From IMG/VR virus record IMGVR_UViG_2639762822_000001: a DNA stretch of 44,565 bases. One strand, written 5' to 3'. How positions within the stretch are numbered: the first letter of the stretch is position 1; each line of letters begins with the position of its first letter. Below the pieces are notes generated by a model. That model was given only the letters and a program-made list of their open reading frames with translations, was not told the origin of the DNA and ran no database searches. Positions 1 through 44,565 of the stretch are shown piece after piece. The DNA is from a virus. Taxonomy: Duplodnaviria > Heunggongvirae > Uroviricota > Caudoviricetes. The position numbers were made by a program, and so were the translations under genes.

Positions 1-30
1 CGGTCTTTATCCCGGATTCATCGCGGGAAA

Positions 31-348
31 CTACTTTGCCCCTTCACCAGCCGCTTTTTCGTTCTCTTCATCAATCACTTCCATAGCGAAGGTGAAGATC
101 TGCTGAAGCTGCGGAACAGTCAGTTTTTCCAGCACTGCATCAGGTACGGATGGAATGACCTTGCGCACAAGATCGGCATAGGCACTAACCTGCTCTACCG
201 GGGACATGTTCTGAAGGTCTTTCCCTTCCATTTGTTTGATGGAAACGAACAGGCCAACAGTCATTTCAACGATGGGGTATTCCTGACCGCCGAATTTGAT
301 GCTTTTCTTCGGAGGCAGAATGGAGTCGAGATCAAGTAATTTGGTCAT
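31..348 (-). CDS. Tail assembly chaperone (lambda gpG-like)
   Basis: 105 aa, directly downstream of the tail tube gene. Ends GGG GCA AAG TAG with the -1 frame open to the window edge. Confidence 0.75.
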   Translation of the reverse strand: MTKLLDLDSILPPKKSIKFGGQEYPIVEMTVGLFVSIKQMEGKDLQNMSPVEQVSAYADLVRKVIPSVPDAVLEKLTVPQLQQIFTFAMEVIDEENEKAAGEGAK

Positions 349-407
349 TGGTTAAAACCTTTTTGAAGAGAGGCTCTTCCTGAGCCTCTGCTTAATTAAC
401 ACCACGA

Positions 408-1154
408 TTAACTGGCAGCAGTCACCGTTACAGATTTGGTGGCCTTCTTGCCGCCGCTATTAGCAGTAAACGAAATGTTGACTGCGCCTTCTGCAACACC
501 GCGAACCAGTCCGGACTGGTCTACGGTTGCTTTTTGTGGATCTTCTGATGCCCAGACACCGGTTTTGTCTGCAACATCATCTGGTTGAACTTGCGCCGAA
601 AGTTGAACCGTAGCCCCTACTTTGCAGGTCGGTGAACCTGGATAGATGGTTACGGTTTTAACCGGCTTTGGGCCGCTCATTTTCCCCAGAACGCCGTTGT
701 CGTCCGGATATGCGGTGAACTGAACGGAGAAAACGCGAACATCATCAGACTGGTAGGTCATGGTGAAGTTGCCTGCGGTTGCGGCTTTCGGAATTGTCAG
801 AACGTAGTCGGTCGTATCCTGCGGGGTCAGAATCAACTCTTTAGCAACGTCGATCAGGTTGACGCCCTGGGCAGAGGTAATGGTCACAGAATTGTCTTCT
901 TCGCTCATGGTTGAACCAGGCATAAGATCGACCATGTTCTGCAACACGGACTCGGCCAGCGGCGCAGTGATGGTAATGTTACGACCCTGTACCAATTCTG
1001 AGATGGTGGTCTGCCCCAACTGGTCGACGGTCACTTTGAGGGTCTCTGTCGCAACTTCGACCTGAACGCCGCCTTTGGTGTAACCCAGATCCACGCCACC
1101 AAACGACACTTTACAAGCGCCAAGTTTGATGTTTTTTACATGGGTATTGGACAT
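408..1154 (-). CDS. Major tail (tube) protein with C-terminal Ig-like (Big_2) domain
   Basis: Start re-assigned to MSNTHVKNIK (AAGGAG RBS). 'DLGYTKGGV' tube-type N-terminus; C-terminal 'GATVQLSA..WASEDPQKATVDQSGLVRGVAEG' Ig motif. Confidence 0.85.
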   Translation of the reverse strand: MSNTHVKNIKLGACKVSFGGVDLGYTKGGVQVEVATETLKVTVDQLGQTTISELVQGRNITITAPLAESVLQNMVDLMPGSTMSEEDNSVTITSAQGVNLIDVAKELILTPQDTTDYVLTIPKAATAGNFTMTYQSDDVRVFSVQFTAYPDDNGVLGKMSGPKPVKTVTIYPGSPTCKVGATVQLSAQVQPDDVADKTGVWASEDPQKATVDQSGLVRGVAEGAVNISFTANSGGKKATKSVTVTAAS

Positions 1155-1203
1155 TGTTGGAAAACTCCTTTTTCCGTTAATCGGCACCGTCATCGTGCCA
1201 ATG

Positions 1204-1223
1204 ATAAGTATATACTTACTTAT
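1204..1223 (-). promoter_or_regulatory. Motif A palindrome/promoter before tail tube gene
   Basis: ATAAGTATATACTTACTTAT; -10-like TATCAT on the minus strand. Confidence 0.65.
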
Positions 1224-1227
1224 TTTG

Positions 1228-1611
1228 TTAATTCAACAAATAGCCAGCAAATTCAACGGGGATGCCGGCTTCAATTAGCGCCCCATCGTTTTTGGGATAG
1301 GTTATTGGCATCGTCATTGGGCGCACCAACCGAAAATGAACGCCTTCCGACTCAGTTTCCTCTACGGGCAGCATGGCCATAATTTTGTTGGCCTTTTCCA
1401 TAGTCTTTGTGATCGTCGCGTTTCTCACAATGATGGTAAAAGACTCATAGAAGAAACCCTGTAACTCGTGGTCAATACCAATGCCGCTGTTGGGGTTGAT
1501 CAGCAGAACGCCTGACTTCACATTGGCCGGCATAAAATGACAAAAAATGTCTGTTCCTACTTTCCCGATCTTCGCCTTTTGCATCAGGCTCGCAAATGCT
1601 TCAATAAACAC
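1228..1611 (-). CDS. Tail terminator / minor capsid-family protein
   Basis: GTG start after GAGG, adjacent to the upstream stop. ~127 aa, conserved position just before the tail tube gene. Confidence 0.65.
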   Translation of the reverse strand: MFIEAFASLMQKAKIGKVGTDIFCHFMPANVKSGVLLINPNSGIGIDHELQGFFYESFTIIVRNATITKTMEKANKIMAMLPVEETESEGVHFRLVRPMTMPITYPKNDGALIEAGIPVEFAGYLLN

Positions 1612-1612
1612 A

Positions 1613-2086
1613 TTAACCTCTCGTAAAACCGGCTTTCCTTGCCGCGTCTGCAATTGTCTGCGAGAAACGCTTCTCACTAATCAACGCTGCCCTTTCGAGG
1701 AAGAAAGGCCCAACACGAGGCTGCACGCCAGCTACGGGCGGGTTGGTAACACTTTTCATGCGGGAAAGGTACCCGAGACGATATTTACCCAGCTCCATAT
1801 ATTCTGCGTAGTCACCCACTTCCACGCCCGGGTGCCCCTCACGCGACTTTGCCCCTGAAACAGACAGCTCGATCCGCAACCCTGAATATCCCTCTTTAAC
1901 AACACGAGCAAATATGGCGCTTTCCAACGAACCGGTCTCGATCGGTGCCATAGCACGCGCCAGACGCTCGACAAGCCTGGCCAGTTTCTCCATATCGCGG
2001 ATCAAATAGCGTTTGAAGGCTTTTTGACTGTTGTTAAGTCGCTCACCAGCGCGTTTAAACTGGTGTGTGTCATAGCTTAAACCCAT
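1613..2086 (-). CDS. HK97 gp10-like tail completion/neck protein
   Basis: 'ARAMAPIETGSLESAI' matches the APxDTGxLxxSI motif; C-terminal 'PFFLERA'. Confidence 0.75.
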   Translation of the reverse strand: MGLSYDTHQFKRAGERLNNSQKAFKRYLIRDMEKLARLVERLARAMAPIETGSLESAIFARVVKEGYSGLRIELSVSGAKSREGHPGVEVGDYAEYMELGKYRLGYLSRMKSVTNPPVAGVQPRVGPFFLERAALISEKRFSQTIADAARKAGFTRG

Positions 2087-2421
2087 ACGTTTGCCCCCAC
2101 TTCAAAATGCCCAGGGCGCCCACGGAGTCCCCAGCGGCGATGCACGCTTGATACTTTCAACTTTTGCCCTTCAAGTATCAGTACATCATCCAGCTGAACA
2201 GTGGCTTCAAGAGGTAGTACCAAGACTGCATCGAACAATTCCAGATTCGCTTTGCCGCGGCTGCCTGAGCTATCGGCACGCACTGATGACTTCTCGTTGC
2301 TCTGCTCAAACTTAACAATACCGGCGCTCGTCTTTCTGACGAACTGCAACTGTGCCTCGCCGTAGACGTTTTTTGCACCGAAACGGTAGATTGCTAATTC
2401 AGCTTGCCATGAAATATTCAT
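2077..2421 (-). CDS. Head closure (stopper) protein
   Basis: Start at MNISWQ (GGAG RBS). 114 aa beta-rich protein between the adaptor and gp10-like genes. Confidence 0.65.
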   Translation of the reverse strand: MNISWQAELAIYRFGAKNVYGEAQLQFVRKTSAGIVKFEQSNEKSSVRADSSGSRGKANLELFDAVLVLPLEATVQLDDVLILEGQKLKVSSVHRRWGLRGRPGHFEVGANVWV

Positions 2422-2518
2422 CCACTCTCCCTCGTGATGATCGCCACACTCAAAACCAGGCGAAGGCGCGATTCCTCGTCTTAAGCCTTTCGACCAGAAG
2501 TAGATCATGCGGCGAGCG

Positions 2519-3352
2519 TTACGCACGGCGTACAATCATTCGATTGTTAATGTAACTGGTCAGCAGCCGCCAGGTACTGCGTGCCACTCGTACATTTGCC
2601 GCTTTACCGGTTCGATACATATTGGTGGTTTCACCAATAGACTCAGACAAGATGCCGTCCTCGCGGGCTGCCGCCACGTCATTACCGTTAGCGATCTCGC
2701 AGGCTTCATTTACCACGGCCAGCATCAGTGCCTCTTTGAAGTAGTCCGGTAACTCATCAAATTTTTCCTGTGTCATTCGCTCCCAATCGACAATATCGTG
2801 ACGGTATACACCGTCAGCGCCCCACGGAATGTCATAGACGTTCAGCATATTCTGGGGTCGATCGTAACGGTCAAAGTCGATGCGCAGAATCTTGCGAATG
2901 GAGAACGGGAGCGTTTTGACTCGCCTGGTGGCCTCGATGAGCCGTTTGCGCATTAGTCCTTCGCCATCGGCCAGCAAAGTGTCGCCATTCAGCATATCAA
3001 TGGCTTGCATCTGAGCATCAGCCACTGTTGCGAATGACTGATCGGGAATAGCCAGCTCGAAACTGTTCAGGAGTACGTACATCTGTCGCTCTTCATGCGT
3101 CAGCCCTGCAGCAGTAGCTTTGACGATGACATAGCGCAAATCTCGCTCTTTATCGATCAGCTGGTTGTGCTCGGCCGACACGACAACCGGAATGGACATC
3201 TGGCCTTCACTAATTTCGATTGGCTCGCCATCAACGAGGGTAGCCCCAGAGCTGTCTTTGACGGTGAAAGTGGCCGACTGAATATCGAGCACATTAAACG
3301 CAAACGACAGGGAAACAGGTTCACCACTACGGTACGTGTCGATCTGAGCCAT
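2519..3352 (-). CDS. Head-tail adaptor with extra N-terminal domain
   Basis: C-terminal half 'FATVADA..LIEATRRV..ILSESIGETTNMY' is typical of adaptors; position fits. Confidence 0.65.
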   Translation of the reverse strand: MAQIDTYRSGEPVSLSFAFNVLDIQSATFTVKDSSGATLVDGEPIEISEGQMSIPVVVSAEHNQLIDKERDLRYVIVKATAAGLTHEERQMYVLLNSFELAIPDQSFATVADAQMQAIDMLNGDTLLADGEGLMRKRLIEATRRVKTLPFSIRKILRIDFDRYDRPQNMLNVYDIPWGADGVYRHDIVDWERMTQEKFDELPDYFKEALMLAVVNEACEIANGNDVAAAREDGILSESIGETTNMYRTGKAANVRVARSTWRLLTSYINNRMIVRRA

Positions 3353-3783
3353 TATTCACCGCCTTGCGCTTTAAGAATGCCTTCGATCATTTCGACAATG
3401 CCTTTGGCTTTCACACCAATGGAGTTCCCAATCTGGCGAAGACCGGCGATACCTTCGCAGTCTGCAATGGACTCCAGCTCTTCACGGGTAAACCGTTGCA
3501 TTGTCTTGGCAGCCTCTTCAGAGCCGCGTTTCAGCGGGACAATATCAGGGGCAGTCTGCTCGACAATCTGATCGGCCACCAATTCATTACGGCGACTGTA
3601 TGCGGCAGAGGGGGAAACGTTCGTCCCTTCTACGGTAGAGGCGCGCATAGACGCACAAATTCGTTGCTGATCTACGAATGGCAGTTCAGCCACCGATACG
3701 CCCTCCACGAACTGAACGCCGCATAAAATGCCCGTATAGCCTACGAATTGAGGTTCTAATAAACGAATTTTTGCTGGTTTCAT
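3352..3783 (-). CDS. Putative head accessory protein; C-terminal helical HeH/Rho-N-like motif
   Basis: 143 aa. N-terminal ~48 aa paralogous to the next gene; C-terminus 'FTREELESIA..LRQIGNSIGVK'. Confidence 0.55.
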   Translation of the reverse strand: MKPAKIRLLEPQFVGYTGILCGVQFVEGVSVAELPFVDQQRICASMRASTVEGTNVSPSAAYSRRNELVADQIVEQTAPDIVPLKRGSEEAAKTMQRFTREELESIADCEGIAGLRQIGNSIGVKAKGIVEMIEGILKAQGGE

Positions 3784-3795
3784 AATTTCTCACTT

Positions 3796-3816
3796 ATGGG
3801 CGGCCAGGCCGCCCAT
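3796..3816. other. Perfect 9-bp stem-loop between head accessory genes
   Basis: ATGGGCGGC-CAG-GCCGCCCAT with no U tract on the sense strand. Confidence 0.6.
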
Positions 3817-3822
3817 GTGTTG

Positions 3823-4485
3823 TTACGCGTCTGGAGATTCGGTCACTTGCAAAGATGCAGTGGCCTTATGGCTTCCGTCTTCTGAGACGATTTCAATGGT
3901 TGCGACACCAGCTGCGACACCCGTTGCCAAACCTGACTGATCGATGGTTGCGAACTCTGGATTCTTCGAAGCCCAGTTCACTTTTTTATTCGATGCATTG
4001 GCTGGCAGGACATTAGCGGCCAGTCTTACGGTCGCGCCTTTCTCCACTGTGGCGGAATCCGGTTTAATGGATACCGACTCAACGGAAACAGGTTTCACGG
4101 TTAACTCAACTGTCGCTGATAGATTCGTTTCCGAATCCGTCGCGGTGATCTGCACTTTCCCTGCCGCTACGCCTGTCACCAAACCAGCGGTATTAACGGT
4201 AGCAATCGCGTTGTCGTCGCTTTTCCATGTAAATGAACCCGCACCTTCGCTCATAGTGATCGCTGCACGTAGCTGCACAGTCTTCCCTACCAAAACAGAG
4301 GGCGAAGCCGGTGTGATTGACACGGTCTGACTGAATGGAACGGCCTGAAGACAAGCGGCAAGATGACCCTGTTGACGCTCACTTAAAGGCTCGTTGGAAA
4401 TGGAATTAGTGAATCCGGCTCGGCACATGTGGCCAGTAAAATCCGAAAACGCCTCTTCCATAATTTTCATCTTTTGCTCTGGCAT
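3823..4485 (-). CDS. Capsid decoration protein with two Ig-like (Big_2) domains
   Basis: Two 'GxTVxLxA...WxSxxxxxATVxxxGLxTGVAAG' repeats; follows the capsid gene. Confidence 0.8.
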   Translation of the reverse strand: MPEQKMKIMEEAFSDFTGHMCRAGFTNSISNEPLSERQQGHLAACLQAVPFSQTVSITPASPSVLVGKTVQLRAAITMSEGAGSFTWKSDDNAIATVNTAGLVTGVAAGKVQITATDSETNLSATVELTVKPVSVESVSIKPDSATVEKGATVRLAANVLPANASNKKVNWASKNPEFATIDQSGLATGVAAGVATIEIVSEDGSHKATASLQVTESPDA

Positions 4486-4499
4486 TCTTCTGCTCCTAC

Positions 4500-4526
4500 A
4501 AAAAGGGTGGGCGTATAGCCCACCCT
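4500..4526 (-). terminator. Rho-independent terminator after major capsid gene
   Basis: AGGGTGGGC-5nt-GCCCACCCT followed by TTTT on the minus strand. Confidence 0.7.
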
Positions 4527-4530
4527 AACA

Positions 4531-4550
4531 GTAGATAACTACTTACCTAC
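4531..4550 (-). promoter_or_regulatory. Motif A before decoration gene
   Basis: GTAGATAACTACTTACCTAC; -10-like TACTGT. Confidence 0.6.
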
Positions 4551-4558
4551 TACACTGA

Positions 4559-5440
4559 TCAAATTTTGACGTTTTTCAGTGCCGCGATAGCTTTATCGTG
4601 CTTATTCGCCAGCGAGCAGTACCATTTAACACGGGTACGAACTGCGTCTTTGTTCTGAACAGTGCCGATATTTTCAACAACGATACCGGCATTCTCGCCA
4701 CCGTACAGGCCAGTCACACCGTTTTCTTCAGACAGATGCAGACAGTAAATGTCAGCCGCATCATTCTCTTCAGTTTTAGGAATGAAGTCGTTGATGATGA
4801 ACGGAATACCGTTGTGGCACAGCATCGGGCGACCGAAGTTTTCGAGCATAATTTCGGACGGACCGACATTTACGGTACGCAGCAGTGCTCGGTATGCGCG
4901 CAGGTGCTCAGAACGCATCATGATGCAGTCAGCGCCCAGATCCTTCACTGCGTCGACCAGCTCATCGAACATAGAGAAGGTCATGGAAGCCTTCGCAATG
5001 TCAATTTTCTGATCGTCATGCATCAGTTTAGGAATACCGTCGAACGCTTTGGTGTTCTCGGTAGAGTTACCAAGAATCAGGTTACGACGGAAAGCACGCG
5101 CCAGGCCTTTTACCTTCTGACGAACCTGAATCGCGAGCTGGCTGTTGGTGTCAGACATGGTGGTCGCCAGGAATTTGTCGACGTCTACGTCGCCTGCCAG
5201 AATACGCAGCTTCGCCACATGCTCGGTGAAGGTTGCCGCGCCTTCGGAGATGGTGTCGTTCACATCAATGAAGGTCGCTTCGCTCAGGGTAGCTTCACGG
5301 TTATAAAGGTACGCTTTGGAGTCGATCTTCATGAACGGCAGAATGGCGAACAGATCATCGCGGTCGATAATAGTTTCGATCACGCCCTGTTCGAGTTCGT
5401 TGTTAGACAGCTTTTCAGCTTCTTCACGCAGTAATGGCAT
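4559..5440 (-). CDS. Major capsid protein (HK97 fold)
   Basis: 293 aa after the scaffold gene; 'LFAILPF', 'GDVDVDKF', 'FDGIPKL', 'RTRVKWYCSLA' capsid-type motifs. Confidence 0.85.
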   Translation of the reverse strand: MPLLREEAEKLSNNELEQGVIETIIDRDDLFAILPFMKIDSKAYLYNREATLSEATFIDVNDTISEGAATFTEHVAKLRILAGDVDVDKFLATTMSDTNSQLAIQVRQKVKGLARAFRRNLILGNSTENTKAFDGIPKLMHDDQKIDIAKASMTFSMFDELVDAVKDLGADCIMMRSEHLRAYRALLRTVNVGPSEIMLENFGRPMLCHNGIPFIINDFIPKTEENDAADIYCLHLSEENGVTGLYGGENAGIVVENIGTVQNKDAVRTRVKWYCSLANKHDKAIAALKNVKI

Positions 5441-5465
5441 CTTTCATTTCCCTATGATTAAGATG

Positions 5466-6362
5466 TTACTTGAGTCCGATTTTCCCCAGACCGGAAGTCA
5501 ACTTATCCATTGTCGACCTGTTCTTCGGCTGGTTAACTTTATGGGTCGGTTTGCTGTTTGAACCGGCACCCTGCTTGGCTTCGCTGCGCATCAATGCGTC
5601 AGCCTCCGGATCAGCACGCAGAATGCGCTCAATCGCGGATTCGAACGGTAACGGCTTACCTTCGCCGTCAACCAGAACTGCACGTTCCTTCTGACCGGCC
5701 GGCTTGTCATAGCCAACAACGCTACCGTCTTCACCCACTTCAAAATGAGAGCCGTAGATAACGCGTGCTTTTGCCGGAGTCATCAGAACCTTTTCACGCA
5801 GGAAGGTAGAGCCGCTGAATGACGCGCCGACAGTCATTTCGACCAGCTGGGCTTTTAAGGCGGCGTTTTCACTCTCCAAAACAGAGAATTGTTCGTCACG
5901 CTGTGCCAGCTCATGCTGATGCGCTTCGATCATCTGCTTTTTGACAGCATCGAACTCGCCTCGGCGTTCCAGTTCAGCTTGCTCCGCCTCACGGCGTGCA
6001 TTTTCTGCGGCTTGTTCAGCTTCCAGAAGCTGACGAGCACGCGCCGGGTCAATGTCACCGTACTGAGCAAGCTGATCGGATAAAGAGCGCTCTTTTTCCT
6101 TGCGCTTCATATTCTCTTTCAGCAGGTCAGCACCGGCTTTCTTAGACTTACGCAGTTCGGCCAGCAACTCTTCAGGAGTCAAACCAGCTAAATCGTCGTC
6201 TTCACCCTTCGGCTGCTCTTTTTGCTCACCCTGTTTGCCTGGGTCTTGAGTACCCTGCTCGTTATCACCAGCAGGAGCACCAGCACCTGCGCCGCCACGC
6301 TCATGCGATTCGGCTACATCCATCAGGCCACGACGGGCCATAAGCATTTGCCACAGATTCAT
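5466..6362 (-). CDS. Capsid scaffolding protein
   Basis: G/E/Q-rich low-complexity N-terminus and long coiled coil, between portal and capsid genes. Confidence 0.8.
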   Translation of the reverse strand: MNLWQMLMARRGLMDVAESHERGGAGAGAPAGDNEQGTQDPGKQGEQKEQPKGEDDDLAGLTPEELLAELRKSKKAGADLLKENMKRKEKERSLSDQLAQYGDIDPARARQLLEAEQAAENARREAEQAELERRGEFDAVKKQMIEAHQHELAQRDEQFSVLESENAALKAQLVEMTVGASFSGSTFLREKVLMTPAKARVIYGSHFEVGEDGSVVGYDKPAGQKERAVLVDGEGKPLPFESAIERILRADPEADALMRSEAKQGAGSNSKPTHKVNQPKNRSTMDKLTSGLGKIGLK

Positions 6363-6383
6363 AGAAATTCCTTTTGTTACTTA

Positions 6384-7958
6384 TCACTCGGTCTCTTGAG
6401 TAGATGAGTCCCCATTCCCTCGGGGTTTATCTTGCCCGCTCTCTTGGGCTGCATCTCGATCATAAGTAAGTACTGACTTATTTTCAAGGGTGTTTAGATC
6501 ATTTTTTAGAGGAAATTTCAAGAGGTCTTTATCAAATTCCTTTTTCATCGCTTCGGAAATGTTAGGGAAGACTTTCTCGATAAGCATTTCCATCTGGTGT
6601 CGACGAACAGAATCTGGCGCCTGCAGCAATGCGAGTTTCTCAGCAACAGCAAATTCGTCAGTCAGCCCGCGAATATCGAAACTCTCCGGGTAAGCAATTA
6701 AGGAGTGGTCTTCGTCCAGTTCGACACCCATCCACTTCGCGGCCAGCATCATCATTTGGCGCTCGGCTCTTTCGAGACGTTCAGCCTTTGTCACCAGCAG
6801 ACTGTTAACTCTCTGGAAGTCGTACATTTTGGCTGCGCCTGATGAGTTATCGATACCCTGCGCGTTATCCTGCTTGGTTCGCTCTCCTGCAACACCAACG
6901 GAGTGGTAGATCTCATTAATCACGGTCTTAATCGTGGTAATGATCATCTGCGCTTGTTTTGGGTCAGGCGAAAGGTAAAACGGCTGGTTCCCGCTCTCGG
7001 AATCGTAGGTGAAAACACGCTTCGTCCCCATCTCCAGCACCTTGTCGTGATTTTCATCGCCCGGCAGTAGAGACTGAACAGGGATAGCAAGCTGGCTAAA
7101 TGTCTGATCCTGAATGATGGCGTCCAGGTTCGAGAGATAGTTAGCGACGGCCCGATCGAGATAGGCAATATCGTCAATGAGTGACGGGCTGAAATAAGGT
7201 GATTCACTTTCCCCGATGCAATCTACCGGGAATACCGGTACCGCGCCCAACTTGTGCTCACCGTAGTCCTCCAGCACGACTTTTGCCTGCCTGCGACCTG
7301 CGCCACCGGAACTCTTTTTCACCTCTTCACGGAAGAGATACCATTCATTTTGTGTCCATAGACGATAACGCTGGTATTCCTGACCAGTTGAGGTGAAAGG
7401 GTCCGTATCGTCACGCGCAATTTCTACGATCAGCGCCCACAGCATATTGCCATCTTCGTCCCAGGCCACATCAAGCAGCTGCTGCGGCGAAATCCAGTAG
7501 GCATAGGCTCGCGCCCCCTTCTGTTTCTCGTCAGCAACGGACTCAACGTCACCGTTCATTGTGCTATCGACCACAACCCAGATGCGGCCGTAAATAGACG
7601 ACTGAAGATCGATTGCCGCCATGAACGCATCAATGGAAGCATTCTGCCGTGTGGCTCGTTTCCAGAAATTGCGGATCTGCTCGGGCGCCTCTTCGATATT
7701 GCGATGAATATCCTCTTTGAAGAGATATTTGTTGATCAGGTTTACCACTTCGCGAGTGTGGTTAAAGCGATACGCTCGCTCAAGGCGCTCCTTGAACTCC
7801 TGATCACCCTCTTTGAAGTAACGAAAGATATTTTCGCTAAACCAGGCTCGCCCGCCAGCGTAAGTGCTGGCGAGAAAATCCCAATGTTCTTTTTTCTTCT
7901 CATATTCGGGGTGGCGCCGGGCCACCAGATCTTTGATTTGCTTATCAGTCAATTCCAT
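6384..7958 (-). CDS. Portal protein
   Basis: 524 aa directly after terL; 'RHPEY..WDFL..TYAGG', 'SGAAKMYDF' portal-like motifs. Confidence 0.85.
   Translation of the reverse strand: MELTDKQIKDLVARRHPEYEKKKEHWDFLASTYAGGRAWFSENIFRYFKEGDQEFKERLERAYRFNHTREVVNLINKYLFKEDIHRNIEEAPEQIRNFWKRATRQNASIDAFMAAIDLQSSIYGRIWVVVDSTMNGDVESVADEKQKGARAYAYWISPQQLLDVAWDEDGNMLWALIVEIARDDTDPFTSTGQEYQRYRLWTQNEWYLFREEVKKSSGGAGRRQAKVVLEDYGEHKLGAVPVFPVDCIGESESPYFSPSLIDDIAYLDRAVANYLSNLDAIIQDQTFSQLAIPVQSLLPGDENHDKVLEMGTKRVFTYDSESGNQPFYLSPDPKQAQMIITTIKTVINEIYHSVGVAGERTKQDNAQGIDNSSGAAKMYDFQRVNSLLVTKAERLERAERQMMMLAAKWMGVELDEDHSLIAYPESFDIRGLTDEFAVAEKLALLQAPDSVRRHQMEMLIEKVFPNISEAMKKEFDKDLLKFPLKNDLNTLENKSVLTYDRDAAQESGQDKPRGNGDSSTQETE
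6462..6481 (-). promoter_or_regulatory. Motif A inside portal 3' end, before scaffold gene
   Basis: ATAAGTAAGTACTGACTTAT; -10-like TATGAT. Confidence 0.65.
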
Positions 7959-7974
7959 TTGCTTTACTCTCCTG

Positions 7975-7994
7975 ATATGTAAGCACTTACTTAT
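7975..7994 (-). promoter_or_regulatory. Motif A before portal gene
   Basis: ATATGTAAGCACTTACTTAT, abutting the RBS. Confidence 0.6.
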
Positions 7995-9247
7995 CTTGAT
8001 CCGCCAAGAATAACACGATTTTTAACCGGATACCTACGATGAACTGGATAACCTAATGCATCCGCGCTGTGCTCAATGCCACCACTCTTATCCATATCCC
8101 GTGAGCCAGGTTTATAAATTACTTTTTCAAGCGAATCGATAAGGTGTTTGCATTTCGGGTCGATATAAAGCCGCGTTTCGCCAGATGCGCTTAACAGCAT
8201 ACGGTTTACGGCATTCACACGATCCGCTATTGGCGGGTGCTTCTTCGGAAAATCAACCCGTAGAAAACCCTTTTCCTTAAAAATGTCTACGTCTGACTCA
8301 CCACGAGCGTGCTGACGATACGCGCCGGCAGGGTCGGGGAAAATGGTCACATGTGATTTCCATCGCCAGTAACGGCGCTCCAGCTCATCACACACTTCTG
8401 CCGTGTTGGATGAGAAAAGCACCAACTCGTCAACCGCCCACAACTCGCCATTTGGCTGTGGCTGGAGAATGACAGAAGACATCGGATCGATGTTGAAGTC
8501 CTGACCAACCCAGATCGGCAGCTTTGGATTGAACTGCAACGGCTTCACATGCACGCTTCGGTCGAAAGGATAGTAAACACGACCGGACATGTTTTCGAAG
8601 CTGGCCAGGTACTCCTGAGCGAACGACTTAGGGTCCATATCATTCTTCGCGGCTTCGATTTCAGCGGTCGGAACAAACGGAGAGTCAGCAGTAACAAACT
8701 GCCAGCTCTTCCACTGGCCTTTACGCTGTAGCTCTTTGTTCTGGCCGATCGTCCACAGCTTATGGAACTCAGAGAAGCCTTTCGGCGTACCGATGATCAG
8801 CGCCCCGCCCCGGGTGGATGACAACGTCGGTCGAAGAACCTTATACCAGGTGTCCGGCTTCATATCCTGAAACTCGTCGAGTACCACGAAGTGAAGCGCA
8901 ACACCACGGAGCGTATCGGGCTTATCGGCGCCTTTGAGCGCGATCTCAGAGCCGTTCTTCAGCACGATTGTCATCGTGGTATCGTTTTTCTTACGAATCC
9001 ATTTCCGGGGTAAAACTTCCTGCAGGTCATCCCACAAAATCTGGCGTGCCATCTGATAAGTCGGCGCGACATACCAGACACGTTGTTTTTTCTCTTTGGC
9101 CGCGGCTCGGATAATGGTGGAAATCGACAACCGGGATTTACCCCAGCGTCGACCCGCACATACCACCTTGAATCGATGTGGCGACTGGAAGACTTTCATC
9201 TGTCCAGAATGCAGCTGTACGAGACTCAGAGACGACGGGATGCTCAT
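7991..9247 (-). CDS. terL: Terminase large subunit
   Basis: Walker A 'AGRRWGKS', Walker B 'VVLDE', 'GTPKG', RNase H-like 'GQDFN' and 'HSADALGY'. Confidence 0.95.
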   Translation of the reverse strand: MSIPSSLSLVQLHSGQMKVFQSPHRFKVVCAGRRWGKSRLSISTIIRAAAKEKKQRVWYVAPTYQMARQILWDDLQEVLPRKWIRKKNDTTMTIVLKNGSEIALKGADKPDTLRGVALHFVVLDEFQDMKPDTWYKVLRPTLSSTRGGALIIGTPKGFSEFHKLWTIGQNKELQRKGQWKSWQFVTADSPFVPTAEIEAAKNDMDPKSFAQEYLASFENMSGRVYYPFDRSVHVKPLQFNPKLPIWVGQDFNIDPMSSVILQPQPNGELWAVDELVLFSSNTAEVCDELERRYWRWKSHVTIFPDPAGAYRQHARGESDVDIFKEKGFLRVDFPKKHPPIADRVNAVNRMLLSASGETRLYIDPKCKHLIDSLEKVIYKPGSRDMDKSGGIEHSADALGYPVHRRYPVKNRVILGGSR

Positions 9248-9249
9248 AA

Positions 9250-9891
9250 TCAAACACTCCCATCACTTTCATCGTCCGACGCGTCAGAATCGATTTCAGC
9301 TTCGCTCAGCGCTTCCTCTTCCAGCGACTCAAGCAGTTCATCATCGATCAACTCAGGCTCATCGTCTTCCTTACGCAGCTGCGCAACCTGTGAAGGTGTA
9401 AGTTCGCCAAACACCAGGTTCGGAATTTCATCTTCCTCATTTTCGGCGCGATCCATGCCGAGCGCTTTCGAAGAGATTTCGAAGCACTTGGCCAGTGTGC
9501 CGCTGGCTCGCTGGAGACTTTTAAGGTCATCTTCTATGGCTGCGAGAGGTCTGCCATCCTTTTTGGCAGTGGCAACTTCGTGCATGACCATGCGCCCGAG
9601 TGCAAACGCCCAATCGTCGTAGCGAGTACGCCGCTCTTCAATTTTGTCTGCTCTCGCTTTGGCACGAAGCTCCGCATCGGATTTGAGCGATTCGCGAACC
9701 ATCTTTCCAACAGAGTCGGCGCCCTTCTCTAATCCACGCTTTTTGAAATGTCTGGAGAGCGTTTCACGACGAATGCCGTACTCTTCCTCCAGTTTTGAGA
9801 GCGTATACTCGCCTGAAGTCCACTTCGCTTCGGCTTCTGCCCACTCAGCTGGCGTCAGGCGAGTTTTGGTCTCGTCTTTTTCTACCGTCAT
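9250..9891 (-). CDS. Terminase small subunit (N-terminal HTH)
   Basis: 'YTLSKLEEEYGIRRETLSRHFKK' HTH, acidic tail, stop abuts the terL start. Confidence 0.75.
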   Translation of the reverse strand: MTVEKDETKTRLTPAEWAEAEAKWTSGEYTLSKLEEEYGIRRETLSRHFKKRGLEKGADSVGKMVRESLKSDAELRAKARADKIEERRTRYDDWAFALGRMVMHEVATAKKDGRPLAAIEDDLKSLQRASGTLAKCFEISSKALGMDRAENEEDEIPNLVFGELTPSQVAQLRKEDDEPELIDDELLESLEEEALSEAEIDSDASDDESDGSV

Positions 9892-9932
9892 AGATCCCTC
9901 TAAAACACGCAGAGCGCATCCTTGCGCCCTCT

Positions 9933-9970
9933 AAACAATTTGTTTAAATCTCTGTCTAACCAATTTGTTT
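9933..9970. promoter_or_regulatory. Two motif-B operators before terS
   Basis: AAACAATTTGTTT (9933) and AACCAATTTGTTT (9958). Confidence 0.7.
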
Positions 9971-10005
9971 TCTGGGTGGTTTATCAAAACTTGAGAGTTG
10001 CAGAA

Positions 10006-10080
10006 CCTGCTTCCGTATATAATTAATAAGTGACTTAATATTTATTTATACGGAAGCAGGCTCCACATCTGACTCCCAGA
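10006..10080. repeat. Long inverted-repeat module 1
   Basis: CCTGCTTCCGTATA (10006-19) / TATACGGAAGCAGG (10047-60), 27-bp AT-rich spacer, then GACTCCCAGA at 10071-80. Confidence 0.9.
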
Positions 10081-10085
10081 CCTGC

Positions 10086-10352
10086 TTACATCACCAGTAA
10101 CTTGGCCCTTGCTCGACCCAATGCAGTCAGCCCCAGCGTGCGGCGGTGATAGCCTGAATCCCCGCGCTGCCGACACATTCCCTTCTCCACCAGCCCCTTT
10201 TTCACCAGTGCGCGGATAGAGAACTGCATACTCTGCTTGGTCGTTTTGTACGGCAGGACTTCAAGCAGCTCGTCCAGATCAAGCAGATTCCCTCGCTCGT
10301 GCCCTAAATTGATGGTTTTAATGATGTCTTTCTGTTTGTCGGTCAAAGTCAT
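10086..10352 (-). CDS. Small winged-helix DNA-binding protein
   Basis: 'LTDKQKDII..LDELLEVL..SMQFSIRALVKKGLVEK..LGLTALG' wHTH pattern; AAGGA RBS. Confidence 0.7.
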   Translation of the reverse strand: MTLTDKQKDIIKTINLGHERGNLLDLDELLEVLPYKTTKQSMQFSIRALVKKGLVEKGMCRQRGDSGYHRRTLGLTALGRARAKLLVM

Positions 10353-10361
10353 GGCAAATCC

Positions 10362-11252
10362 TTATGCCGGTAAAGCAATTTCAAGTGGTTTATCCAAAGG
10401 CTGTTTGTCGAACGCCAGCAGCGGCAGAGTTTCTGGCAGCGAGCGACCAAAATCCGGGTTGCGGTACACCCCATATAACGGTGAGGTGAAGCTCAGGTTA
10501 TGAATATCTTTGAGTAGCTTCACGATGCTGGCTTCATCCACCAGGCTGTCGGCAATGTCCTGAATGGTAGTGCCTCGGTTACGCCCGGCTTTGGCCAGTG
10601 AACTGTTCTTGTGGTAGTCGGCAACCAGATCTCGCAGCGCACGACGACGGCGAGATTCGCTCATGGCGAACAGCTCTTTGACGATCGCTTCGTTGTCGCC
10701 AGGGTCAGAACGAAAATGACGCTGGAAGACGCGCAGCGCACTCTCATAGCTCTTCGGACGCTCCGGACGGATGAACTGGAACCCTGCTTTCATGGCGAAC
10801 GGGTTGTATTTGCTCATCGACGACTGGATCTCGATGATTGGCCTGTCATGCATCCTGCTAACCAGGTTAATCATTCGATAGGAGACGCCGACACCGCGAT
10901 ACTGCGTATCCACTACAGAACGGCTGATCACTGCAAAGTTATTGTTCACGTACCGGCCCCAATACTGGTTGGCCACGGTGGTATTGGTCGTTGGCTTCAA
11001 CTTAGGAAACATGCGATGGCGAGGTGCCAGTAGAAGTTTTGGATAGGCCATGACCACGACGCCCACCAGCCGGCCGTCCAGCTCGCAGCGATAATACGTA
11101 GGCGCGAACGGTTTACCGTCCGTCTTGTAGTGCAGCGATTTCAGCGCGTGCCAGTCTTCAACAGTGCCTTTGGATACGGTCATTCGTTCCATAAAGTCCA
11201 GATGCCGCGGGAACTCTTCCGGACGGTAGCGTTTGATGATGATGTCTGCCAT
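10362..11252 (-). CDS. GNAT-fold acetyltransferase, Mom-like
   Basis: 'LKSLHY', 'RLVGVVVMAYP', acetyl-CoA-binding motif 'ISRSVVDTQYRGVGVS'. Confidence 0.7.
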   Translation of the reverse strand: MADIIIKRYRPEEFPRHLDFMERMTVSKGTVEDWHALKSLHYKTDGKPFAPTYYRCELDGRLVGVVVMAYPKLLLAPRHRMFPKLKPTTNTTVANQYWGRYVNNNFAVISRSVVDTQYRGVGVSYRMINLVSRMHDRPIIEIQSSMSKYNPFAMKAGFQFIRPERPKSYESALRVFQRHFRSDPGDNEAIVKELFAMSESRRRRALRDLVADYHKNSSLAKAGRNRGTTIQDIADSLVDEASIVKLLKDIHNLSFTSPLYGVYRNPDFGRSLPETLPLLAFDKQPLDKPLEIALPA

Positions 11253-11257
11253 GTCGA

Positions 11258-11512
11258 TCACCTGCGCTCGATATTGGCATTGATGAAATCCAGGCGAAGA
11301 GATTCCATCGCTCCCACCATGACATACGGGCGCCCGCCGTTATGCCAGCAATCAAGAACACTGCCGTCGTTGTTGATCATCAGCAGCGCCAGGCTCTGGC
11401 TTTTGCCTTCTCTGGCGTACTGAAGTGCTTCTTCCAGCAGGCGGATGACTTCAACGTTATTGTTGTCAGCCTCTTTCGATGGCTTCAGCTCTACGATCTT
11501 CAAATCAGGCAT
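11258..11512 (-). CDS. Hypothetical protein
   Basis: 84 aa, overlaps both neighbours (translational coupling). Confidence 0.7.
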   Translation of the reverse strand: MPDLKIVELKPSKEADNNNVEVIRLLEEALQYAREGKSQSLALLMINNDGSVLDCWHNGGRPYVMVGAMESLRLDFINANIERR

Positions 11513-12143
11513 ATTCCACCTTCACGCGTTCTTTGTAGTGCTTGGTGATCTGCATATCCGGCCGCAGTGCGTTCTTCAGATCTTCGTGTGTCGTCGCCAC
11601 CATTACCGTCGCGCCAACCTTACGAGCGGCACGCTGGAGGTTCGACGCAACAACCTGAGCGGTTACACGGTCGAGAACGGCGCCAAATTCGTCGGCCGCC
11701 CACACTTTCGCGCCGGACTCGATTAGCTTGGCGATTTTGAGACGGTATTTCTGGCCGTCAGACATTTCGGATGGCTTGCGCACAAAGAGATAGGCGTCAT
11801 TCAATCCGGCCATAGACAACAGCCCCAGCGCTTCGCTGGTGGTTTTGCCCAGCTGGTCGATAACGTTAACCTCATTGTCGAAAGCAAAATCATCGATTGA
11901 GGCCACAGAAAGACCTTCATCCTTCATCTGGCGTTGCAGCTCGCGCAGCACAACGGATTTGCCTGAACCGGATTGTCCGGTGATGTACACAACATCACCC
12001 TGCTTCACTTCCAGCTCCAGATTGTCGTAAAGCGTCCACTCTTTTTCGTCCAGACCAAGACCGAACGATTCGGCAATTTCCAGCGTTCGCGTGGTTTTGT
12101 TCACGCGGGTCTGGAACGACACGTTGATGGTGTACTTACTCAT
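11505..12143 (-). CDS. Stand-alone ABC-family ATPase (no membrane partner)
   Basis: Walker A 'GQSGSGKS', signature 'MSDGQ', Walker B 'WAADE', H-loop 'TTH'. Confidence 0.9.
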   Translation of the reverse strand: MSKYTINVSFQTRVNKTTRTLEIAESFGLGLDEKEWTLYDNLELEVKQGDVVYITGQSGSGKSVVLRELQRQMKDEGLSVASIDDFAFDNEVNVIDQLGKTTSEALGLLSMAGLNDAYLFVRKPSEMSDGQKYRLKIAKLIESGAKVWAADEFGAVLDRVTAQVVASNLQRAARKVGATVMVATTHEDLKNALRPDMQITKHYKERVKVEYA

Positions 12144-12808
12144 GCAGCCAGCTCCCCGGATGACACTTTCTCCGCATACGCCACGAAAGCGTTCACCCCG
12201 CGCTCTCCCGTGATTTCTTCCATGTGGGCGAGCAAATCCCCAACCACAATGGCAGAGCCAGCAGGAAGCGTTTTAAAACCCAATACGTCGATGACACGGA
12301 CTTCTTCAGCGGCCACTTCGCGACTGATCTCGGTGTGCTCTTCTTTCTGGCGTTCCGTCTCTTCGCCCAGATCGAGCACCAGAGAGCCGGTTTCCATCTC
12401 TTCGGTCATGCTGCCGACAAGCACATTCAGTTCACGCTCTTCAAAACCGAAGACCTCGACGTCGCCCAGCACCAGGGATTCCAGTTCCTGCTGCAATTTG
12501 ATGGCGTCGTAATCGATACTGGCAAGGCGGTTGTCTTCCAGACGCTTCGCCTTCACCTCTTCTTCATTCAGATCGTCGCGAACAATGACCGGCACACGCT
12601 CCAGACCAGCCAGAAGTGCCGCCTCGCGACGACCATGACCAGTAATGATGACGCCGTTCTTGTCGATCGTGATCGGCTGGTCAAAACCGCGCTTTATGAT
12701 GGCGGCAGCCAGATCGCGGATCTGCTGTTCATCATGTTTTTTGGCGTTCATCTCATACGGGATGAGTTCAGCCGGGTTTCGATAGACGATTTCAAAGTTC
12801 TTGGTCAT
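12140..12808 (-). CDS. ParB/Srx N-terminal domain protein
   Basis: 'LIPYEMNAKKH', 'GFDQPI', 'IITGHGRREAA'; start coupled to the upstream stop (TAATG). Confidence 0.85.
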   Translation of the reverse strand: MTKNFEIVYRNPAELIPYEMNAKKHDEQQIRDLAAAIIKRGFDQPITIDKNGVIITGHGRREAALLAGLERVPVIVRDDLNEEEVKAKRLEDNRLASIDYDAIKLQQELESLVLGDVEVFGFEERELNVLVGSMTEEMETGSLVLDLGEETERQKEEHTEISREVAAEEVRVIDVLGFKTLPAGSAIVVGDLLAHMEEITGERGVNAFVAYAEKVSSGELAA

Positions 12809-13488
12809 TACATACGCTCCTTGTAGTAGTCGACCAGCCACACCAGGGCTTCCCCGGCGTTCTCCATTTCGTTACCGGTGTTGATCCCCTGCTCTTTGAT
12901 GATGGTTTTGATGGTGTCGGCGACGCGATCTGACGCATCAAATGTCACTTTGAAGCGCATCGTCTGGTGTTCTGCGCCAACGCGCTCCGTTTTCTCGCGG
13001 CGATCGTCGTCAGCTGGCTCATCATCGCCGCGGGAAAGCGCTTCCAGCGCTTCGAGATCAATGGCAGAGGCTTTGGCAAGGGTGGCCGCCATTTCATCGT
13101 CATAGGGGGCAATATCGGAAAGCCGGTAGTCGATTTCAGACTGGATTTCTTCGATCAGTCGCTGCAAAGCGACCTGATCGTCTTCGCCGTAACGTTCGTT
13201 ATCGACAAGTGACATCTGCTTGGCCACCAGGTCGTTGATTTTGCCAACCGAGATGACAGGAACAGTCGAAATTCCCTGCTCTATCGCAGCCCGCCAGCGA
13301 TGTTCGCCACCGAGGATCTGGAAAGTGCCACCGTCCAGCTCACGGGCCAAAATTGGCTTAAAAAAGCCCAGCTTCTCGATAGAACCTTTCAGTTTTTCGA
13401 AGTTTTGCGCCCCCACCGAGTTGGTGTTCCAGGGATTCGGACACAGGTTCGCAACTTCAACCTGCAAAATCGTAATTTTCACATCCAT
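12808..13488 (-). CDS. ParB/Srx N-terminal domain protein (second paralogue)
   Basis: 'PNPWNTN', 'GFFKPI', 'ILGGEHRWRAA'. Start uncertain (13483-13506). Confidence 0.85.
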   Translation of the reverse strand: MDVKITILQVEVANLCPNPWNTNSVGAQNFEKLKGSIEKLGFFKPILARELDGGTFQILGGEHRWRAAIEQGISTVPVISVGKINDLVAKQMSLVDNERYGEDDQVALQRLIEEIQSEIDYRLSDIAPYDDEMAATLAKASAIDLEALEALSRGDDEPADDDRREKTERVGAEHQTMRFKVTFDASDRVADTIKTIIKEQGINTGNEMENAGEALVWLVDYYKERM

Positions 13489-13505
13489 TTTCTTGATACA
13501 ATCCA

Positions 13506-13531
13506 TTATATAAGTACTTACTTATTATAAT
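13506..13531. promoter_or_regulatory. Motif A in the divergent ParB-operon/helicase gap
   Basis: TTATATAAGTACTTACTTAT with a TATAAT on each strand. Confidence 0.7.
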
Positions 13532-13570
13532 AGCCAATTAACACACAAAAGGCACGAAGGAAAGAGGTTT

Positions 13571-15130
13571 ATGACAGTTCGTATTGTATCGAATGCCGTC
13601 AATGCACTTATTTCGGGTGCAGATGACAATGTAAAAAGGCTCGTTCAGGAAATGTTGAGCTACGAGGTGGAGGCTGGCGACTGGAAAGGCACCAGCACGA
13701 TGTTCAACTGGAGCAAGAATGCGTTCCCGGCCGGCTTTGCCAAGCCAGTGGCAGCCAACCTTCTCAAAGCGGGCATCAAATGCGTCCACGTTCGTAAGGA
13801 TAAAGCGCCGCCGCTTGGCAAGCCTAATCCAGTCGTTAATCCGTTTCCGTACAACCCTGACTATGCCTATCAAGATCAGACTGTCGAAACGCTCGTTCGC
13901 GAGGGGATGATGATCGCGCAAATTGCGACAGGGGGCGGGAAGTCTAACGTAGCGTGTAAAGCAGCAGCACGTATTGGGCGAATGACGTTGTTTTTAACCA
14001 CGCGTTCTGTTTTGATGTTCCAGATGGCTGAAAATTTCCAAAAATCTATCGATTATCGAGCTGAAAACGGAGAACCGTGGCTTAAAGGCCAGAAGGTGGG
14101 CGTAATAGGATCTGGTCAGTCTCAGGTTTCACGCCATATCAACGTCGCAACGGTGCAAACCCTGGCCAGCTTCCTTGAAGAACCGCCACGCGATGCTTCA
14201 CCGGAAAAGAGGAATCACCACCTTAGACGTCAGGGGCTTGTTAAGCGATTCCTATCCAGCGTTTCCCTCCTGATTCTGGAAGAAGCCCACGAATCATCAG
14301 GCTCCAATTTCTACGATATAGCGCGGTTATGCATTAATGCTGATTATCGATTGGCTCTGACAGCTACACCGTTTATGAAGGATTCGACGGAAGCGAACAT
14401 GCGTCTCATGGCAGTAGCCGGGCGAATTGAGATCAAAGTCACCGAAAAATACTTGATCGACCGAGGTATTTTAGCAAGGCCCTACTTTCTTTATCATAAG
14501 ATCTCGTACACTCCGGATGAGGTACGAATCCGGGCCGAACTTGCTTCAAAACATCTCAATTTCAGGGTCGGAATGAGCACTGCGTATCAGAAAGCCTATC
14601 AATTAGGTATTGTCTACAATCTGGCTCGCAACGAAGCCATTGTGCGTGAGGCGCTCATGTACAAAAGCCACGGCCTGAACTGTATGACACTGGTGCGTCT
14701 GAAAAGGCATGGACAGATCCTGATGGAAATGATGAGAGAGAGCGGCCTTAACGTCGACTTTATCTATGGGGAGTCAAATCAGTCTACCCGGCAAGCCAAA
14801 CTGAGCAGCTTAGCGGCAGGCAAGATAGACGTTTTGATTGGCTCAACCATACTGGATGTAGGCGTCGATGTTCCTAGCGTCGGCGCGGTAATTCTGGGTG
14901 GTGGAGGAAAGGCCGAAGTTGAAATGCGTCAGCGCGTAGGACGTGGCCTTCGAGCCAAGAAAAATCAGGCGAATGTGTGTTTTGTTACCGACTTCATCGA
15001 TGTAAGCAACAAGTATCTCATGTCGCACTCATATGAACGGAAAAACATCATCGACACTACGCCTGGGTTTGCCGAGGGCGTATTGCCAGTGGGTAGCACC
15101 TTCGATTTTACTGTTTTAAATAGAGAGTAA
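13571..15130 (+). CDS. SF2 DNA helicase (UvsW/D10-like)
   Basis: Motif I 'ATGGGKS', motif II variant 'LEEAH', motif III 'TAT', 'LDVGVDVP', motif VI 'QRVGRGLR'. Confidence 0.9.
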   Translation: MTVRIVSNAVNALISGADDNVKRLVQEMLSYEVEAGDWKGTSTMFNWSKNAFPAGFAKPVAANLLKAGIKCVHVRKDKAPPLGKPNPVVNPFPYNPDYAYQDQTVETLVREGMMIAQIATGGGKSNVACKAAARIGRMTLFLTTRSVLMFQMAENFQKSIDYRAENGEPWLKGQKVGVIGSGQSQVSRHINVATVQTLASFLEEPPRDASPEKRNHHLRRQGLVKRFLSSVSLLILEEAHESSGSNFYDIARLCINADYRLALTATPFMKDSTEANMRLMAVAGRIEIKVTEKYLIDRGILARPYFLYHKISYTPDEVRIRAELASKHLNFRVGMSTAYQKAYQLGIVYNLARNEAIVREALMYKSHGLNCMTLVRLKRHGQILMEMMRESGLNVDFIYGESNQSTRQAKLSSLAAGKIDVLIGSTILDVGVDVPSVGAVILGGGGKAEVEMRQRVGRGLRAKKNQANVCFVTDFIDVSNKYLMSHSYERKNIIDTTPGFAEGVLPVGSTFDFTVLNRE

Positions 15131-15132
15131 TA

Positions 15133-15411
15133 ATGAGCGATAAACGCGCTATACATTGCCAGGTGCAACTGACCGAGAAGGCCAACGACAAGCTGGAAAA
15201 CTTTCAAAATCGTCTTCGTGAACGCAACATTAAGTTGTCAAAGGCAGACATCATCAATCTGGTGCTGGCCAACATGACAGTTGCCGATTTTGATAAGGCA
15301 GCGACATCTCTGGAGGCGTCAGCGAAAGCTCGTGAAAAAGTCATGAAAATTTACGAGAACTCGGGGATGACCAAAGAAGATTTGGCCGATATTCTAAAAC
15401 GTCTCGACTGA
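15133..15411 (+). CDS. Putative ribbon-helix-helix DNA-binding protein
   Basis: Alternating strand 'IHCQVQL', then two helices 'EKANDKLENF..' and 'SKADIINLVL'. Confidence 0.5.
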   Translation: MSDKRAIHCQVQLTEKANDKLENFQNRLRERNIKLSKADIINLVLANMTVADFDKAATSLEASAKAREKVMKIYENSGMTKEDLADILKRLD

Positions 15412-15417
15412 ATCAAG

Positions 15418-15442
15418 ATGGCGCCTAAAGGCGCCATGTTTT
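15418..15442 (+). terminator. Rho-independent terminator
   Basis: ATGGCGCC-TAAA-GGCGCCAT-GTTTT. Confidence 0.6.
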
Positions 15443-15473
15443 AATGAACTGATAAGGACTTTGTTCAGGTACG

Positions 15474-15896
15474 ATGAAATACGTAATAATTCCACTAATC
15501 ACCACCTCTGCTTTACTTCTTTCCGCATGTCAGTCCCGTCCTGTTTCTGTTTCTGATGCAAAACCCGCGCCGCAGGCCAGAGTATTCAAATATCAGACTC
15601 CAGAAGCCTCCACCCTGGTGGTCTTACGTGATAAAGGCATGGTCGGCTCTGGATGTGACGCTTCCATCTTCATCAATGGGGAAACCGTCGCAAAACTGGA
15701 GACAGGTGAAAAAGCCACTTTCCATCTTGCAGCTGGAGAATGGATCGTCGGAGCCTCACTTGAAGGTTCTGGACTGTGCGCACTTAATCCGGCACGACAG
15801 GAGCGCGAAACAATTACCAAAGCCGGTGACACGAAAGTGTTCAGGGTGTTTACCAGCAATGCTGGTGACATAGATATTCTTCCAACGACGCTGTAA
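15474..15896 (+). CDS. Lipoprotein (DUF2846-like beta sandwich)
   Basis: Signal peptide with lipobox 'LLLSAC'. Confidence 0.75.
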   Translation: MKYVIIPLITTSALLLSACQSRPVSVSDAKPAPQARVFKYQTPEASTLVVLRDKGMVGSGCDASIFINGETVAKLETGEKATFHLAAGEWIVGASLEGSGLCALNPARQERETITKAGDTKVFRVFTSNAGDIDILPTTL

Positions 15897-15900
15897 TGAC

Positions 15901-16428
15901 ATGACGAACATAACTGACATCACCTACGGTATACCTGCAGAAGTCTGGCCGCGGGATTATTCTAACGTCGAGAAGGCACTCATGTTCTGGCGTAAATCCC
16001 TCATTCCTGTAAGGGTCACGATGGAGGATGGTCAGGTGTTCTGCATGTATGTGCAGGGTCTAATGTCTTCCCGCAATAAGGTTGACCTTTGCCCTGCCCC
16101 GTTCGACAAAGAAAATCGTATAAGGCTCCCACTTGAGCGGATCAGCACGATTGAGTCGGGTGTGACAGAAGGTATTGGACACGACTTCAAGGGGCGAATC
16201 ACGATTAACCCCGAATATGTTGATAATCGGCCATCTCGCCGGGACTTCTTCAAAATCTGTCGCCAGGCTCATGCGTCTCAGAAGTCTATAAGGGTGTACA
16301 TGGCGGATGGCCGTGAAATTGAAGGTGTGTCATTAGGCGTTGACGCTTGCCAGGTCACGATCGGCATTGGTGAAGGTCGCAAGATGGTGGTCTTGTTCGA
16401 TTGGGTCGAAAGGATTATACCGTTTTAA
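15901..16428 (+). CDS. Protein with two Sm/Hfq-like domains (tentative)
   Basis: Two repeats of helix + 'PVRVTMEDG' / 'SIRVYMADGREIEG..GVD' + 'ISTIE' / 'VERIIP'. Confidence 0.5.
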   Translation: MTNITDITYGIPAEVWPRDYSNVEKALMFWRKSLIPVRVTMEDGQVFCMYVQGLMSSRNKVDLCPAPFDKENRIRLPLERISTIESGVTEGIGHDFKGRITINPEYVDNRPSRRDFFKICRQAHASQKSIRVYMADGREIEGVSLGVDACQVTIGIGEGRKMVVLFDWVERIIPF

Positions 16429-16439
16429 ATCTATAAGGG

Positions 16440-16469
16440 TAATAACCGGCTAAGTCCGGTTATTATTTT
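16440..16469 (+). terminator. Rho-independent terminator
   Basis: TAATAACCGG-CTAAGT-CCGGTTATTA-TTTT. Confidence 0.65.
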
Positions 16470-16642
16470 ATGGGTCACTTCTTCACTATATATCCCTTAC
16501 AGCCAATTCCCGCTAATAATATATAAGGGCAATCTCACAATTGCGTTATTTATTTAGGTAACACCTTCAAGAAAAACGGATTTATTTCTAAGACTTTGAT
16601 TTTTATTGAATAAAAATTTTCCTGCTACCTTACAAAAAATAC

Positions 16643-16670
16643 TTGCTTTTAAAATTCATATAGCGATAAT
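16643..16670 (+). promoter_or_regulatory. Sigma70 promoter with AT-rich upstream region
   Basis: TTGCTT-16nt-GATAAT, preceded by ~100 bp of very AT-rich DNA. Confidence 0.6.
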
Positions 16671-16748
16671 TACACACATCGAAAGCGAACACGCTAACGA
16701 TAAATAAAAAACAAATTAATTTTCAATATTACATAAGGATTAAATATC

Positions 16749-17396
16749 ATGTCTAACGTTATCTCTAAAAAAGCTATCATCGACGCTGCTGTAGTTATCA
16801 CTGAAGAGCTTCAGATCAAAGCAAATGAAGCAAGCCAGACACGCGAACAACGCGCTAAAAATGGAACTGCTACCAAAGCAGATAAAGCTAACGAGCTTGC
16901 AGCCACTACTAAACTTGCATACTTCACTAACAACGTATTAAACGCGCTTAAAGATGAAAAATTAGCTGGTGTCTTTTACTACGCGATTAAAGCCAGCAAG
17001 CAAGATCCAGAAGTATTTTTCCGTGAAGCGATGACTAATAGCTACTCTCTCGAAAAGCTGGTTTATCTGGTCAAGTCTATCAAGTCTGGTAAATGCGTTT
17101 ATTCAGTCGCTGATATGTCAGGATCTCGCGTATTCGCATTAATTGAAATGATTAATGATGAAATGGAAACTTTTACTAATGGCGCTGTATTCGATTTAAT
17201 GAATGAAGCTAAAAAAGCATGTGAGATTAAATTAGACGCTGGCTACACTCAAGCCAATCAGCTTATCAATTTGTGTGAACGTTTGGGACTGGTCGAGAAG
17301 ATCAAAGGAATGGGCGCTGCTAAAAACGGATCTCAGCAATATCGCTTTATCAAGAATGATTTTTATAACTATCTGGCTGAAGCGTTCAAAGCGTAA
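16749..17396 (+). CDS. Hypothetical protein with C-terminal winged helix
   Basis: TAAGGA RBS; 'GYTQANQLINLCERLGLVEKIKG..QYRF' wHTH-like; AT-rich codons. Confidence 0.7.
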   Translation: MSNVISKKAIIDAAVVITEELQIKANEASQTREQRAKNGTATKADKANELAATTKLAYFTNNVLNALKDEKLAGVFYYAIKASKQDPEVFFREAMTNSYSLEKLVYLVKSIKSGKCVYSVADMSGSRVFALIEMINDEMETFTNGAVFDLMNEAKKACEIKLDAGYTQANQLINLCERLGLVEKIKGMGAAKNGSQQYRFIKNDFYNYLAEAFKA

Positions 17397-17446
17397 TTAG
17401 ATGGATATAGCGCCCACTATGGGCGCTAGTTTTAAGGATAAAAATC

Positions 17447-17650
17447 ATGACAAGCTATGACCAGATCCGCGCGGAGTATCGAGCAAAATATCGCGCTTAT
17501 AAACTTGAATTAATCGACGATCTAAAAGCGCAACGCGATAAACTAAATTTTACTTTTGCTGATTTGCTTAACAGTAAAAGAGACTGTAAACGCAAGCGTG
17601 AATATTTGCGCTTGTCTGAAATGATCGGAAAACTGCAAAACAGCATTTAA
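17447..17650 (+). CDS. Small basic hypothetical protein
   Basis: 67 aa, TAAGGA RBS, flanked by identical hairpins. Confidence 0.7.
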   Translation: MTSYDQIRAEYRAKYRAYKLELIDDLKAQRDKLNFTFADLLNSKRDCKRKREYLRLSEMIGKLQNSI

Positions 17651-17655
17651 ACAAA

Positions 17656-17679
17656 AGCGCCCACTATGGGCGCTTTTTT
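17656..17679 (+). terminator. Rho-independent terminator (hairpin identical to 17409-17427)
   Basis: AGCGCCCACTATGGGCGCT followed by TTTTT. Confidence 0.8.
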
Positions 17680-18294
17680 CGTTTCAGGATCTCCACCATA
17701 ACGCGCCAACAATGGCGCGTTATCTTTTGTCTGGCGTTCACTCATTCACAACAAAAATAAGCGCCATAAAAACGCCACTGCGACGCGTTTTAACGTGTAG
17801 TAATACATACCCATAGCTAAAATAAAAAAGCGCTCAGAGTGCGAGGTGTGGCGTTTTAATGTATGGCTTATTTTATGCTGTCGTGGGCGTGATCGTCTGG
17901 CGTTATCTGGCGACGTGATCCGCGCCATCCTTCGGGACGTGTCGGCAATAATGGCGTGATCCGTGGGCGCTCGCGTATAGTCTCCACGTTGGCGCAACGT
18001 GTACGCGCTTACAGTCTCGTTTATTCAGTGATTCATAATCACATAGCGAAAGCTATCCGGATGGCTCAGGGGCTGAAAAGCCCACCAGCACCCCCCCAGC
18101 GCCTCTGTGCATTTTCTGGTGTGATTCTGAGCGTCTCCCGCTCGGTTTCTACATAGAGGCAAACCCAGCCGTTTCCCGAAAATTCCCTGGCCGTTTCCCT
18201 ACGGCTGCCCGAATCGCTCTCTGGCCGTTCCTGAAGTTTCCCCTGCGGCAGCTGGTGTCCAAAAAGAAAGGGCCGTTTCCAGCCCCCTCCCCTC

Positions 18295-18777
18295 TCACAC
18301 GCCAGGCAGGATATGAATGCGATTGCTGACATACATCTCTTTCACGAAGTCCCCGCATGTGACTTTCCATTCACTGACACCGGCTTCATAAACCACGTTT
18401 TTGCATTTAAGTGCATTGTCAGCGATACGCACACCCTGAGCTGTTGCTTCCTGGTCGGTGAAGTCGAACCCGGATTCAGTTTTGACCCACACGGCAATTT
18501 GTGTTGCCAGCTCGATGAGTTTTGACTGGCAGAAGCGCCCGCTGCGTACCGGGAAGATAAATACTCCGAACCCCGCGGTTGTCACGTAGGCTTTTTCGAA
18601 TACGCGTTTATGTCTACGGTTGCAGATAATGTTACTGGCGATCTGTTGCTTCTCTTTCCCTGACAACTCAATGGTCTCATTGCCACGCCAGGCGCCCAGC
18701 ACGCTTTTTGCAATGTCAGAATACGTAACGGAGATCGTGCCATGTTCGGGTGTGTTCACAGTAGCGATATAGTTCAT
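18295..18777 (-). CDS. Hypothetical protein
   Basis: 160 aa, AGGA RBS, preceded by a motif-B promoter module. Confidence 0.75.
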   Translation of the reverse strand: MNYIATVNTPEHGTISVTYSDIAKSVLGAWRGNETIELSGKEKQQIASNIICNRRHKRVFEKAYVTTAGFGVFIFPVRSGRFCQSKLIELATQIAVWVKTESGFDFTDQEATAQGVRIADNALKCKNVVYEAGVSEWKVTCGDFVKEMYVSNRIHILPGV

Positions 18778-18791
18778 TGTGATAATCCTTT

Positions 18792-18846
18792 AAACAATTT
18801 GTTTTCTTGATAGTTTAATTATCGCTACGCGTATCAGGCGTCCAAG
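18792..18846 (-). promoter_or_regulatory. Sigma70 promoter + motif-B operator
   Basis: TTGGAC-16-GATAAT then AAGAAAACAAATTGTTT. Confidence 0.7.
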
Positions 18847-18982
18847 CGTTCTGTTGCGGCACCTGGTTGCCTGATGGGAGTCAGAGGGTCGTTCGGTAGC
18901 CTGGTGGTAAGAGGTGGGTGGTTTCAGCCTGCGGGATATAAGATGGTTATTTAAAGCCACCAGCATGGGTGGCCCCGTTCTC

Positions 18983-19264
18983 TTAGTGGAGCAGACCGAC
19001 GTCGATGGTGTCGCCGGAGTCTGTGATGCGGATCATCAGCATGGCGAAGGCATTTAGCGGATATCCTGCGTGCCACTCCGGGAAACGATCGTCTCGCATG
19101 AAATCGGCAATGTCATACACGCTGTCCTGAAAACGGAAGAAGCGGGTGTCGCTTTGCTCGTCATATTCGACATGATCCATCTCCTGCTGTTCTGCCGGCG
19201 ACAGGTCGAGCCAGGATTCCAGGTAAACATTTTCCGCTTTAGGGGTGATTGTAAAATCGGTCAT
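18983..19264 (-). CDS. Small acidic hypothetical protein
   Basis: 93 aa with 20 D/E versus 6 K/R; GAGG RBS; motif-B promoter module. Confidence 0.75.
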   Translation of the reverse strand: MTDFTITPKAENVYLESWLDLSPAEQQEMDHVEYDEQSDTRFFRFQDSVYDIADFMRDDRFPEWHAGYPLNAFAMLMIRITDSGDTIDVGLLH

Positions 19265-19284
19265 GTGCTTAATCCTCGATGCGT

Positions 19285-19348
19285 AAACAATTTGTTTTCT
19301 TGTTGGCGTAATTATCGCAGTGCAGATAAGGTAGAAAACATTTTGTTA
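19285..19348 (-). promoter_or_regulatory. Promoter module with two motif-B operators
   Basis: Operators at 19285 and 19336 flank GATAAT. Confidence 0.7.
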
Positions 19349-19391
19349 TCGGGGTTAAGTAAGTGGCGCGGGATTCGCGCCACTGGAGGGA

Positions 19392-19784
19392 TTAGGCGAA
19401 CACGCTTTCAGGGATGTAATCATCAACGAGTGCGCCGGAGCTAATACGCAAACCGTACTGACCCATCCAGGTGCTGTTAGGGTTAAGATCTGAGGTGAAC
19501 ATCTCGTTCACTTTCGTCATAAGCGATTCGAACATCGTACTGTTGACGGTGCGGAAGTAGGCTTCCAGTTTGAGCAGTAGCGGATCTGATGCGTCGCTAA
19601 TGTTCTGGTAGCCAATGGCGTATGTGCTCTTATCAGTACCTTTACGCACTAAGGTGCTGGTATGTACCTCAGTTCCGGTGGTGTTATCACGCACAACAAC
19701 GGTCAGTTTGGCAGTGGCTTCGCCGGAGGTGGTCTCAGATGCATAATGCAGATCCATTACCAGATTTTCACGTAAAACAGTCAT
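19392..19784 (-). CDS. Hypothetical protein
   Basis: 130 aa, GGAG RBS, motif-A site upstream. Confidence 0.7.
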   Translation of the reverse strand: MTVLRENLVMDLHYASETTSGEATAKLTVVVRDNTTGTEVHTSTLVRKGTDKSTYAIGYQNISDASDPLLLKLEAYFRTVNSTMFESLMTKVNEMFTSDLNPNSTWMGQYGLRISSGALVDDYIPESVFA

Positions 19785-19823
19785 TTTCTTCTCCCTGTGT
19801 TAGACCTCTTTTATATTATTATC

Positions 19824-19843
19824 ATAAGTAGATACTTACAATA
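19824..19843 (-). promoter_or_regulatory. Motif A
   Basis: ATAAGTAGATACTTACAATA; -10-like TATGAT. Confidence 0.6.
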
Positions 19844-19913
19844 CAAGCAACCAAAAAAGCCCCGAAGGATGGACGGGGCTGTCGTAAATTCGACTAAACG
19901 CTTTTGCACATGG

Positions 19914-20225
19914 TCAGGCTGTGGCTTGAAGAGAGACGCGCTGTATTTCCTGCTGGGCTGCTTTATTGGCTTCAAGCAATGCCAGCTCAAGCTCCCCTTC
20001 TGGCCATATCATTTGTTTGGACACCCATCCTGTTTTCCCCTGGCGTCTGACACTCATCACATAGCGCGAACGGGCGCCATTTTCGAACGTGACAAGCGTC
20101 TCCTTGAACAGTCTGATGGATGTACCGTTTGCGATAACATCAAGGAGAGTCAGTTGCTTCAGTATTGTTGGCTTGGCCTTTTTTGGCTGCCCAACACTCA
20201 GTCTGGAAATCATCCCGATATTCAT
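19914..20225 (-). CDS. Hypothetical protein
   Basis: Start re-assigned to MNIGMIS (GGAG RBS directly after a motif-B operator). Confidence 0.65.
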   Translation of the reverse strand: MNIGMISRLSVGQPKKAKPTILKQLTLLDVIANGTSIRLFKETLVTFENGARSRYVMSVRRQGKTGWVSKQMIWPEGELELALLEANKAAQQEIQRVSLQATA

Positions 20226-20237
20226 GCACAACTCCGT

Positions 20238-20275
20238 AAACAATTTGTTTTCTTGATTGCGTAAATAATACCAAT
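20238..20275 (-). promoter_or_regulatory. Promoter module with motif-B operator
   Basis: TATTAT then AAGAAAACAAATTGTTT. Confidence 0.65.
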
Positions 20276-20365
20276 GTGAAAACGGTGACGAAGCGTGTCG
20301 TTACGGCATAGCGTTGCACCGGAGGTTTCAAACAACAAAAAGCCACCGTGCTGGTGGCCTCACTC

Positions 20366-20665
20366 CTAATCTTCTTCTTCCGGGAACTCGCTGTGTACCG
20401 CGTCCACCAGCTGCCGCTTTTCATCCTCACTCAGCAGGTGCCAGATATCCTTCCCTTTGGGCGATTCCCCTTCTGCCGGGACGAACGACCACAGCTTACG
20501 GAACAGTTCCGGCCCTACAGCATCCAGACATTCGGCCAGCGAATCCACGCTCCATACCTCCACCAGCACAGGCATCTTAATTTCATTCCCCGGGCAATCG
20601 TCAGAGGCGCAAACTGTAGCGTCTTCATACTCGCGGCCACAGTGCTGGCAAATGAAAATGGTCAT
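20366..20665 (-). CDS. Small acidic protein with N-terminal Cys cluster (CxxC...CxxxxC)
   Basis: Start MTIFICQHCG with GGAG RBS; possible zinc ribbon. Confidence 0.7.
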   Translation of the reverse strand: MTIFICQHCGREYEDATVCASDDCPGNEIKMPVLVEVWSVDSLAECLDAVGPELFRKLWSFVPAEGESPKGKDIWHLLSEDEKRQLVDAVHSEFPEEED

Positions 20666-20684
20666 GCGCTTATCTCCGTTAAAT

Positions 20685-20720
20685 AAACATGTTGTTTTCT
20701 GAGTGGTGTTATTATCGCAA
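20685..20720 (-). promoter_or_regulatory. Promoter module with motif-B operator
   Basis: GATAATAACACCACTCAGAAAACAACATGTTT. Confidence 0.65.
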
Positions 20721-21760
20721 TAAGACATAGGCGAAAAAGGATTTTATAGCGGGAAAGCCAGGCTGGGCAGTTAGCATCTGAGAACAACACGGGAGTCAGA
20801 ATTTACGATGTTCTACCCCATACGCACCGAAGGGCTTCTAGGCAGAATATTCTTCTCCCCAAAAACCTACTGAAATTGCTTGAGACCCGAGGATGGTCTG
20901 GCAGAATGGAGTTCAGCAGCAGCACGCACGGGAAGATCCATCCCCCGCATTTTTCAGGCAAGCGCAGAGTAAGGCGCACACCCGAAGATTTCCCTCGCTG
21001 TTCCCGTAGCCGTCCCTTGCTCTGTACCGGGATGTACCCGTTCCTCGACAGGCAGCCAGCCTTTCCCCGGTTCGCATGACGGGATTCTCCCCGTTTCCCT
21101 GAAAAAACCCAGCCGTTTCCCTGCGGCGATGCGCCCGTTTTCCAAGAGGGACGCAGCCTTTTCTCTGGATGGCCACAGGTTGCTCGTAGGGGTGGGCAGG
21201 GGCGTTACGGGGGATAAAATCATGGCTTGAATAAATACGAGAAAAGTAGCGATCCCCCTCTTCCCCTTCCCACTTATACCTCCAGTTAAATCTCTGCGTT
21301 CCCCTCTCCTTAATTCTTGTCTGTCTTCCCTCCGATAAGGCTCAATACGATGACTACCTCTGTACGTGAAATGGGTGGTTCGTACTCTCTGCCGGCATAT
21401 GTCTTTTTGCACTTCTTGAGGCTGTTCTTCTCTGCGTTTTCTTCTGGGTTGTTTTCGTCTCTATGAGTGTTCTTCTTCTCTGGGTATAGAGTAATGGCAG
21501 ATGTGCTTTCCTCTTCGTTTACTTGCTGAGAAGGAAGTGTAGGGAATGGCAATAGGGCGCTTTAGTTGTTTTCTACATATGAAGTAATGGCGTTCCCTGC
21601 TTTTCAGGAATTTGCGCTCTCTTCAGAGGTAATAGTGGGTAAGTAAGATTGCGACGGCTCCTGTTCTGGTCTGGGTTTGCCCGGGGTTGCATTCTGAGCG
21701 CTGTTCTCTGTGTTTTGGGTAATGGCATGTAGGGGTCTGCGAGCGCGAGCTGCGTCTCGG

Positions 21761-21850
21761 TAGCCTGGTGGAATTAGGTGGGTGGTCGGTTGCCTGGGGT
21801 CAAGAGGTGGGTCTATTCCATAGCCTGGTGGGAAGAGGTGGGTAGTTTCC
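21761..21850 (+). repeat. Three tandem ~30-bp G-rich units (two more at 18867-18925)
   Basis: Consensus T[A/T]GCCTGGTGGNAAGAGGTGGGT. Confidence 0.75.
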
Positions 21851-22267
21851 GGGGGTGCGGGCAATGGCGCCTCTGGGTTTCCCGCGGGTGGGATTAACTT
21901 GTTTTCTTGCTGTAGAAAACAACTTGTTTAAATGCGCAATTTAACGCAATCAGAGCGCTTCTGAGCGTGTTGGTTTTTGGGTCGTGTGTTGAGTCGTTAG
22001 AGATGCTTTCGTCGCGAGGTGATTGATTCTAGTGGGCAGGATAGCGGGTATAAGAGATGGCATGTGAAAACGTCAACTTTTTAGACTAAATCGGGAGAAT
22101 GCGTTGACATTTCTTTGATGTGTTATTTATTTGTTTTCTCATATGCGTAATTAGTTGAAAGCCCTTGTCACGCCTGGTCTGGTGTAGGTTGGGAGAGTGG
22201 AGAAAGTGGCGATCAACGGACTCTTATAGAAATCCTCATTTTGTGACCGCCAATGTCAATGGATTGA

Positions 22268-22576
22268 TTACTCTACAGGTATAGTTTCACCATAAAGTTC
22301 TTTGTACTTATTGCTAACTTCATCGACACACACACTGTTAACGGCCATCAAGTTTTGGTTAGCCTCATATGCCTTTTCAAATGCCTTTAAGATTTTTGGA
22401 TCGAGTTTGCTTACCTTTGCCCTGTCCCTCCACGGTAACTGGCTGTCAGGAATGCCATCCCCTTCCGGTCCAATTTCACAGGTACGTGAAACCTGGGAGT
22501 AAAGAGTCCCCACTCCAGCGGCCACAGAGAATAGTGGGCAAGATAGCAAAAGTGTTGCTAATAAAATTTTATTCAT
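22268..22576 (-). CDS. Exported protein (signal peptide)
   Basis: Start MNKILLATLLLSCPLFSVAA. Confidence 0.65.
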   Translation of the reverse strand: MNKILLATLLLSCPLFSVAAGVGTLYSQVSRTCEIGPEGDGIPDSQLPWRDRAKVSKLDPKILKAFEKAYEANQNLMAVNSVCVDEVSNKYKELYGETIPVE

Positions 22577-22916
22577 GGTTCCCTGCTTAATTGTTTGTAT
22601 TGAAATGTACTTAGATGCTCGGACTAATGCTTGAAATTCTAACAGGCTTTGTTCATAGAGCACGCTATCACTTCAGGTAGTTAAGATCCGACAGCTTATA
22701 AACTTAGTAATTAAATTGTTTTCTTAACCGTGAAAACAATTCTGCTTCGTAGCATTGTTTGGTATTCATTAACAATATGAAACCTGATAATAGTCAGATC
22801 AGGAGTTCATGAGCATAGGTAAGATGACAGTCAACCGTTACAAAAGATAAAGCAGTCTCCCAGAAAAAATCTTTTGATCTGATTGCTATCCCAGTCATAA
22901 CTTAAAGAGTCCGAAA

Positions 22917-23387
22917 ATGGCCGTTAACTTAAAGCCCAAAACACCCAAAAAAATTAATGCTGCTATCAAGACGCTTCTGAAAACGCTTGAGGTACAAAAC
23001 ACACCTCTTTATCTATCACTTTCAAAAGCACCCAATGCCAGAGCAGGTTATTGTTTCAATAATTGTGAGGATTATGCTAACGAACACAGTGCTGAGATTG
23101 TTTACGGTTGGGTGTTCTGGGAAGACAGAAAGCATGACTTTACTGAGGCCGAATTCCACGCGGTTATCTTAGAAAATGGAGTCATCAAGGATATCACCCC
23201 AAGGTTTACCAACGAGGAACAAATTTTATTTGTGCCTGATATGCAGAGAGACCATGGAAGAAAAAGTACTACTTCATGGTTCTCGTGGACAAACATCAAA
23301 ATGATTGACGGCATAATCGTTGAGAACACTAGACCAATTGAGATTGTAGAGTTGGATGATGACTATAGCGAACTCATCTACCTGTAA
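22917..23387 (+). CDS. Putative Cys-His-Asp (transglutaminase/papain-like) protein; AT-rich moron
   Basis: 'CFNN', 'YGW', 'EAEFHAV', 'DITP'; opposite strand to its neighbours. Confidence 0.55.
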   Translation: MAVNLKPKTPKKINAAIKTLLKTLEVQNTPLYLSLSKAPNARAGYCFNNCEDYANEHSAEIVYGWVFWEDRKHDFTEAEFHAVILENGVIKDITPRFTNEEQILFVPDMQRDHGRKSTTSWFSWTNIKMIDGIIVENTRPIEIVELDDDYSELIYL

Positions 23388-23410
23388 CACGAATGGTTAA
23401 TAATTCATTG

Positions 23411-23439
23411 TTTAGCCGCTGCATTTCCAGCGGCTTTTG
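23411..23439. terminator. Bidirectional terminator between convergent genes
   Basis: AGCCGCTG-6nt-CAGCGGCT-TTT. Confidence 0.6.
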
Positions 23440-23443
23440 AGTT

Positions 23444-23764
23444 TTACCACTCCCATGAAGTGAGTCCGTCCACCAGCTCGGCATCACGGTCGAAATGTAC
23501 CGAATCGAAGCCAGCATCCAGTACTGTCTGAATATTCGTTATCATCCCTTCGGAGATGTTGTAGGCACGCAGTTCATCCTTCCAGCCATTTCCTCGTAAT
23601 CCGGCCCGGACAATCCATCCGTACTTGCTCCCGTGTACCCAATTCAGCCCGCGATCTGTGATTGGGTCGAAACTCACGACAGGCATACGTTCAGAGTCTT
23701 CGCCCGTCAAGTGAGCGGTGCTGATCACCGCCGTCTTATAGGATTCGGTGATTTTCAGCATCAT
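23444..23764 (-). CDS. Hypothetical protein (DUF5983-like 'STAH' motif, tentative)
   Basis: 'ISTAHL...YGW..FD.DA'; start overlaps the upstream stop. Confidence 0.6.
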   Translation of the reverse strand: MMLKITESYKTAVISTAHLTGEDSERMPVVSFDPITDRGLNWVHGSKYGWIVRAGLRGNGWKDELRAYNISEGMITNIQTVLDAGFDSVHFDRDAELVDGLTSWEW

Positions 23765-23997
23765 GCCTTCTCCTTCGGAAACAGAATGTCGGCCGTGTCA
23801 GAAATGACATCCCAATTCACGCCCACATTCGCATCATGGCAGTCCTTGATTTTACGCATCACCTGTACGCACTGCTCGTCTGTCAGATCCGGTCGAACCT
23901 GGCTTACGTCTTCCTTGTGCCACATGACCATTAGCAGCGGCTCATCTTCCGGGTAGTTCTCCAGTTTTTCGTTTATCTCTTTAGCGGTTCCGAACAT
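23761..23997 (-). CDS. Hypothetical protein
   Basis: Start MFGTAKE with AGGAG RBS after a motif-B operator. Confidence 0.7.
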   Translation of the reverse strand: MFGTAKEINEKLENYPEDEPLLMVMWHKEDVSQVRPDLTDEQCVQVMRKIKDCHDANVGVNWDVISDTADILFPKEKA

Positions 23998-24009
23998 TAT
24001 TAACTCCTT

Positions 24010-24073
24010 AAACATCTTGTTTTCCTGTTGGTGTTATTATCTCAATTTACAAGAGGCAGAAAACAAAATGTTT
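24010..24073 (-). promoter_or_regulatory. Promoter module with two motif-B operators
   Basis: Operators at 24010 and 24061 flank GATAATAACACC. Confidence 0.7.
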
Positions 24074-24080
24074 AAGGGAG

Positions 24081-24347
24081 TCAGGTCAGACTGAAGTCGT
24101 CCATATCATCCACAAACTCCATAAACCTTGCTTCAACATCAGCCAGTATAAGGAGATAGGCCAGACCTTCGCTCAGCGAAACAGGCTTTTCTATAACAAA
24201 CTCAAAGCCGTCGATATGGGTTTTGCCCAACCAATACCCCCCGCCATATTTCTTTAGCCGTTGAAAGAAAACGTATCCTCCCGGAACGAAATTGTTTAGC
24301 GTCTCGCCTCTGTATACGATCTGGTAATTTGAATCTTTGCCGCCCAT
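24081..24347 (-). CDS. LexA-regulated small protein
   Basis: 88 aa, GGAGG RBS, SOS box over the -10. Confidence 0.75.
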   Translation of the reverse strand: MGGKDSNYQIVYRGETLNNFVPGGYVFFQRLKKYGGGYWLGKTHIDGFEFVIEKPVSLSEGLAYLLILADVEARFMEFVDDMDDFSLT

Positions 24348-24362
24348 TTTTACCTCCCAAAC

Positions 24363-24405
24363 AACTGTATATATTTACAGTAGTATTAAGGCAAAAATCA
24401 GTCAA
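24363..24405 (-). promoter_or_regulatory. SOS promoter: TTGACT-17-TACTGT with LexA box
   Basis: AACTGTATATATTTACAGTA (24363-82) has 2 mismatches to the TACTG(TA)5CAGTA consensus. Confidence 0.9.
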
Positions 24406-24478
24406 TTTAGAAGGGTGTGATAATAACTCATGTGTGAAAACAAATTGTTTAAGGCCACTGTTGTGGCCTTAAAGCTGT

Positions 24479-25177
24479 TTACGGTACTGCGGTAATCAGA
24501 TCGCAAATTCCTGTTTTGCTGAGATCACTATTAAGCCTTTGAAAATTGGCATTAAGCATCGCAGTATGTATGCGATTTTCAAGCTCAAAGAAAAGATCAA
24601 TCTTGCCCTCTTTTGCCGCCTGTTTCTTCCAGACATTCACTTGGTCATCCGCTATGCGACTGGCGCAGGTGAATAAGAATGAGCTGCCTTTTGGAAGAGT
24701 GGTTGTGCTGTAATAGTCACCATCCACCTCTATAAATTTGGCTCGGAATGACTCCAATGTTAGCTTATTGCTGTTCTTAGCTGGCTTGGTATCTTCCTTG
24801 TCCACATTCGCCTGAATTTCAGGCTGTTTCCGCGTCGGGTTAGAAGTCTGGTTGCCTATCTCTGTGTTGGCAGAGCTATTTAAGCCCTTTAGGCCATTAA
24901 TTTGGATAAGGTAAGCCAGCTCCAACTCCTTATCATCAGTAAGTTTTCCGCGCATAGTGACCCACTGCCGTTGAACCATTTTTAAGTTAGCAGCGGCATC
25001 AGGTGTAGCTTTCAGGGCGTTGGTATAGACAGCGCTAAGTTGTTCATCTAACTTTGAAAGGCGATCGCTGTTGCAGATTTTGTGTTCAATCGCTGTCGAA
25101 GCCTTTTGGCAGTCAAAGCTGGCTGAAAATGCGACAGGCGATGCCACTAATAATGATGTTAGTAAGATATTCTTCAT
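24479..25177 (-). CDS. Exported protein with LprI (DUF1311)-like domain
   Basis: Signal peptide then 'ASFDCQKAST.IEHKIC..LSKLD..L..VY..QRQW'. Confidence 0.75.
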   Translation of the reverse strand: MKNILLTSLLVASPVAFSASFDCQKASTAIEHKICNSDRLSKLDEQLSAVYTNALKATPDAAANLKMVQRQWVTMRGKLTDDKELELAYLIQINGLKGLNSSANTEIGNQTSNPTRKQPEIQANVDKEDTKPAKNSNKLTLESFRAKFIEVDGDYYSTTTLPKGSSFLFTCASRIADDQVNVWKKQAAKEGKIDLFFELENRIHTAMLNANFQRLNSDLSKTGICDLITAVP

Positions 25178-25205
25178 ATTCACTCCATAAATATAAAGTG
25201 CCCGA

Positions 25206-25766
25206 CTATAGCACTTCTCCAATAGTTTCTCTCGCCTGCTCTCCTATCTCTTGCAGCCCATCACGCACCGCGCTCACAATACGATCTAGGTATTCGTATT
25301 CGGGGTTTGGTACAGAAGGCCAGTTTGCATACCACGGCTCATCTCCGAACAGGTCCATCAGCTCGTTTCCAATACCGAAACCGCAACAGTTTTCTTTCAC
25401 ATCATCAGCGTTTTCAGCCTCATCCCACATGTCCCGAGCCTTTGATGAGTCAATTTCACGTTCTCTGCGGAGCTTCAAAATCTCCGATTTAACAAAGCGA
25501 AGGTTGGCCTCATTGTCGTCGTCGATCGTTTTACGAAGCTGTGAGTCCAGACAGCCGATAAGATAGTCATTACTTACCCGCTTAATGAACTCCTGCACCG
25601 TATCGCCTCCCATTGCAGACCACGCGCCAGTCCATGCTTTCCCGAAACAAGTAATAGTGATGCGACCTTTGCCCGGCTCGTAGTTTTCAATCATGACGCG
25701 TACCGGGTCGAGACGTTCCAGGTCTGTCAGAACGAATGACAGAACATCTATCTTTTCGACTTTCAC
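25206..25766 (-). CDS. Conserved phage hypothetical protein
   Basis: GTG start with GGAGG RBS overlapping the upstream stop. Confidence 0.7.
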   Translation of the reverse strand: MKVEKIDVLSFVLTDLERLDPVRVMIENYEPGKGRITITCFGKAWTGAWSAMGGDTVQEFIKRVSNDYLIGCLDSQLRKTIDDDNEANLRFVKSEILKLRREREIDSSKARDMWDEAENADDVKENCCGFGIGNELMDLFGDEPWYANWPSVPNPEYEYLDRIVSAVRDGLQEIGEQARETIGEVL

Positions 25767-26404
25767 ATGGCCTCCCATGCATTCCATATCAGCGCTTTAT
25801 GCTTCTCGTAACGTTTAGCGTGTACCGGTTGCAGACTGGCAATGCCGGCCGTCACCATCGTCCGCGCATTTGTCAGCAGAGTGTGTTCCATGCCTTTCTT
25901 CTCCAGGTACTCGACAACACCTGCATCTGCGCCGATCTCTTTACCCATAAAGAGTACGGCCAGCATTAATTCTTTCTCAGCGAGGTAGATGGCGGAAAAC
26001 TCAGGATCGCGGCTAACAATGGATGAGGTATTGTCCAGCAAATCCGCGAGCTTAATCACACGCGTCTGCATATCGAGGCTTTGCTCCAGCTCCCGAACGT
26101 TGATAATGAATCGCTGGATGCGATTACCGTCTTCTGGCCTGGCGACGTTGGTCAGTGCCAGCACCATTTCAGCGACACGCTCACCGAAGTGTTCACGTAC
26201 CATTTCGATAGTAACTTTGGTGTCTTCAACTACGTCATGTAGTAACGCGGCGATCTGCATATCAATACTTCCACCATGCCACGCAACAATTTCGCGAACC
26301 GCGACTGGATGATTAATGTAATCCTCGCCGGTGTATTTGCGCTTCTGGCCTATACCTCCATGAGCGCCAGCGGCAAACATATGGGCTTTGGTAATACTGG
26401 ACAT
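25763..26404 (-). CDS. HD-domain (p)ppGpp-hydrolase-like protein (small alarmone hydrolase/Mesh1 type)
   Basis: 'AH.GQKRKYTGEDYINHP', 'AALLHDVVEDT', 'IKLADLLDN'. Confidence 0.8.
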   Translation of the reverse strand: MSSITKAHMFAAGAHGGIGQKRKYTGEDYINHPVAVREIVAWHGGSIDMQIAALLHDVVEDTKVTIEMVREHFGERVAEMVLALTNVARPEDGNRIQRFIINVRELEQSLDMQTRVIKLADLLDNTSSIVSRDPEFSAIYLAEKELMLAVLFMGKEIGADAGVVEYLEKKGMEHTLLTNARTMVTAGIASLQPVHAKRYEKHKALIWNAWEAM

Positions 26405-26414
26405 ACTTAACTCC

Positions 26415-26472
26415 ATTGTTTTCTTGATGTGGTTATTTTCACACATAAGAAAAGGCAGAAAACAAATTGTTA
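26415..26472 (-). promoter_or_regulatory. Promoter module with motif-B operator(s) before HD gene
   Basis: AAACAAATTGTTA at 26460 and half site AAGAAAACAAT near the RBS. Confidence 0.6.
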
Positions 26473-26496
26473 AAGGCCACTACTGTGGCCCTAAAT

Positions 26497-26868
26497 TTAT
26501 TCAGCAAGCAGCGTTTTCATCATTACTTGCATCTCGCTTTCCCGCTCTTTGGCGATACGTGCATTCTCTTCTTCCACAAGACGCTTCAATCTCTCCATCG
26601 TGGCAAAAGACGCTCGACGCCTGGCGCTCTCATCAATAGCGTGAGCATCCATTGAGATAAGGAAACCAAAGTGCTGGAAGCCCATGCCGACGAAAATCTC
26701 ATAGAGCCTTGAGTCACACTCGAACAAAGCGATGCCGTTCCGAACCTCAAGTAGCACTCCCTCTTCCATCAGTTTCTCCAACCCTCTGTCCCAGACAGGG
26801 CAGTAGCGATAATGGAAACCGTCAAACAGTGCGGTACAAAACAGTGAAATGGCGTTTCCAAACTTCAT
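26497..26868 (-). CDS. Hypothetical protein
   Basis: 123 aa, co-oriented in operon, GGAG RBS. Confidence 0.65.
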   Translation of the reverse strand: MKFGNAISLFCTALFDGFHYRYCPVWDRGLEKLMEEGVLLEVRNGIALFECDSRLYEIFVGMGFQHFGFLISMDAHAIDESARRRASFATMERLKRLVEEENARIAKERESEMQVMMKTLLAE

Positions 26869-26870
26869 GA

Positions 26871-27152
26871 TTACTCTCCCTTACTACTTGCTCTGTTCGC
26901 TTGAACTTCCTTAGCCAGATCGTAAGTAATTTTGCACGGCACAATCATCGCCCAGCCTTTCTCATGACTGTTTATCACCTGCTGGATATGGCCATCTGTA
27001 ATAGGGATATCCGGGAGTGCTTTGAACGTGGCGATCTGCTCCTGTATCTCCAAAAAGAACTGCGCCAGCTCCATCAATTCGCCGCGGGTTAAGGAGTGTT
27101 CCAGTGGACATCGGACAAAATCCGCGACACGTTTGATGCTGAGATCACTCAT
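26871..27152 (-). CDS. Hypothetical protein
   Basis: 93 aa, ATGA overlap with the upstream gene. Confidence 0.7.
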   Translation of the reverse strand: MSDLSIKRVADFVRCPLEHSLTRGELMELAQFFLEIQEQIATFKALPDIPITDGHIQQVINSHEKGWAMIVPCKITYDLAKEVQANRASSKGE

Positions 27153-27838
27153 GCCGAGGCCTCTTTAGCCTTTGCTTCCAGATCGTGAACATATTGCACA
27201 AGCGAGCCGCCTGGTGGGATCTGGCACTCTTCTACCAGTTGGAAGTAGATATCTGCGGCCGCGCGCGTATTCGAGCCTTTGTTTAGCTGCTCTTCGCGCA
27301 GCGCATCACGTTCGTTAATCAAACGGACACACTCGCCGTTACGCTGATCAATCACGGCTTCCAGTTCTGCAATTCGCTCGCCTGGCGTTTTGCCTTCCTT
27401 ACGTTGAGTCGTCACGGTAAAGTCACCCAGCTCCGGCACGCTGTAAGTCAGCTCCAGGTAGTTACTGGCGCCGTGGCGAACAAACTCGCCGGCGAACATG
27501 GTTCCGAACATTGCAGAGGCCAACTCACCATTAAAAAGCGACTCCAGATCTAACGGAGTACCGGCAGCCAGCGCCTCTTTAGCTGTTTCCATTGCGTCCA
27601 TGAACCGGTCGAACTCATTGGCGCGTTTTTCCAGGCTTCTCCATTGCTGACTCCAGCGTTTTGCAATGTGTTCCACAAACACCTGGGCAGCGGAATCAAA
27701 CTCGCCGGTGAACGTCACTTTGTCTTTGTCGATGGTAATCTTGCCGACCTGTTTGTTCGAGTTGCCCTGAAGCACCAAGCTGAATGGCGTGTCAGCTACA
27801 CTCGCAGAGGCTATAAATGGCGCTACTGTATTTTTCAT
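27149..27838 (-). CDS. Hypothetical protein with Ead/Ea22-like coiled-coil C-terminus
   Basis: 'RIAELEA...LINERDALR'; GGAG RBS. Confidence 0.55.
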   Translation of the reverse strand: MKNTVAPFIASASVADTPFSLVLQGNSNKQVGKITIDKDKVTFTGEFDSAAQVFVEHIAKRWSQQWRSLEKRANEFDRFMDAMETAKEALAAGTPLDLESLFNGELASAMFGTMFAGEFVRHGASNYLELTYSVPELGDFTVTTQRKEGKTPGERIAELEAVIDQRNGECVRLINERDALREEQLNKGSNTRAAADIYFQLVEECQIPPGGSLVQYVHDLEAKAKEASA

Positions 27839-27876
27839 TTTTCTCCCTCAGTCATCTGTGCCTATTTTTACATAAA

Positions 27877-27896
27877 ATAAGTAAGCATTTACCTAT
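27877..27896 (-). promoter_or_regulatory. Motif A
   Basis: ATAAGTAAGCATTTACCTAT. Confidence 0.65.
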
Positions 27897-29581
27897 CATT
27901 TAATGCGTTTGAAAACGTACACGCTTACAGTGATCCCCGTGTCCTCGAATTCATCAGTGAATGACTTGCCTTTGGCGTAGACGTAATTGTCCAGCGTCAT
28001 CCAGTTTAGAATTGATGAGTCTCCCGGTAATACTGCTACCAGGCGCCCACCTACTTTCAGATGCCCCAGCCCGGCCAGCGTGTGCTCTTTATGGCGGCCG
28101 AGAGAGTAGGGTGGGTTCATTACAATCTTGTCGAATTGATAATCTGCATTATCGGCAGACCATTTCATGAAGTCACAGCAGATTGTGTTTACGTAGCCTT
28201 TGCCAACAAGGATGTCAGCGAAGAGCGGGGCAATCTCAATACAGGTGACGTCTTCAGGATTGGCCTCGATATAAGCAAGCAGATCTCCGCGACCAGCTTC
28301 CGGCTCCAGCAATGTTTCACCGGATTTTAAATCAACGGCTTTGGCTACGTACTCAGCGATTATGCGAGGGGTAGGGTAAAATTGATGTGATTTTGCATCC
28401 GGGATCAGACCCGTGGCCACAATCGTATTGAGCGTATGACCGATCTCATACGGGAACTGCCAGTGCCCCTTCTCCTGCACGCCGCCAATGAAGCTCAGTG
28501 TGCGCACCAGCTCTTCCACCTGCGACTTCTGAAGGCTCGAATCTGAGAAGTACCAAACACCTTTGTCTTTGCTGAATCGCCCGTCACGCAACGCGGTGCG
28601 AACAGGCTCAGAGATGGTCTTTTGGATGAGGCCAAACTCTTTAGGCGCTCGGGCTTTTGGCGCTGTTCTGCAAGGGGCAGGGATAGCAGCAGGCATACTG
28701 TACGCCAGCACTTCATTTAGTTTCCAGGCCACATCCGGATGGATCTCAAAATGTACGTTGCCGTTCTTGAACATCTTCACACGCATCAGGTTTCCGTCGA
28801 CATTCATCCAGTCACCGGTCTGGCAGTCGTTCGCCCGGTACGCAGCTGATAGCATCTCCGTTGTGCGGTTGATGGTGATGAACTCTTTGTGCGCAAAGAA
28901 ATGAAGCATAACGCGCAGGTCGTCAATGTAGTCTTCCTTCCGATAGTTCACGCTGACGCTGTCCCTCCAGAACTCGGAAATGCAGCTGGCGATGATCAGA
29001 CGCTCGCTGAAGCCGTTCGTCTTATTGGTCTTGTGCGCAGGACTCAGCGCCTTAAACAAGCCATACACGCGCTCAGAAAGATATTTATGCCTGTCATTCA
29101 GCAAATTAAGCATCGTTGGGATGACCGTCTCTGCCTTGAACTCCGGCACACCAACGAACTCCTTAACCTTCATCTGGTAACCGGTTCTGTCTGTCTTGAT
29201 AGTTTCCTGTTTGCCTTCTATGAACTGTTCGCGCCACTCGTCACGGCGTGAAGCTGGCATGATCAGCAGAACGTTGGTCATATCCGTAACCTTCTTCCAG
29301 TACTCGGCCCAGATATTCTGTTTCACCCATTCCAGGTCGACTTTATCCAGCCAGGCTCTGTTAAAACGCGTGCGCTCATCATCCGGCCGGTGGTTAAGTC
29401 GCAGCAGACGGTTGATCATGTTGTGGCGTTCGTCGCCATAAACGAAGTCGTGAACCTGATACATGAAGGCGATCTCTTTCTCGCACTCGGCCACAATTTC
29501 GTGGATGACGTTCATTTCCTGCCGGTAGTCGATATCAGTGTTTGGGGAGATAGCGTCAATGATGGAAAGGGCTGTATTCAT
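27896..29581 (-). CDS. DUF4942-type protein fused to N6-adenine DNA methyltransferase
   Basis: 'QFYPTP', 'LEPEAGRG', 'MNPPY'; long helical N-terminus with 'FKNGNVH'. Confidence 0.8.
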   Translation of the reverse strand: MNTALSIIDAISPNTDIDYRQEMNVIHEIVAECEKEIAFMYQVHDFVYGDERHNMINRLLRLNHRPDDERTRFNRAWLDKVDLEWVKQNIWAEYWKKVTDMTNVLLIMPASRRDEWREQFIEGKQETIKTDRTGYQMKVKEFVGVPEFKAETVIPTMLNLLNDRHKYLSERVYGLFKALSPAHKTNKTNGFSERLIIASCISEFWRDSVSVNYRKEDYIDDLRVMLHFFAHKEFITINRTTEMLSAAYRANDCQTGDWMNVDGNLMRVKMFKNGNVHFEIHPDVAWKLNEVLAYSMPAAIPAPCRTAPKARAPKEFGLIQKTISEPVRTALRDGRFSKDKGVWYFSDSSLQKSQVEELVRTLSFIGGVQEKGHWQFPYEIGHTLNTIVATGLIPDAKSHQFYPTPRIIAEYVAKAVDLKSGETLLEPEAGRGDLLAYIEANPEDVTCIEIAPLFADILVGKGYVNTICCDFMKWSADNADYQFDKIVMNPPYSLGRHKEHTLAGLGHLKVGGRLVAVLPGDSSILNWMTLDNYVYAKGKSFTDEFEDTGITVSVYVFKRIK

Positions 29582-29593
29582 GATTACACCATT

Positions 29594-29630
29594 AAACAAA
29601 TTGTTTTCTTGTTGGTGTTATTATTTCAAA
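29594..29630 (-). promoter_or_regulatory. Promoter module with motif-B operator before DUF4942 MTase
   Basis: AATAATAACACCAACAAGAAAACAATTTGTTT. Confidence 0.65.
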
Positions 29631-29752
29631 ATGGAATAGGTAATAAATAAGGATTCATAGGCAGCGCAGGGAGATACTTATAAGTTTATTGAGTTTGCTT
29701 AATACTCAACTGACAATTACACGTAAGATATTTGTCGCCTCCTTATTGAGTA

Positions 29753-30172
29753 ATGATGATGAAGAAAATTATATTGCTGGGAGTTGCCAGCGCTTTTGCT
29801 GTGAATGTCTACGCCAACAACACAGAGCAAGGCTTTAAAGAGAACGACAGAGCAAGCAGCTATGTTAAATGCGCTCTTTATGCCGACATATCGAATATCT
29901 ACACAGACAAATCCAGTGCAGTGCCTGATGAAAATGCAAAACAGTTCAGAATTCTCGCGCTGAAACACTGGAGAAGGGCAAATGAATTGCTTGGCAACGT
30001 TAAAACCGGAGATGATGAAATCGTCGACTTTGCCGCCTATCTATCATCTCAGGAATCAGTGGCCTGGGACGTTCACCCTGAAATGAACAATTCAAATAAT
30101 GACAGAGGCAATCCGGCAACTGCGGCATACATGAGCGAAAATTGCGGCTTACTGTTAGACGCCGCAAAGTAG
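29753..30172 (+). CDS. Exported protein (signal peptide)
   Basis: 'MKKIILLGVASAFAVNVYA'. Confidence 0.7.
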   Translation: MMMKKIILLGVASAFAVNVYANNTEQGFKENDRASSYVKCALYADISNIYTDKSSAVPDENAKQFRILALKHWRRANELLGNVKTGDDEIVDFAAYLSSQESVAWDVHPEMNNSNNDRGNPATAAYMSENCGLLLDAAK

Positions 30173-30174
30173 AG

Positions 30175-30193
30175 TAGGGGGCTTTGCCCCCTA
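30175..30193. terminator. Hairpin between convergent genes
   Basis: TAGGGGGC-TTT-GCCCCCTA. Confidence 0.6.
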
Positions 30194-30197
30194 TATA

Positions 30198-30767
30198 TCA
30201 ATGATGTAAAGGCTGCATCTTTTGCGGCTGTTTATTCAGATCGTGGCGATGGGTCAGCTCGCGCATCATGTCTTCAAGACGGCTCTTGGTGTCGTCAAGC
30301 TGGTCGGCCATTGCCCCCAGCAGCTGGCGAACGGCCATCGGATCGTCGCTGTTCAGCTCAGGCATTTTGAACCCAGTCTGGGAAGACATAAGTTTGAACG
30401 CGGCCATTAACATCGCCAGAGAAGACTTCAGCCCTGCGATTTCACGATCTTTGCTGGCGCTCTTTTCATCTACGTTGACTGAATCCGGTGAGCACTTCGG
30501 CTTGCTTACCATTTCCAGCGTTGCCTGCAACTTGTCTGCACGATCTTTTTCCGTGAGGTAGTGAACGCCCAGATGGTGTGCGAAACCGACGATCTGCATC
30601 GGGTCTTCAAAAAGGGAAGCAAATTCAACAACAGCCATCAGTCGCCCGGGTACGGACGATTGTTCAGTGCCGCGCACAATACCCAGCATTTTGACCAACT
30701 CAACGACATCCATCTCTTCGAATTTTGCATTCTGTTCTGCGGCTTTAGCTTTGCAATTCTGGCACAT
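30198..30767 (-). CDS. Hypothetical coiled-coil protein
   Basis: 189 aa, TAAGGA RBS, motif-B operator upstream. Confidence 0.7.
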   Translation of the reverse strand: MCQNCKAKAAEQNAKFEEMDVVELVKMLGIVRGTEQSSVPGRLMAVVEFASLFEDPMQIVGFAHHLGVHYLTEKDRADKLQATLEMVSKPKCSPDSVNVDEKSASKDREIAGLKSSLAMLMAAFKLMSSQTGFKMPELNSDDPMAVRQLLGAMADQLDDTKSRLEDMMRELTHRHDLNKQPQKMQPLHH

Positions 30768-30789
30768 ATGTTTCTTTCCTTATATGATT

Positions 30790-30825
30790 AAACAAGTTGT
30801 TTTGTTATGGCTGTATTATGTCTCA
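30790..30825 (-). promoter_or_regulatory. Promoter module with motif-B operator
   Basis: CATAAT...AAAACAACTTGTTT. Confidence 0.6.
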
Positions 30826-30875
30826 ATAGATGAGGTGGGCAAATGCAATGTAAAGGCGAGTGCCCACATTAGCGG

Positions 30876-30989
30876 TCAATGAAACCGTTTAGTCTCTGTC
30901 ATTTCTCGTAAGACGTAAGTACGGCATGGCTCGTACTCGATGGGCTTTGTGTAAGTCGGTAGGGGAGTGAGTGCAGTTATCTCAAACAT
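30876..30989 (-). CDS. 37-aa small ORF (not in ORF track)
   Basis: GGAG-5nt-ATG; MFEITALTPLPTYTKPIEYEPCRTYVLREMTETKRFH. Confidence 0.4.
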   Translation of the reverse strand: MFEITALTPLPTYTKPIEYEPCRTYVLREMTETKRFH

Positions 30990-31000
30990 ACGCGCTCCGT

Positions 31001-31026
31001 AAATAAAAGGGCCATCATTGGCCCTT
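31001..31026 (-). terminator. Rho-independent terminator
   Basis: AAGGGCCA-4nt-TGGCCCTT then TTATTT on the minus strand. Confidence 0.6.
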
Positions 31027-31030
31027 ATCG

Positions 31031-31189
31031 TTAATTCTTTTGCTTATGGAGAAGTGGGCTGCCGAAATAGAGTGCCAGGCCAACAAGCACGCCATCTGTG
31101 ACGATGGACATCAACTTGCCGGTAAAATCCACCAGCACAGTCAACGCTAGCAGCGCAAGAACTGTGGCCAACCTGAACTTTTCGAACAT
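31031..31189 (-). CDS. 52-aa two-helix membrane protein (not in ORF track)
   Basis: TAATG coupling to the terB-like gene; MFEKFRLATVLALLALTVLVDFTGKLMSIVTDGVLVGLALYFGSPLLHKQKN. Confidence 0.7.
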   Translation of the reverse strand: MFEKFRLATVLALLALTVLVDFTGKLMSIVTDGVLVGLALYFGSPLLHKQKN

Positions 31190-31614
31190 TACAGGTATGC
31201 GTCCAGAGAGAGCTGAAGCGCCTGAGCGATCTTTTTCAGAACCACTTCTTCTTCTTCACCAATGCCATCCTGATCAGCGATATCGATGCACAGGCACAGA
31301 ACATCAACAGCTTCTGGTGTACCGGCAACATCGGACAGCTCACGAATGGCCTGAGCGTTAGCAGAGCGAGGGGATGCCTCGTAACGCGAGCGGATATTGC
31401 TGCTCATCTGGGCAATTTCGCCAGCAAAAGGCGAGAACGCCGGCAATGCAGCGATAGTTTTTTCAAGAACTGCGATCTCTTTAGCGTCACAACTGCCATC
31501 GGCGTAGGAGATCATGTAGGCGCCCCATACAGTGGCCTCAACCGCATCGCGGTTCTCCATTTTTTTCACTTCAACAACCGCTTTACGGGTCTTCTTTCTT
31601 AAAAAACCTAACAT
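31189..31614 (-). CDS. TerB-family (tellurite resistance-like) protein
   Basis: 'ISYADGSCDAKE', 'LCIDIADQDGIGEEE..LKKIAQALQL'. Confidence 0.75.
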   Translation of the reverse strand: MLGFLRKKTRKAVVEVKKMENRDAVEATVWGAYMISYADGSCDAKEIAVLEKTIAALPAFSPFAGEIAQMSSNIRSRYEASPRSANAQAIRELSDVAGTPEAVDVLCLCIDIADQDGIGEEEEVVLKKIAQALQLSLDAYL

Positions 31615-31679
31615 GTGTTTTCCCTATTAGTTAATTGTCTTAACAAATTGTTTAAGTAGTGATGAAACCTAAATAAGCG

Positions 31680-31868
31680 TTAAAAAAATCCGAGTACGCC
31701 TCCGAGCGGTACAATGAAAATCCCCACCACTCGCGCCAGAGTCATGCCAGCGTTGAAATGGAGATCTCCGCCCGCAATAAGCTTCATCAGATTCATTACC
31801 CACCCACCTAACAGAACGATGCACAGGCCGATCCAAATAGAAGTGATTTTTTGGAAACTTAGCTTCAT
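31680..31868 (-). CDS. Small membrane protein
   Basis: 62 aa with two hydrophobic segments, 'GWVMNL..RVVGIFIVPLG'. Confidence 0.7.
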   Translation of the reverse strand: MKLSFQKITSIWIGLCIVLLGGWVMNLMKLIAGGDLHFNAGMTLARVVGIFIVPLGGVLGFF

Positions 31869-31877
31869 GCCACTACC

Positions 31878-32375
31878 TCAATCACAGCAGGAGGAAGATC
31901 CGGTATCGCAGGACGCGCCGGAATCGTGTCCAGAGACATCCCATCCAGAGAAACAGGTGCTCTTTCGGGCTGGGGCATCGTCTGTGACGGTGTGATGGGA
32001 GAAATGGTTGATTCCGGCATCAGTATGCTCTGACCGGTGGGAATTGCTGCGGCTGCCAGAGAAGCCAATATCAGACCGTAGGCCATTGGTTTCAGTCGCT
32101 TTCTTTGAAAGTTTTCCATCCGAACTCTCCATGTGCTTCTGGGATTGACGCAGCACGCGAGAAACCGTGGATTCACTTTTCTTTTTAACGGCTACAGTCG
32201 CCCCCAGATGGGCAATGGCGTCAGCCTGGGCATTAGCTCGATGCTCCAGTTCAGTCACTCGCTCTTCAAGCTCCACGAGACGTGCAAAAATTCCGCCGCT
32301 TAACAAATTGGCGAAAGCCAGACGTAATGAACGAGGTCGTTTTTTGAAAGAGGTGAGGGGCGTATGACGTGCCAT
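31878..32375 (-). CDS. Hypothetical protein (coiled coil + Ser/His/Cys-rich tail)
   Basis: Likely start MARHT; ends 'HDSGASCDTGSSSCCD'. Confidence 0.6.
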   Translation of the reverse strand: MARHTPLTSFKKRPRSLRLAFANLLSGGIFARLVELEERVTELEHRANAQADAIAHLGATVAVKKKSESTVSRVLRQSQKHMESSDGKLSKKATETNGLRSDIGFSGSRSNSHRSEHTDAGINHFSHHTVTDDAPARKSTCFSGWDVSGHDSGASCDTGSSSCCD

Positions 32376-32394
32376 TGAGGATTCCATTCATTGT

Positions 32395-32497
32395 CAGAAA
32401 GAGTTGCGGCTGGCATGGCCAGCCGCCGTTTGGCGTTCCATCCTGGAACAGTGCCTACCGGCACTTCGTCATCCTGACGAATGGTAAGATAACTGAT
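32395..32497 (-). ncRNA. Candidate CsrA-binding small RNA or leader with four tandem hairpins
   Basis: Two hairpins with CAGGAUG loops, one with a GGUA loop, and a terminal 9-bp GC hairpin; motif-A site with TATTAT directly upstream. Confidence 0.45.
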
Positions 32498-32505
32498 TTA
32501 ATATA

Positions 32506-32525
32506 ATAGGTAAATACTTACTTAT
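32506..32525 (-). promoter_or_regulatory. Motif A
   Basis: ATAGGTAAATACTTACTTAT; -10-like TATTAT. Confidence 0.7.
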
Positions 32526-33126
32526 CATTTTGTGACAAAAAACCAATGTCACGCTTGTGAGGCATATCCGCTGCGGTGTGGGCCGCGATCTTCGCCAGAC
32601 GGTCACACATTTCGTTTTCGCGATGACCCGCATGGCCTTTAACCCACTTCCAGCGAACGTTGTGGCGGCTGGCGGCCGCGTCGAGACGTTTCCAGAGATC
32701 GACATTTTTGACTGGCTTCTTCTCGGACGTGATCCATCCGTTACGCTTCCAGCCTTTCATCCAGAGCGTCATGCCGTTTTTGAGATACTGGCTGTCTGAA
32801 TGCAGGATCACGTTGCAGGAGTACTTCAGACGCTCCAGCGCAATCAGGGCGCCCATCATCTCCATACGATTGTTGGTCGTGCTGTGGAAGCCCTCAGAAA
32901 GCTCACGCTCTTCACCTCGATACTGGAGAACGATGCCGTAACCGCCCGGTCCGCCCGGATTTTTGAGGCAAGAGCCATCACTGAACACTTTTACGGTTTT
33001 GAGCTGGGGATTGAACTCTACTACGGGGGTTTTGAAGCTGGTACGGGAATGGTGGTGGGTTTGCTGTCTGGCTTTGGACTTCGGCCGGCAGCCAGTTTGT
33101 TGTCGGGCTGGGGTTTTAGTTGTCAT
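32518..33126 (-). CDS. rnhA: Ribonuclease HI with ~35-aa basic N-terminal extension
   Basis: '[14 protein letters not shown]', 'TTNNRMEM', 'SDSQY', 'VKNVDLW', '[15 protein letters not shown]'; GGAG RBS. Confidence 0.95.
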
Positions 33127-33234
33127 TTTGACTCCAGAATCGCGCGCCGCGACGATTTTTTCCCTCGCGCGTGTGCGCACGCGTGTGTTTAAATTTTTAA
33201 AATTTCTTATGAAAGAAAAACTTACTTCCCAGAA

Positions 33235-33670
33235 CAGGTTTTAATAAAACCTGAACTGAACGAACGAAGTGAGTGAAGTTCACCTCGAACGAAGTGAGAG
33301 GTTGTCTTTTCAGGTAATATCTTCCCAGGGAGGTGAGTACAGATCCTCACCAGCCTGGTCGTTACATAACCTGAAAAGTTATGGCCTAAGTCTACTGCCA
33401 GCTTAGGCTTGGGAAGTTATGGATGACAGCACCCCAGAACCGAGATCTTCCCACATTCTATGAAGGGGAGCTGGGAACACAACCTCTCGAAATCCCAGAC
33501 TCGACAATCATAGAATGACCCTTATCTCTGCTCACTTTGGTTCCCCCTTCCCCAACACCTAAACGGTGCCGGTTCTACGCTGGTAGTGAGCTTTTTAAAC
33601 CTGACGCCAGTGACACAATCCCCCACCCATCAGGCCGAGCTTCCGGAGGTTCCGGAAGCATGGGGATATT
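33235..33670. ncRNA. Highly structured non-coding region (candidate ncRNA or R-loop origin)
   Basis: No ORF of 60 aa or more; at least 7 perfect helices of 6-10 bp, including long-range pairings; C-tracts on the plus strand. Confidence 0.5.
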
Positions 33671-33693
33671 AACACTGGAATCCATGGTTTAAA

Positions 33694-33713
33694 ATAGGTA
33701 AGCAATTACCTAT
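33694..33713. promoter_or_regulatory. Motif A upstream of structured region
   Basis: ATAGGTAAGCAATTACCTAT. Confidence 0.7.
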
Positions 33714-33943
33714 AACGTAGTTTGATTATTTTGTCGCCCATGTAGTTGGGTGTTCAGAGCGAAAACCTCGTTAACAAGCTCTCCAAGCAACTGCTCGATC
33801 AAATCTTTATGCTCGCCGGCGTGCAGACATTTCATTGCCCATTCATACAAGCTGAACGCCTGTTCGCGAGTTTTCATCATCTCGCGAGCTTTGGCCAGAA
33901 AATCGCTCTCAACAAGCGCTACGACGTTCGTCGGGTATACCAT
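33710..33943 (-). CDS. Hypothetical protein
   Basis: Start MVYPTN with TAAGGA RBS; 77 aa. Confidence 0.7.
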   Translation of the reverse strand: MVYPTNVVALVESDFLAKAREMMKTREQAFSLYEWAMKCLHAGEHKDLIEQLLGELVNEVFALNTQLHGRQNNQTTL

Positions 33944-34059
33944 GATGTTTTCCTTACTGTGTTTCATAAAAACGATTCTAAAGCGTCTGGAGCGGGGTTC
34001 CAGAGAGTTAAAGCGGTTAGAATCGGTCTGGGATGTCTACAGAACTACGTTTTGGTAGA

Positions 34060-34131
34060 CCTGCTTCTGTATATAAATAACTAATTACTTATTAATATAT
34101 ACGGAAGCAGGTTATCTAACGGACTCCCAGA
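34060..34131. repeat. Long inverted-repeat module 2
   Basis: CCTGCTTCTGTATA (34060-73) / TATACGGAAGCAGG (34098-111), 24-bp AT-rich spacer, GACTCCCAGA at 34122-31. Confidence 0.9.
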
Positions 34132-34138
34132 ACAAGAC

Positions 34139-34732
34139 TTAAGCTGCCTTTTTAGGTGGTCTTTTCTTCCTGATTACAGTGGAAGGATCATAGCCACCCA
34201 GCTTTTTCATTACCGTCAGCGGTACCTTGCTGATCGTGTGTCCAGCATCCTGACAATGCCCACGAAAGATGACCAGCATACTGCCACCTGGATTGATATT
34301 GACCTCCACCAGCCCAAGCTCAACGTCCGGCTCGATGAACGCTACGCGCCCCCCGGAGAGTATAACTGTTTCGTTGGCGCATTCCGCGGCACGCTCATAC
34401 CATTTCGTATCCAGGGATTGTGGTATCAATATGACTGTCGTTACGCCCCGCGCCTGCTCTCGAATGGCCGCATCGATCCACGGCGTTATTTTTGAATAGG
34501 GTGGATTTAGGAACGCCACTGTGCCCGGGTTGCCCCATTCGCACGTTAAAGCATCACGCTCAACGCCGATAAAGGTTGGTAGCAGTGCATTTTCTTTATT
34601 GCAGGCGACGTCGACATCGAACTTAACGCCTATGTATCTTTGAATGGCGACAAATAGCCACTGGGGTGTGCGCCAAAGGTCACGAAGGGAGGTGTCACGC
34701 TCTCTTTTTTTGATTTTTTCCGCTGCGATCAT
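34139..34732 (-). CDS. Phage Dam-family DNA N6-adenine methyltransferase
   Basis: 'DLWRTP', 'FDVDVAC...NA', 'FLNPPYS'. Confidence 0.85.
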   Translation of the reverse strand: MIAAEKIKKRERDTSLRDLWRTPQWLFVAIQRYIGVKFDVDVACNKENALLPTFIGVERDALTCEWGNPGTVAFLNPPYSKITPWIDAAIREQARGVTTVILIPQSLDTKWYERAAECANETVILSGGRVAFIEPDVELGLVEVNINPGGSMLVIFRGHCQDAGHTISKVPLTVMKKLGGYDPSTVIRKKRPPKKAA

Positions 34733-34743
34733 TGCTTATTACA

Positions 34744-34763
34744 TTAAGTAATCACTTACCTAT
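34744..34763 (-). promoter_or_regulatory. Motif A before Dam-family MTase
   Basis: TTAAGTAATCACTTACCTAT; -10-like TAATGT. Confidence 0.6.
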
Positions 34764-34916
34764 TTTTTCATTTAATCCAACGGATAGCAAACAATGAAGA
34801 ACGCGTCAGAATCACGAGCGGGAAGCTCTCTGACGCGTTTTCTCAGTGCTGGGTATGCGACGAGCTTACCCAGCTTCTTAAAGCGCTCTGTGGGCTTGAT
34901 ATTCTTTAGGGGAACT

Positions 34917-35759
34917 TCATCCAAAAGAATACTCCGCAATAAATTTCTTAACGATCGGGGAGTCATCATTCAACGTTAAGCAGCCACCTTCCCGGGTTGC
35001 AACTCCTGTCGCCGGAAAAACAGCCATCATTTGCCCAGCCTGGGTTGATGCCGTATTAAGCGGGTAGGGCTTCTCCGGATAGCTCATGAGCGCCAGCTTA
35101 ATGCTGTTACTGGTTGCCGTCTTTGTTTCGAGAATGTGCCGCATCGCAATAACCGTGTAGATGCTGATTTCCGGGCCGCCATTAAACCAGTTCATCAGAT
35201 TAAGGATCTTGTCTTTCGCTTTCACCGGAGCCTTATCGAAAGCCTCAGAAAAAACGGCTGACTCCAGGCCGGCTTTGGCATAAAACGCTTCATCCTTGTC
35301 TGCCAGAGTAAACCGCGGTTTTGCAGGTGCGCGTTCGCCTTTCGCTTTTTGTGGTTTGCTCTCTGTAACCTCAGCCTTTGGTTCTGGGTCGGGCGTTGGT
35401 GATGGCGCTGGAGCTACGCCTTTAGACTCGCACGGCTGTATTTCAGCAGTCGATTTTTCAGTAGCAGCCGGTTCGCTAACCGGGGTAGCTTCCGGCTCAA
35501 CGACTTTCACGGGTTTATGCTCGACCTCAAGCTCTTCAAAAACTTTGGTCAGATCATTAGCGGCATTGGCTTGGATGACCTCTTCAGCAACGGCTTCGAC
35601 TGGCTTTCCGATGTCATCATTCAGCCCAGCCAGCAGATCATCTATTTCATCACTGCCGCTTGCTTTGGCTGCTTGCGCGGTTGGTTCATCAAGTGATTGC
35701 AGCATTGCAGTCAGCTCGTCGAGGTCATCGTTCTTTACTGTGTTAGTTGCGTTTTTCAT
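34917..35759 (-). CDS. Hypothetical protein (acidic N-terminus, P/E/A-rich linker, folded C-terminus)
   Basis: 280 aa, GAGGAG RBS. Confidence 0.75.
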   Translation of the reverse strand: MKNATNTVKNDDLDELTAMLQSLDEPTAQAAKASGSDEIDDLLAGLNDDIGKPVEAVAEEVIQANAANDLTKVFEELEVEHKPVKVVEPEATPVSEPAATEKSTAEIQPCESKGVAPAPSPTPDPEPKAEVTESKPQKAKGERAPAKPRFTLADKDEAFYAKAGLESAVFSEAFDKAPVKAKDKILNLMNWFNGGPEISIYTVIAMRHILETKTATSNSIKLALMSYPEKPYPLNTASTQAGQMMAVFPATGVATREGGCLTLNDDSPIVKKFIAEYSFG

Positions 35760-35883
35760 CTGTCACTCCTCACTTGTTTTCAGCACTATCGCTTTTCGAT
35801 GAGTGCATTTTGTCAAAACCTATCAGGCGGAAAAGCAATTAATACAGGCAGTTGGGAGGAGAGCAGGGGAAGAAAAAGCGCCA

Positions 35884-36441
35884 TCAGGCGCTTTCGAAAG
35901 GGAGTTTGAAAAAGCCGTACTTCTCTCGGGCTTTGAAGAAACACTGCATCATCAGATCTGTATCATACAGAGCACTATGTGCCCTTTCCCGGTCGTATAC
36001 GAACCCGAGCGCGAACGCCAACTCTTCCAGACGTGGACGCTTGCCGTCTTCCGTGGCCCAAAGGCCATCAAGCATAGAGTCGACCAGATGAACTTCAGGC
36101 AGCTTCACACCGTACCCTGAAAACTCGTGACGAATAAAGGGGATATCAAACGCCTCTCCATTATGAGCAACCCACACACCACATTCCCCCATATAAGCGG
36201 CTATGTCTTTAGCGTGATCGGCAAGAAGTGGTTCTGCGGCAAGGTCTTCAAGAGAGATCCCATGTACTGCCTGCGCTTTCGGATCGATGTTGCGTCTTGG
36301 ATTAAAACGCAGTTCGAGGCTGTCAATATGAGTCCGTGTTTCCAACTCGTAACGCGTAATGGCGATCTCGATAATTTTGTGGCCGGACATAAAATCCAAC
36401 CCCGTGGATTCAATATCAATGCCACCTACAATCGTGGACAT
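35884..36441 (-). CDS. DEDDh 3'-5' exonuclease (DnaQ-like)
   Basis: 'DIESTG', 'HNGEAFD', 'HSALYD'. Confidence 0.9.
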   Translation of the reverse strand: MSTIVGGIDIESTGLDFMSGHKIIEIAITRYELETRTHIDSLELRFNPRRNIDPKAQAVHGISLEDLAAEPLLADHAKDIAAYMGECGVWVAHNGEAFDIPFIRHEFSGYGVKLPEVHLVDSMLDGLWATEDGKRPRLEELAFALGFVYDRERAHSALYDTDLMMQCFFKAREKYGFFKLPFESA

Positions 36442-36450
36442 GGTTACTCC

Positions 36451-36870
36451 TTATAGCTTCTTTGCGCCTTTCAGCAATGCGCTACGCACGAACTGAGCGG
36501 CTTTCTTTAGCGTTTCCTCTTCACTTTCACAGATTACCGGTGGCAACCATTTACCTGTGGCCGTGTTAAGGACGTTAATCTGGTTGGTGTCGAGGCAAAC
36601 GGAGACGTACAACACAGCCCCGCCCGCAGCTTTAAGATGCATAGGGAAAAGGGGACGCTTCGTGCCGCCGTTGAATTGCGACATTGCTTCGTTGAGAGCG
36701 GCGCCGACCTCTTCCCCAACAAGCCCCTGTGCGGACTCGAAAATGGCACGAATAGCCAGACGAGCTTCGCGATCGGTAATCAGTGATCGAGACTGTTCAT
36801 CTGCAATACGAATAAGAGCCTCTACCACTTTGCGATCCAACTCATCAGAGAGGGGAAGTTCGTCTATCAT
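36451..36870 (-). CDS. Hypothetical protein
   Basis: 139 aa, GAGG RBS, in operon. Confidence 0.7.
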   Translation of the reverse strand: MIDELPLSDELDRKVVEALIRIADEQSRSLITDREARLAIRAIFESAQGLVGEEVGAALNEAMSQFNGGTKRPLFPMHLKAAGGAVLYVSVCLDTNQINVLNTATGKWLPPVICESEEETLKKAAQFVRSALLKGAKKL

Positions 36871-36933
36871 GCTGTTTTTCCTCAAATCATTTCACTTACT
36901 TCATTGTCGCATCGCGCAACAGGTGAGCAAGTT

Positions 36934-37578
36934 TTAGTGCAGGGTCACTCGCCCATCAGCCCGACGCTCGATGTTCTCCGAGACTCTGTCCAGCTGGCGT
37001 ATGACAGACCTGGCTCGGGACTCTACCGTTTGGCATTTCTTAGAGATGACGAACACCTGTAGATCACCTATGTTTGGCAGCACATTAATTTTTGTTAATT
37101 CACCGCACATCAGCGCATCAATGCGCGCGACATAGAGACGGTCAAGCGAACCACGCTGTTCACGACTTCTATCTGCACTCGTTAGACAAACACCCGGGCG
37201 AAGACCAACAATGGCGTTAAAGTTGCTAACCACCGCCTGGTGACAAAAACGCTCAATTTCCATCGCCAGTTCAATGCACCGGTCTTCATTCGTCTGGCCG
37301 ACCAGATCTAATGTGTAGGCGACAACATCAGCTGGCGTTCGGTCTATAACAAACCCGTCCATGCCCCGCGTAATCAGCTCGATATGCCGGGCAATTTCCA
37401 TTTGCACCTGCAGGCGTTCGTAAAGCGGCAACTCTTCACCAACTTTGACCCCCAGCTTACTCATCAGCTTGCCCACCCCGGCATCCACATACGGAATGCC
37501 GTAGTGCCGATCGATATATTTCGCCAGAGTTGTTTTTCCACTGCCCTGCGCACCAGTGATCCCAATCCGATAATCCAT
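36934..37578 (-). CDS. Deoxynucleoside monophosphate kinase-like P-loop protein
   Basis: 'GITGAQGSGKTT', 'IDRTPAD'; located beside DHFR and ThyA. Confidence 0.75.
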   Translation of the reverse strand: MDYRIGITGAQGSGKTTLAKYIDRHYGIPYVDAGVGKLMSKLGVKVGEELPLYERLQVQMEIARHIELITRGMDGFVIDRTPADVVAYTLDLVGQTNEDRCIELAMEIERFCHQAVVSNFNAIVGLRPGVCLTSADRSREQRGSLDRLYVARIDALMCGELTKINVLPNIGDLQVFVISKKCQTVESRARSVIRQLDRVSENIERRADGRVTLH

Positions 37579-38054
37579 TACGACCTTCTGTAAACGATCT
37601 GTGTAAATCCAGGTTCATCTTCGCTGGCACGTTGGTTGTAAGCCGTTTTAACAGGTACAAACCCCATTGTGCGCATCATCTGCACAGGGAAAAACGTGTC
37701 GGCATCAGGCACATCCAGCCCAATATGAGAAAGCCATATCTCTTCGACATACGGCATTAAAAGTGAGTAAATCTGACTACCACCGATAACCCAAATCGGA
37801 TCTGGTAGTTTCAAAACATCATCAACACCAGCGGGGTAGAAGCCATTGGGGATATGTCCACCAGAACGTGTCAGAACGAGATTGTGGCGCTCTGAAAGAG
37901 GGTGCTTGAGACTGTCCATCGTCTTGCGCCCCATCACGACAGTGGCATTTCTGGTGAGTTGTTTGAACAGGTTCAAATCGGTAGGGCAACGCCAGGGAAG
38001 TTCGTTACCAATGCCGATTTCATAGTTGCGGCCAACAGCTGCAATCATCTTCAT
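37578..38054 (-). CDS. Dihydrofolate reductase
   Basis: 'IAAVGRNYEIGIGNELPW', 'D27', 'MGRKT', 'VIGGSQIY', 'DTFFP'. Confidence 0.9.
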   Translation of the reverse strand: MKMIAAVGRNYEIGIGNELPWRCPTDLNLFKQLTRNATVVMGRKTMDSLKHPLSERHNLVLTRSGGHIPNGFYPAGVDDVLKLPDPIWVIGGSQIYSLLMPYVEEIWLSHIGLDVPDADTFFPVQMMRTMGFVPVKTAYNQRASEDEPGFTQIVYRRS

Positions 38055-38464
38055 TGGCTTACCTCATAAATGGTTGGTCGCTGGTGCGAATCAGCCAGCG
38101 CGGAGCGCAAACGTGGATCATGGACAAGTGCGGCGATAAGCAAATCCCCTTTATGATCTGCCAGAGTGCGCTTGATATGGTTTTCATAAGTGACACCTCG
38201 CGGAACGAGGTGGAGCCAGTCGTAATCAATGCCGAAGTCTTTCAACCAGCGTTTCGTTGGGGACTCAAGCGACTCCGGGCGACAGCTGATAAGCACCACT
38301 TCAGCACCGGAGCGAGCAAAACCACGCAACATGCGGCTGGTGGAAAAGATGAGTTCATCGCCGGCAATGAGAGCGCCAGCATCTGCGTCAGGTACTGATT
38401 TACGATGGCTGGCCCTCGCCAGCACACCTTCAATTTCACACAGGACATACATACCTCTGGCCAT
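38051..38464 (-). CDS. HAD-fold (PNKP phosphatase-like) protein with atypical motif I
   Basis: 'VLCEIEGVLA..HR' in place of DxDGTL; 'ISCRPES', 'KRWLKDFGIDYD.L'. Confidence 0.6.
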   Translation of the reverse strand: MARGMYVLCEIEGVLARASHRKSVPDADAGALIAGDELIFSTSRMLRGFARSGAEVVLISCRPESLESPTKRWLKDFGIDYDWLHLVPRGVTYENHIKRTLADHKGDLLIAALVHDPRLRSALADSHQRPTIYEVSQ

Positions 38465-38465
38465 A

Positions 38466-39581
38466 TCACACCGCCACTGGAACCTTGATCCACGGAAGAG
38501 GGTCATAGCCGCAAATTTTGATGCCGTCCCATTTGAAGTCATCAAGTTCCGCCCACTCATGCGGGAAGAGGACTACCGGATCGGAGTGCTCAGGCACCTG
38601 GCGCTTCATCAGCTCATATACACCTTCCATGTGGTTGTCATAGAGATGAACATCAAAGCCAAAATGCACGAAGGCGCCAGCCATATGGCCGGTTATCTTT
38701 GCAAGAAAATGGGTGAGGATGCCGTAGCCTGCGATATTGAAAGGCATACCAACAAAAGTATCGACGCTTCGCTGCACCAGGCAGGAGTTCAGGATACGCG
38801 TAGGGATTCCCAGCTCATCCAGAACGCTTTCAGAAATCCCGCCATCCTTCTCCAGAATGCATAGCATTTGGGTGTAGATAGACTCATGCTCGTAACGATT
38901 GTGTTGTAGCCCAATGTCAGTCGCCATAGTCAGCCTGGTTTCAAAATCCAGCTCACGACTCCACAATGAAAAGACGAAATGACAGGGGGGTAATTTCATG
39001 TCCTCCAGTTCACCCACATTCCAGGCGTTCAGAAGAATGCGACGATCGGTAGGATTGGTACGCAGCGTGTCGACTATACGCTGAAGCTGGTCAATTTCAC
39101 GGGACAGGACGACGCGATCCTCGTTTACCCCCAGATAGCCTTCAACCTTGTAACCACGTTCGCGCAAGGCGTCGATATTTCTCTGATATTCACTGTGGGA
39201 AACAATGCGAGTGTCACCCCATCGGCGCCACTGTTTGCCGTAAACCGGCCCTAAGTCGCCATTTTCATCTGCCCAGGCGTCCCATATCTTTACGCCATGT
39301 TCTTTTAGAAACTGGATGTTGCCTGTACCTTTCAGATACCACTCAAGCTCCACCAGCAGCGGTTTCAGGTTGACGGATTTTCCTGAGATAAGAGGAACGG
39401 AACCACCAGTTAGCATGTAGTAAGACGGCACATAGGAGACGCTCATTGTGCCGGTGCCAGTGCGATCTTCGGCATGAACTCCAGTTTTAAGGACTGTCTC
39501 AACCACTTTTGCATACGATGCACTTGCAAACTGACCGTTTGTAAATTCACGATTCAGAAGAATGGACAAATCAAACCTCAC
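38466..39581 (-). CDS. thyA: Thymidylate synthase (with two insertions)
   Basis: 'DRTGTGT', 'IWDAW', 'GPVYGKQWR', 'LPPCH', 'QRSVD..GMPFN', 'HLYDNH'. Start may be the TTG at 39569. Confidence 0.95.
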   Translation of the reverse strand: MRFDLSILLNREFTNGQFASASYAKVVETVLKTGVHAEDRTGTGTMSVSYVPSYYMLTGGSVPLISGKSVNLKPLLVELEWYLKGTGNIQFLKEHGVKIWDAWADENGDLGPVYGKQWRRWGDTRIVSHSEYQRNIDALRERGYKVEGYLGVNEDRVVLSREIDQLQRIVDTLRTNPTDRRILLNAWNVGELEDMKLPPCHFVFSLWSRELDFETRLTMATDIGLQHNRYEHESIYTQMLCILEKDGGISESVLDELGIPTRILNSCLVQRSVDTFVGMPFNIAGYGILTHFLAKITGHMAGAFVHFGFDVHLYDNHMEGVYELMKRQVPEHSDPVVLFPHEWAELDDFKWDGIKICGYDPLPWIKVPVAV

Positions 39582-39586
39582 AAATT

Positions 39587-39606
39587 ATAAGTAAGTACAC
39601 ACCTAT
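39587..39606 (-). promoter_or_regulatory. Motif A before thyA
   Basis: ATAAGTAAGTACACACCTAT; perfect TATAAT on the minus strand. Confidence 0.7.
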
Positions 39607-39657
39607 TATTTTATACAATATTCATGCAGGCAAGCAGGTATGTACACGATAAAAGGT

Positions 39658-39686
39658 AAAAAAAATGGTGGCCCTAAGGCCACCAT
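39658..39686 (-). terminator. Rho-independent terminator
   Basis: ATGGTGGCC-4nt-GGCCACCAT followed by a T-tract on the minus strand. Confidence 0.8.
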
Positions 39687-39740
39687 AGATACAGCAATTG
39701 ATAAATTGGACAATAAAACACGCACAATCAATATACGCTG

Positions 39741-39760
39741 ATAAGTTAGTACTTACAATT
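39741..39760 (-). promoter_or_regulatory. Motif A overlapping MazG-like stop codon
   Basis: ATAAGTTAGTACTTACAATT. Confidence 0.5.
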
Positions 39761-40628
39761 GCTTTTTCACTGCTTCGTATAGAGAAGAGGTCATCGCCTT
39801 GTCTACAAAACGAGAGAGATCGACATCACTATAGGTTGGCGATTTGAGTATTTTTCCATCTGAAAGACGGTAGCCGATCATCATCTCAGTCCCTTCAGCA
39901 TGACGGAAGCCGAGATCGTTTTTATCGTATTTGCAGTTTTCAACCGCTACACGACGTTCTTCAGCGTCAGCCGGCCACAGTTTGGTCATGTTTGAACGAT
40001 GGATTTCAGCCACCAGCTCAACGATGTCGATGCCGAGAAACTCAGCCAGACGGTAGGTCATCATGCACGCAACATAAATTTTGTTCATTACACGGCGTAA
40101 ATCGCGAATGAGTTCGGATTCACTGACCTTCGTGGTTTCAAGTTTATCGGCAAGGGCAGCCAGCATAAGTGCCGCTTCTTCAGCCTCTTTGAACGGAATG
40201 GCCATGTCGTCGAAGACCGTATTGCCCGGAACCATGATGGTTTCCATGAAGCGATCAACGCTCTGCTCTTGGGTGTAGTAACTCATACCCGTAGAGATAC
40301 CGCCTTTGATGGCAACCATAGAACCGATGCCAACGTATAGAAAGTCAGCCATAGCATCCAGCAGCGCAGTCATGTCACCTTTCTCAGCCGCTGGGATGCC
40401 TTCAGTTACCGCTTCTTCGTGAATCAGCTTTGCACGAAGACGTAGCAACGCCGGATCTGGCATTACACGGCGTGGATGCTGAAATAATGCATGGAACTGG
40501 TCAACCATCTGGTAAATGCTCTCTGTGGCCTGGCCAAAGCCGGGATTCAGCTCATACGGTTCAGGTTTAAAACCAACAAGTTTGTCGGCAGCCAGTTTCA
40601 GATGATCGGTCAGTTTCGTAAATTTCAT
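39753..40628 (-). CDS. MazG-like all-alpha NTP pyrophosphohydrolase (dUTPase-like) with long insertion
   Basis: 'VDQFH..F', 'LIHEEA..E', 'DAMADFLYV', 'EIHRSNMTK', 'DGKILK'. Confidence 0.75.
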   Translation of the reverse strand: MKFTKLTDHLKLAADKLVGFKPEPYELNPGFGQATESIYQMVDQFHALFQHPRRVMPDPALLRLRAKLIHEEAVTEGIPAAEKGDMTALLDAMADFLYVGIGSMVAIKGGISTGMSYYTQEQSVDRFMETIMVPGNTVFDDMAIPFKEAEEAALMLAALADKLETTKVSESELIRDLRRVMNKIYVACMMTYRLAEFLGIDIVELVAEIHRSNMTKLWPADAEERRVAVENCKYDKNDLGFRHAEGTEMMIGYRLSDGKILKSPTYSDVDLSRFVDKAMTSSLYEAVKKQL

Positions 40629-40710
40629 GTCTTCTTTTTTTCCTTCGTACTTCATTTGATGCGTCAATTGTGACCCAGCGTAGCCAGGCCACATAATGGT
40701 TAAACTCGGC

Positions 40711-41853
40711 TTAGAGGTCTGCAAACTGGCTCAGACTGGCGCGATCGACCGCGGAGTCGATTTGGCCGACGAGATAGGTGCTTTGTTCTGCTTCCTGCGG
40801 GGCAATCTGTAAGGTATCGGACAACAACCATTTGTTCATCCATACCAGCGGATCGTCTTTGATTTTCGGGAATAATGGTTTCAGTCCCATACGACGCATT
40901 GCCAGGTTGGTGCGATATTTTACATAGCTTTTTAGAATATCGGCATTCAAGCCAATCATTGATCCATCTTTGAACAGATAATCAGCCCAGCGCATTTCCT
41001 GCTCGGCCACATCCATCATGGTCTGGTAGATAAAGTCTTCCTCTTCAGCGGCGATCTGCTTCCACAGGAGACCTTCACGGCCAGTGCGCATAAAACGGAT
41101 CATTCGCTCAGTACCTTCGCAATGCAGAGCCTCATCACGCGCAATGAAACGCATGATTTTGGTGTTGCCCTCCAGCAGCTTCCGCTCGCCAAAGGCAAAA
41201 GTACACGCAAAGCTCACATAAAAGCGGATCGCTTCCAGAGCATTAATGGAAACCAGAGTACGGAAAAGCTGGCGCTGGAGAGGGTAGGGTTTACCGTCAA
41301 ATTCTGATGCATAGAGGCGCTCAAACTCATCTTCGCCAACGTGCTGGCGGGCGCAGGTCATCTCATACAGCTTATCGTATTCACTGGAGATGCTGATTGC
41401 TCGACTGATAATCTCTTCGTCAGTAACGATCCCGTCGAACACAATGCTCGGGTCATCAACCATACCGCGGATAATATGTGTATAGCTGCGGCTATGGATG
41501 GTTTCGGAGAAAGACCAGGTCTCCACCCATGTTTCCAGCTCCGGGATAGAAATAAGCGGAAGCAAAGTCGCATTAGGACTGCGTCCCTGAACAGAATCAA
41601 GCAGCGTCTGGTAACGCAGATTGCTCAGAAAAATATGGCGTTCATGCTCTTGTAGTTTGGCATTAAAGTCGATGCGGTCAGTGGTTATGTCAACCTCTTC
41701 CGGCCGCCAGAAAAATGACAGTTGTTTCTCGATCAGTTTTTCAAAATCACGGTACTTTTGCTGATCGTAACGAGCAACATTCACTGACTGCCCGAGGAAC
41801 ATCGGCTCTTTCGTTGCGTCGTTAACGCCCAAACGGAAAGTAGAATAGCTCAT
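40711..41853 (-). CDS. nrdB: Ribonucleotide reductase class Ia beta subunit
   Basis: 'FFWRPEEVD', 'DSVQ', 'ETIHSRSY', 'EAIRFY.SF', 'RDEALH', 'APQE'. Confidence 0.97.
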
Positions 41854-41958
41854 GTGTTTCCCTATATAGTTCTGAATTTATTGGCTTAATTGTTTTAACG
41901 TCCGTCAAAACAAGTTGTTATCTTATGCGCTTAAATAAGGTGAACAACATTAGAAGAG

Positions 41959-41978
41959 GGTGGGGCTTAAGCCCCACC
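41959..41978. other. Stem-loop between nrdA and nrdB
   Basis: GGTGGGGC-TTAA-GCCCCACC. Confidence 0.6.
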
Positions 41979-41982
41979 TTTG

Positions 41983-44298
41983 TCAGATTTTGCACGCGCC
42001 ATCGCATTCATCTTCCGGCTCAACCGCCTCTGCATGAGGCTGTTCGGATGCCAGGTTATCTTCTTCGCGTTTGCCCGCCCCATCGCGAGTGTTGTGGTAA
42101 TAAAGAGTTTTCACACCTTGCTGATAGGCATACAGCAGGTCTTCCAGCAGCTTCATCATGGGAACTTTATCGCCAGGGAAGCGAGTGGGGTCGTAGTTGG
42201 TATTTGCGGAAATAGCCTGATCAAAGAACTTCTGGATGATGGCGACCTTAGTCAGATAACCGCGGTTATCCGGCATATCCCAGAGATACTCGTAGTGCCC
42301 TTTTAGGGTTTCGAAATCCGGAACCACCATTTTCACAATACCGTCCTTAGACGACTTAATGGAAACCGGGCCGCGCGGCGGCTCGATACCATTGGTGGAA
42401 TTGGTGATCTGACTGGAGGTCTCACACGGCATTTGTGCGGTCAGAGTCGAGTTACGGAGACCATGCTCACGGATGCGGCCACGCAATTCCTCCCACGGCA
42501 TTTTTAGCTCGAAAGAGGTCTCCGGGTTGGCATCCAGTGTTTTACGATAATGGTCAACTGGCAGCTGGCCCTGCGCGTATTTGGTATGCGAGAACCAGTC
42601 ACACGCACCTTTTGCTTCGGCCAGGCGGTTGCTTGCATCAAGCAGGTAATACTGAATGGCTTCGAAGGTTTCATGCACCAGCTGGTTGCCGGCAGCGTCA
42701 GAATAGTTAAAGCCGTTCTTCGCCAGATAGTAGGCAAAATTGGTCACGCCAATCCCCAGACTACGACGTGCTTTGGCAGGGAGTTCTGCAGCGGCCATAG
42801 GGTAGTCCTGATAATCGAGCAGAGAGTCCAGCGCCGCCACAGCATAGAACGCCACGTCTTTGAGTGCGTCCAGCGTGCGGATCGCACCCAGGTTAAACGC
42901 AGATAGGGTGCAAAGCGCGATTTCCCCGTTCGGATCGTCAGTGAATGCCAGTGGTTTAGTCGGCAGCGTGATCTCCATACAGAGGTTGGACTGGTGTACC
43001 GGCGCAATTTCCGGAACGAACGCGCCGTGATCGTTCATGTGGTCGACGTTCGCAATATAAACGCGACCAGTAGAGGCACGCTCCTGCATCAGCGTCGAAA
43101 ACAGTTCGACAGCCGGGATGGACTTCTTGCGAATGCTGTCATCGGCCTCGTATTGCAGGTACATCTCTTCAAACTTATCCTGGTCAACAAAGAACGCTTC
43201 ATACAGACCCGGTACATCGTGTGGGCTGAACAGAGTAATGTTTTCGTTGCGCACCAGGCGGCGATACATCAGACGGTTAATCATTACGCCATAGTCGAGA
43301 TGGCGAACGCGGTTTTCTTCGATGCCACGGTTGTTTTTCAGCACCAGCAGACTTTCAACTTCCAGATGCCAGATCGGATAGAACGCTGTAGCAGCACCGC
43401 CGCGCACGCCGCCCTGGGAGCAGGACTTCACCGCCGTCTGGAAGTGTTTCAGGAATGGAATAACACCAGTATGGGTGGCCTCGCCATTGCGGATCTCACT
43501 TCCCAGCGCTCGCAGGCGTCCAAAGCCAATACCAATGCCTGCGCGACGTGACACGTAATCGATGATTGCGGAAGATGCAGCGCTAATTCCCTTCAGACTA
43601 TCTTCAGCTTCAATGAGAACACAGCTGGAGAACTGGCGAGTAGGTGTGCGCACACCTGCCATGATTGGCGTTGGCAAAGAAAGTTTGAATGTACTGGTTA
43701 CATCGTAAAATCCTTTGACCATTTCCAGGCGAGTTTTGCCGGCACAACCATCTTCCCAATTTTGAAAGAGGCACATGCCCACCAGCATATACAGCTGTTG
43801 CGGTCCTTCGTAGATTTCATCCGTAACGCGGTTTTGAACAAGGTATTTGCTCGCCAGTTGTACAGTGGCAGCATAACCAAAGTATTCGTCGCGCTTAGGT
43901 TTGATGTAGGCGCCCAGCTCTGCAATCTCTTCCACAGAGTAGAATTTGAGAAGGTCTTCATCGTAAACACCCCGGCTCACGTTGCTCACGATGTGGTTGT
44001 AAAAATTTGGATAGTCGTATTGGCCAAAGGCATCTTTACGAAGTTTGAACAGATTCAGCCGCGCAGCGACCTTTGAATAATTCGGCGTTTCTGGAGAAAT
44101 CAGATCGGCAGCAGACTTTACCAGAGCCTCATGCAGTTGGCAGGTAGTCATACCATCAAAGATACTTGCTGCGGCGCCCATAGCGACTGCGGAAGCGCTA
44201 ACGTTGCGGATATTTTCTACACCCCACATTACAACGCGGTTGTATTTTTCTTCAGATAGCGGTTCCACTGAACCGTCACGTTTTACGATGCTTATCAT
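41983..44298 (-). CDS. nrdA: Ribonucleotide reductase class Ia alpha subunit (ATP cone)
   Basis: 'IVKRDG', 'PTPIM', 'QFSSC', 'QSNLCME', 'TSSQI', C-terminal 'CDGAC'. Confidence 0.97.
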   Translation of the reverse strand: MISIVKRDGSVEPLSEEKYNRVVMWGVENIRNVSASAVAMGAAASIFDGMTTCQLHEALVKSAADLISPETPNYSKVAARLNLFKLRKDAFGQYDYPNFYNHIVSNVSRGVYDEDLLKFYSVEEIAELGAYIKPKRDEYFGYAATVQLASKYLVQNRVTDEIYEGPQQLYMLVGMCLFQNWEDGCAGKTRLEMVKGFYDVTSTFKLSLPTPIMAGVRTPTRQFSSCVLIEAEDSLKGISAASSAIIDYVSRRAGIGIGFGRLRALGSEIRNGEATHTGVIPFLKHFQTAVKSCSQGGVRGGAATAFYPIWHLEVESLLVLKNNRGIEENRVRHLDYGVMINRLMYRRLVRNENITLFSPHDVPGLYEAFFVDQDKFEEMYLQYEADDSIRKKSIPAVELFSTLMQERASTGRVYIANVDHMNDHGAFVPEIAPVHQSNLCMEITLPTKPLAFTDDPNGEIALCTLSAFNLGAIRTLDALKDVAFYAVAALDSLLDYQDYPMAAAELPAKARRSLGIGVTNFAYYLAKNGFNYSDAAGNQLVHETFEAIQYYLLDASNRLAEAKGACDWFSHTKYAQGQLPVDHYRKTLDANPETSFELKMPWEELRGRIREHGLRNSTLTAQMPCETSSQITNSTNGIEPPRGPVSIKSSKDGIVKMVVPDFETLKGHYEYLWDMPDNRGYLTKVAIIQKFFDQAISANTNYDPTRFPGDKVPMMKLLEDLLYAYQQGVKTLYYHNTRDGAGKREEDNLASEQPHAEAVEPEDECDGACKI

Positions 44299-44311
44299 GT
44301 ATCACCCAATT

Positions 44312-44337
44312 AAAAAGGCCACTATATCTAGTGGCCT
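44312..44337 (-). terminator. Rho-independent terminator upstream of nrdA
   Basis: AGGCCACTA-4nt-TAGTGGCCT followed by TTTT on the minus strand. Confidence 0.7.
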
Positions 44338-44344
44338 CATGTTA

Positions 44345-44364
44345 ATAGATAAGTACCTACCTAT
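44345..44364 (-). promoter_or_regulatory. Motif A before nrdA
   Basis: ATAGATAAGTACCTACCTAT; -10-like TATTAA. Confidence 0.65.
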
Positions 44365-44375
44365 CAATCCGGAGC

Positions 44376-44564
44376 TTATAAAATTCCTGAAAGAACGTCT
44401 CGAACCTGTCGGAATTGGTCTGTCTGCATACCGGTGTAAATCGCCGCCCGCCTCACGGCATCGGCAAAGGGGCTGGGCGAGGTCCCGGCGGGCCGCGCCG
44501 CGCTGCGCCAGGCCGGGCTGCGGCCTGAGACTACGCTGGCGAAGTTTATCTCTCCGGGAAGGAA
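44376..44564 (-). CDS. 3' end of an upstream gene (partial, unknown product)
   Basis: Open frame from the window edge to TAA at 44376 (...QFRQVRDVLSGIL*); GC-rich. Confidence 0.45.
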   Translation of the reverse strand, partial: FLPGEINFASVVSGRSPAWRSAARPAGTSPSPFADAVRRAAIYTGMQTDQFRQVRDVLSGIL

Positions 44565-44565
44565 A

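Follow-up and report, generated by a model that had tools for sequence, protein, structure and literature searches.

A conserved ParB-ABC-GNAT operon beside the terminase genes of an SSU5-type phage-plasmid: a candidate DNA-acylation system

The stretch of DNA analysed here (the window, 44,565 nt) is an SSU5-type Salmonella phage-plasmid. Its minus strand carries, between positions 10086 and 13506, the six co-oriented genes that a preliminary description had listed, all of which were found as open reading frames, and this block is present on ∼780 plasmids. The products are a pair of ParB-fold proteins, a soluble ABC ATPase, a GNAT-fold protein and two small proteins of 84 and 88 aa, the larger of which is probably a winged-helix protein (Table 1); Pfam and PHROG assignments are concordant (ParB_N twice and ABC_tran; phrogs 723, 930, 293, 796, 886 and 900). 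ParB1 and ParB2 overlap by 1 nt in a TAATG at 12808, the ParB2 stop codon lies over the ABC start codon in an ATGA (4 nt, 12140-12143), and the ABC and 84-aa genes overlap by 8 nt (11505-11512). Four consecutive overlaps had been described; these three stand, but the fourth is conditional on the GNAT start codon. With a GTG start (10362-11261), the 84-aa and GNAT genes overlap in a GTGA at 11258-11261, and with an ATG start (10362-11252) they are separated by a 5-nt spacer. We prefer the ATG at 11252, because it is accompanied by an AGGTGA Shine-Dalgarno sequence and gives the same beginning as the homologue P0001. A gap of 9 nt lies between the GNAT and 88-aa genes.

Table 1. Genes and signals of the operon and its surroundings (window coordinates).
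Feature	Position	Strand	Evidence and remarks
terL	7991-9253	-	Pfam Terminase_6N, phrog_10250, phrog_2 and phrog_867 for terS/terL; outside operon
terS-like	9250-9891	-	phrog_867; Pfam Terminase_6N for terS/terL region; outside operon
Two operator-like palindromes ahead of terS, AAACAATTTGTTT type	9933..9970		Inverted-repeat search and sequence
Long hairpin, 24-nt arms, AT-rich loop, then GUUUUG	9992..10078	-	Inverted-repeat search, RNA fold
88-aa protein, phrog_900	10086..10352	-	Core member directly after GNAT gene
GNAT-fold acyltransferase, 296-299 aa	10362..11261	-	AlphaFold model, Foldseek; likely ATG 11252
84-aa protein, phrog_796	11258..11512	-	Variable slot between ABC and GNAT genes
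Soluble ABC ATPase, 212 aa	11505..12143	-	Pfam ABC_tran 5e-13; phrog_293 1e-58
ParB2, 222 aa, orphan ParB fold	12140..12808	-	Pfam ParB_N 3e-7; phrog_930 3e-113
ParB1, 232 aa, orphan ParB/Srx fold	12808..13506	-	Pfam ParB_N 2e-13; phrog_723 2e-84
Putative -10 TATAAT (13529-13524), RNA 5' end ∼13519	13519..13529	-	Sequence and RNA-library contig
SF2 helicase, 519 aa	13571..15130	+	NCBIfam matches: dnd_restrict, XPB and UvrB helicase cores

The operon is probably a self-contained unit of the phage-plasmid with its own transcription unit. A contig from a small-RNA-type library of a ∼93%-identical relative stops at 13519 and continues into adapter letters, which makes the TATAAT a probable -10 element, and ∼13519 a probable RNA 5' end, for the present strain as well. 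At the other end, the hairpin (-43.6 kcal/mol, z = -7.7) is probably the operon terminator; RNA-library contigs of relatives, from three studies, end at it (10047-10069). The GenBank records of SSU5 and Cyrano terminate at window position 10024, within the hairpin loop, and the hairpin may belong to the packaging-site region. The terS gene does lie downstream, as described, but does not abut the operon: the two are separated by a 194-nt non-coding gap that contains the hairpin and the two palindromes. The latter resemble operators and may give the packaging operon a control of its own. The proposal that the operon feeds directly into the terminase therefore fails, since the operon ends at a strong hairpin before terS, where the RNA contigs end too, and terS has putative operators of its own.

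Both ParB proteins match Pfam ParB_N, and the GEHR and GHGR motifs given earlier for the two ParB/Srx domains are present. In ParB1, ParB_N (residues 16-103, with GGEHR) is joined through an acidic linker to a C-terminal domain that is conserved; GG.HR is invariant (n = 18), as are N27, N29, G66, G67, H69, R70, D102 and N103. No Pfam HTH domain was found in ParB1, and no ParA gene adjoins it. ParB2 carries the motifs PYE.NAK.H, GHGR (invariant in 18 orthologues) and DN, and its N-terminal part matches phrog_498 (‘DNA methyltransferase’) at 7e-32; judged by sequence, it is the ParB type that phage DNA methyltransferases carry as an N-terminal fusion. ParABS partition systems have the ParB_N (ParB/Srx) domain in common with the operon, which differs from them in having neither an adjacent ParA, an HTH match nor GERRxR, but GGEHR and GHGRR instead. 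Because GG.HR and GHGR are unlike the GERRxR of CTP-dependent partition ParBs, and closer to Srx/nuclease-type branches, it is not certain that the ParBs act as clamps. The nearest complete record has a small ParA gene ∼35 kb from the operon, overlapping the gene of a 119-aa partner, and ParB_N matches in that record are confined to the ParB1 and ParB2 genes; partition is handled by this separate parA locus.

The ABC ATPase has all of the expected motifs (Walker A GQSGSGKS, signature SDGQ, Walker B DE, D-loop and H-loop TTH), and its match to phrog_293 spans positions 117-350 of a 1058-residue profile. It had been noted to have no permease or substrate-binding partner, and indeed none was found near the operon, where the neighbours are the SF2 helicase and terS/terL. 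A search with the GNAT yielded 355 representative homologues, many of them ∼480 aa long with an N-terminal ABC_tran domain; among the 150 homologues listed, about half have this form. Such fused proteins have N-terminal halves orthologous to the ABC ATPase of the operon (39-49% identity, catalytic motifs invariant, and all motifs kept as far as archaeal fused forms) and GNAT domains orthologous to its GNAT (22-32% identity, same nearly invariant residues). On the basis of these alignments, the COG2401-type ‘ABC ATPase fused to acetyltransferase’ is here divided between the ABC and GNAT genes, so that the GNAT would be the catalytic half of a split ABC-GNAT enzyme, with a predicted activity. 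For the COG2401/‘MK0520’ type, nucleobase acylation of DNA has been predicted (Iyer, Zhang, Burroughs & Aravind 2013, NAR 41:7635; section 3.4.7 of PMC7824862), in agreement with the preliminary description, which stated that Mom-like/ABC ATPase associations had been proposed computationally; because the activity of the family rests on prediction, “known” here means predicted. The operon version shares the association with ParB and the terminase large subunit, but is divided into two genes on either side of a cargo slot, and adds two ParB paralogues, a conserved 88-aa winged-helix-like protein and a divergent SF2 helicase.

Several fusions join the ABC-GNAT enzyme to DNA machinery: ParB_N-ABC-GNAT (P0067), PolB-ABC-GNAT (P0099, part of the replication module on a viral contig of 73 kb), Gins51_C-ABC-GNAT and ABC-GNAT-TFIIB. 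An intein within the ABC domain was also found. At an archaeal locus (L114), a Terminase_6N gene and the fused ABC-GNAT gene overlap at the 3' end of the former, and the enzyme also occurs without ParB, beside polymerase or terminase genes. The link between ParB and ABC-GNAT is based on the one fused family and on gene order.

The AlphaFold model of the GNAT is of high confidence (pLDDT 94.4), gives Z values of 10-12 in fold comparison, and has a helical insertion at approximately residues 172-257. H44, Y45, R81, R114, R122, G125 and E144 are nearly invariant across bacteria and archaea, and the strings ‘HY’, ‘LVGV’ and ‘SRSVVDTQYRGVGV’, pointed out earlier, are present in the translation. The motif A region is like that of CoA-dependent GNATs, with the R-x-x-G-x-G/A/S CoA-binding loop kept, and 53-56 of 104 family members match classical acetyl-CoA GNAT families in Pfam. 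The label “Mom-like” is right as to the GNAT fold, and Mu Mom (PDB 8bv8) is the best Foldseek match (E 1.2e-4; VIA Z 10.8 over 148 residues), but in this comparison, which had been named beforehand as a check, Mom, NAT10, TmcA and ordinary GNATs are statistically tied at the top. The GNAT is not a member of the Mom family: one of the 104 family members touches Pfam Mom (PF25680, E 0.003), hhalign against Mom gives a probability of only 40%, and the classical CoA motif is kept. In the hhalign alignment, the invariant H44-Y45 falls on Mom H58-Y59.

Mom and the operon GNAT are both phage enzymes with a GNAT fold, a late extra helical insertion and a His-Tyr pair 18 residues ahead of the ‘LVGV’ strand (H44/Y45 versus H58/Y59, the latter functionally important in Mom; PMC13219725). 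They differ in that Mom has no CoA pyrophosphate loop and works alone with a charged tRNA, transferring glycine from Gly-tRNA(Gly), not from acyl-CoA, to N6 of adenine in double-stranded DNA (PMC13219725), whereas the operon GNAT is proposed to need its ABC ATPase partner. For Mom S124, D149 and R151, no equivalents were established in the operon GNAT. In addition, N6-acyl groups on adenine were calculated to be unstable by Silva et al. (PMC13219725), which leaves fewer plausible products. The acceptor, whether DNA, RNA, a protein or a small molecule, is not singled out by fold or profile comparison, in which Mom, NAT10/TmcA, protein acetyltransferases and the N-acetyltransferases of agmatine and dopamine come out tied.

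The gene order, consisting of a divergent helicase, ParB1, ParB2, ABC, slot, GNAT and 88-aa genes followed by terS and terL, is the same in all 20 complete loci, which come from alpha-, beta- and gamma-proteobacterial and other assemblies with GNAT identities down to ∼35%; the grouping is thus more than chance. The five-gene core (ParB1, ParB2, ABC, GNAT and 88-aa) is kept in 20/20 of these loci, in distant bacteria. Among loci that extend far enough, terS/terL lie downstream in 19/19, the SF2 helicase is divergent from ParB1 in 20/20 and is a possible extra partner of the operon proteins, and the 88-aa gene follows the GNAT gene in 21/21, at distances of -26 to +16 nt except in L092 (-187, an over-called start) and L095 (+530). 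The 21 bacterial loci share terL and form a single phage lineage, so the synteny is largely inherited, and the independent evidence consists only of the archaeal TerL linkage and the fusions. The 88-aa protein is probably a winged-helix DNA-binding protein, in keeping with the wHTH protein described earlier; it has no Pfam match, and its language-model neighbours, which include the MarR_2, HTH_45, HTH_IclR and Penicillinase_R clusters at 0.91, are a lead only.

We tentatively favor a two-subunit, ATP-driven acyltransferase that, with ParB partners, marks phage DNA before packaging, a reading that we hold at somewhat less than even confidence; DNA acylation by the ABC-GNAT pair is, taken by itself, just as tentative or slightly more so. 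The core would be the soluble ABC ATPase and the GNAT, accompanied by the two orphan ParB-fold proteins and the small winged-helix protein. The ParB-fold proteins might act as DNA-loading or activating partners, perhaps as nucleotide-switched clamps; the ABC dimer would use ATP to grip or open the DNA; and the GNAT would acylate replicated phage DNA ahead of packaging, on the exocyclic amine of a base and probably with acetyl taken from an acyl-CoA. Such a mark would label or shield virion DNA; protection against restriction or CRISPR and a hand-over to the terminase, which the preliminary description had put forward, would be further hypothetical roles. There is precedent for ParB as an activator, because ParB-like proteins without a DNA-binding domain activate phage thymine dioxygenases on double-stranded DNA (PMC13229309), and Aravind's group has described ParB-terminase loci with DNA-modifying enzymes, including ParB-methyltransferase fusions (PMC4738411); the preliminary description had likewise stated that ParB-N genes next to terminases often accompany such enzymes. 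The ParBs of these systems (5mYOX176 with ParB176, O'Toole et al. 2026, PMC13229309; the methyltransferase fusions, PMC4738411) are orphan phage ParB-fold proteins like those of the operon, with an N-terminal nucleotide-binding domain, a C-terminal domain and no recognisable HTH, and stand beside or are fused to a post-replicative DNA-modifying enzyme (a predicted one for the operon). They differ in that a single ParB is paired with a dioxygenase or methyltransferase, whereas the operon combines two ParB paralogues with ABC-GNAT. Our literature search found no experimental test of DNA acylation by ABC-GNAT, in agreement with the preliminary description, which knew of no experimental characterisation in this phage-plasmid family. 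The DNA-acylation prediction was already published in 2013.

A less likely reading, though one that retains some weight, is that ABC-GNAT acetylates a DNA-bound protein rather than DNA, with ParB and the winged-helix protein bringing the enzyme to its place; candidate targets would be terS, the portal, the polymerase or, on the host side, proteins of the nucleoid or of defence. Most characterised GNATs act on proteins or small amines, NatA/Naa10, Ard1, RimI and HP0935 are among the top fold matches (Z 10-11), the CoA motif is retained, and the PolB, GINS, TFIIB and ParB fusions would equally suit tethering to a protein. Against this, no feature pointing to a protein substrate could be identified, protein acetyltransferases do not usually have an ATPase partner, which is instead the hallmark of the nucleic-acid acetyltransferases TmcA and NAT10, and the closest relatives of ParB2 are fused to DNA methyltransferases.

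Alternatively, the ParBs could serve as a second system for partition or for recognising the packaging site or genome end, one that binds near the hairpin, cos or pac and recruits the terminase, while ABC-GNAT is regulatory or acts on nucleotides or small molecules and leaves no mark on DNA. We consider this improbable. Surveys of phage-plasmids do take both ParB copies as partition genes (e.g., in the Acinetobacter group; PMC7969092), ParB/Srx-fold proteins may be NTPases or nucleases (PMC10853773), the operon always lies beside terS/terL and a structured non-coding region, and the two GenBank records end within the hairpin loop. However, the operon has no ParA partner and a dedicated small ParA with its partner gene lies elsewhere, the catalytic-looking residues and CoA loop of the GNAT are kept across bacteria and archaea, and ABC-GNAT occurs without ParB near polymerase or terminase genes.

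An RNA target is very unlikely. The operon enzyme would then be an ATP-dependent RNA cytidine acetyltransferase analogous to TmcA and NAT10 (Kre33), which make N4-acetylcytidine in tRNA and rRNA, or else a GNAT directed at tRNA to block or reprogram translation during the lytic cycle. TmcA and NAT10 follow a similar logic (an NTPase coupled to an acetyl-CoA GNAT that acts on a nucleic-acid base), and rank near the top in Foldseek (E 1.4e-4 to 3.4e-4); they were found in AFDB too. Their superposition on the operon GNAT is poor (rmsd ∼15 Å) and not better than that of ordinary GNATs, their ATPase is a RecD-like helicase in the same polypeptide rather than an ABC type, neither DUF1726 nor a tRNA-binding domain was found in the operon GNAT, and the fusion partners and neighbours are all DNA-handling proteins.

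Equally remote is a conflict system for superinfection exclusion or anti-defence that modifies or disables incoming competitor DNA or host defence nucleic acids instead of protecting the virion DNA of the phage itself: the slot gathers small accessory genes of unrelated kinds, a common trait of conflict loci, and RNA-library contigs from plasmid-bearing cultures (three studies) span the whole operon, so that some expression outside the burst is possible, but these contigs do not report expression level or cell state, and the module belongs to the lineage-wide core gene set, not to variable cargo, and sits in the packaging region.

The 84-aa protein, which had been counted as a component of the machine, is not part of it but accessory cargo in this slot. 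It has no match among Pfam or Atlas families, its gene is limited to close SSU5-type relatives and is absent from the phage Cyrano and Xenorhabdus loci, and elsewhere its place is taken by unrelated genes.

The operon is real and conserved, but it is no novelty; it belongs, in split-gene form, to a computationally predicted kind, the paired ABC ATPase and GNAT. All six genes, their families and every motif quoted for them in the preliminary description were found. Pfam profiles match both ParB proteins (ParB_N) and the ATPase (ABC_tran), the match to the GNAT is sub-threshold (E 0.07), and PHROGs holds a phage family for every gene of the operon. The junctions between the genes are, in order, TAATG, ATGA, an 8-nt overlap and GTGA, the last of which exists only with a GTG start for the GNAT gene. 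An ATG start at 11252 is more likely, because it has an AGGTGA Shine-Dalgarno sequence and is also the start of the nearest homologue; the fourth junction would then be a 5-nt spacer, so that three of the four consecutive overlaps originally described stand and the fourth is lost. Over the 3.8-kb operon region, two Salmonella enterica plasmids share 99.3% identity with the window and Salmonella phage SSU5 shares 92%; approximately 780 plasmid matches, nearly all non-mobilizable, come from Klebsiella, Escherichia, Enterobacter, Yersinia, Salmonella and Citrobacter. On this basis the window is an SSU5/pHCM2-type phage-plasmid.

Features of the operon and its flanks
Feature	Position	Strand	Remarks
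SF2 helicase (XPB/UvrB/Dnd-restriction-like core), then 92-aa gene	13571-15411		Divergent from ParB1
ParB1	12808-13506	-	ORF listing
ParB2	12140-12808	-	ORF listing
ABC ATPase, 212 aa	11505-12143	-	ORF listing
84-aa protein	11258-11512	-	ORF listing
GNAT	10362-11261	-	ORF listing
88-aa protein	10086-10352	-	ORF listing
Hairpin, 87 nt, 24-nt arms, then GUUUUG	9992-10078		-43.6 kcal/mol, z = -7.7
Operator-like palindromes (two)	9933-9946, 9957-9970
Smaller terminator-like stem with U-run	9911-9930		About 20 nt before terS start codon
terS-like	9250-9891	-	Downstream of operon
terL	7991-9253	-	Downstream of operon

The ABC ATPase and GNAT genes encode two halves of one enzyme. A phmmer search with the GNAT gives matches (E 1e-8 to 1e-18) at residues ∼220–400 of proteins of about 480 aa whose N-terminus is ABC_tran, and such proteins make up roughly half of the 150 GNAT homologues among the matches listed; in GenBank this fused architecture is labelled [quoted passage not shown], for example in phage Cyrano. 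The ABC protein is 39–49% identical to the N-terminal halves of the fused proteins, far above any transporter subunit, with all catalytic residues kept, and it is this combination that points to a divided enzyme. Its GQSGSGKS, SDGQ, DE and TTH motifs are invariant in 30 sequences, including the fused forms. The pair resembles the COG2401 type in having a soluble ABC domain with Walker A, signature, Walker B and H-loop and an orthologous GNAT domain, and the association of that type with ParB, the terminase large subunit and viral replication genes is also found for the present family. It differs in that the COG2401 type is a single polypeptide, whereas here there are two genes with the 84-aa gene between them (adjacent or overlapping in relatives). 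The ABC transporter annotation (PHROG and GenBank “ABC transporter”, “OsmV”) was rejected, since a permease is lacking and the orthologues have a GNAT, not transmembrane domains, as their fusion partner; a permease or substrate-binding gene is absent from the operon and its surroundings in all 21 loci.

The reading that we tentatively favor is ATP-driven and probably acyl-CoA-dependent acylation of phage DNA by the ABC ATPase and GNAT, with ParB1 and ParB2, and perhaps the probable wHTH protein (88 aa) and the helicase, as loading or activating partners. ATP-driven acylation of this kind is the prediction that section 3.4.7 of PMC7824862 attributes to Iyer et al. (2013), namely DNA base acylation by an ABC ATPase–GNAT; our literature search found no experimental test of the family.

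An exhaustive profile search with the GNAT gave 355 representative homologues. Folded from its single sequence the protein reached a pLDDT of only 40.7, and an alignment of 104 sequences was needed for a confident model (pLDDT 94.4, pTM 0.88). The modelled fold is unambiguously that of a GNAT (more than 150 chains at Z ≥ 8, best Z 11.7), with a helical insertion of about 85 residues (172–257) ahead of the last strands. The sequence on its own retrieves only noise from the PDB (AlkD, E 1.4), and matches of the family profile to PDB entries are confined to the motif A region of ordinary GNATs. Foldseek places Mu Mom first (E 1.2e-4), as the original suggestion of a Mom-like enzyme would have it, but the next matches, NAT10, agmatine and dopamine N-acetyltransferases, TmcA and bacterial protein acetyltransferases, are all within fivefold of Mom. 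In VIA-align Mom is sixth (Z 10.8), with the longest alignment (148 residues) among the top rows, and among the AlphaFold clusters the first matches beyond the protein's own family are DUF4338 GNATs, TmcA and Mom.

For a profile-profile comparison, a Mom family alignment was built starting from Mu Mom. Against it, hhalign gave 40% probability and E 2.9e-4 with the broad GNAT alignment, and an insignificant E of 0.16 with the narrow alignment of 14 sequences. The confident part places the nearly invariant H44-Y45 on Mom H58-Y59 and the “LVGV” strand on Mom “LVGV”; the H58A and Y59A substitutions cripple Mom activity (Silva et al. 2026, PMC13219725). In both proteins, which have the GNAT fold, a conserved His-Tyr pair precedes strand beta2/3. 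Of the Mom catalytic residues compared (R111, S124, D149 and R151), a sequence-level alignment of strand beta4 by hand, in a register that differs from that of hhalign, would set R114 on R111 and S127 (A, G or S in the family) on S124.

The name “Mom-like” itself goes too far. The window GNAT has no match to Pfam Mom (PF25680) at E ≤ 0.1, and among 104 family members Mom is matched by one (E 0.003), as against 53–56 for Acetyltransf_1/7 and 44 for Acetyltransf_10. In addition, R-x-x-G-x-G/A/S, the CoA pyrophosphate loop of classical GNATs, is matched by the family profile. Judged by sequence, the protein belongs to a separate family and is not a member of the Mom family; the two may have an ancestor or a substrate-side feature in common. 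The glycine donor of Mom is Gly-tRNA(Gly) and not an acyl-CoA (Silva et al. 2026, PMC13219725). Mom works alone, whereas the GNAT here has a partner gene for an ABC ATPase. We infer from the retained loop and the obligatory ABC partner that an aminoacyl-tRNA donor and a stand-alone enzyme are disfavored, and that acyl-CoA is the more likely donor than charged tRNA. Acetylation by the ABC–GNAT pair of a DNA-bound protein, instead of the DNA itself, is the foremost alternative but an unlikely one; bacterial protein acetyltransferases lie close to the model in fold.

The two ParB proteins have the GG.HR (ParB1) and GHGR (ParB2) motifs invariant across their orthologues, with GGEHR and GHGRR here in comparison with GERRxR, the CTP-binding motif of partition ParB. 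Pfam profiles find no HTH domain in either protein, a result at the level of sequence profiles that would accommodate a divergent HTH, and there is no ParA gene beside them in the operon. In the nearest complete record (G001), on which our genome-wide statements rest, they are the only two ParB_N matches. This genome encodes one small ParA, whose gene overlaps that of a 119-aa partner about 35 kb from the operon, in the usual small-ParA partition layout. At this locus (L116:650-1674) the ParA is of 221 aa and of the MipZ/AAA_31 type, and the overlapping gene has no Pfam family; its product presumably serves as the partner that binds the centromere. In view of the separate parA locus, annotation of ParB1 and ParB2 as partition ParB (“Spo0J”) was rejected, and the present data argue against the partition reading of the two ParB copies of Acinetobacter elements in a published survey (PMC7969092).

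ParB2 has a match at 7e-32 to the ParB portion of phage DNA methyltransferases (phrog_498), which assigns it to the “ParB-terminase locus” class, tied by Iyer, Zhang and Aravind (PMC4738411) to DNA modification during packaging. A second likeness is to the 5mYOX/ParB type, in which ParB-like phage proteins made up of a nucleotide-binding and a C-terminal domain, and lacking a DNA-binding domain, are required for the action of a thymine dioxygenase subclass on dsDNA (O'Toole et al. 2026, PMC13229309); as here, an orphan ParB without an obvious DNA-binding domain is encoded beside its enzyme. A role centered on the ParB proteins, in packaging or partition and with no mark on the DNA, is improbable; the position of the genes next to the terminase speaks for it and the separate partition locus against it.

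A hairpin, two palindromes and a smaller stem (Table) lie in the 194 nt between the 88-aa gene and terS. The available RNA data are Logan contigs from four RNA libraries of ∼93%-identical relatives, which carry no level, strand or cell state. One contig spans 10069-13452 in a single piece, and another ends at 13519 beside adapter letters, with a TATAAT (13524-13529) lying 5 nt upstream. Contigs from three studies stop at 10047-10069, and separate contigs start about 20 nt past 9978, ahead of terS. A metatranscriptome contig (X15) bridges the hairpin, from a run that may contain DNA, and contigs as such cannot prove transcript ends. The data fit an operon that is its own transcription unit ending at the hairpin. 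The operon was said to feed directly into the terminase, and this is correct for gene position but not, on this picture, for transcription. The palindromes and the stem at 9911-9930 could give the packaging operon an attenuator or a leader of the antitermination type. For SSU5 and for Cyrano, the linear GenBank record stops at window position 10024, within the loop of the hairpin, so the hairpin may belong to the packaging site (cos/pac) besides being a probable terminator.

A locus scan of one genome per species yielded 21 loci, from Acinetobacter, Massilia, Paraburkholderia, Magnetospirillum, Sphingomonas, Novosphingobium, Xenorhabdus, Morganella, Photobacterium and several MAGs. By iterated search with the window proteins, the gene order is the same in all 20 loci that are long enough, with GNAT identity down to ∼35%: helicase (divergent), ParB1, ParB2, ABC, GNAT, the 88-aa gene, a non-coding gap of 125–1128 nt, terS and terL. 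A 6.5-kb metagenome contig also has this order. A search of viral contigs with the close GNAT alignment found near-identical SSU5-type contigs only, and is uninformative on distant context. Coupling of the GNAT gene to the 88-aa gene (-26 to +16 nt) is seen in nearly every locus. The slot between the ABC and GNAT genes varies in content: it is empty in Xenorhabdus and in one further locus (L003), is filled by the 84-aa gene in close SSU5 relatives only, and elsewhere has a member of a 183-aa family, a thioredoxin, a Phage_gp49_66 protein or some other unrelated small gene. There is a second slot, between the ParB1 and ParB2 genes. Since the slot contents vary and the rest is fixed, the functional core is five genes, with the 84-aa gene as cargo.

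The ABC–GNAT slot is a hot spot for small accessory genes within an otherwise fixed operon. A thioredoxin-like gene is found there in Acinetobacter, betaproteobacterial and Massilia relatives (L089:8540-8962, L090:8607-8873 and L091:8604-8930), the Phage_gp49_66 protein in Photobacterium (L108:8652-9002), and the unrelated 183-aa family in Klebsiella-type relatives (L002:5431-5982).

Because terL is common to all of the bacterial loci, their synteny is mostly inherited. Two linkages are independent of this terL lineage. In an archaeal genome (L114) a fused ABC–GNAT gene overlaps the end of a Terminase_6N gene, and a PolB–ABC–GNAT protein (P0099) is placed in the replication module of a 73-kb viral contig. 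The latter is a protein of 1260 aa (L111:9001-12783) with Prim-Pol, RecA and a 5'-3' exonuclease as neighbors, and is present on at least 24 contigs. ABC–GNAT is fused to a ParB_N domain in P0067 as well as to the family-B DNA polymerase of P0099. In P0041 an intein carrying a LAGLIDADG domain interrupts the ABC domain, P0036 has a C-terminal TFIIB repeat and P0051 an N-terminal Gins51_C, and these three look like archaeal or archaeal-virus variants. To judge from the domain matches, every fusion partner is a DNA-bound machine.

These partners also bear on TmcA-like acetylation of RNA, which we consider very improbable: TmcA and NAT10 combine DUF1726, a RecD-like helicase ATPase, GNAT and a tRNA-binding tail, whereas the ATPase here is a separate gene of the ABC type, and Pfam finds none of their non-GNAT domains in the operon proteins, so that the GNAT part alone matches, by fold. 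A conflict system against foreign DNA is just as improbable. A small residual chance falls to explanations other than these. The reach of the family into archaeal viruses and replication modules suggests an old, general viral function.

In a bolder form of the DNA acylation reading, which is possible but doubtful, the operon would make a base modification unseen in viruses. A heterodimeric ParB-fold clamp would act as loader, placing an ATP-driven, acyl-CoA-dependent N-acyltransferase on replicated DNA near the packaging site, the product being, for example, N4-acetyl-deoxycytidine by analogy with TmcA/NAT10, and the mark would be present in virions of hundreds of clinical Enterobacteriaceae phage-plasmids and of related archaeal viruses. 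If the DNA acylation prediction as such holds, the enzyme would be the first DNA base acyltransferase to depend on acyl-CoA and ATP, a new chemical class of phage DNA hypermodification, and the module would be the second case of ParB-fold proteins activating DNA-modifying enzymes. With the module on ∼780 sequenced plasmids, a DNA mark could affect restriction barriers, phage-plasmid transfer and long-read base-calling, and some of these phage-plasmids carry resistance genes. The operon is a well-defined and experimentally tractable candidate for what was predicted in 2013, to which the present analysis adds a non-Mom GNAT with a probable CoA donor and a His-Tyr pair in common with Mom, a five-gene core with a cargo slot, a separate partition locus, an independent archaeal terminase linkage and probable operon boundaries.

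Two minor observations concern the flanking genes. The helicase is divergent from ParB1 in all 20 loci that reach that far, and may belong functionally to the module. The terL ORFs of two loci (L098:11000-13516 and L104:10938-13187) are ∼750–840 aa long in comparison with 420 aa here, which suggests an insertion (intein or homing element) or a fusion.

Follow-up and report, generated by a model that had tools for sequence, protein, structure and literature searches.

An unannotated and very conserved folded RNA leader of ~104 nt is present between rnhA and the next operon on the minus strand of the stretch of phage DNA analysed here (the window, 44,565 nt in full). The leader forms a compact four-way junction, and two of its hairpins carry CAGGAUG loops that resemble the repeat units of CsrB. 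Judged from the loop sequences and the pattern of their conservation, a 5′ leader gated by the CsrA protein of the host is the best reading of the element, which we put forward tentatively and at somewhat less than an even chance. Of the two roles offered in the initial annotation, a phage-encoded CsrA sponge and a CsrA-gated leader, the latter is the better fit and the former is unlikely, while the resemblance of the loops to CsrA sites is sharper than was stated there.

Judging from an identity of 87.5% to Salmonella phage SSU5 over the region, and of 99.7% to a 106.6-kb Salmonella enterica plasmid, the window is part of a phage-plasmid of the SSU5/pHCM2 type. Elements of the SSU5/pHCM2/pKpn type are common in Salmonella, Klebsiella, E. 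coli, Enterobacter and Cronobacter and carry resistance genes, and the control of their genes is almost unstudied. The coordinates of the leader and its flanking genes are collected in Table 1. The 165-residue product of the gene downstream of the leader has a basic N-terminus, a coiled coil and a disordered tail rich in serine and histidine, and a weak SlyX match is all that Pfam returned for it. On the 3′ side, this phrog_10411 gene is followed by a gene for a 62-residue membrane protein and then by TerB/TciA-like genes, and in SSU5 itself the anti-repressor Ant belongs to the same transcription unit. The start annotated in relatives of the phrog_10411 gene is the equivalent of position 32375, and an ATG at 32387 is in frame with the gene only in the present lineage. 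A search for distant relatives by the protein route found only four clusters, and a single relative of the phrog_10411 gene was found among viral contigs. ARAGORN found neither tRNA nor tmRNA.

Table 1. Features of the leader and its flanking genes, in window coordinates.
Feature	Position	Strand	Remarks
rnhA, RNase HI gene	32518–33180	minus	Pfam RNase_H, E = 1.5e-45; upstream of leader
rnhA stop codon	32520–32518	minus	overlapped by motif A
Motif A, 20-bp palindrome ATAAGTAAGTATTTACCTAT, presumed operator/regulator site	32506–32525	minus	aligned copies
TATTAT, −10-like hexamer	32503–32508	minus	joined to palindrome end; predicted +1 near 32496
Alternative sigma-70-like promoter, TTTACC-17 nt-TATCTT	32486–32514	minus	predicted +1 near 32479
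hp1, UUCGUC-AGGAU-GACGAA, first CAGGAUG site	32465–32481	minus	local stem conserved in GUC/GAC only
hp2, 6-bp stem A-GUGCC/GGCAC-U, loop GGUA	32450–32465	minus	covariation
hp3, GUUCC-AGGAU-GGAAC, second CAGGAUG site	32435–32449	minus	stem invariant, loop exposed
hp4, 9-bp G+C-rich hairpin, variable loop	32406–32426	minus	flagged terminator-like
Folded core, four-way junction closed by P1 around hp2, hp3 and hp4	32393–32478	minus	MFE and RNAalifold
AACUCUUUCUGACA, almost invariant 14-nt pyrimidine-rich tract, P1 3′ strand	32392–32405	minus	27/30 distinct sequences
Ribosome site, AUGGA and start ATG 32375–32373	32373–32387	minus	GGA and ATGG invariant
Downstream gene, 165 aa	31878–32375	minus	phrog_10411, E = 5e-63

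With a 321-nt query, the region was found in 12 phage records and in 681 PLSDB plasmids from Klebsiella, Escherichia, Enterobacter, Salmonella, Citrobacter, Cronobacter and others, all hosts seen being Enterobacteriaceae, and the E. coli variant of the leader occurs in 206 of 5,426 complete E. coli genomes (3.8%). In none of the plasmid, phage and E. coli genome records found is the leader annotated. Across 11 relatives the leader is 88–94% identical, compared with only 69–78% over the first 300 nt of the downstream gene, which shows that the element is more than a chance feature; it is among the best-conserved stretches of the phage-plasmid. The identity of rnhA ranges from 62 to 94% across phage-plasmids of this type. 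In Buttiauxella, the most distant relative, the leader retains 91% identity, with 67–69% for the downstream gene and 62% for the sequence at the rnhA position. One Buttiauxella locus (L010) lacks rnhA, and the element is still found there with the downstream gene. Another locus (L071) has a replacement in the position of the downstream gene, and there the GGA of hp3 now reads UGA and the 3′ strand of the closing helix P1, described below, is lost.

The window as a whole gave no match to Rfam at the gathering score, and at E ≤ 10 the locus matched none of CsrB, CsrC, RsmY/Z and TwoAYGGAY, nor the P1 c4 antisense RNA, JUMPstart/ops or a riboswitch. No paper on small RNAs, operators or CsrA in SSU5/pHCM2 was found in the literature searched. 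Without a match in Rfam, an annotation in hundreds of records or a paper found, this is an undescribed RNA family. A plus-strand ORF (32369–32506) and a minus-strand ORF (32300–32464) were considered as possible coding sequences; because the loops carry one-base indels, coding by either is excluded.

A 146-nt stretch of the locus folds at −52.8 kcal/mol (z = −5.06), and none of 200 dinucleotide shuffles was as good. All four hairpins proposed in the initial annotation were recovered on the minus strand, with hp2 at 32464–32451 when its outermost pair is left aside, and structure and conservation were assessed in a set of 30 distinct homologous sequences. In hp2, four of the six pairs covary (AU/UA/CG, UA/CG, GC/AU and CG/UA), and 13 cells are U-G, a pair that would turn into a C-A mismatch were the RNA read from the opposite strand, which identifies the minus strand as the RNA. 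The top pair of hp4 covaries as well (CG in 20 sequences, AU in 6). The loops of hp2 and hp4 drift, freely in hp4 and as GGYNA in relatives for hp2, while both AGGAU loops are invariant.

The claim that hp1 forms a local hairpin survives in part. The inverted repeat is present and its GUC/GAC segment is conserved, but in about half of the 30 sequences its three outer pairs cannot form (78% of hp1 cells are paired), and the consensus fold puts another helix, P1, in its place. P1 pairs GUCAGGA.GA (32478–32469) with UC.UUCUGAC (32402–32393) and is recovered both in the single-sequence MFE structure and in the RNAalifold consensus. In P1, 99.3% of cells are paired, and the whole structure with P1 is 99.1% paired compared with 35–47% when its partners are slid. 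Because both strands are invariant, covariation speaks neither way on P1; one pair is broken in each of two rare variants. The tract that provides the 3′ strand occurs otherwise as CUCUUUAUGAC and AGCUCUUU.

Partition-function folds of nine variants were used to obtain the probability that each GGA is unpaired. This probability is 0.83–1.0 for the GGA of hp3, and 0.02–0.26 for the first GGA, that of hp1, in most variants. The GGA of the Shine-Dalgarno sequence has values of 0.5–0.97 in eight of the nine variants, and 0.04 in Buttiauxella. Since the first GGA is predicted to be paired in P1 in most variants, hp3 offers the only hairpin site that is certainly exposed. An outer helix, CCAUUC/GAAUGG, that would sequester the Shine-Dalgarno sequence in the present sequence is not conserved and was set aside, as was an alternative pairing CGUUC/GAACG, which the present lineage lacks (it has CAUUC).

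Upstream of the hairpins, the initial annotation had noted motif A with a −10 sequence TATTAT, and this arrangement is real. The 12-mer core of motif A, which is the right half of the 20-bp palindrome, is present in 11 copies in the window compared with 1.64 expected; the aligned copies give the palindrome consensus ATAAGTAAGT/ACTTACTTAT, and the motif is nearly invariant among homologues. At most copies the final TAT of the palindrome opens a TATNAT hexamer, and from this overlap motif A reads as an operator-like site fused to a −10 element. A good −35 element was not found for TATTAT, and the promoter scan at motif A listed ATGATA-17-TATATT, one base further on. In every homologue the alternative sigma-70-like promoter retains both hexamers at a distance of exactly 17 nt, whereas the sequence between them varies (Buttiauxella L010 and L042), and the sole hexamer variant, TATTCT for TATCTT, retains the critical TA...T. 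With eight of 12 consensus matches, it falls under the threshold of the promoter scan. Its predicted start near 32479 is the exact onset of sequence invariance in the RNA. In LF82, host to the related phage-plasmid Cyrano, RNA-seq of the lysogen gives no more than background over the downstream gene itself. This suggests that the promoter is off in lysogeny, which fits an operator-repressed promoter and speaks against an abundant sponge in the lysogen.

Conservation of the GGA loops was assessed in a scan of viral contigs anchored on hp4 and its tail, a design that avoids selecting for GGA and that yielded 75 family loci. The hp1 sequence is GTCAGGATGAC at 73 of these, the exceptions being one locus in which GGA is changed to GGG and one with GUAAGGAUGAC. 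The hp3 loop is CCAGGATGG at 50 loci, CCAAGGATGG at 16 and CCACGGATGG at eight, so that only CAGGAUG, CAAGGAUG or CACGGAUG is tolerated. CACGGAUG is the sequence that we take to be that of the hcnA hairpin bound by RsmE. Tolerance of one extra base at N of A(N)GGA reads as the recognition rule of CsrA. Both GGA loops are kept at 72 of the 75 loci, which is the opposite of GGA loops that drift while the stems stay, the outcome named beforehand as adverse to a role for CsrA.

The further GGA seen earlier at the ribosome-binding position of the downstream gene is confirmed at 32385–32383 and is likewise invariant. In 30 of 30 distinct homologues its context is A-N-GGA (AUGGA or AAGGA), located about 5–7 nt before the conserved ATG. 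The GGA of hp3 is 31 nt from that of hp1 and about 58 nt from that of the Shine-Dalgarno sequence. A Shine-Dalgarno sequence needs GGA regardless of CsrA.

Counts within the single sequence are not enriched. The window has six copies of CAGGATG compared with 5.3 expected, the four outside the leader being inside coding sequence and without hairpins, and loosely defined hairpins with GGA in the loop number 92 compared with 88 in shuffles; the case therefore rests on conservation. No convincing pair of GGA hairpins was seen in other leaders in the window, where no "CsrA regulon" is visible. Three further candidates were rejected. A c4-like antisense pairing between loop and target within the 44.5 kb is unsupported, as CAUCCUG, the complement of the loop, is absent from the minus-strand transcripts of the window. 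An ops/RfaH reading of the hp2 loop (CGGUAG) fails because the GGYNA of relatives does not match ops, and a neighbouring structured RNA of ~445 nt (33181–33713), considered as the true sponge, is not GGA-rich.

The CsrA consensus from SELEX is RUACARGGAUGU, with GGA in hairpin loops of mostly 6 nt on short stems, and a CsrA dimer can bridge sites that are 10–63 nt apart (PMC7652899). The loops of the leader match the core of this consensus, CA(N)GGAUG, over 7–8 nt, and CAAGGAUG is identical to it; the flanking RUA and the final U differ (GUC..GAC and UCC..GGA). The spacings of 31 and about 58 nt are both inside the bridging range. Five complete SSU5-like records contain no CsrA gene (PF02599), in a search in which control genomes scored, and any CsrA partner would therefore be that of the host. 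Enterobacteriaceae carry csrA.

Taken as a CsrA-gated leader, the ~104-nt element would form the 5′ end of an early phage-plasmid operon transcribed from the minus strand, from a promoter embedded in the palindromic operator, of which further copies are found throughout the genome. The operon would comprise the phrog_10411 gene, the small membrane protein and the TciA/TerB-like genes, together with Ant in SSU5. Within the compact four-way junction, hp3 would permanently show an A(N)GGAU loop, the CAGGAUG at the 5′ end would be either in the local loop of hp1 or inside P1, and the Shine-Dalgarno sequence would serve as a third A-N-GGA site. From the loops, spacings and fold we infer that a dimer of host CsrA may dock on the loop of hp3, and may bridge from there either over about 58 nt to the Shine-Dalgarno GGA, drawn near by P1, or over 31 nt to the 5′ GGA, in which case P1 would be opened. 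Bridging would probably block entry of the ribosome, and expression of the operon would in this way be tied to the CsrA activity of the host, i.e., to its growth and carbon state. A more elaborate version, which we consider unlikely, has P1 and CsrA competing at the 5′ CAGGAUG as a switch between the closed junction and a CsrA-held open form. The leader would then be a sensor of host state that sets translation of the early operon and perhaps access of Rho to a freed CUCUUUCUGACA, the decision between plasmid and lytic states would be tied to Csr, and the amplified leader would soak up CsrA in lytic growth.

Were gating by CsrA to hold, a temperate phage-plasmid without csrA of its own would wire its early operon to a carbon and stationary-phase regulator of the host, and a known type of CsrA-controlled leader would appear in a new setting, that of a phage-plasmid relying on host CsrA. 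The literature searched contained no report of a phage-plasmid early operon linked to host CsrA, and a 2025 review of phage-derived small RNAs makes no mention of CsrA. If CsrA does not bind, the leader would still be a new, compact and highly constrained RNA fold.

Leaders of mRNAs can themselves serve as CsrA sponges, as for the fimA leader of Salmonella. For the present element, a trans-acting sponge would be an RNA of ~85 nt that ends at hp4 and titrates host CsrA, in lytic growth or in the lysogen, to reprogramme metabolism. The presence of two CsrB-like units agrees with such a role, as do the hp4 hairpin and its pyrimidine tract, flagged as terminator-like, and the multi-copy state of the element (about 5.5 plasmid copies per cell in LF82; PMC9928086), which would be amplified on induction. 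The 3′ end is difficult to reconcile with it. The 9-bp GC hairpin of the initial annotation is present and its tail was flagged as terminator-like, but the U-tract is interrupted, with AAC between the stem and the U run, followed by CUCUUUCU (32403–32396), and the longest U run is three. Past the point where transcription would terminate come the invariant CUGACA and the P1 strand, the invariant tract reaching as far as 32392, so that the sequence stays conserved and paired beyond the putative 3′ end, and hp4 is only about 30 nt from the ATG. The poor U-tract and the conserved sequence beyond it argue for a leader and against the discrete RNA of ~100 nt that had been proposed. Each RNA would moreover offer at most three GGA sites, at most two of them in hairpins and one usually paired, with none in hp2 or hp4, as opposed to about 9–22 in CsrB/CsrC and about 5–22 GGA-loop repeats in sponge RNAs of the CsrB/RsmB type. 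The promoter has a phage operator and shows no sign of control of the UvrY/GacA type, the background level of the downstream gene in the LF82 lysogen is adverse, and at L071 loss of the downstream gene goes with decay of the hp3 GGA. Taken together, a sponge is unlikely.

The possibility that hp4 is a plain attenuator or intergenic terminator, which ends transcripts of the rnhA operon and of the leader while the upstream hairpins only modulate folding and the GGAs are incidental, is also unlikely, if slightly less so. It would account for the 9-bp G+C-rich stem of hp4 with its T-rich, scan-flagged tail, and for the lack of any other terminator between rnhA and the next gene. It leaves unexplained the invariant identical loops and the A(N)GGA insertion pattern, as well as the fixed AGGAU loops compared with the free loops of hp2 and hp4. 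No predicted alternative pairing competes with hp4, and because all of them leave it intact an anti-terminator is not visible.

A weightier alternative is suggested by the extent of the conservation. The hp3 and hp4 stems and AACUCUUUCUGACA are invariant well in excess of what CsrA needs, which indicates an additional or different constraint; this could lie in tight tertiary folding, in another binding partner or in some function during transcription. The element may thus be a structured leader that acts independently of CsrA, as a 5′ stabiliser or through another factor, be it a phage RNA-binding protein, RNA polymerase in the manner of put, or Nus proteins via a boxA-like CUCUUU, with the AGGAU loops as contact points for that other partner or for tertiary structure. 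We regard this as possible, and as less probable than gating by CsrA. It is in line with the conservation of stems, junctions and the 14-nt tract beyond the GGAs, and with the sequestration of the 5′ end and first GGA by P1. A candidate gene for a tandem Sm-like protein elsewhere in the window may also be counted in its favour. No candidate for the partner was identified. The one-base insertion at N of A(N)GGA is in turn best explained by recognition of the CsrA type.

The nut sites of lambda and put sites of HK022 are the closest comparison for a leader without CsrA. Such sites have hairpins behind an operator-controlled early promoter and before a terminator, and boxA, with the consensus GCUCUUUAACAA, is next to the boxB hairpin. 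The leader shares this geometry, in that stacked, back-to-back hairpins with 5-nt loops are located behind an operator-controlled promoter and before a terminator-like hairpin, and it has CUCUUU, the boxA core, with a variant CUCUUUA (L033 and L040) that is closer to the consensus. Only CUCUUU matches, however; the conserved G and the 3′ AACAA of boxA are missing, the flanks differ, and the loops are unlike the GNRA loops of boxB. No N-like protein was identified for this comparison, and the locus gave no match to a cis-regulatory or antitermination family of Rfam at E ≤ 10.

For the preferred CsrA-gated leader, the natural counterparts are the CsrA-repressed leaders of the glgC type. These likewise have two kinds of GGA, one of high affinity in the loop of a short upstream hairpin and one of lower affinity that overlaps the Shine-Dalgarno sequence, at a site spacing within the 10–63-nt range. 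The present leader differs in having no sequence homology to them, in belonging to a phage-plasmid and in forming a compact four-way junction with a closing helix that contains a GGA site, and its conservation is far above that of typical host leaders. In the E. coli pgaA leader, remodelling of the RNA by CsrA uncovers a Rho site (PMC4052769); the two leaders may be alike in that CsrA competes with an RNA helix, here P1.

CsrB (RF00018, clan CL00106) shares with the leader the CAGGAUG loops, which are present in two hairpins in the manner of CsrB repeat units. For the E. coli variant (L007), the best-scoring relative, cmscan aligns hp1 and hp3 to positions 21–63 of the CsrB model, i.e., to two consecutive units, at 16.8 bits and E = 0.2, compared with a gathering score of 71. 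Unlike CsrB, the leader has two to three sites and no strong terminator, is not an independent gene and is located 30 nt from a start codon.

The loops of the TwoAYGGAY RNA (RF01731), a family of the same Rfam clan as CsrB, have been proposed as Csr/Rsm sites (bioRxiv 10.64898/2026.09.22.753630). Both RNAs are small elements with two hairpins that have loops of the A(Y)GGAY type and a basal helix, and among the loops of the leader (AGGAU, AAGGAU or ACGGAU) the ACGGAU of the Cronobacter lineage is a literal AYGGAY. The leader differs in that hp2 and hp4 are inside the basal helix and that one GGA is in this helix and not in a terminal loop. TwoAYGGAY is also multi-copy and resembles a mobile element, whereas the leader has one copy, at a fixed place upstream of a single gene. 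RF01731 gave no match at E ≤ 10 on the window and five relatives, compared with 44–49 bits for control loci. A scan of bacterial genomes with the twin-hairpin pattern returned mostly chance matches, with no new member of the leader family among the matches listed. The same scan serves as a positive control for the retrieval of CsrB and TwoAYGGAY, since the matches listed include CsrB genes of Enterovibrio and at least nine TwoAYGGAY (RF01731) matches, from Aeromonadaceae and an Enterobacterales MAG.

Motif A, the palindrome at the promoter of the leader (the conserved folded RNA between rnhA and the phrog_10411 gene), spans 20 bp (ATAAGTAAGT/ACTTACTTAT) and is joined to a TATNAT hexamer. With ten further sites in the window, it looks like the operator of a single dimeric regulator, set at many promoters, and its distribution is similar to that of the C1 operators in P1, which are dispersed over the genome.

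Behind another motif-A site lies a leader in which a hairpin carries GGA in its loop, with a Shine-Dalgarno sequence ~50 nt beyond the hairpin. The combination may represent a second arrangement of the CsrA type, or may have arisen by chance; conservation is little informative here, because the region is 89–99% identical among relatives. The hexaloop of another hairpin in the window is identical to a SELEX-type CsrA loop.

Coordinates of motif A, GGA-loop hairpins and related elements
Feature	Location	Strand
Motif A, leader copy	window 32506-32525	
Motif A, further sites	window 1204, 6462, 13514, 19824, 27885, 33702, 39587, 41854, 44345, 44353	
Hairpin CCCCG-AGGGAA-UGGGG	window 6410-6425	minus
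Shine-Dalgarno AAGGAA	window 6362-6371	minus
7-bp hairpin AGGGCGC-AAGGAU-GCGCUCU	window 9903-9923	minus
Degenerate leader copy	L071 660-850 (IMG/VR 2869154154_000004)	
CYRAN_81 (within the counterpart of window 33181-33713)	Cyrano OV696614 78657-78791 = L011 2602-2736	
Hairpins GUC-AGGAU-GAC and GCGCC-AGGAU-GGCGC	L041 4100-4180 (IMG/VR contig 3300042273_000134); also L044	
TwoAYGGAY (RF01731)	L110, L137, L139, L142, L153, L158, L177	

The degenerate leader copy retains the promoter and hairpins hp1, hp2 and hp4, and in the loop of hp3, which like hp1 normally resembles a CsrA site, GGA is replaced by UGA. Downstream of CUCUUUCUG, unrelated DNA and a different gene take the place of the usual sequence. 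A pair of hairpins with AGGAU loops occurs in an unrelated phage contig (L041), in a 90-nt gap separating two structural-module genes, where it is followed by CUGGAUGG and then by CUGGAUGA at the start codon, giving a total of four GGAUG motifs in ~70 nt.

Upstream of rnhA, the neighbouring ~445-nt structured RNA has a counterpart in Cyrano, a related phage-plasmid in E. coli LF82, and the small ORF CYRAN_81 is located within it. In RNA-seq of the LF82 lysogen, CYRAN_81 stands ~12-fold over the prophage background (117 vs ~8 for neighbours), which suggests that the structured RNA is expressed in the lysogenic state.

The TwoAYGGAY loci, of the same Rfam clan as CsrB, belong to Aeromonadaceae and one Enterobacterales MAG, the latter with several copies. 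In three loci, a JUMPstart/ops element is found ~0.4–2.5 kb from TwoAYGGAY.

Follow-up and report, generated by a model that had tools for sequence, protein, structure and literature searches.

Why would a phage keep a densely folded region directly upstream of its gene for RNase HI? The question is raised by positions 33181-33713 of the DNA analysed here, a stretch of 44,565 nucleotides from a member of the Caudoviricetes (IMG/VR record IMGVR_UViG_2639762822_000001; hereafter, the window). A preliminary description had offered two readings of this region: an undescribed large non-coding RNA, or a lytic replication origin, with a phage transcript as primer and the neighbouring RNase HI as the maturing enzyme. 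The first is borne out by covariation, a large excess of G.U over A.C combinations, a conserved promoter, conservation above that of the flanking genes, and the lack of a match in Rfam or the literature. The region very probably holds an RNA gene. The structured RNA of about 445 nt (33215-33659) would be read from the minus strand, on which the neighbouring genes also lie, with its predicted start at an invariant G (33659) and its 3' end within a U-tract.

The surroundings of the RNA are well defined. Upstream, an 85-aa ORF of no known family (33710-33967, minus strand) ends in a TAG that forms the first three bases of the junction palindrome TAGGTAAGCAATTACCTA (33695-33712), previously noted as a motif-A site. 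There are 13 such sites in the window against 0.74 expected, most of which start at, or right after, a stop codon. Downstream of the RNA lie an AT-rich spacer (33188-33210), which is the least conserved part of the region (majority-base frequency 0.63, 21% gaps), and a conserved alternating purine-pyrimidine 20-mer, CACACGCGTGCGCACACGCG (33168-33187), found once in the window and with a conservation of 0.93. Genes inserted in relatives start downstream of this 20-mer. The rnhA gene (32518-33126, minus strand; PF00075, E 1.2e-45) encodes an RNase HI whose N-terminal tail is basic and variable, and has its ATG at 33124-33126 and a Shine-Dalgarno GGAG at 33132-33135. The surrounding module is one of DNA metabolism, including ribonucleotide reductase, thymidylate synthase, a 3'-5' exonuclease and Dam.

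Nearly all features listed in the preliminary description are present where it placed them. These include the helices 33296-305/33479-88 (10 bp, perfect), 33306-15/33369-78, 33384-90/33402-08, 33454-63/33508-17, 33639-47/33651-59 and 33618-23/33662-67, together with one at 33325-37/33346-58. Also recovered were the AT-rich stretch, the palindrome that forms a hairpin at 33235-53, both copies of the 13-nt direct repeat (33261 and 33286) and the minus-strand G-tracts (33621-29 and 33543-53).

Several lines of evidence indicate that the region is selected as a folded RNA. The minimum free energy of the minus strand is -207.5 kcal/mol, compared with -155.6 +/- 6.3 for shuffled sequences (z -8.3), while that of the plus strand is -183.5 kcal/mol (z -7.0 against shuffles). 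Covariation among homologues, which had been suggested as a check, was found as compensatory changes in 8 helices. Double changes affect 15 pairs among 22 sequences and, in an alignment of 47 distinct sequences, 14 pairs in these 8 helices, with 99-100% of cells canonical. One-sided changes lead almost exclusively to G.U, and in the 47 sequences G.U cells number 667 and A.C cells 4. When variable columns are compared with each other, their mutual information follows lineage only. Judged from the alignments, these patterns demonstrate selection on the RNA fold, and on the minus strand, which is the functional strand.

Parts of the window are also contained in 12 RNA-labelled sequencing runs, four of which were examined as assembled contigs. 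In three of the four, contigs of 1.5-43 kb, up to plasmid length, span neighbouring genes and could stem from carried-over DNA. In the fourth, short contigs cover 33228-33647, with little on rnhA; as this is a single study at the level of contigs, it is not taken to show expression or transcript ends.

The RNA is widespread: hundreds of SSU5/pHCM2-type phage-plasmids carry it, and in them it is more strongly conserved than the surrounding protein genes. Its core (33248-33637) has 95-99.8% majority base, compared with 82-93% in the flanking genes, and a neighbouring 280-aa protein is just 53-70% identical in most relatives. The near-total invariance of about 250 nt exceeds the needs of the fold alone. 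Matches were found in 687 plasmids from Klebsiella, E. coli, Enterobacter, Salmonella and other genera of the Enterobacteriaceae, of which 677 are predicted to be non-mobilizable. Among the plasmid matches listed, every one is either a plasmid of roughly 100-140 kb or a cointegrate. One is a Salmonella plasmid of 106,516 bp, the length of Typhi pHCM2. The RNA is also carried by 232 of 5,426 complete E. coli genomes.

Despite this distribution, the RNA appears to be uncatalogued. A search of Rfam, also proposed earlier as a check, found no known family: with 4227 covariance models (Rfam 15) at gathering thresholds, the whole window gave no match, and permissive filters returned best E values of 2.5-9.7 at 12-17 bits, against thresholds of 30-80. 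RefSeq annotates nothing at the RNA locus in the 12 listed of 233 matching E. coli records. No publication on it emerged from searches of the literature, and the window contains no tRNA or tmRNA genes.

The ends of the RNA can be placed with the help of its promoter. A predicted sigma-70 promoter of the extended -10 type (33666-33694, minus strand) consists of a -35 element TTTTAA (33689-33694), which is weak here, a TG (33673-33674) and a -10 element TAATAT (33666-33671). Across 53 sequences, the bases of the -10 pattern T-A-n-n-A-T are either invariant or conserved to at least 90%, with adjacent bases varying freely, and TG-n-TAnnAT with TTnAnn at 17-nt spacing is kept amid variable flanks. 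In an SSU5-type homologue (L003), a promoter scan calls TTTAAA-17-TAAAAT with an upstream TG. Transcription would thus begin at G33659, at the foot of a covarying 5' hairpin and just past the stop-codon palindrome of the upstream gene. At the other end, the U-tract UUUUUCUUUC (33211-33220, minus strand) immediately follows a closing stem, giving a branched, terminator-like 3' end, and is U-rich in six of the seven lineage groups, as told apart by eye. A simple terminator scan made no call at 33211-33220. Transcription may terminate there, at least in part, with some read-through probably supplying rnhA.

The predicted RNA begins with a hairpin, has about nine helices and closes with a three-way junction at its 3' end, all described here on the minus strand. 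P1, the 5'-terminal hairpin (33639-33659), is free in sequence with its pairing kept. Three of its pairs show double compensatory change, and its variants include GCUUCCGGA/UCCGGAAGC, GCUGGCAGA/UCUGCCAGC and GAUUUCGA/UCGAAAUC. P2 (33598-33636) is a long hairpin that contains the first G-tract (GGGUGGGGG, 33621-33629), with three pairs doubly changed and none broken. The P3 domain (33530-33591) carries an inner hairpin (33552-33572), in which one double change was seen, and holds the second G-tract (GGGGAAGGGGG, 33543-33553) in a loop; its pair 33589/33532 changes from UA to CG in 7 of 22 sequences. P4 (33454-33517) is a 10-bp helix with an apical extension that displays the invariant loop UUUCGAGAGGUUG. 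In other lineages its CAUUCUAUG/CAUAGAAUG is swapped for CACUUUAUG/CAUAAAGUG, with U.G intermediates, and its apical stem exists in two alternative forms.

P5 (33410-33453) is invariant, with a stem UGGGAAG/CUUCCCA around a small hairpin and the unpaired, invariant AUCUCGGUUCUG, which contains the palindrome AGAUCU. The P6 hairpin (33384-33408, pairing 33384-90 with 33402-08) again has three pairs with double compensatory change. P7 (33307-33377), corresponding to the 33306-15/33369-78 helix, has invariant stems and a nested CCAGG..GGUGAG/CUCACC..CCUGG hairpin whose loop varies in length. The 3' three-way junction (33221-33299) is formed by a closing stem CU.CACUUC/GAAGU.AG, P8 (33262-33290), built from one copy of the 13-nt direct repeat, and P9 (33229-33259), in which one double change from UA to GC was found. 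This junction recurs in every lineage examined.

One strand could pair in either of two ways. The sequence ACAACCUCUC (33296-33305) has two mutually exclusive partners, both invariant: with GAGAGGUUGU (33479-33488), the apical loop of P4, it would form a pseudoknot of 10 bp, and with GAGA..GGU at 33518-33528 it would close the core in a nested manner. The candidate pseudoknot arms are GAGAGGUUG (33480-33488) and CAACCUCUC (33296-33304). One lineage has a C to U change in this pairing, and a G.U pair is retained in the pseudoknot version. The preliminary description had read the crossing of 33454/33508 with 33296/33479 as a pseudoknot or conformational switch; the first of these helices is proven by covariation, and the second is an invariant arm for which an alternative partner exists. 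Among the helices noted earlier, covariation likewise proves 33639/33651, 33384/33402 and the base of 33598-33636. The others, 33296/33479 included, are neither proven nor refuted in this way because they are invariant. The exception is 33618-23/33662-67, which is present in the window and probably due to chance, since it is specific to the window and lies partly upstream of the predicted start. Overall, the comparison of homologues establishes a fold with a 5' protective hairpin, two 5' domains that drift with pairing kept, a near-invariant core in which several helices span about 250 nt, and the three-way junction at the 3' end.

What might such an RNA do? In our preferred reading, to which we give a probability of about 0.5, it is a stand-alone RNA that acts in trans. 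Once released, it would persist as a stable RNA and may bind, and hold or guide, a conserved host or phage protein or machine, or else self-assemble. No protein or nucleic-acid partner of the RNA was found. Short-word BLAST against the window gave matches of at most 12 nt, which is chance level, and BLAST against a Kluyvera genome that carries the plasmid gave only matches of 15-17 nt (E 0.6-7). Seeds of 6-8 nt are below the detection of these searches. Two candidate targets were rejected. A duplex between the 3' domain and 30325-30396, within a 189-aa ORF, was the best of 797 windows (-63.5 kcal/mol) and decays in other lineages; this segment is a partial inverted look-alike present in the window lineage and close ones only, while the RNA is invariant throughout. 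The best Kluyvera match, in yacL, has the same sense as the RNA and is hence not complementary to it.

The slot upstream of rnhA is not always filled by the same RNA. In 30 Klebsiella phage-plasmids, an unrelated structured RNA (type 2, the RNA of the window being type 1) occupies it, a replacement that is newly recognised here. The type-2 RNA folds with a z of -4.75, and 4 sequences of it show 15 pairs with double changes. Of its three lineages, two retain rnhA and the third lacks it through loss, and a 74-aa homologue of the upstream 85-aa ORF precedes it in L174-L177. Type 1 and type 2 have no invariant 8-mers in common. A covariance model of the type-1 core and an nhmmer profile found nothing in type-2 loci, in the regions preceding distant rnhA genes, or in relatives from Pseudomonas and Rhizobium. 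These Pseudomonas and Rhizobium relatives, which share the gene order, have neither the RNA nor rnhA. Three Moellerella plasmids encode the marker protein but carry neither type of RNA. A tentative generalisation, to which we would give slightly less than even odds, is that SSU5/pHCM2-type phage-plasmids reserve this slot for a core large RNA of at least two unrelated classes (about 690 and 30 plasmids), which form a new functional class or prime a lytic origin. As a new class, the RNA could work within an RNA-protein machine or assemble with itself, and so control the plasmid or phage lifestyle or seize conserved host machinery. The other possibility is that each lineage has its own RNA primer for a second origin, used in lytic growth.

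Among the other explanations, the one that survives best is that the RNA acts in cis, as a long 5' leader of rnhA and of inserted genes, through attenuation or message stabilisation. In a variant of this explanation, it might later be cut off as a stable by-product. No promoter-like site was found between the RNA and rnhA in the window or in L003, so that the RNA could be a processed or unprocessed rnhA leader. The 3' end is branched, unlike a canonical terminator, genes inserted after the RNA share its orientation, and the unrelated Klebsiella RNA also directly precedes rnhA in two of three lineages. Several mutually exclusive pairings would also suit a leader: for example, three copies of UGGGAAG compete for one ACUUCCCA, and the repeat CUCACUUCG flanks AGGUGA on both sides. 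However, no part is less conserved or more variable in length than the spacer that precedes the ribosome-binding site of rnhA, and kilobase inserts are tolerated there. The RNA is unchanged where rnhA is destroyed: in two relatives (L073 and L076) it is intact with rnhA reduced to residues 97-197 by a two-gene insert, and in another (L180) it is intact with betT directly behind it. Around 79 of 712 plasmids are split right after the RNA. In addition, 445 nt and an ultraconserved core go far beyond the needs of known attenuators, and conserved complementarity to downstream messages was not found. We consider a role as leader unlikely.

The second proposal of the preliminary description was an RNA-primed origin, in which the transcript stays hybridised near the AT-rich stretch, RNase HI cuts it, and lytic DNA synthesis is primed, as by ColE1 RNA II. 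Several features would suit it. The RNA-like strand has G-runs in the first 120 nt from the start, an AT-rich stretch follows just beyond the 3' end, and RNase HI is the next gene, within a DNA-metabolism module. The RNA resembles ColE1 RNA II in size and foldedness, two unrelated RNAs in the slot before rnhA would fit lineage-specific origins, and a double constraint from RNA fold and DNA sites could account for the extreme conservation. Were this explanation true, no ColE1-like primer origin would have been known before in a tailed phage-plasmid.

Several observations nevertheless speak against such an origin. The RNA is unchanged where the phage rnhA is truncated or displaced, although host RNase HI could substitute, and the type-2 RNA is kept in the Klebsiella lineage without rnhA. 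Relatives in Pseudomonas and Rhizobium keep the gene order without the RNA. There is no conserved antisense promoter: the sole plus-strand promoter-like site (33487-33516) sits in a covarying helix and has TAAAGT as its -10 in most relatives, and no plus-strand promoter of the antisense RNA I type was found in L003. No similarity to ColE1-type replicons was seen, plasmid matches being of the SSU5 type only. The G-tracts belong to conserved RNA helices and loops, and the RNA terminates in a structured junction and a U-run. Cumulative GC skew shows no inflection here, which is weak evidence as skew is dominated by gene direction. A comparison with T4-type oriF and oriG, in which a DNA-unwinding element closely follows the promoter and a UvsW helicase removes the R-loop, is neutral: the AT-rich stretch here is about 440 nt from the predicted RNA start, behind a folded RNA. 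The UvsW-like helicase cited earlier (13571-15130) is indeed an SF2 helicase, but its nearest solved relatives are XPB/Rad25 (E 7e-13), and its match to UvsW (E 1.7e-6) covers the C-terminal domain only. Beyond the adjacency of rnhA and the G-tracts, then, a lytic origin matured by RNase HI gains no support from this locus, and we regard it as improbable.

Two further explanations fare worse. An element that acts as DNA and whose RNA fold is incidental, be it a site for recombination or protein binding or an anchor homogenised by recombination, would account for about 250 nearly invariant nucleotides across hosts, for the direct repeat CUCACUUCGUUCG being present twice and for inserted-gene junctions just downstream. 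It is highly improbable given that compensatory double changes and the preference for G.U over A.C mark selection on a minus-strand RNA, not on duplex DNA. That the region encodes at least one small protein can be practically dismissed: of the 64 variants, 48 retain a plus-strand ORF of 31 aa and 41 retain one of 45 aa, as expected from the invariant sequence in which they sit, but no ORF is universal (none of at least 25 aa has a similar length in all 64 variants), start context is absent, and loop indels of 1, 2 and 3 nt among homologues argue against coding. As described before, the region contains no ORF of 60 aa or more, the longest having 51, 45 and 42 aa. A spurious 93-aa plus-strand ORF (32963-33244) reaches 64 nt into it.

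The RNA matters beyond this window. SSU5/pHCM2-type phage-plasmids are common in clinical Enterobacteriaceae, and uncatalogued objects of this kind, here an RNA of about 445 nt that surpasses all neighbouring protein genes in conservation, have repeatedly opened new biology, as 6S RNA and OLE did, whereas work on GOLLD and ROOL is still under way. The RNA is open to experiment, since phages such as SSU5 and Cyrano can be cultured and E. coli lysogens can be used in the laboratory, and the unrelated type-2 RNA in the same slot provides a natural swap experiment.

Comparison with known systems helps to place the type-1 RNA. GOLLD and ROOL are phage-borne RNAs of several hundred nucleotides with many helices, recognised by covariation and without an established function. 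The type-1 RNA is also large, multi-helix, phage-carried and covarying. However, it does not match their Rfam models, has no tRNA genes nearby, occurs in phage-plasmids of Enterobacteriaceae instead of Firmicutes, and shows far higher sequence invariance. ColE1 RNA II shares with it a folded transcript of about 450-550 nt with its own promoter (predicted here), G-runs, an A/T-rich stretch past the 3' end, and a link to RNase HI, which for type 1 is one of gene adjacency. In contrast to RNA II, the type-1 RNA has neither an antisense RNA I promoter nor ColE1-type sequence similarity, possesses a structured 3' end with a U-run, and is kept without intact phage rnhA. The phage-plasmid also has a separate plasmid replicon, typed as IncFIB in type-1 relatives.

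Leader-derived RNAs of P1, P4 and N15 set operon expression and are cut off as stable by-products. Like P1/P7 c4, P4 CI and N15 CA, the type-1 RNA is the 5' part of an operon behind a promoter that adjoins a dispersed palindrome, and in SSU5 an antirepressor gene lies three genes downstream of it. Those RNAs, however, are about 70-100 nt long and pair with nearby targets, whereas type 1 has about 445 nt and a conserved complementary site was not found; the window, moreover, has a TerB-like gene where SSU5 has ant. Finally, the type-1 RNA differs from 6S RNA and CsrB in having no Rfam match, in being multi-branched and not a long bubble-hairpin, and in carrying its GGA motifs mostly in stems. 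It nonetheless resembles them as a putative stable, trans-acting RNA whose conservation would reflect a protein partner, and this is the mode of action that we think most likely.

The DNA is an SSU5/pHCM2-type phage-plasmid, and its gap at 33181-33713 very probably (about 0.9) holds an RNA gene. All genes surrounding the RNA lie on the minus strand. Its neighbours encode ribonucleotide reductase subunits, a MazG-like pyrophosphohydrolase, thymidylate synthase, a DnaQ-like exonuclease, a 280-aa protein of no known family and a Dam methyltransferase (34139-34732), with an 85-aa ORF (33710-33967) directly upstream of the gap and RNase HI, rnhA (32518-33126; PF00075, E 1e-45), downstream. Matches to the gap region were found in Salmonella phage SSU5 (86%), in 11 further enterobacterial phage records and in 687 plasmids from Klebsiella, Escherichia, Enterobacter, Salmonella, Citrobacter, Cronobacter and others; of 5,426 complete E. 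coli genomes, 232 contain a match to the RNA.

Across 54 distinct homologues from IMG/VR contigs plus SSU5, aligned from the 85-aa gene to rnhA, majority-base frequency per 30-nt bin is 0.95-0.998 in the non-coding core (33248-33637), compared with 0.82-0.93 in the two flanking genes; two spacers, 33188-33217 and 33638-33697, drop to 0.63-0.69. In most relatives the nearby 280-aa protein shows just 53-70% identity. Since the core is better conserved than either the flanking genes or this protein, it is the gap's own nucleotide sequence that is under selection. In a Buttiauxella gaviniae contig (L082:4792-5352), the promoter and 5' third of the RNA are swapped for unrelated sequence, and homology begins at the equivalent of ~33537.

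The helices, repeats, G-tracts, AT-rich stretch and palindrome listed in the preliminary description were all found in the sequence. The minus-strand RNA folds at -207.5 kcal/mol (z -8.3 against dinucleotide shuffles) and the plus strand at -183.5 kcal/mol (z -7.0); the difference of 24 kcal/mol hints at G.U pairs and so at the minus strand. RNAalifold on 22 representatives returned 131 pairs, 15 of them with double compensatory change. Among 47 distinct sequences, 14 double-change pairs lie in eight helices, with 99-100% of cells canonical. The clearest examples come from the 5'-terminal hairpin (33639-33659), the foot of the long hairpin at 33598-33636, the pair 33589/33532, the hairpin at 33384-33408 and the helix 33454-63/33508-17, where both positions switch jointly, with U.G intermediates. 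Read on the minus strand, G.U cells number 667 and A.C cells 4, and one-sided changes are nearly all to G.U; neither a plus-strand RNA nor a DNA cruciform would produce this pattern.

Several helices are invariant, among them the 10-bp 33296-305/33479-88. The pseudoknot suggested by the preliminary description is therefore plausible but unproven: the 33296-305 strand of this helix has an alternative partner (33518-33528) that closes the core, and the GAGAGGUUG loop is itself invariant above a stem with two alternative forms. Another proposed helix, 33618-23/33662-67, is confined to the window's own sequence, straddles the predicted start and is probably due to chance. The word UGGGAAG(A/U) has three copies in the RNA (33410-33453, 33312-33321 and 33221-33232) and its complement ACUUCCCA just one; the repeat CUCACUUCG flanks its partner AGGUGA on both sides. 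Switching between alternative pairings of these words is possible; all are invariant and hence give no covariation signal.

The alignment varies upstream of the covarying 5' hairpin, apart from two minus-strand elements spaced by 17 nt: a predicted -35 (TTnAnn) and a predicted extended -10 (TG-n-T-A-n-n-A-T, 33674-33666). Over 53 sequences the latter has an invariant T and one invariant A, and its other bases are conserved at 90% or more. The same promoter, TTTAAA-17-TAAAAT with TG, was called in a scan of an SSU5-type homologue, and an invariant G (33659) lies seven bases downstream. At the 3' end, a three-way junction folds in all lineages examined, with a U-run (33211-33220 in the window) directly after its closing stem in most of them. 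These predicted ends would give an RNA of about 445 nt. Beyond it, the stretch 33140-33195 contains a GC hairpin (33140-33152) and an alternating purine-pyrimidine 20-mer (33168-33187) that is conserved and occurs nowhere else in the window; both have plus-strand terminator-like scores, oriented against the genes.

The palindrome TAGGTAAGTACTTACCTA, 18 nt long, recurs at 1205, 4532, 7976, 13507, 27878, 32507, 33695, 34074, 34745, 39588 and 44346. Most copies start at, or a few bases past, the preceding gene's stop codon, and the copies at 4532 and 44346 are followed, ahead of the next start codon, by a canonical hairpin with a U-run. Besides an operator, such a position may suit a hairpin for transcript 3'-end formation or processing.

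In line with the earlier suggestion of an undescribed ncRNA, Rfam gave no match at any threshold. No tRNA was found, a literature search found no paper on the RNA, and RefSeq holds no annotation under the match in any of the 12 records listed out of 233 matching E. coli records. In SSU5, the deposited 765-nt rnhA CDS (SSU5_090; L001:2419-3183) starts at a GTG in the P8 hairpin (33262-33290), inside the RNA gene; it is probably over-extended by ~50 codons, as the same frame is closed in the window.

A second type of RNA in the same slot is a new finding. A total of 724 plasmids encode the 280-aa marker protein, whose genus counts equal those of the RNA save in Klebsiella (340 vs 310) and Moellerella (3 vs 0). 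In exactly 30 Klebsiella plasmids the slot holds another non-coding element, ~430-500 nt long (loci L174:10677-11259, L175:2501-3150, L176:2501-3072 and L177:2501-3090), placed after a 74-aa homologue of the 85-aa ORF and the palindrome. It precedes rnhA in two lineages, and an opposite-strand gene takes the place of rnhA in the third. Its fold scores z -4.75, and a mere four sequences yield 15 double-change pairs, here too in the gene sense. Its -35/-10 overlaps the palindrome, and it has both a 5' hairpin and a hairpin with U8 directly after it. Comparison with the first type gave nhmmer E >1, no match to its core covariance model and no common invariant 8-mers, so the two are not detectably related. 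The examined plasmids with the second type were typed as rep_cluster_2469 or rep_cluster_711, and the three examined with the first as IncFIB. The slot is kept while its occupant is replaceable, which argues for a needed RNA function there, in lineage-specific versions. The three Moellerella plasmids, which have the marker and match neither type, may hold a third occupant.

For the mode of action, a stand-alone trans-acting RNA, protein-binding or self-assembling, ranks first, at roughly even odds. In tests of antisense models, complementarity to the rest of the window and to one host genome did not exceed chance; the single promising duplex, with 30325-30396, was rejected as not conserved. 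Second is a cis leader of rnhA and of inserted genes, a doubtful reading. The branched 3' end is not called by a simple terminator scan and no promoter-like site was found between the RNA and rnhA in the window or an SSU5-type homologue, so read-through into rnhA appears likely. The rnhA 5' end, just past the RNA, is a hotspot of same-orientation inserted genes (L073:500-2500; L180:4300-7800; ~79/712 plasmid records), for example a 222-aa and 315-aa pair or betT with a DUF2254 gene. A two-gene insert replaces rnhA codons ~14-96 in two loci (L073 and L076), leaving rnhA truncated and the RNA intact; betT directly follows the RNA in an Enterobacter plasmid, and the match is split just past the RNA in ~79 of 712 plasmids. 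Retention of the RNA is thus stricter than that of the phage-encoded RNase HI.

This also weighs against the RNA-primed lytic origin, matured by RNase HI, of the preliminary description, which is less likely still, although host RNase HI could stand in where the phage gene is disrupted. In the Pseudomonas phage nickie and the Rhizobium phage RHph_X66, the exonuclease/280-aa gene order is retained in tightly packed loci with no gap, no rnhA and no RNA homologue; cumulative GC skew of the window, a weak indicator, has no inflection; and the helicase described as UvsW-like resembles XPB and has no specific likeness to UvsW. A DNA-level element or small proteins are together the least probable, as a cruciform would not give the G.U excess, no ORF of at least 25 aa is common to all 64 variants, and the loops carry indels of 1-3 nt.

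Adjacency to rnhA stands in favour of the origin idea, which gains nothing further from the tests of coupling, antisense transcription, ColE1 likeness, skew or relatives. Judged by its plasmid matches, the RNA has no similarity to ColE1-type replicons. As for an antisense regulator, scan and alignment of the present RNA show no conserved antisense promoter, and its G-tracts are located in conserved RNA helices and loops.
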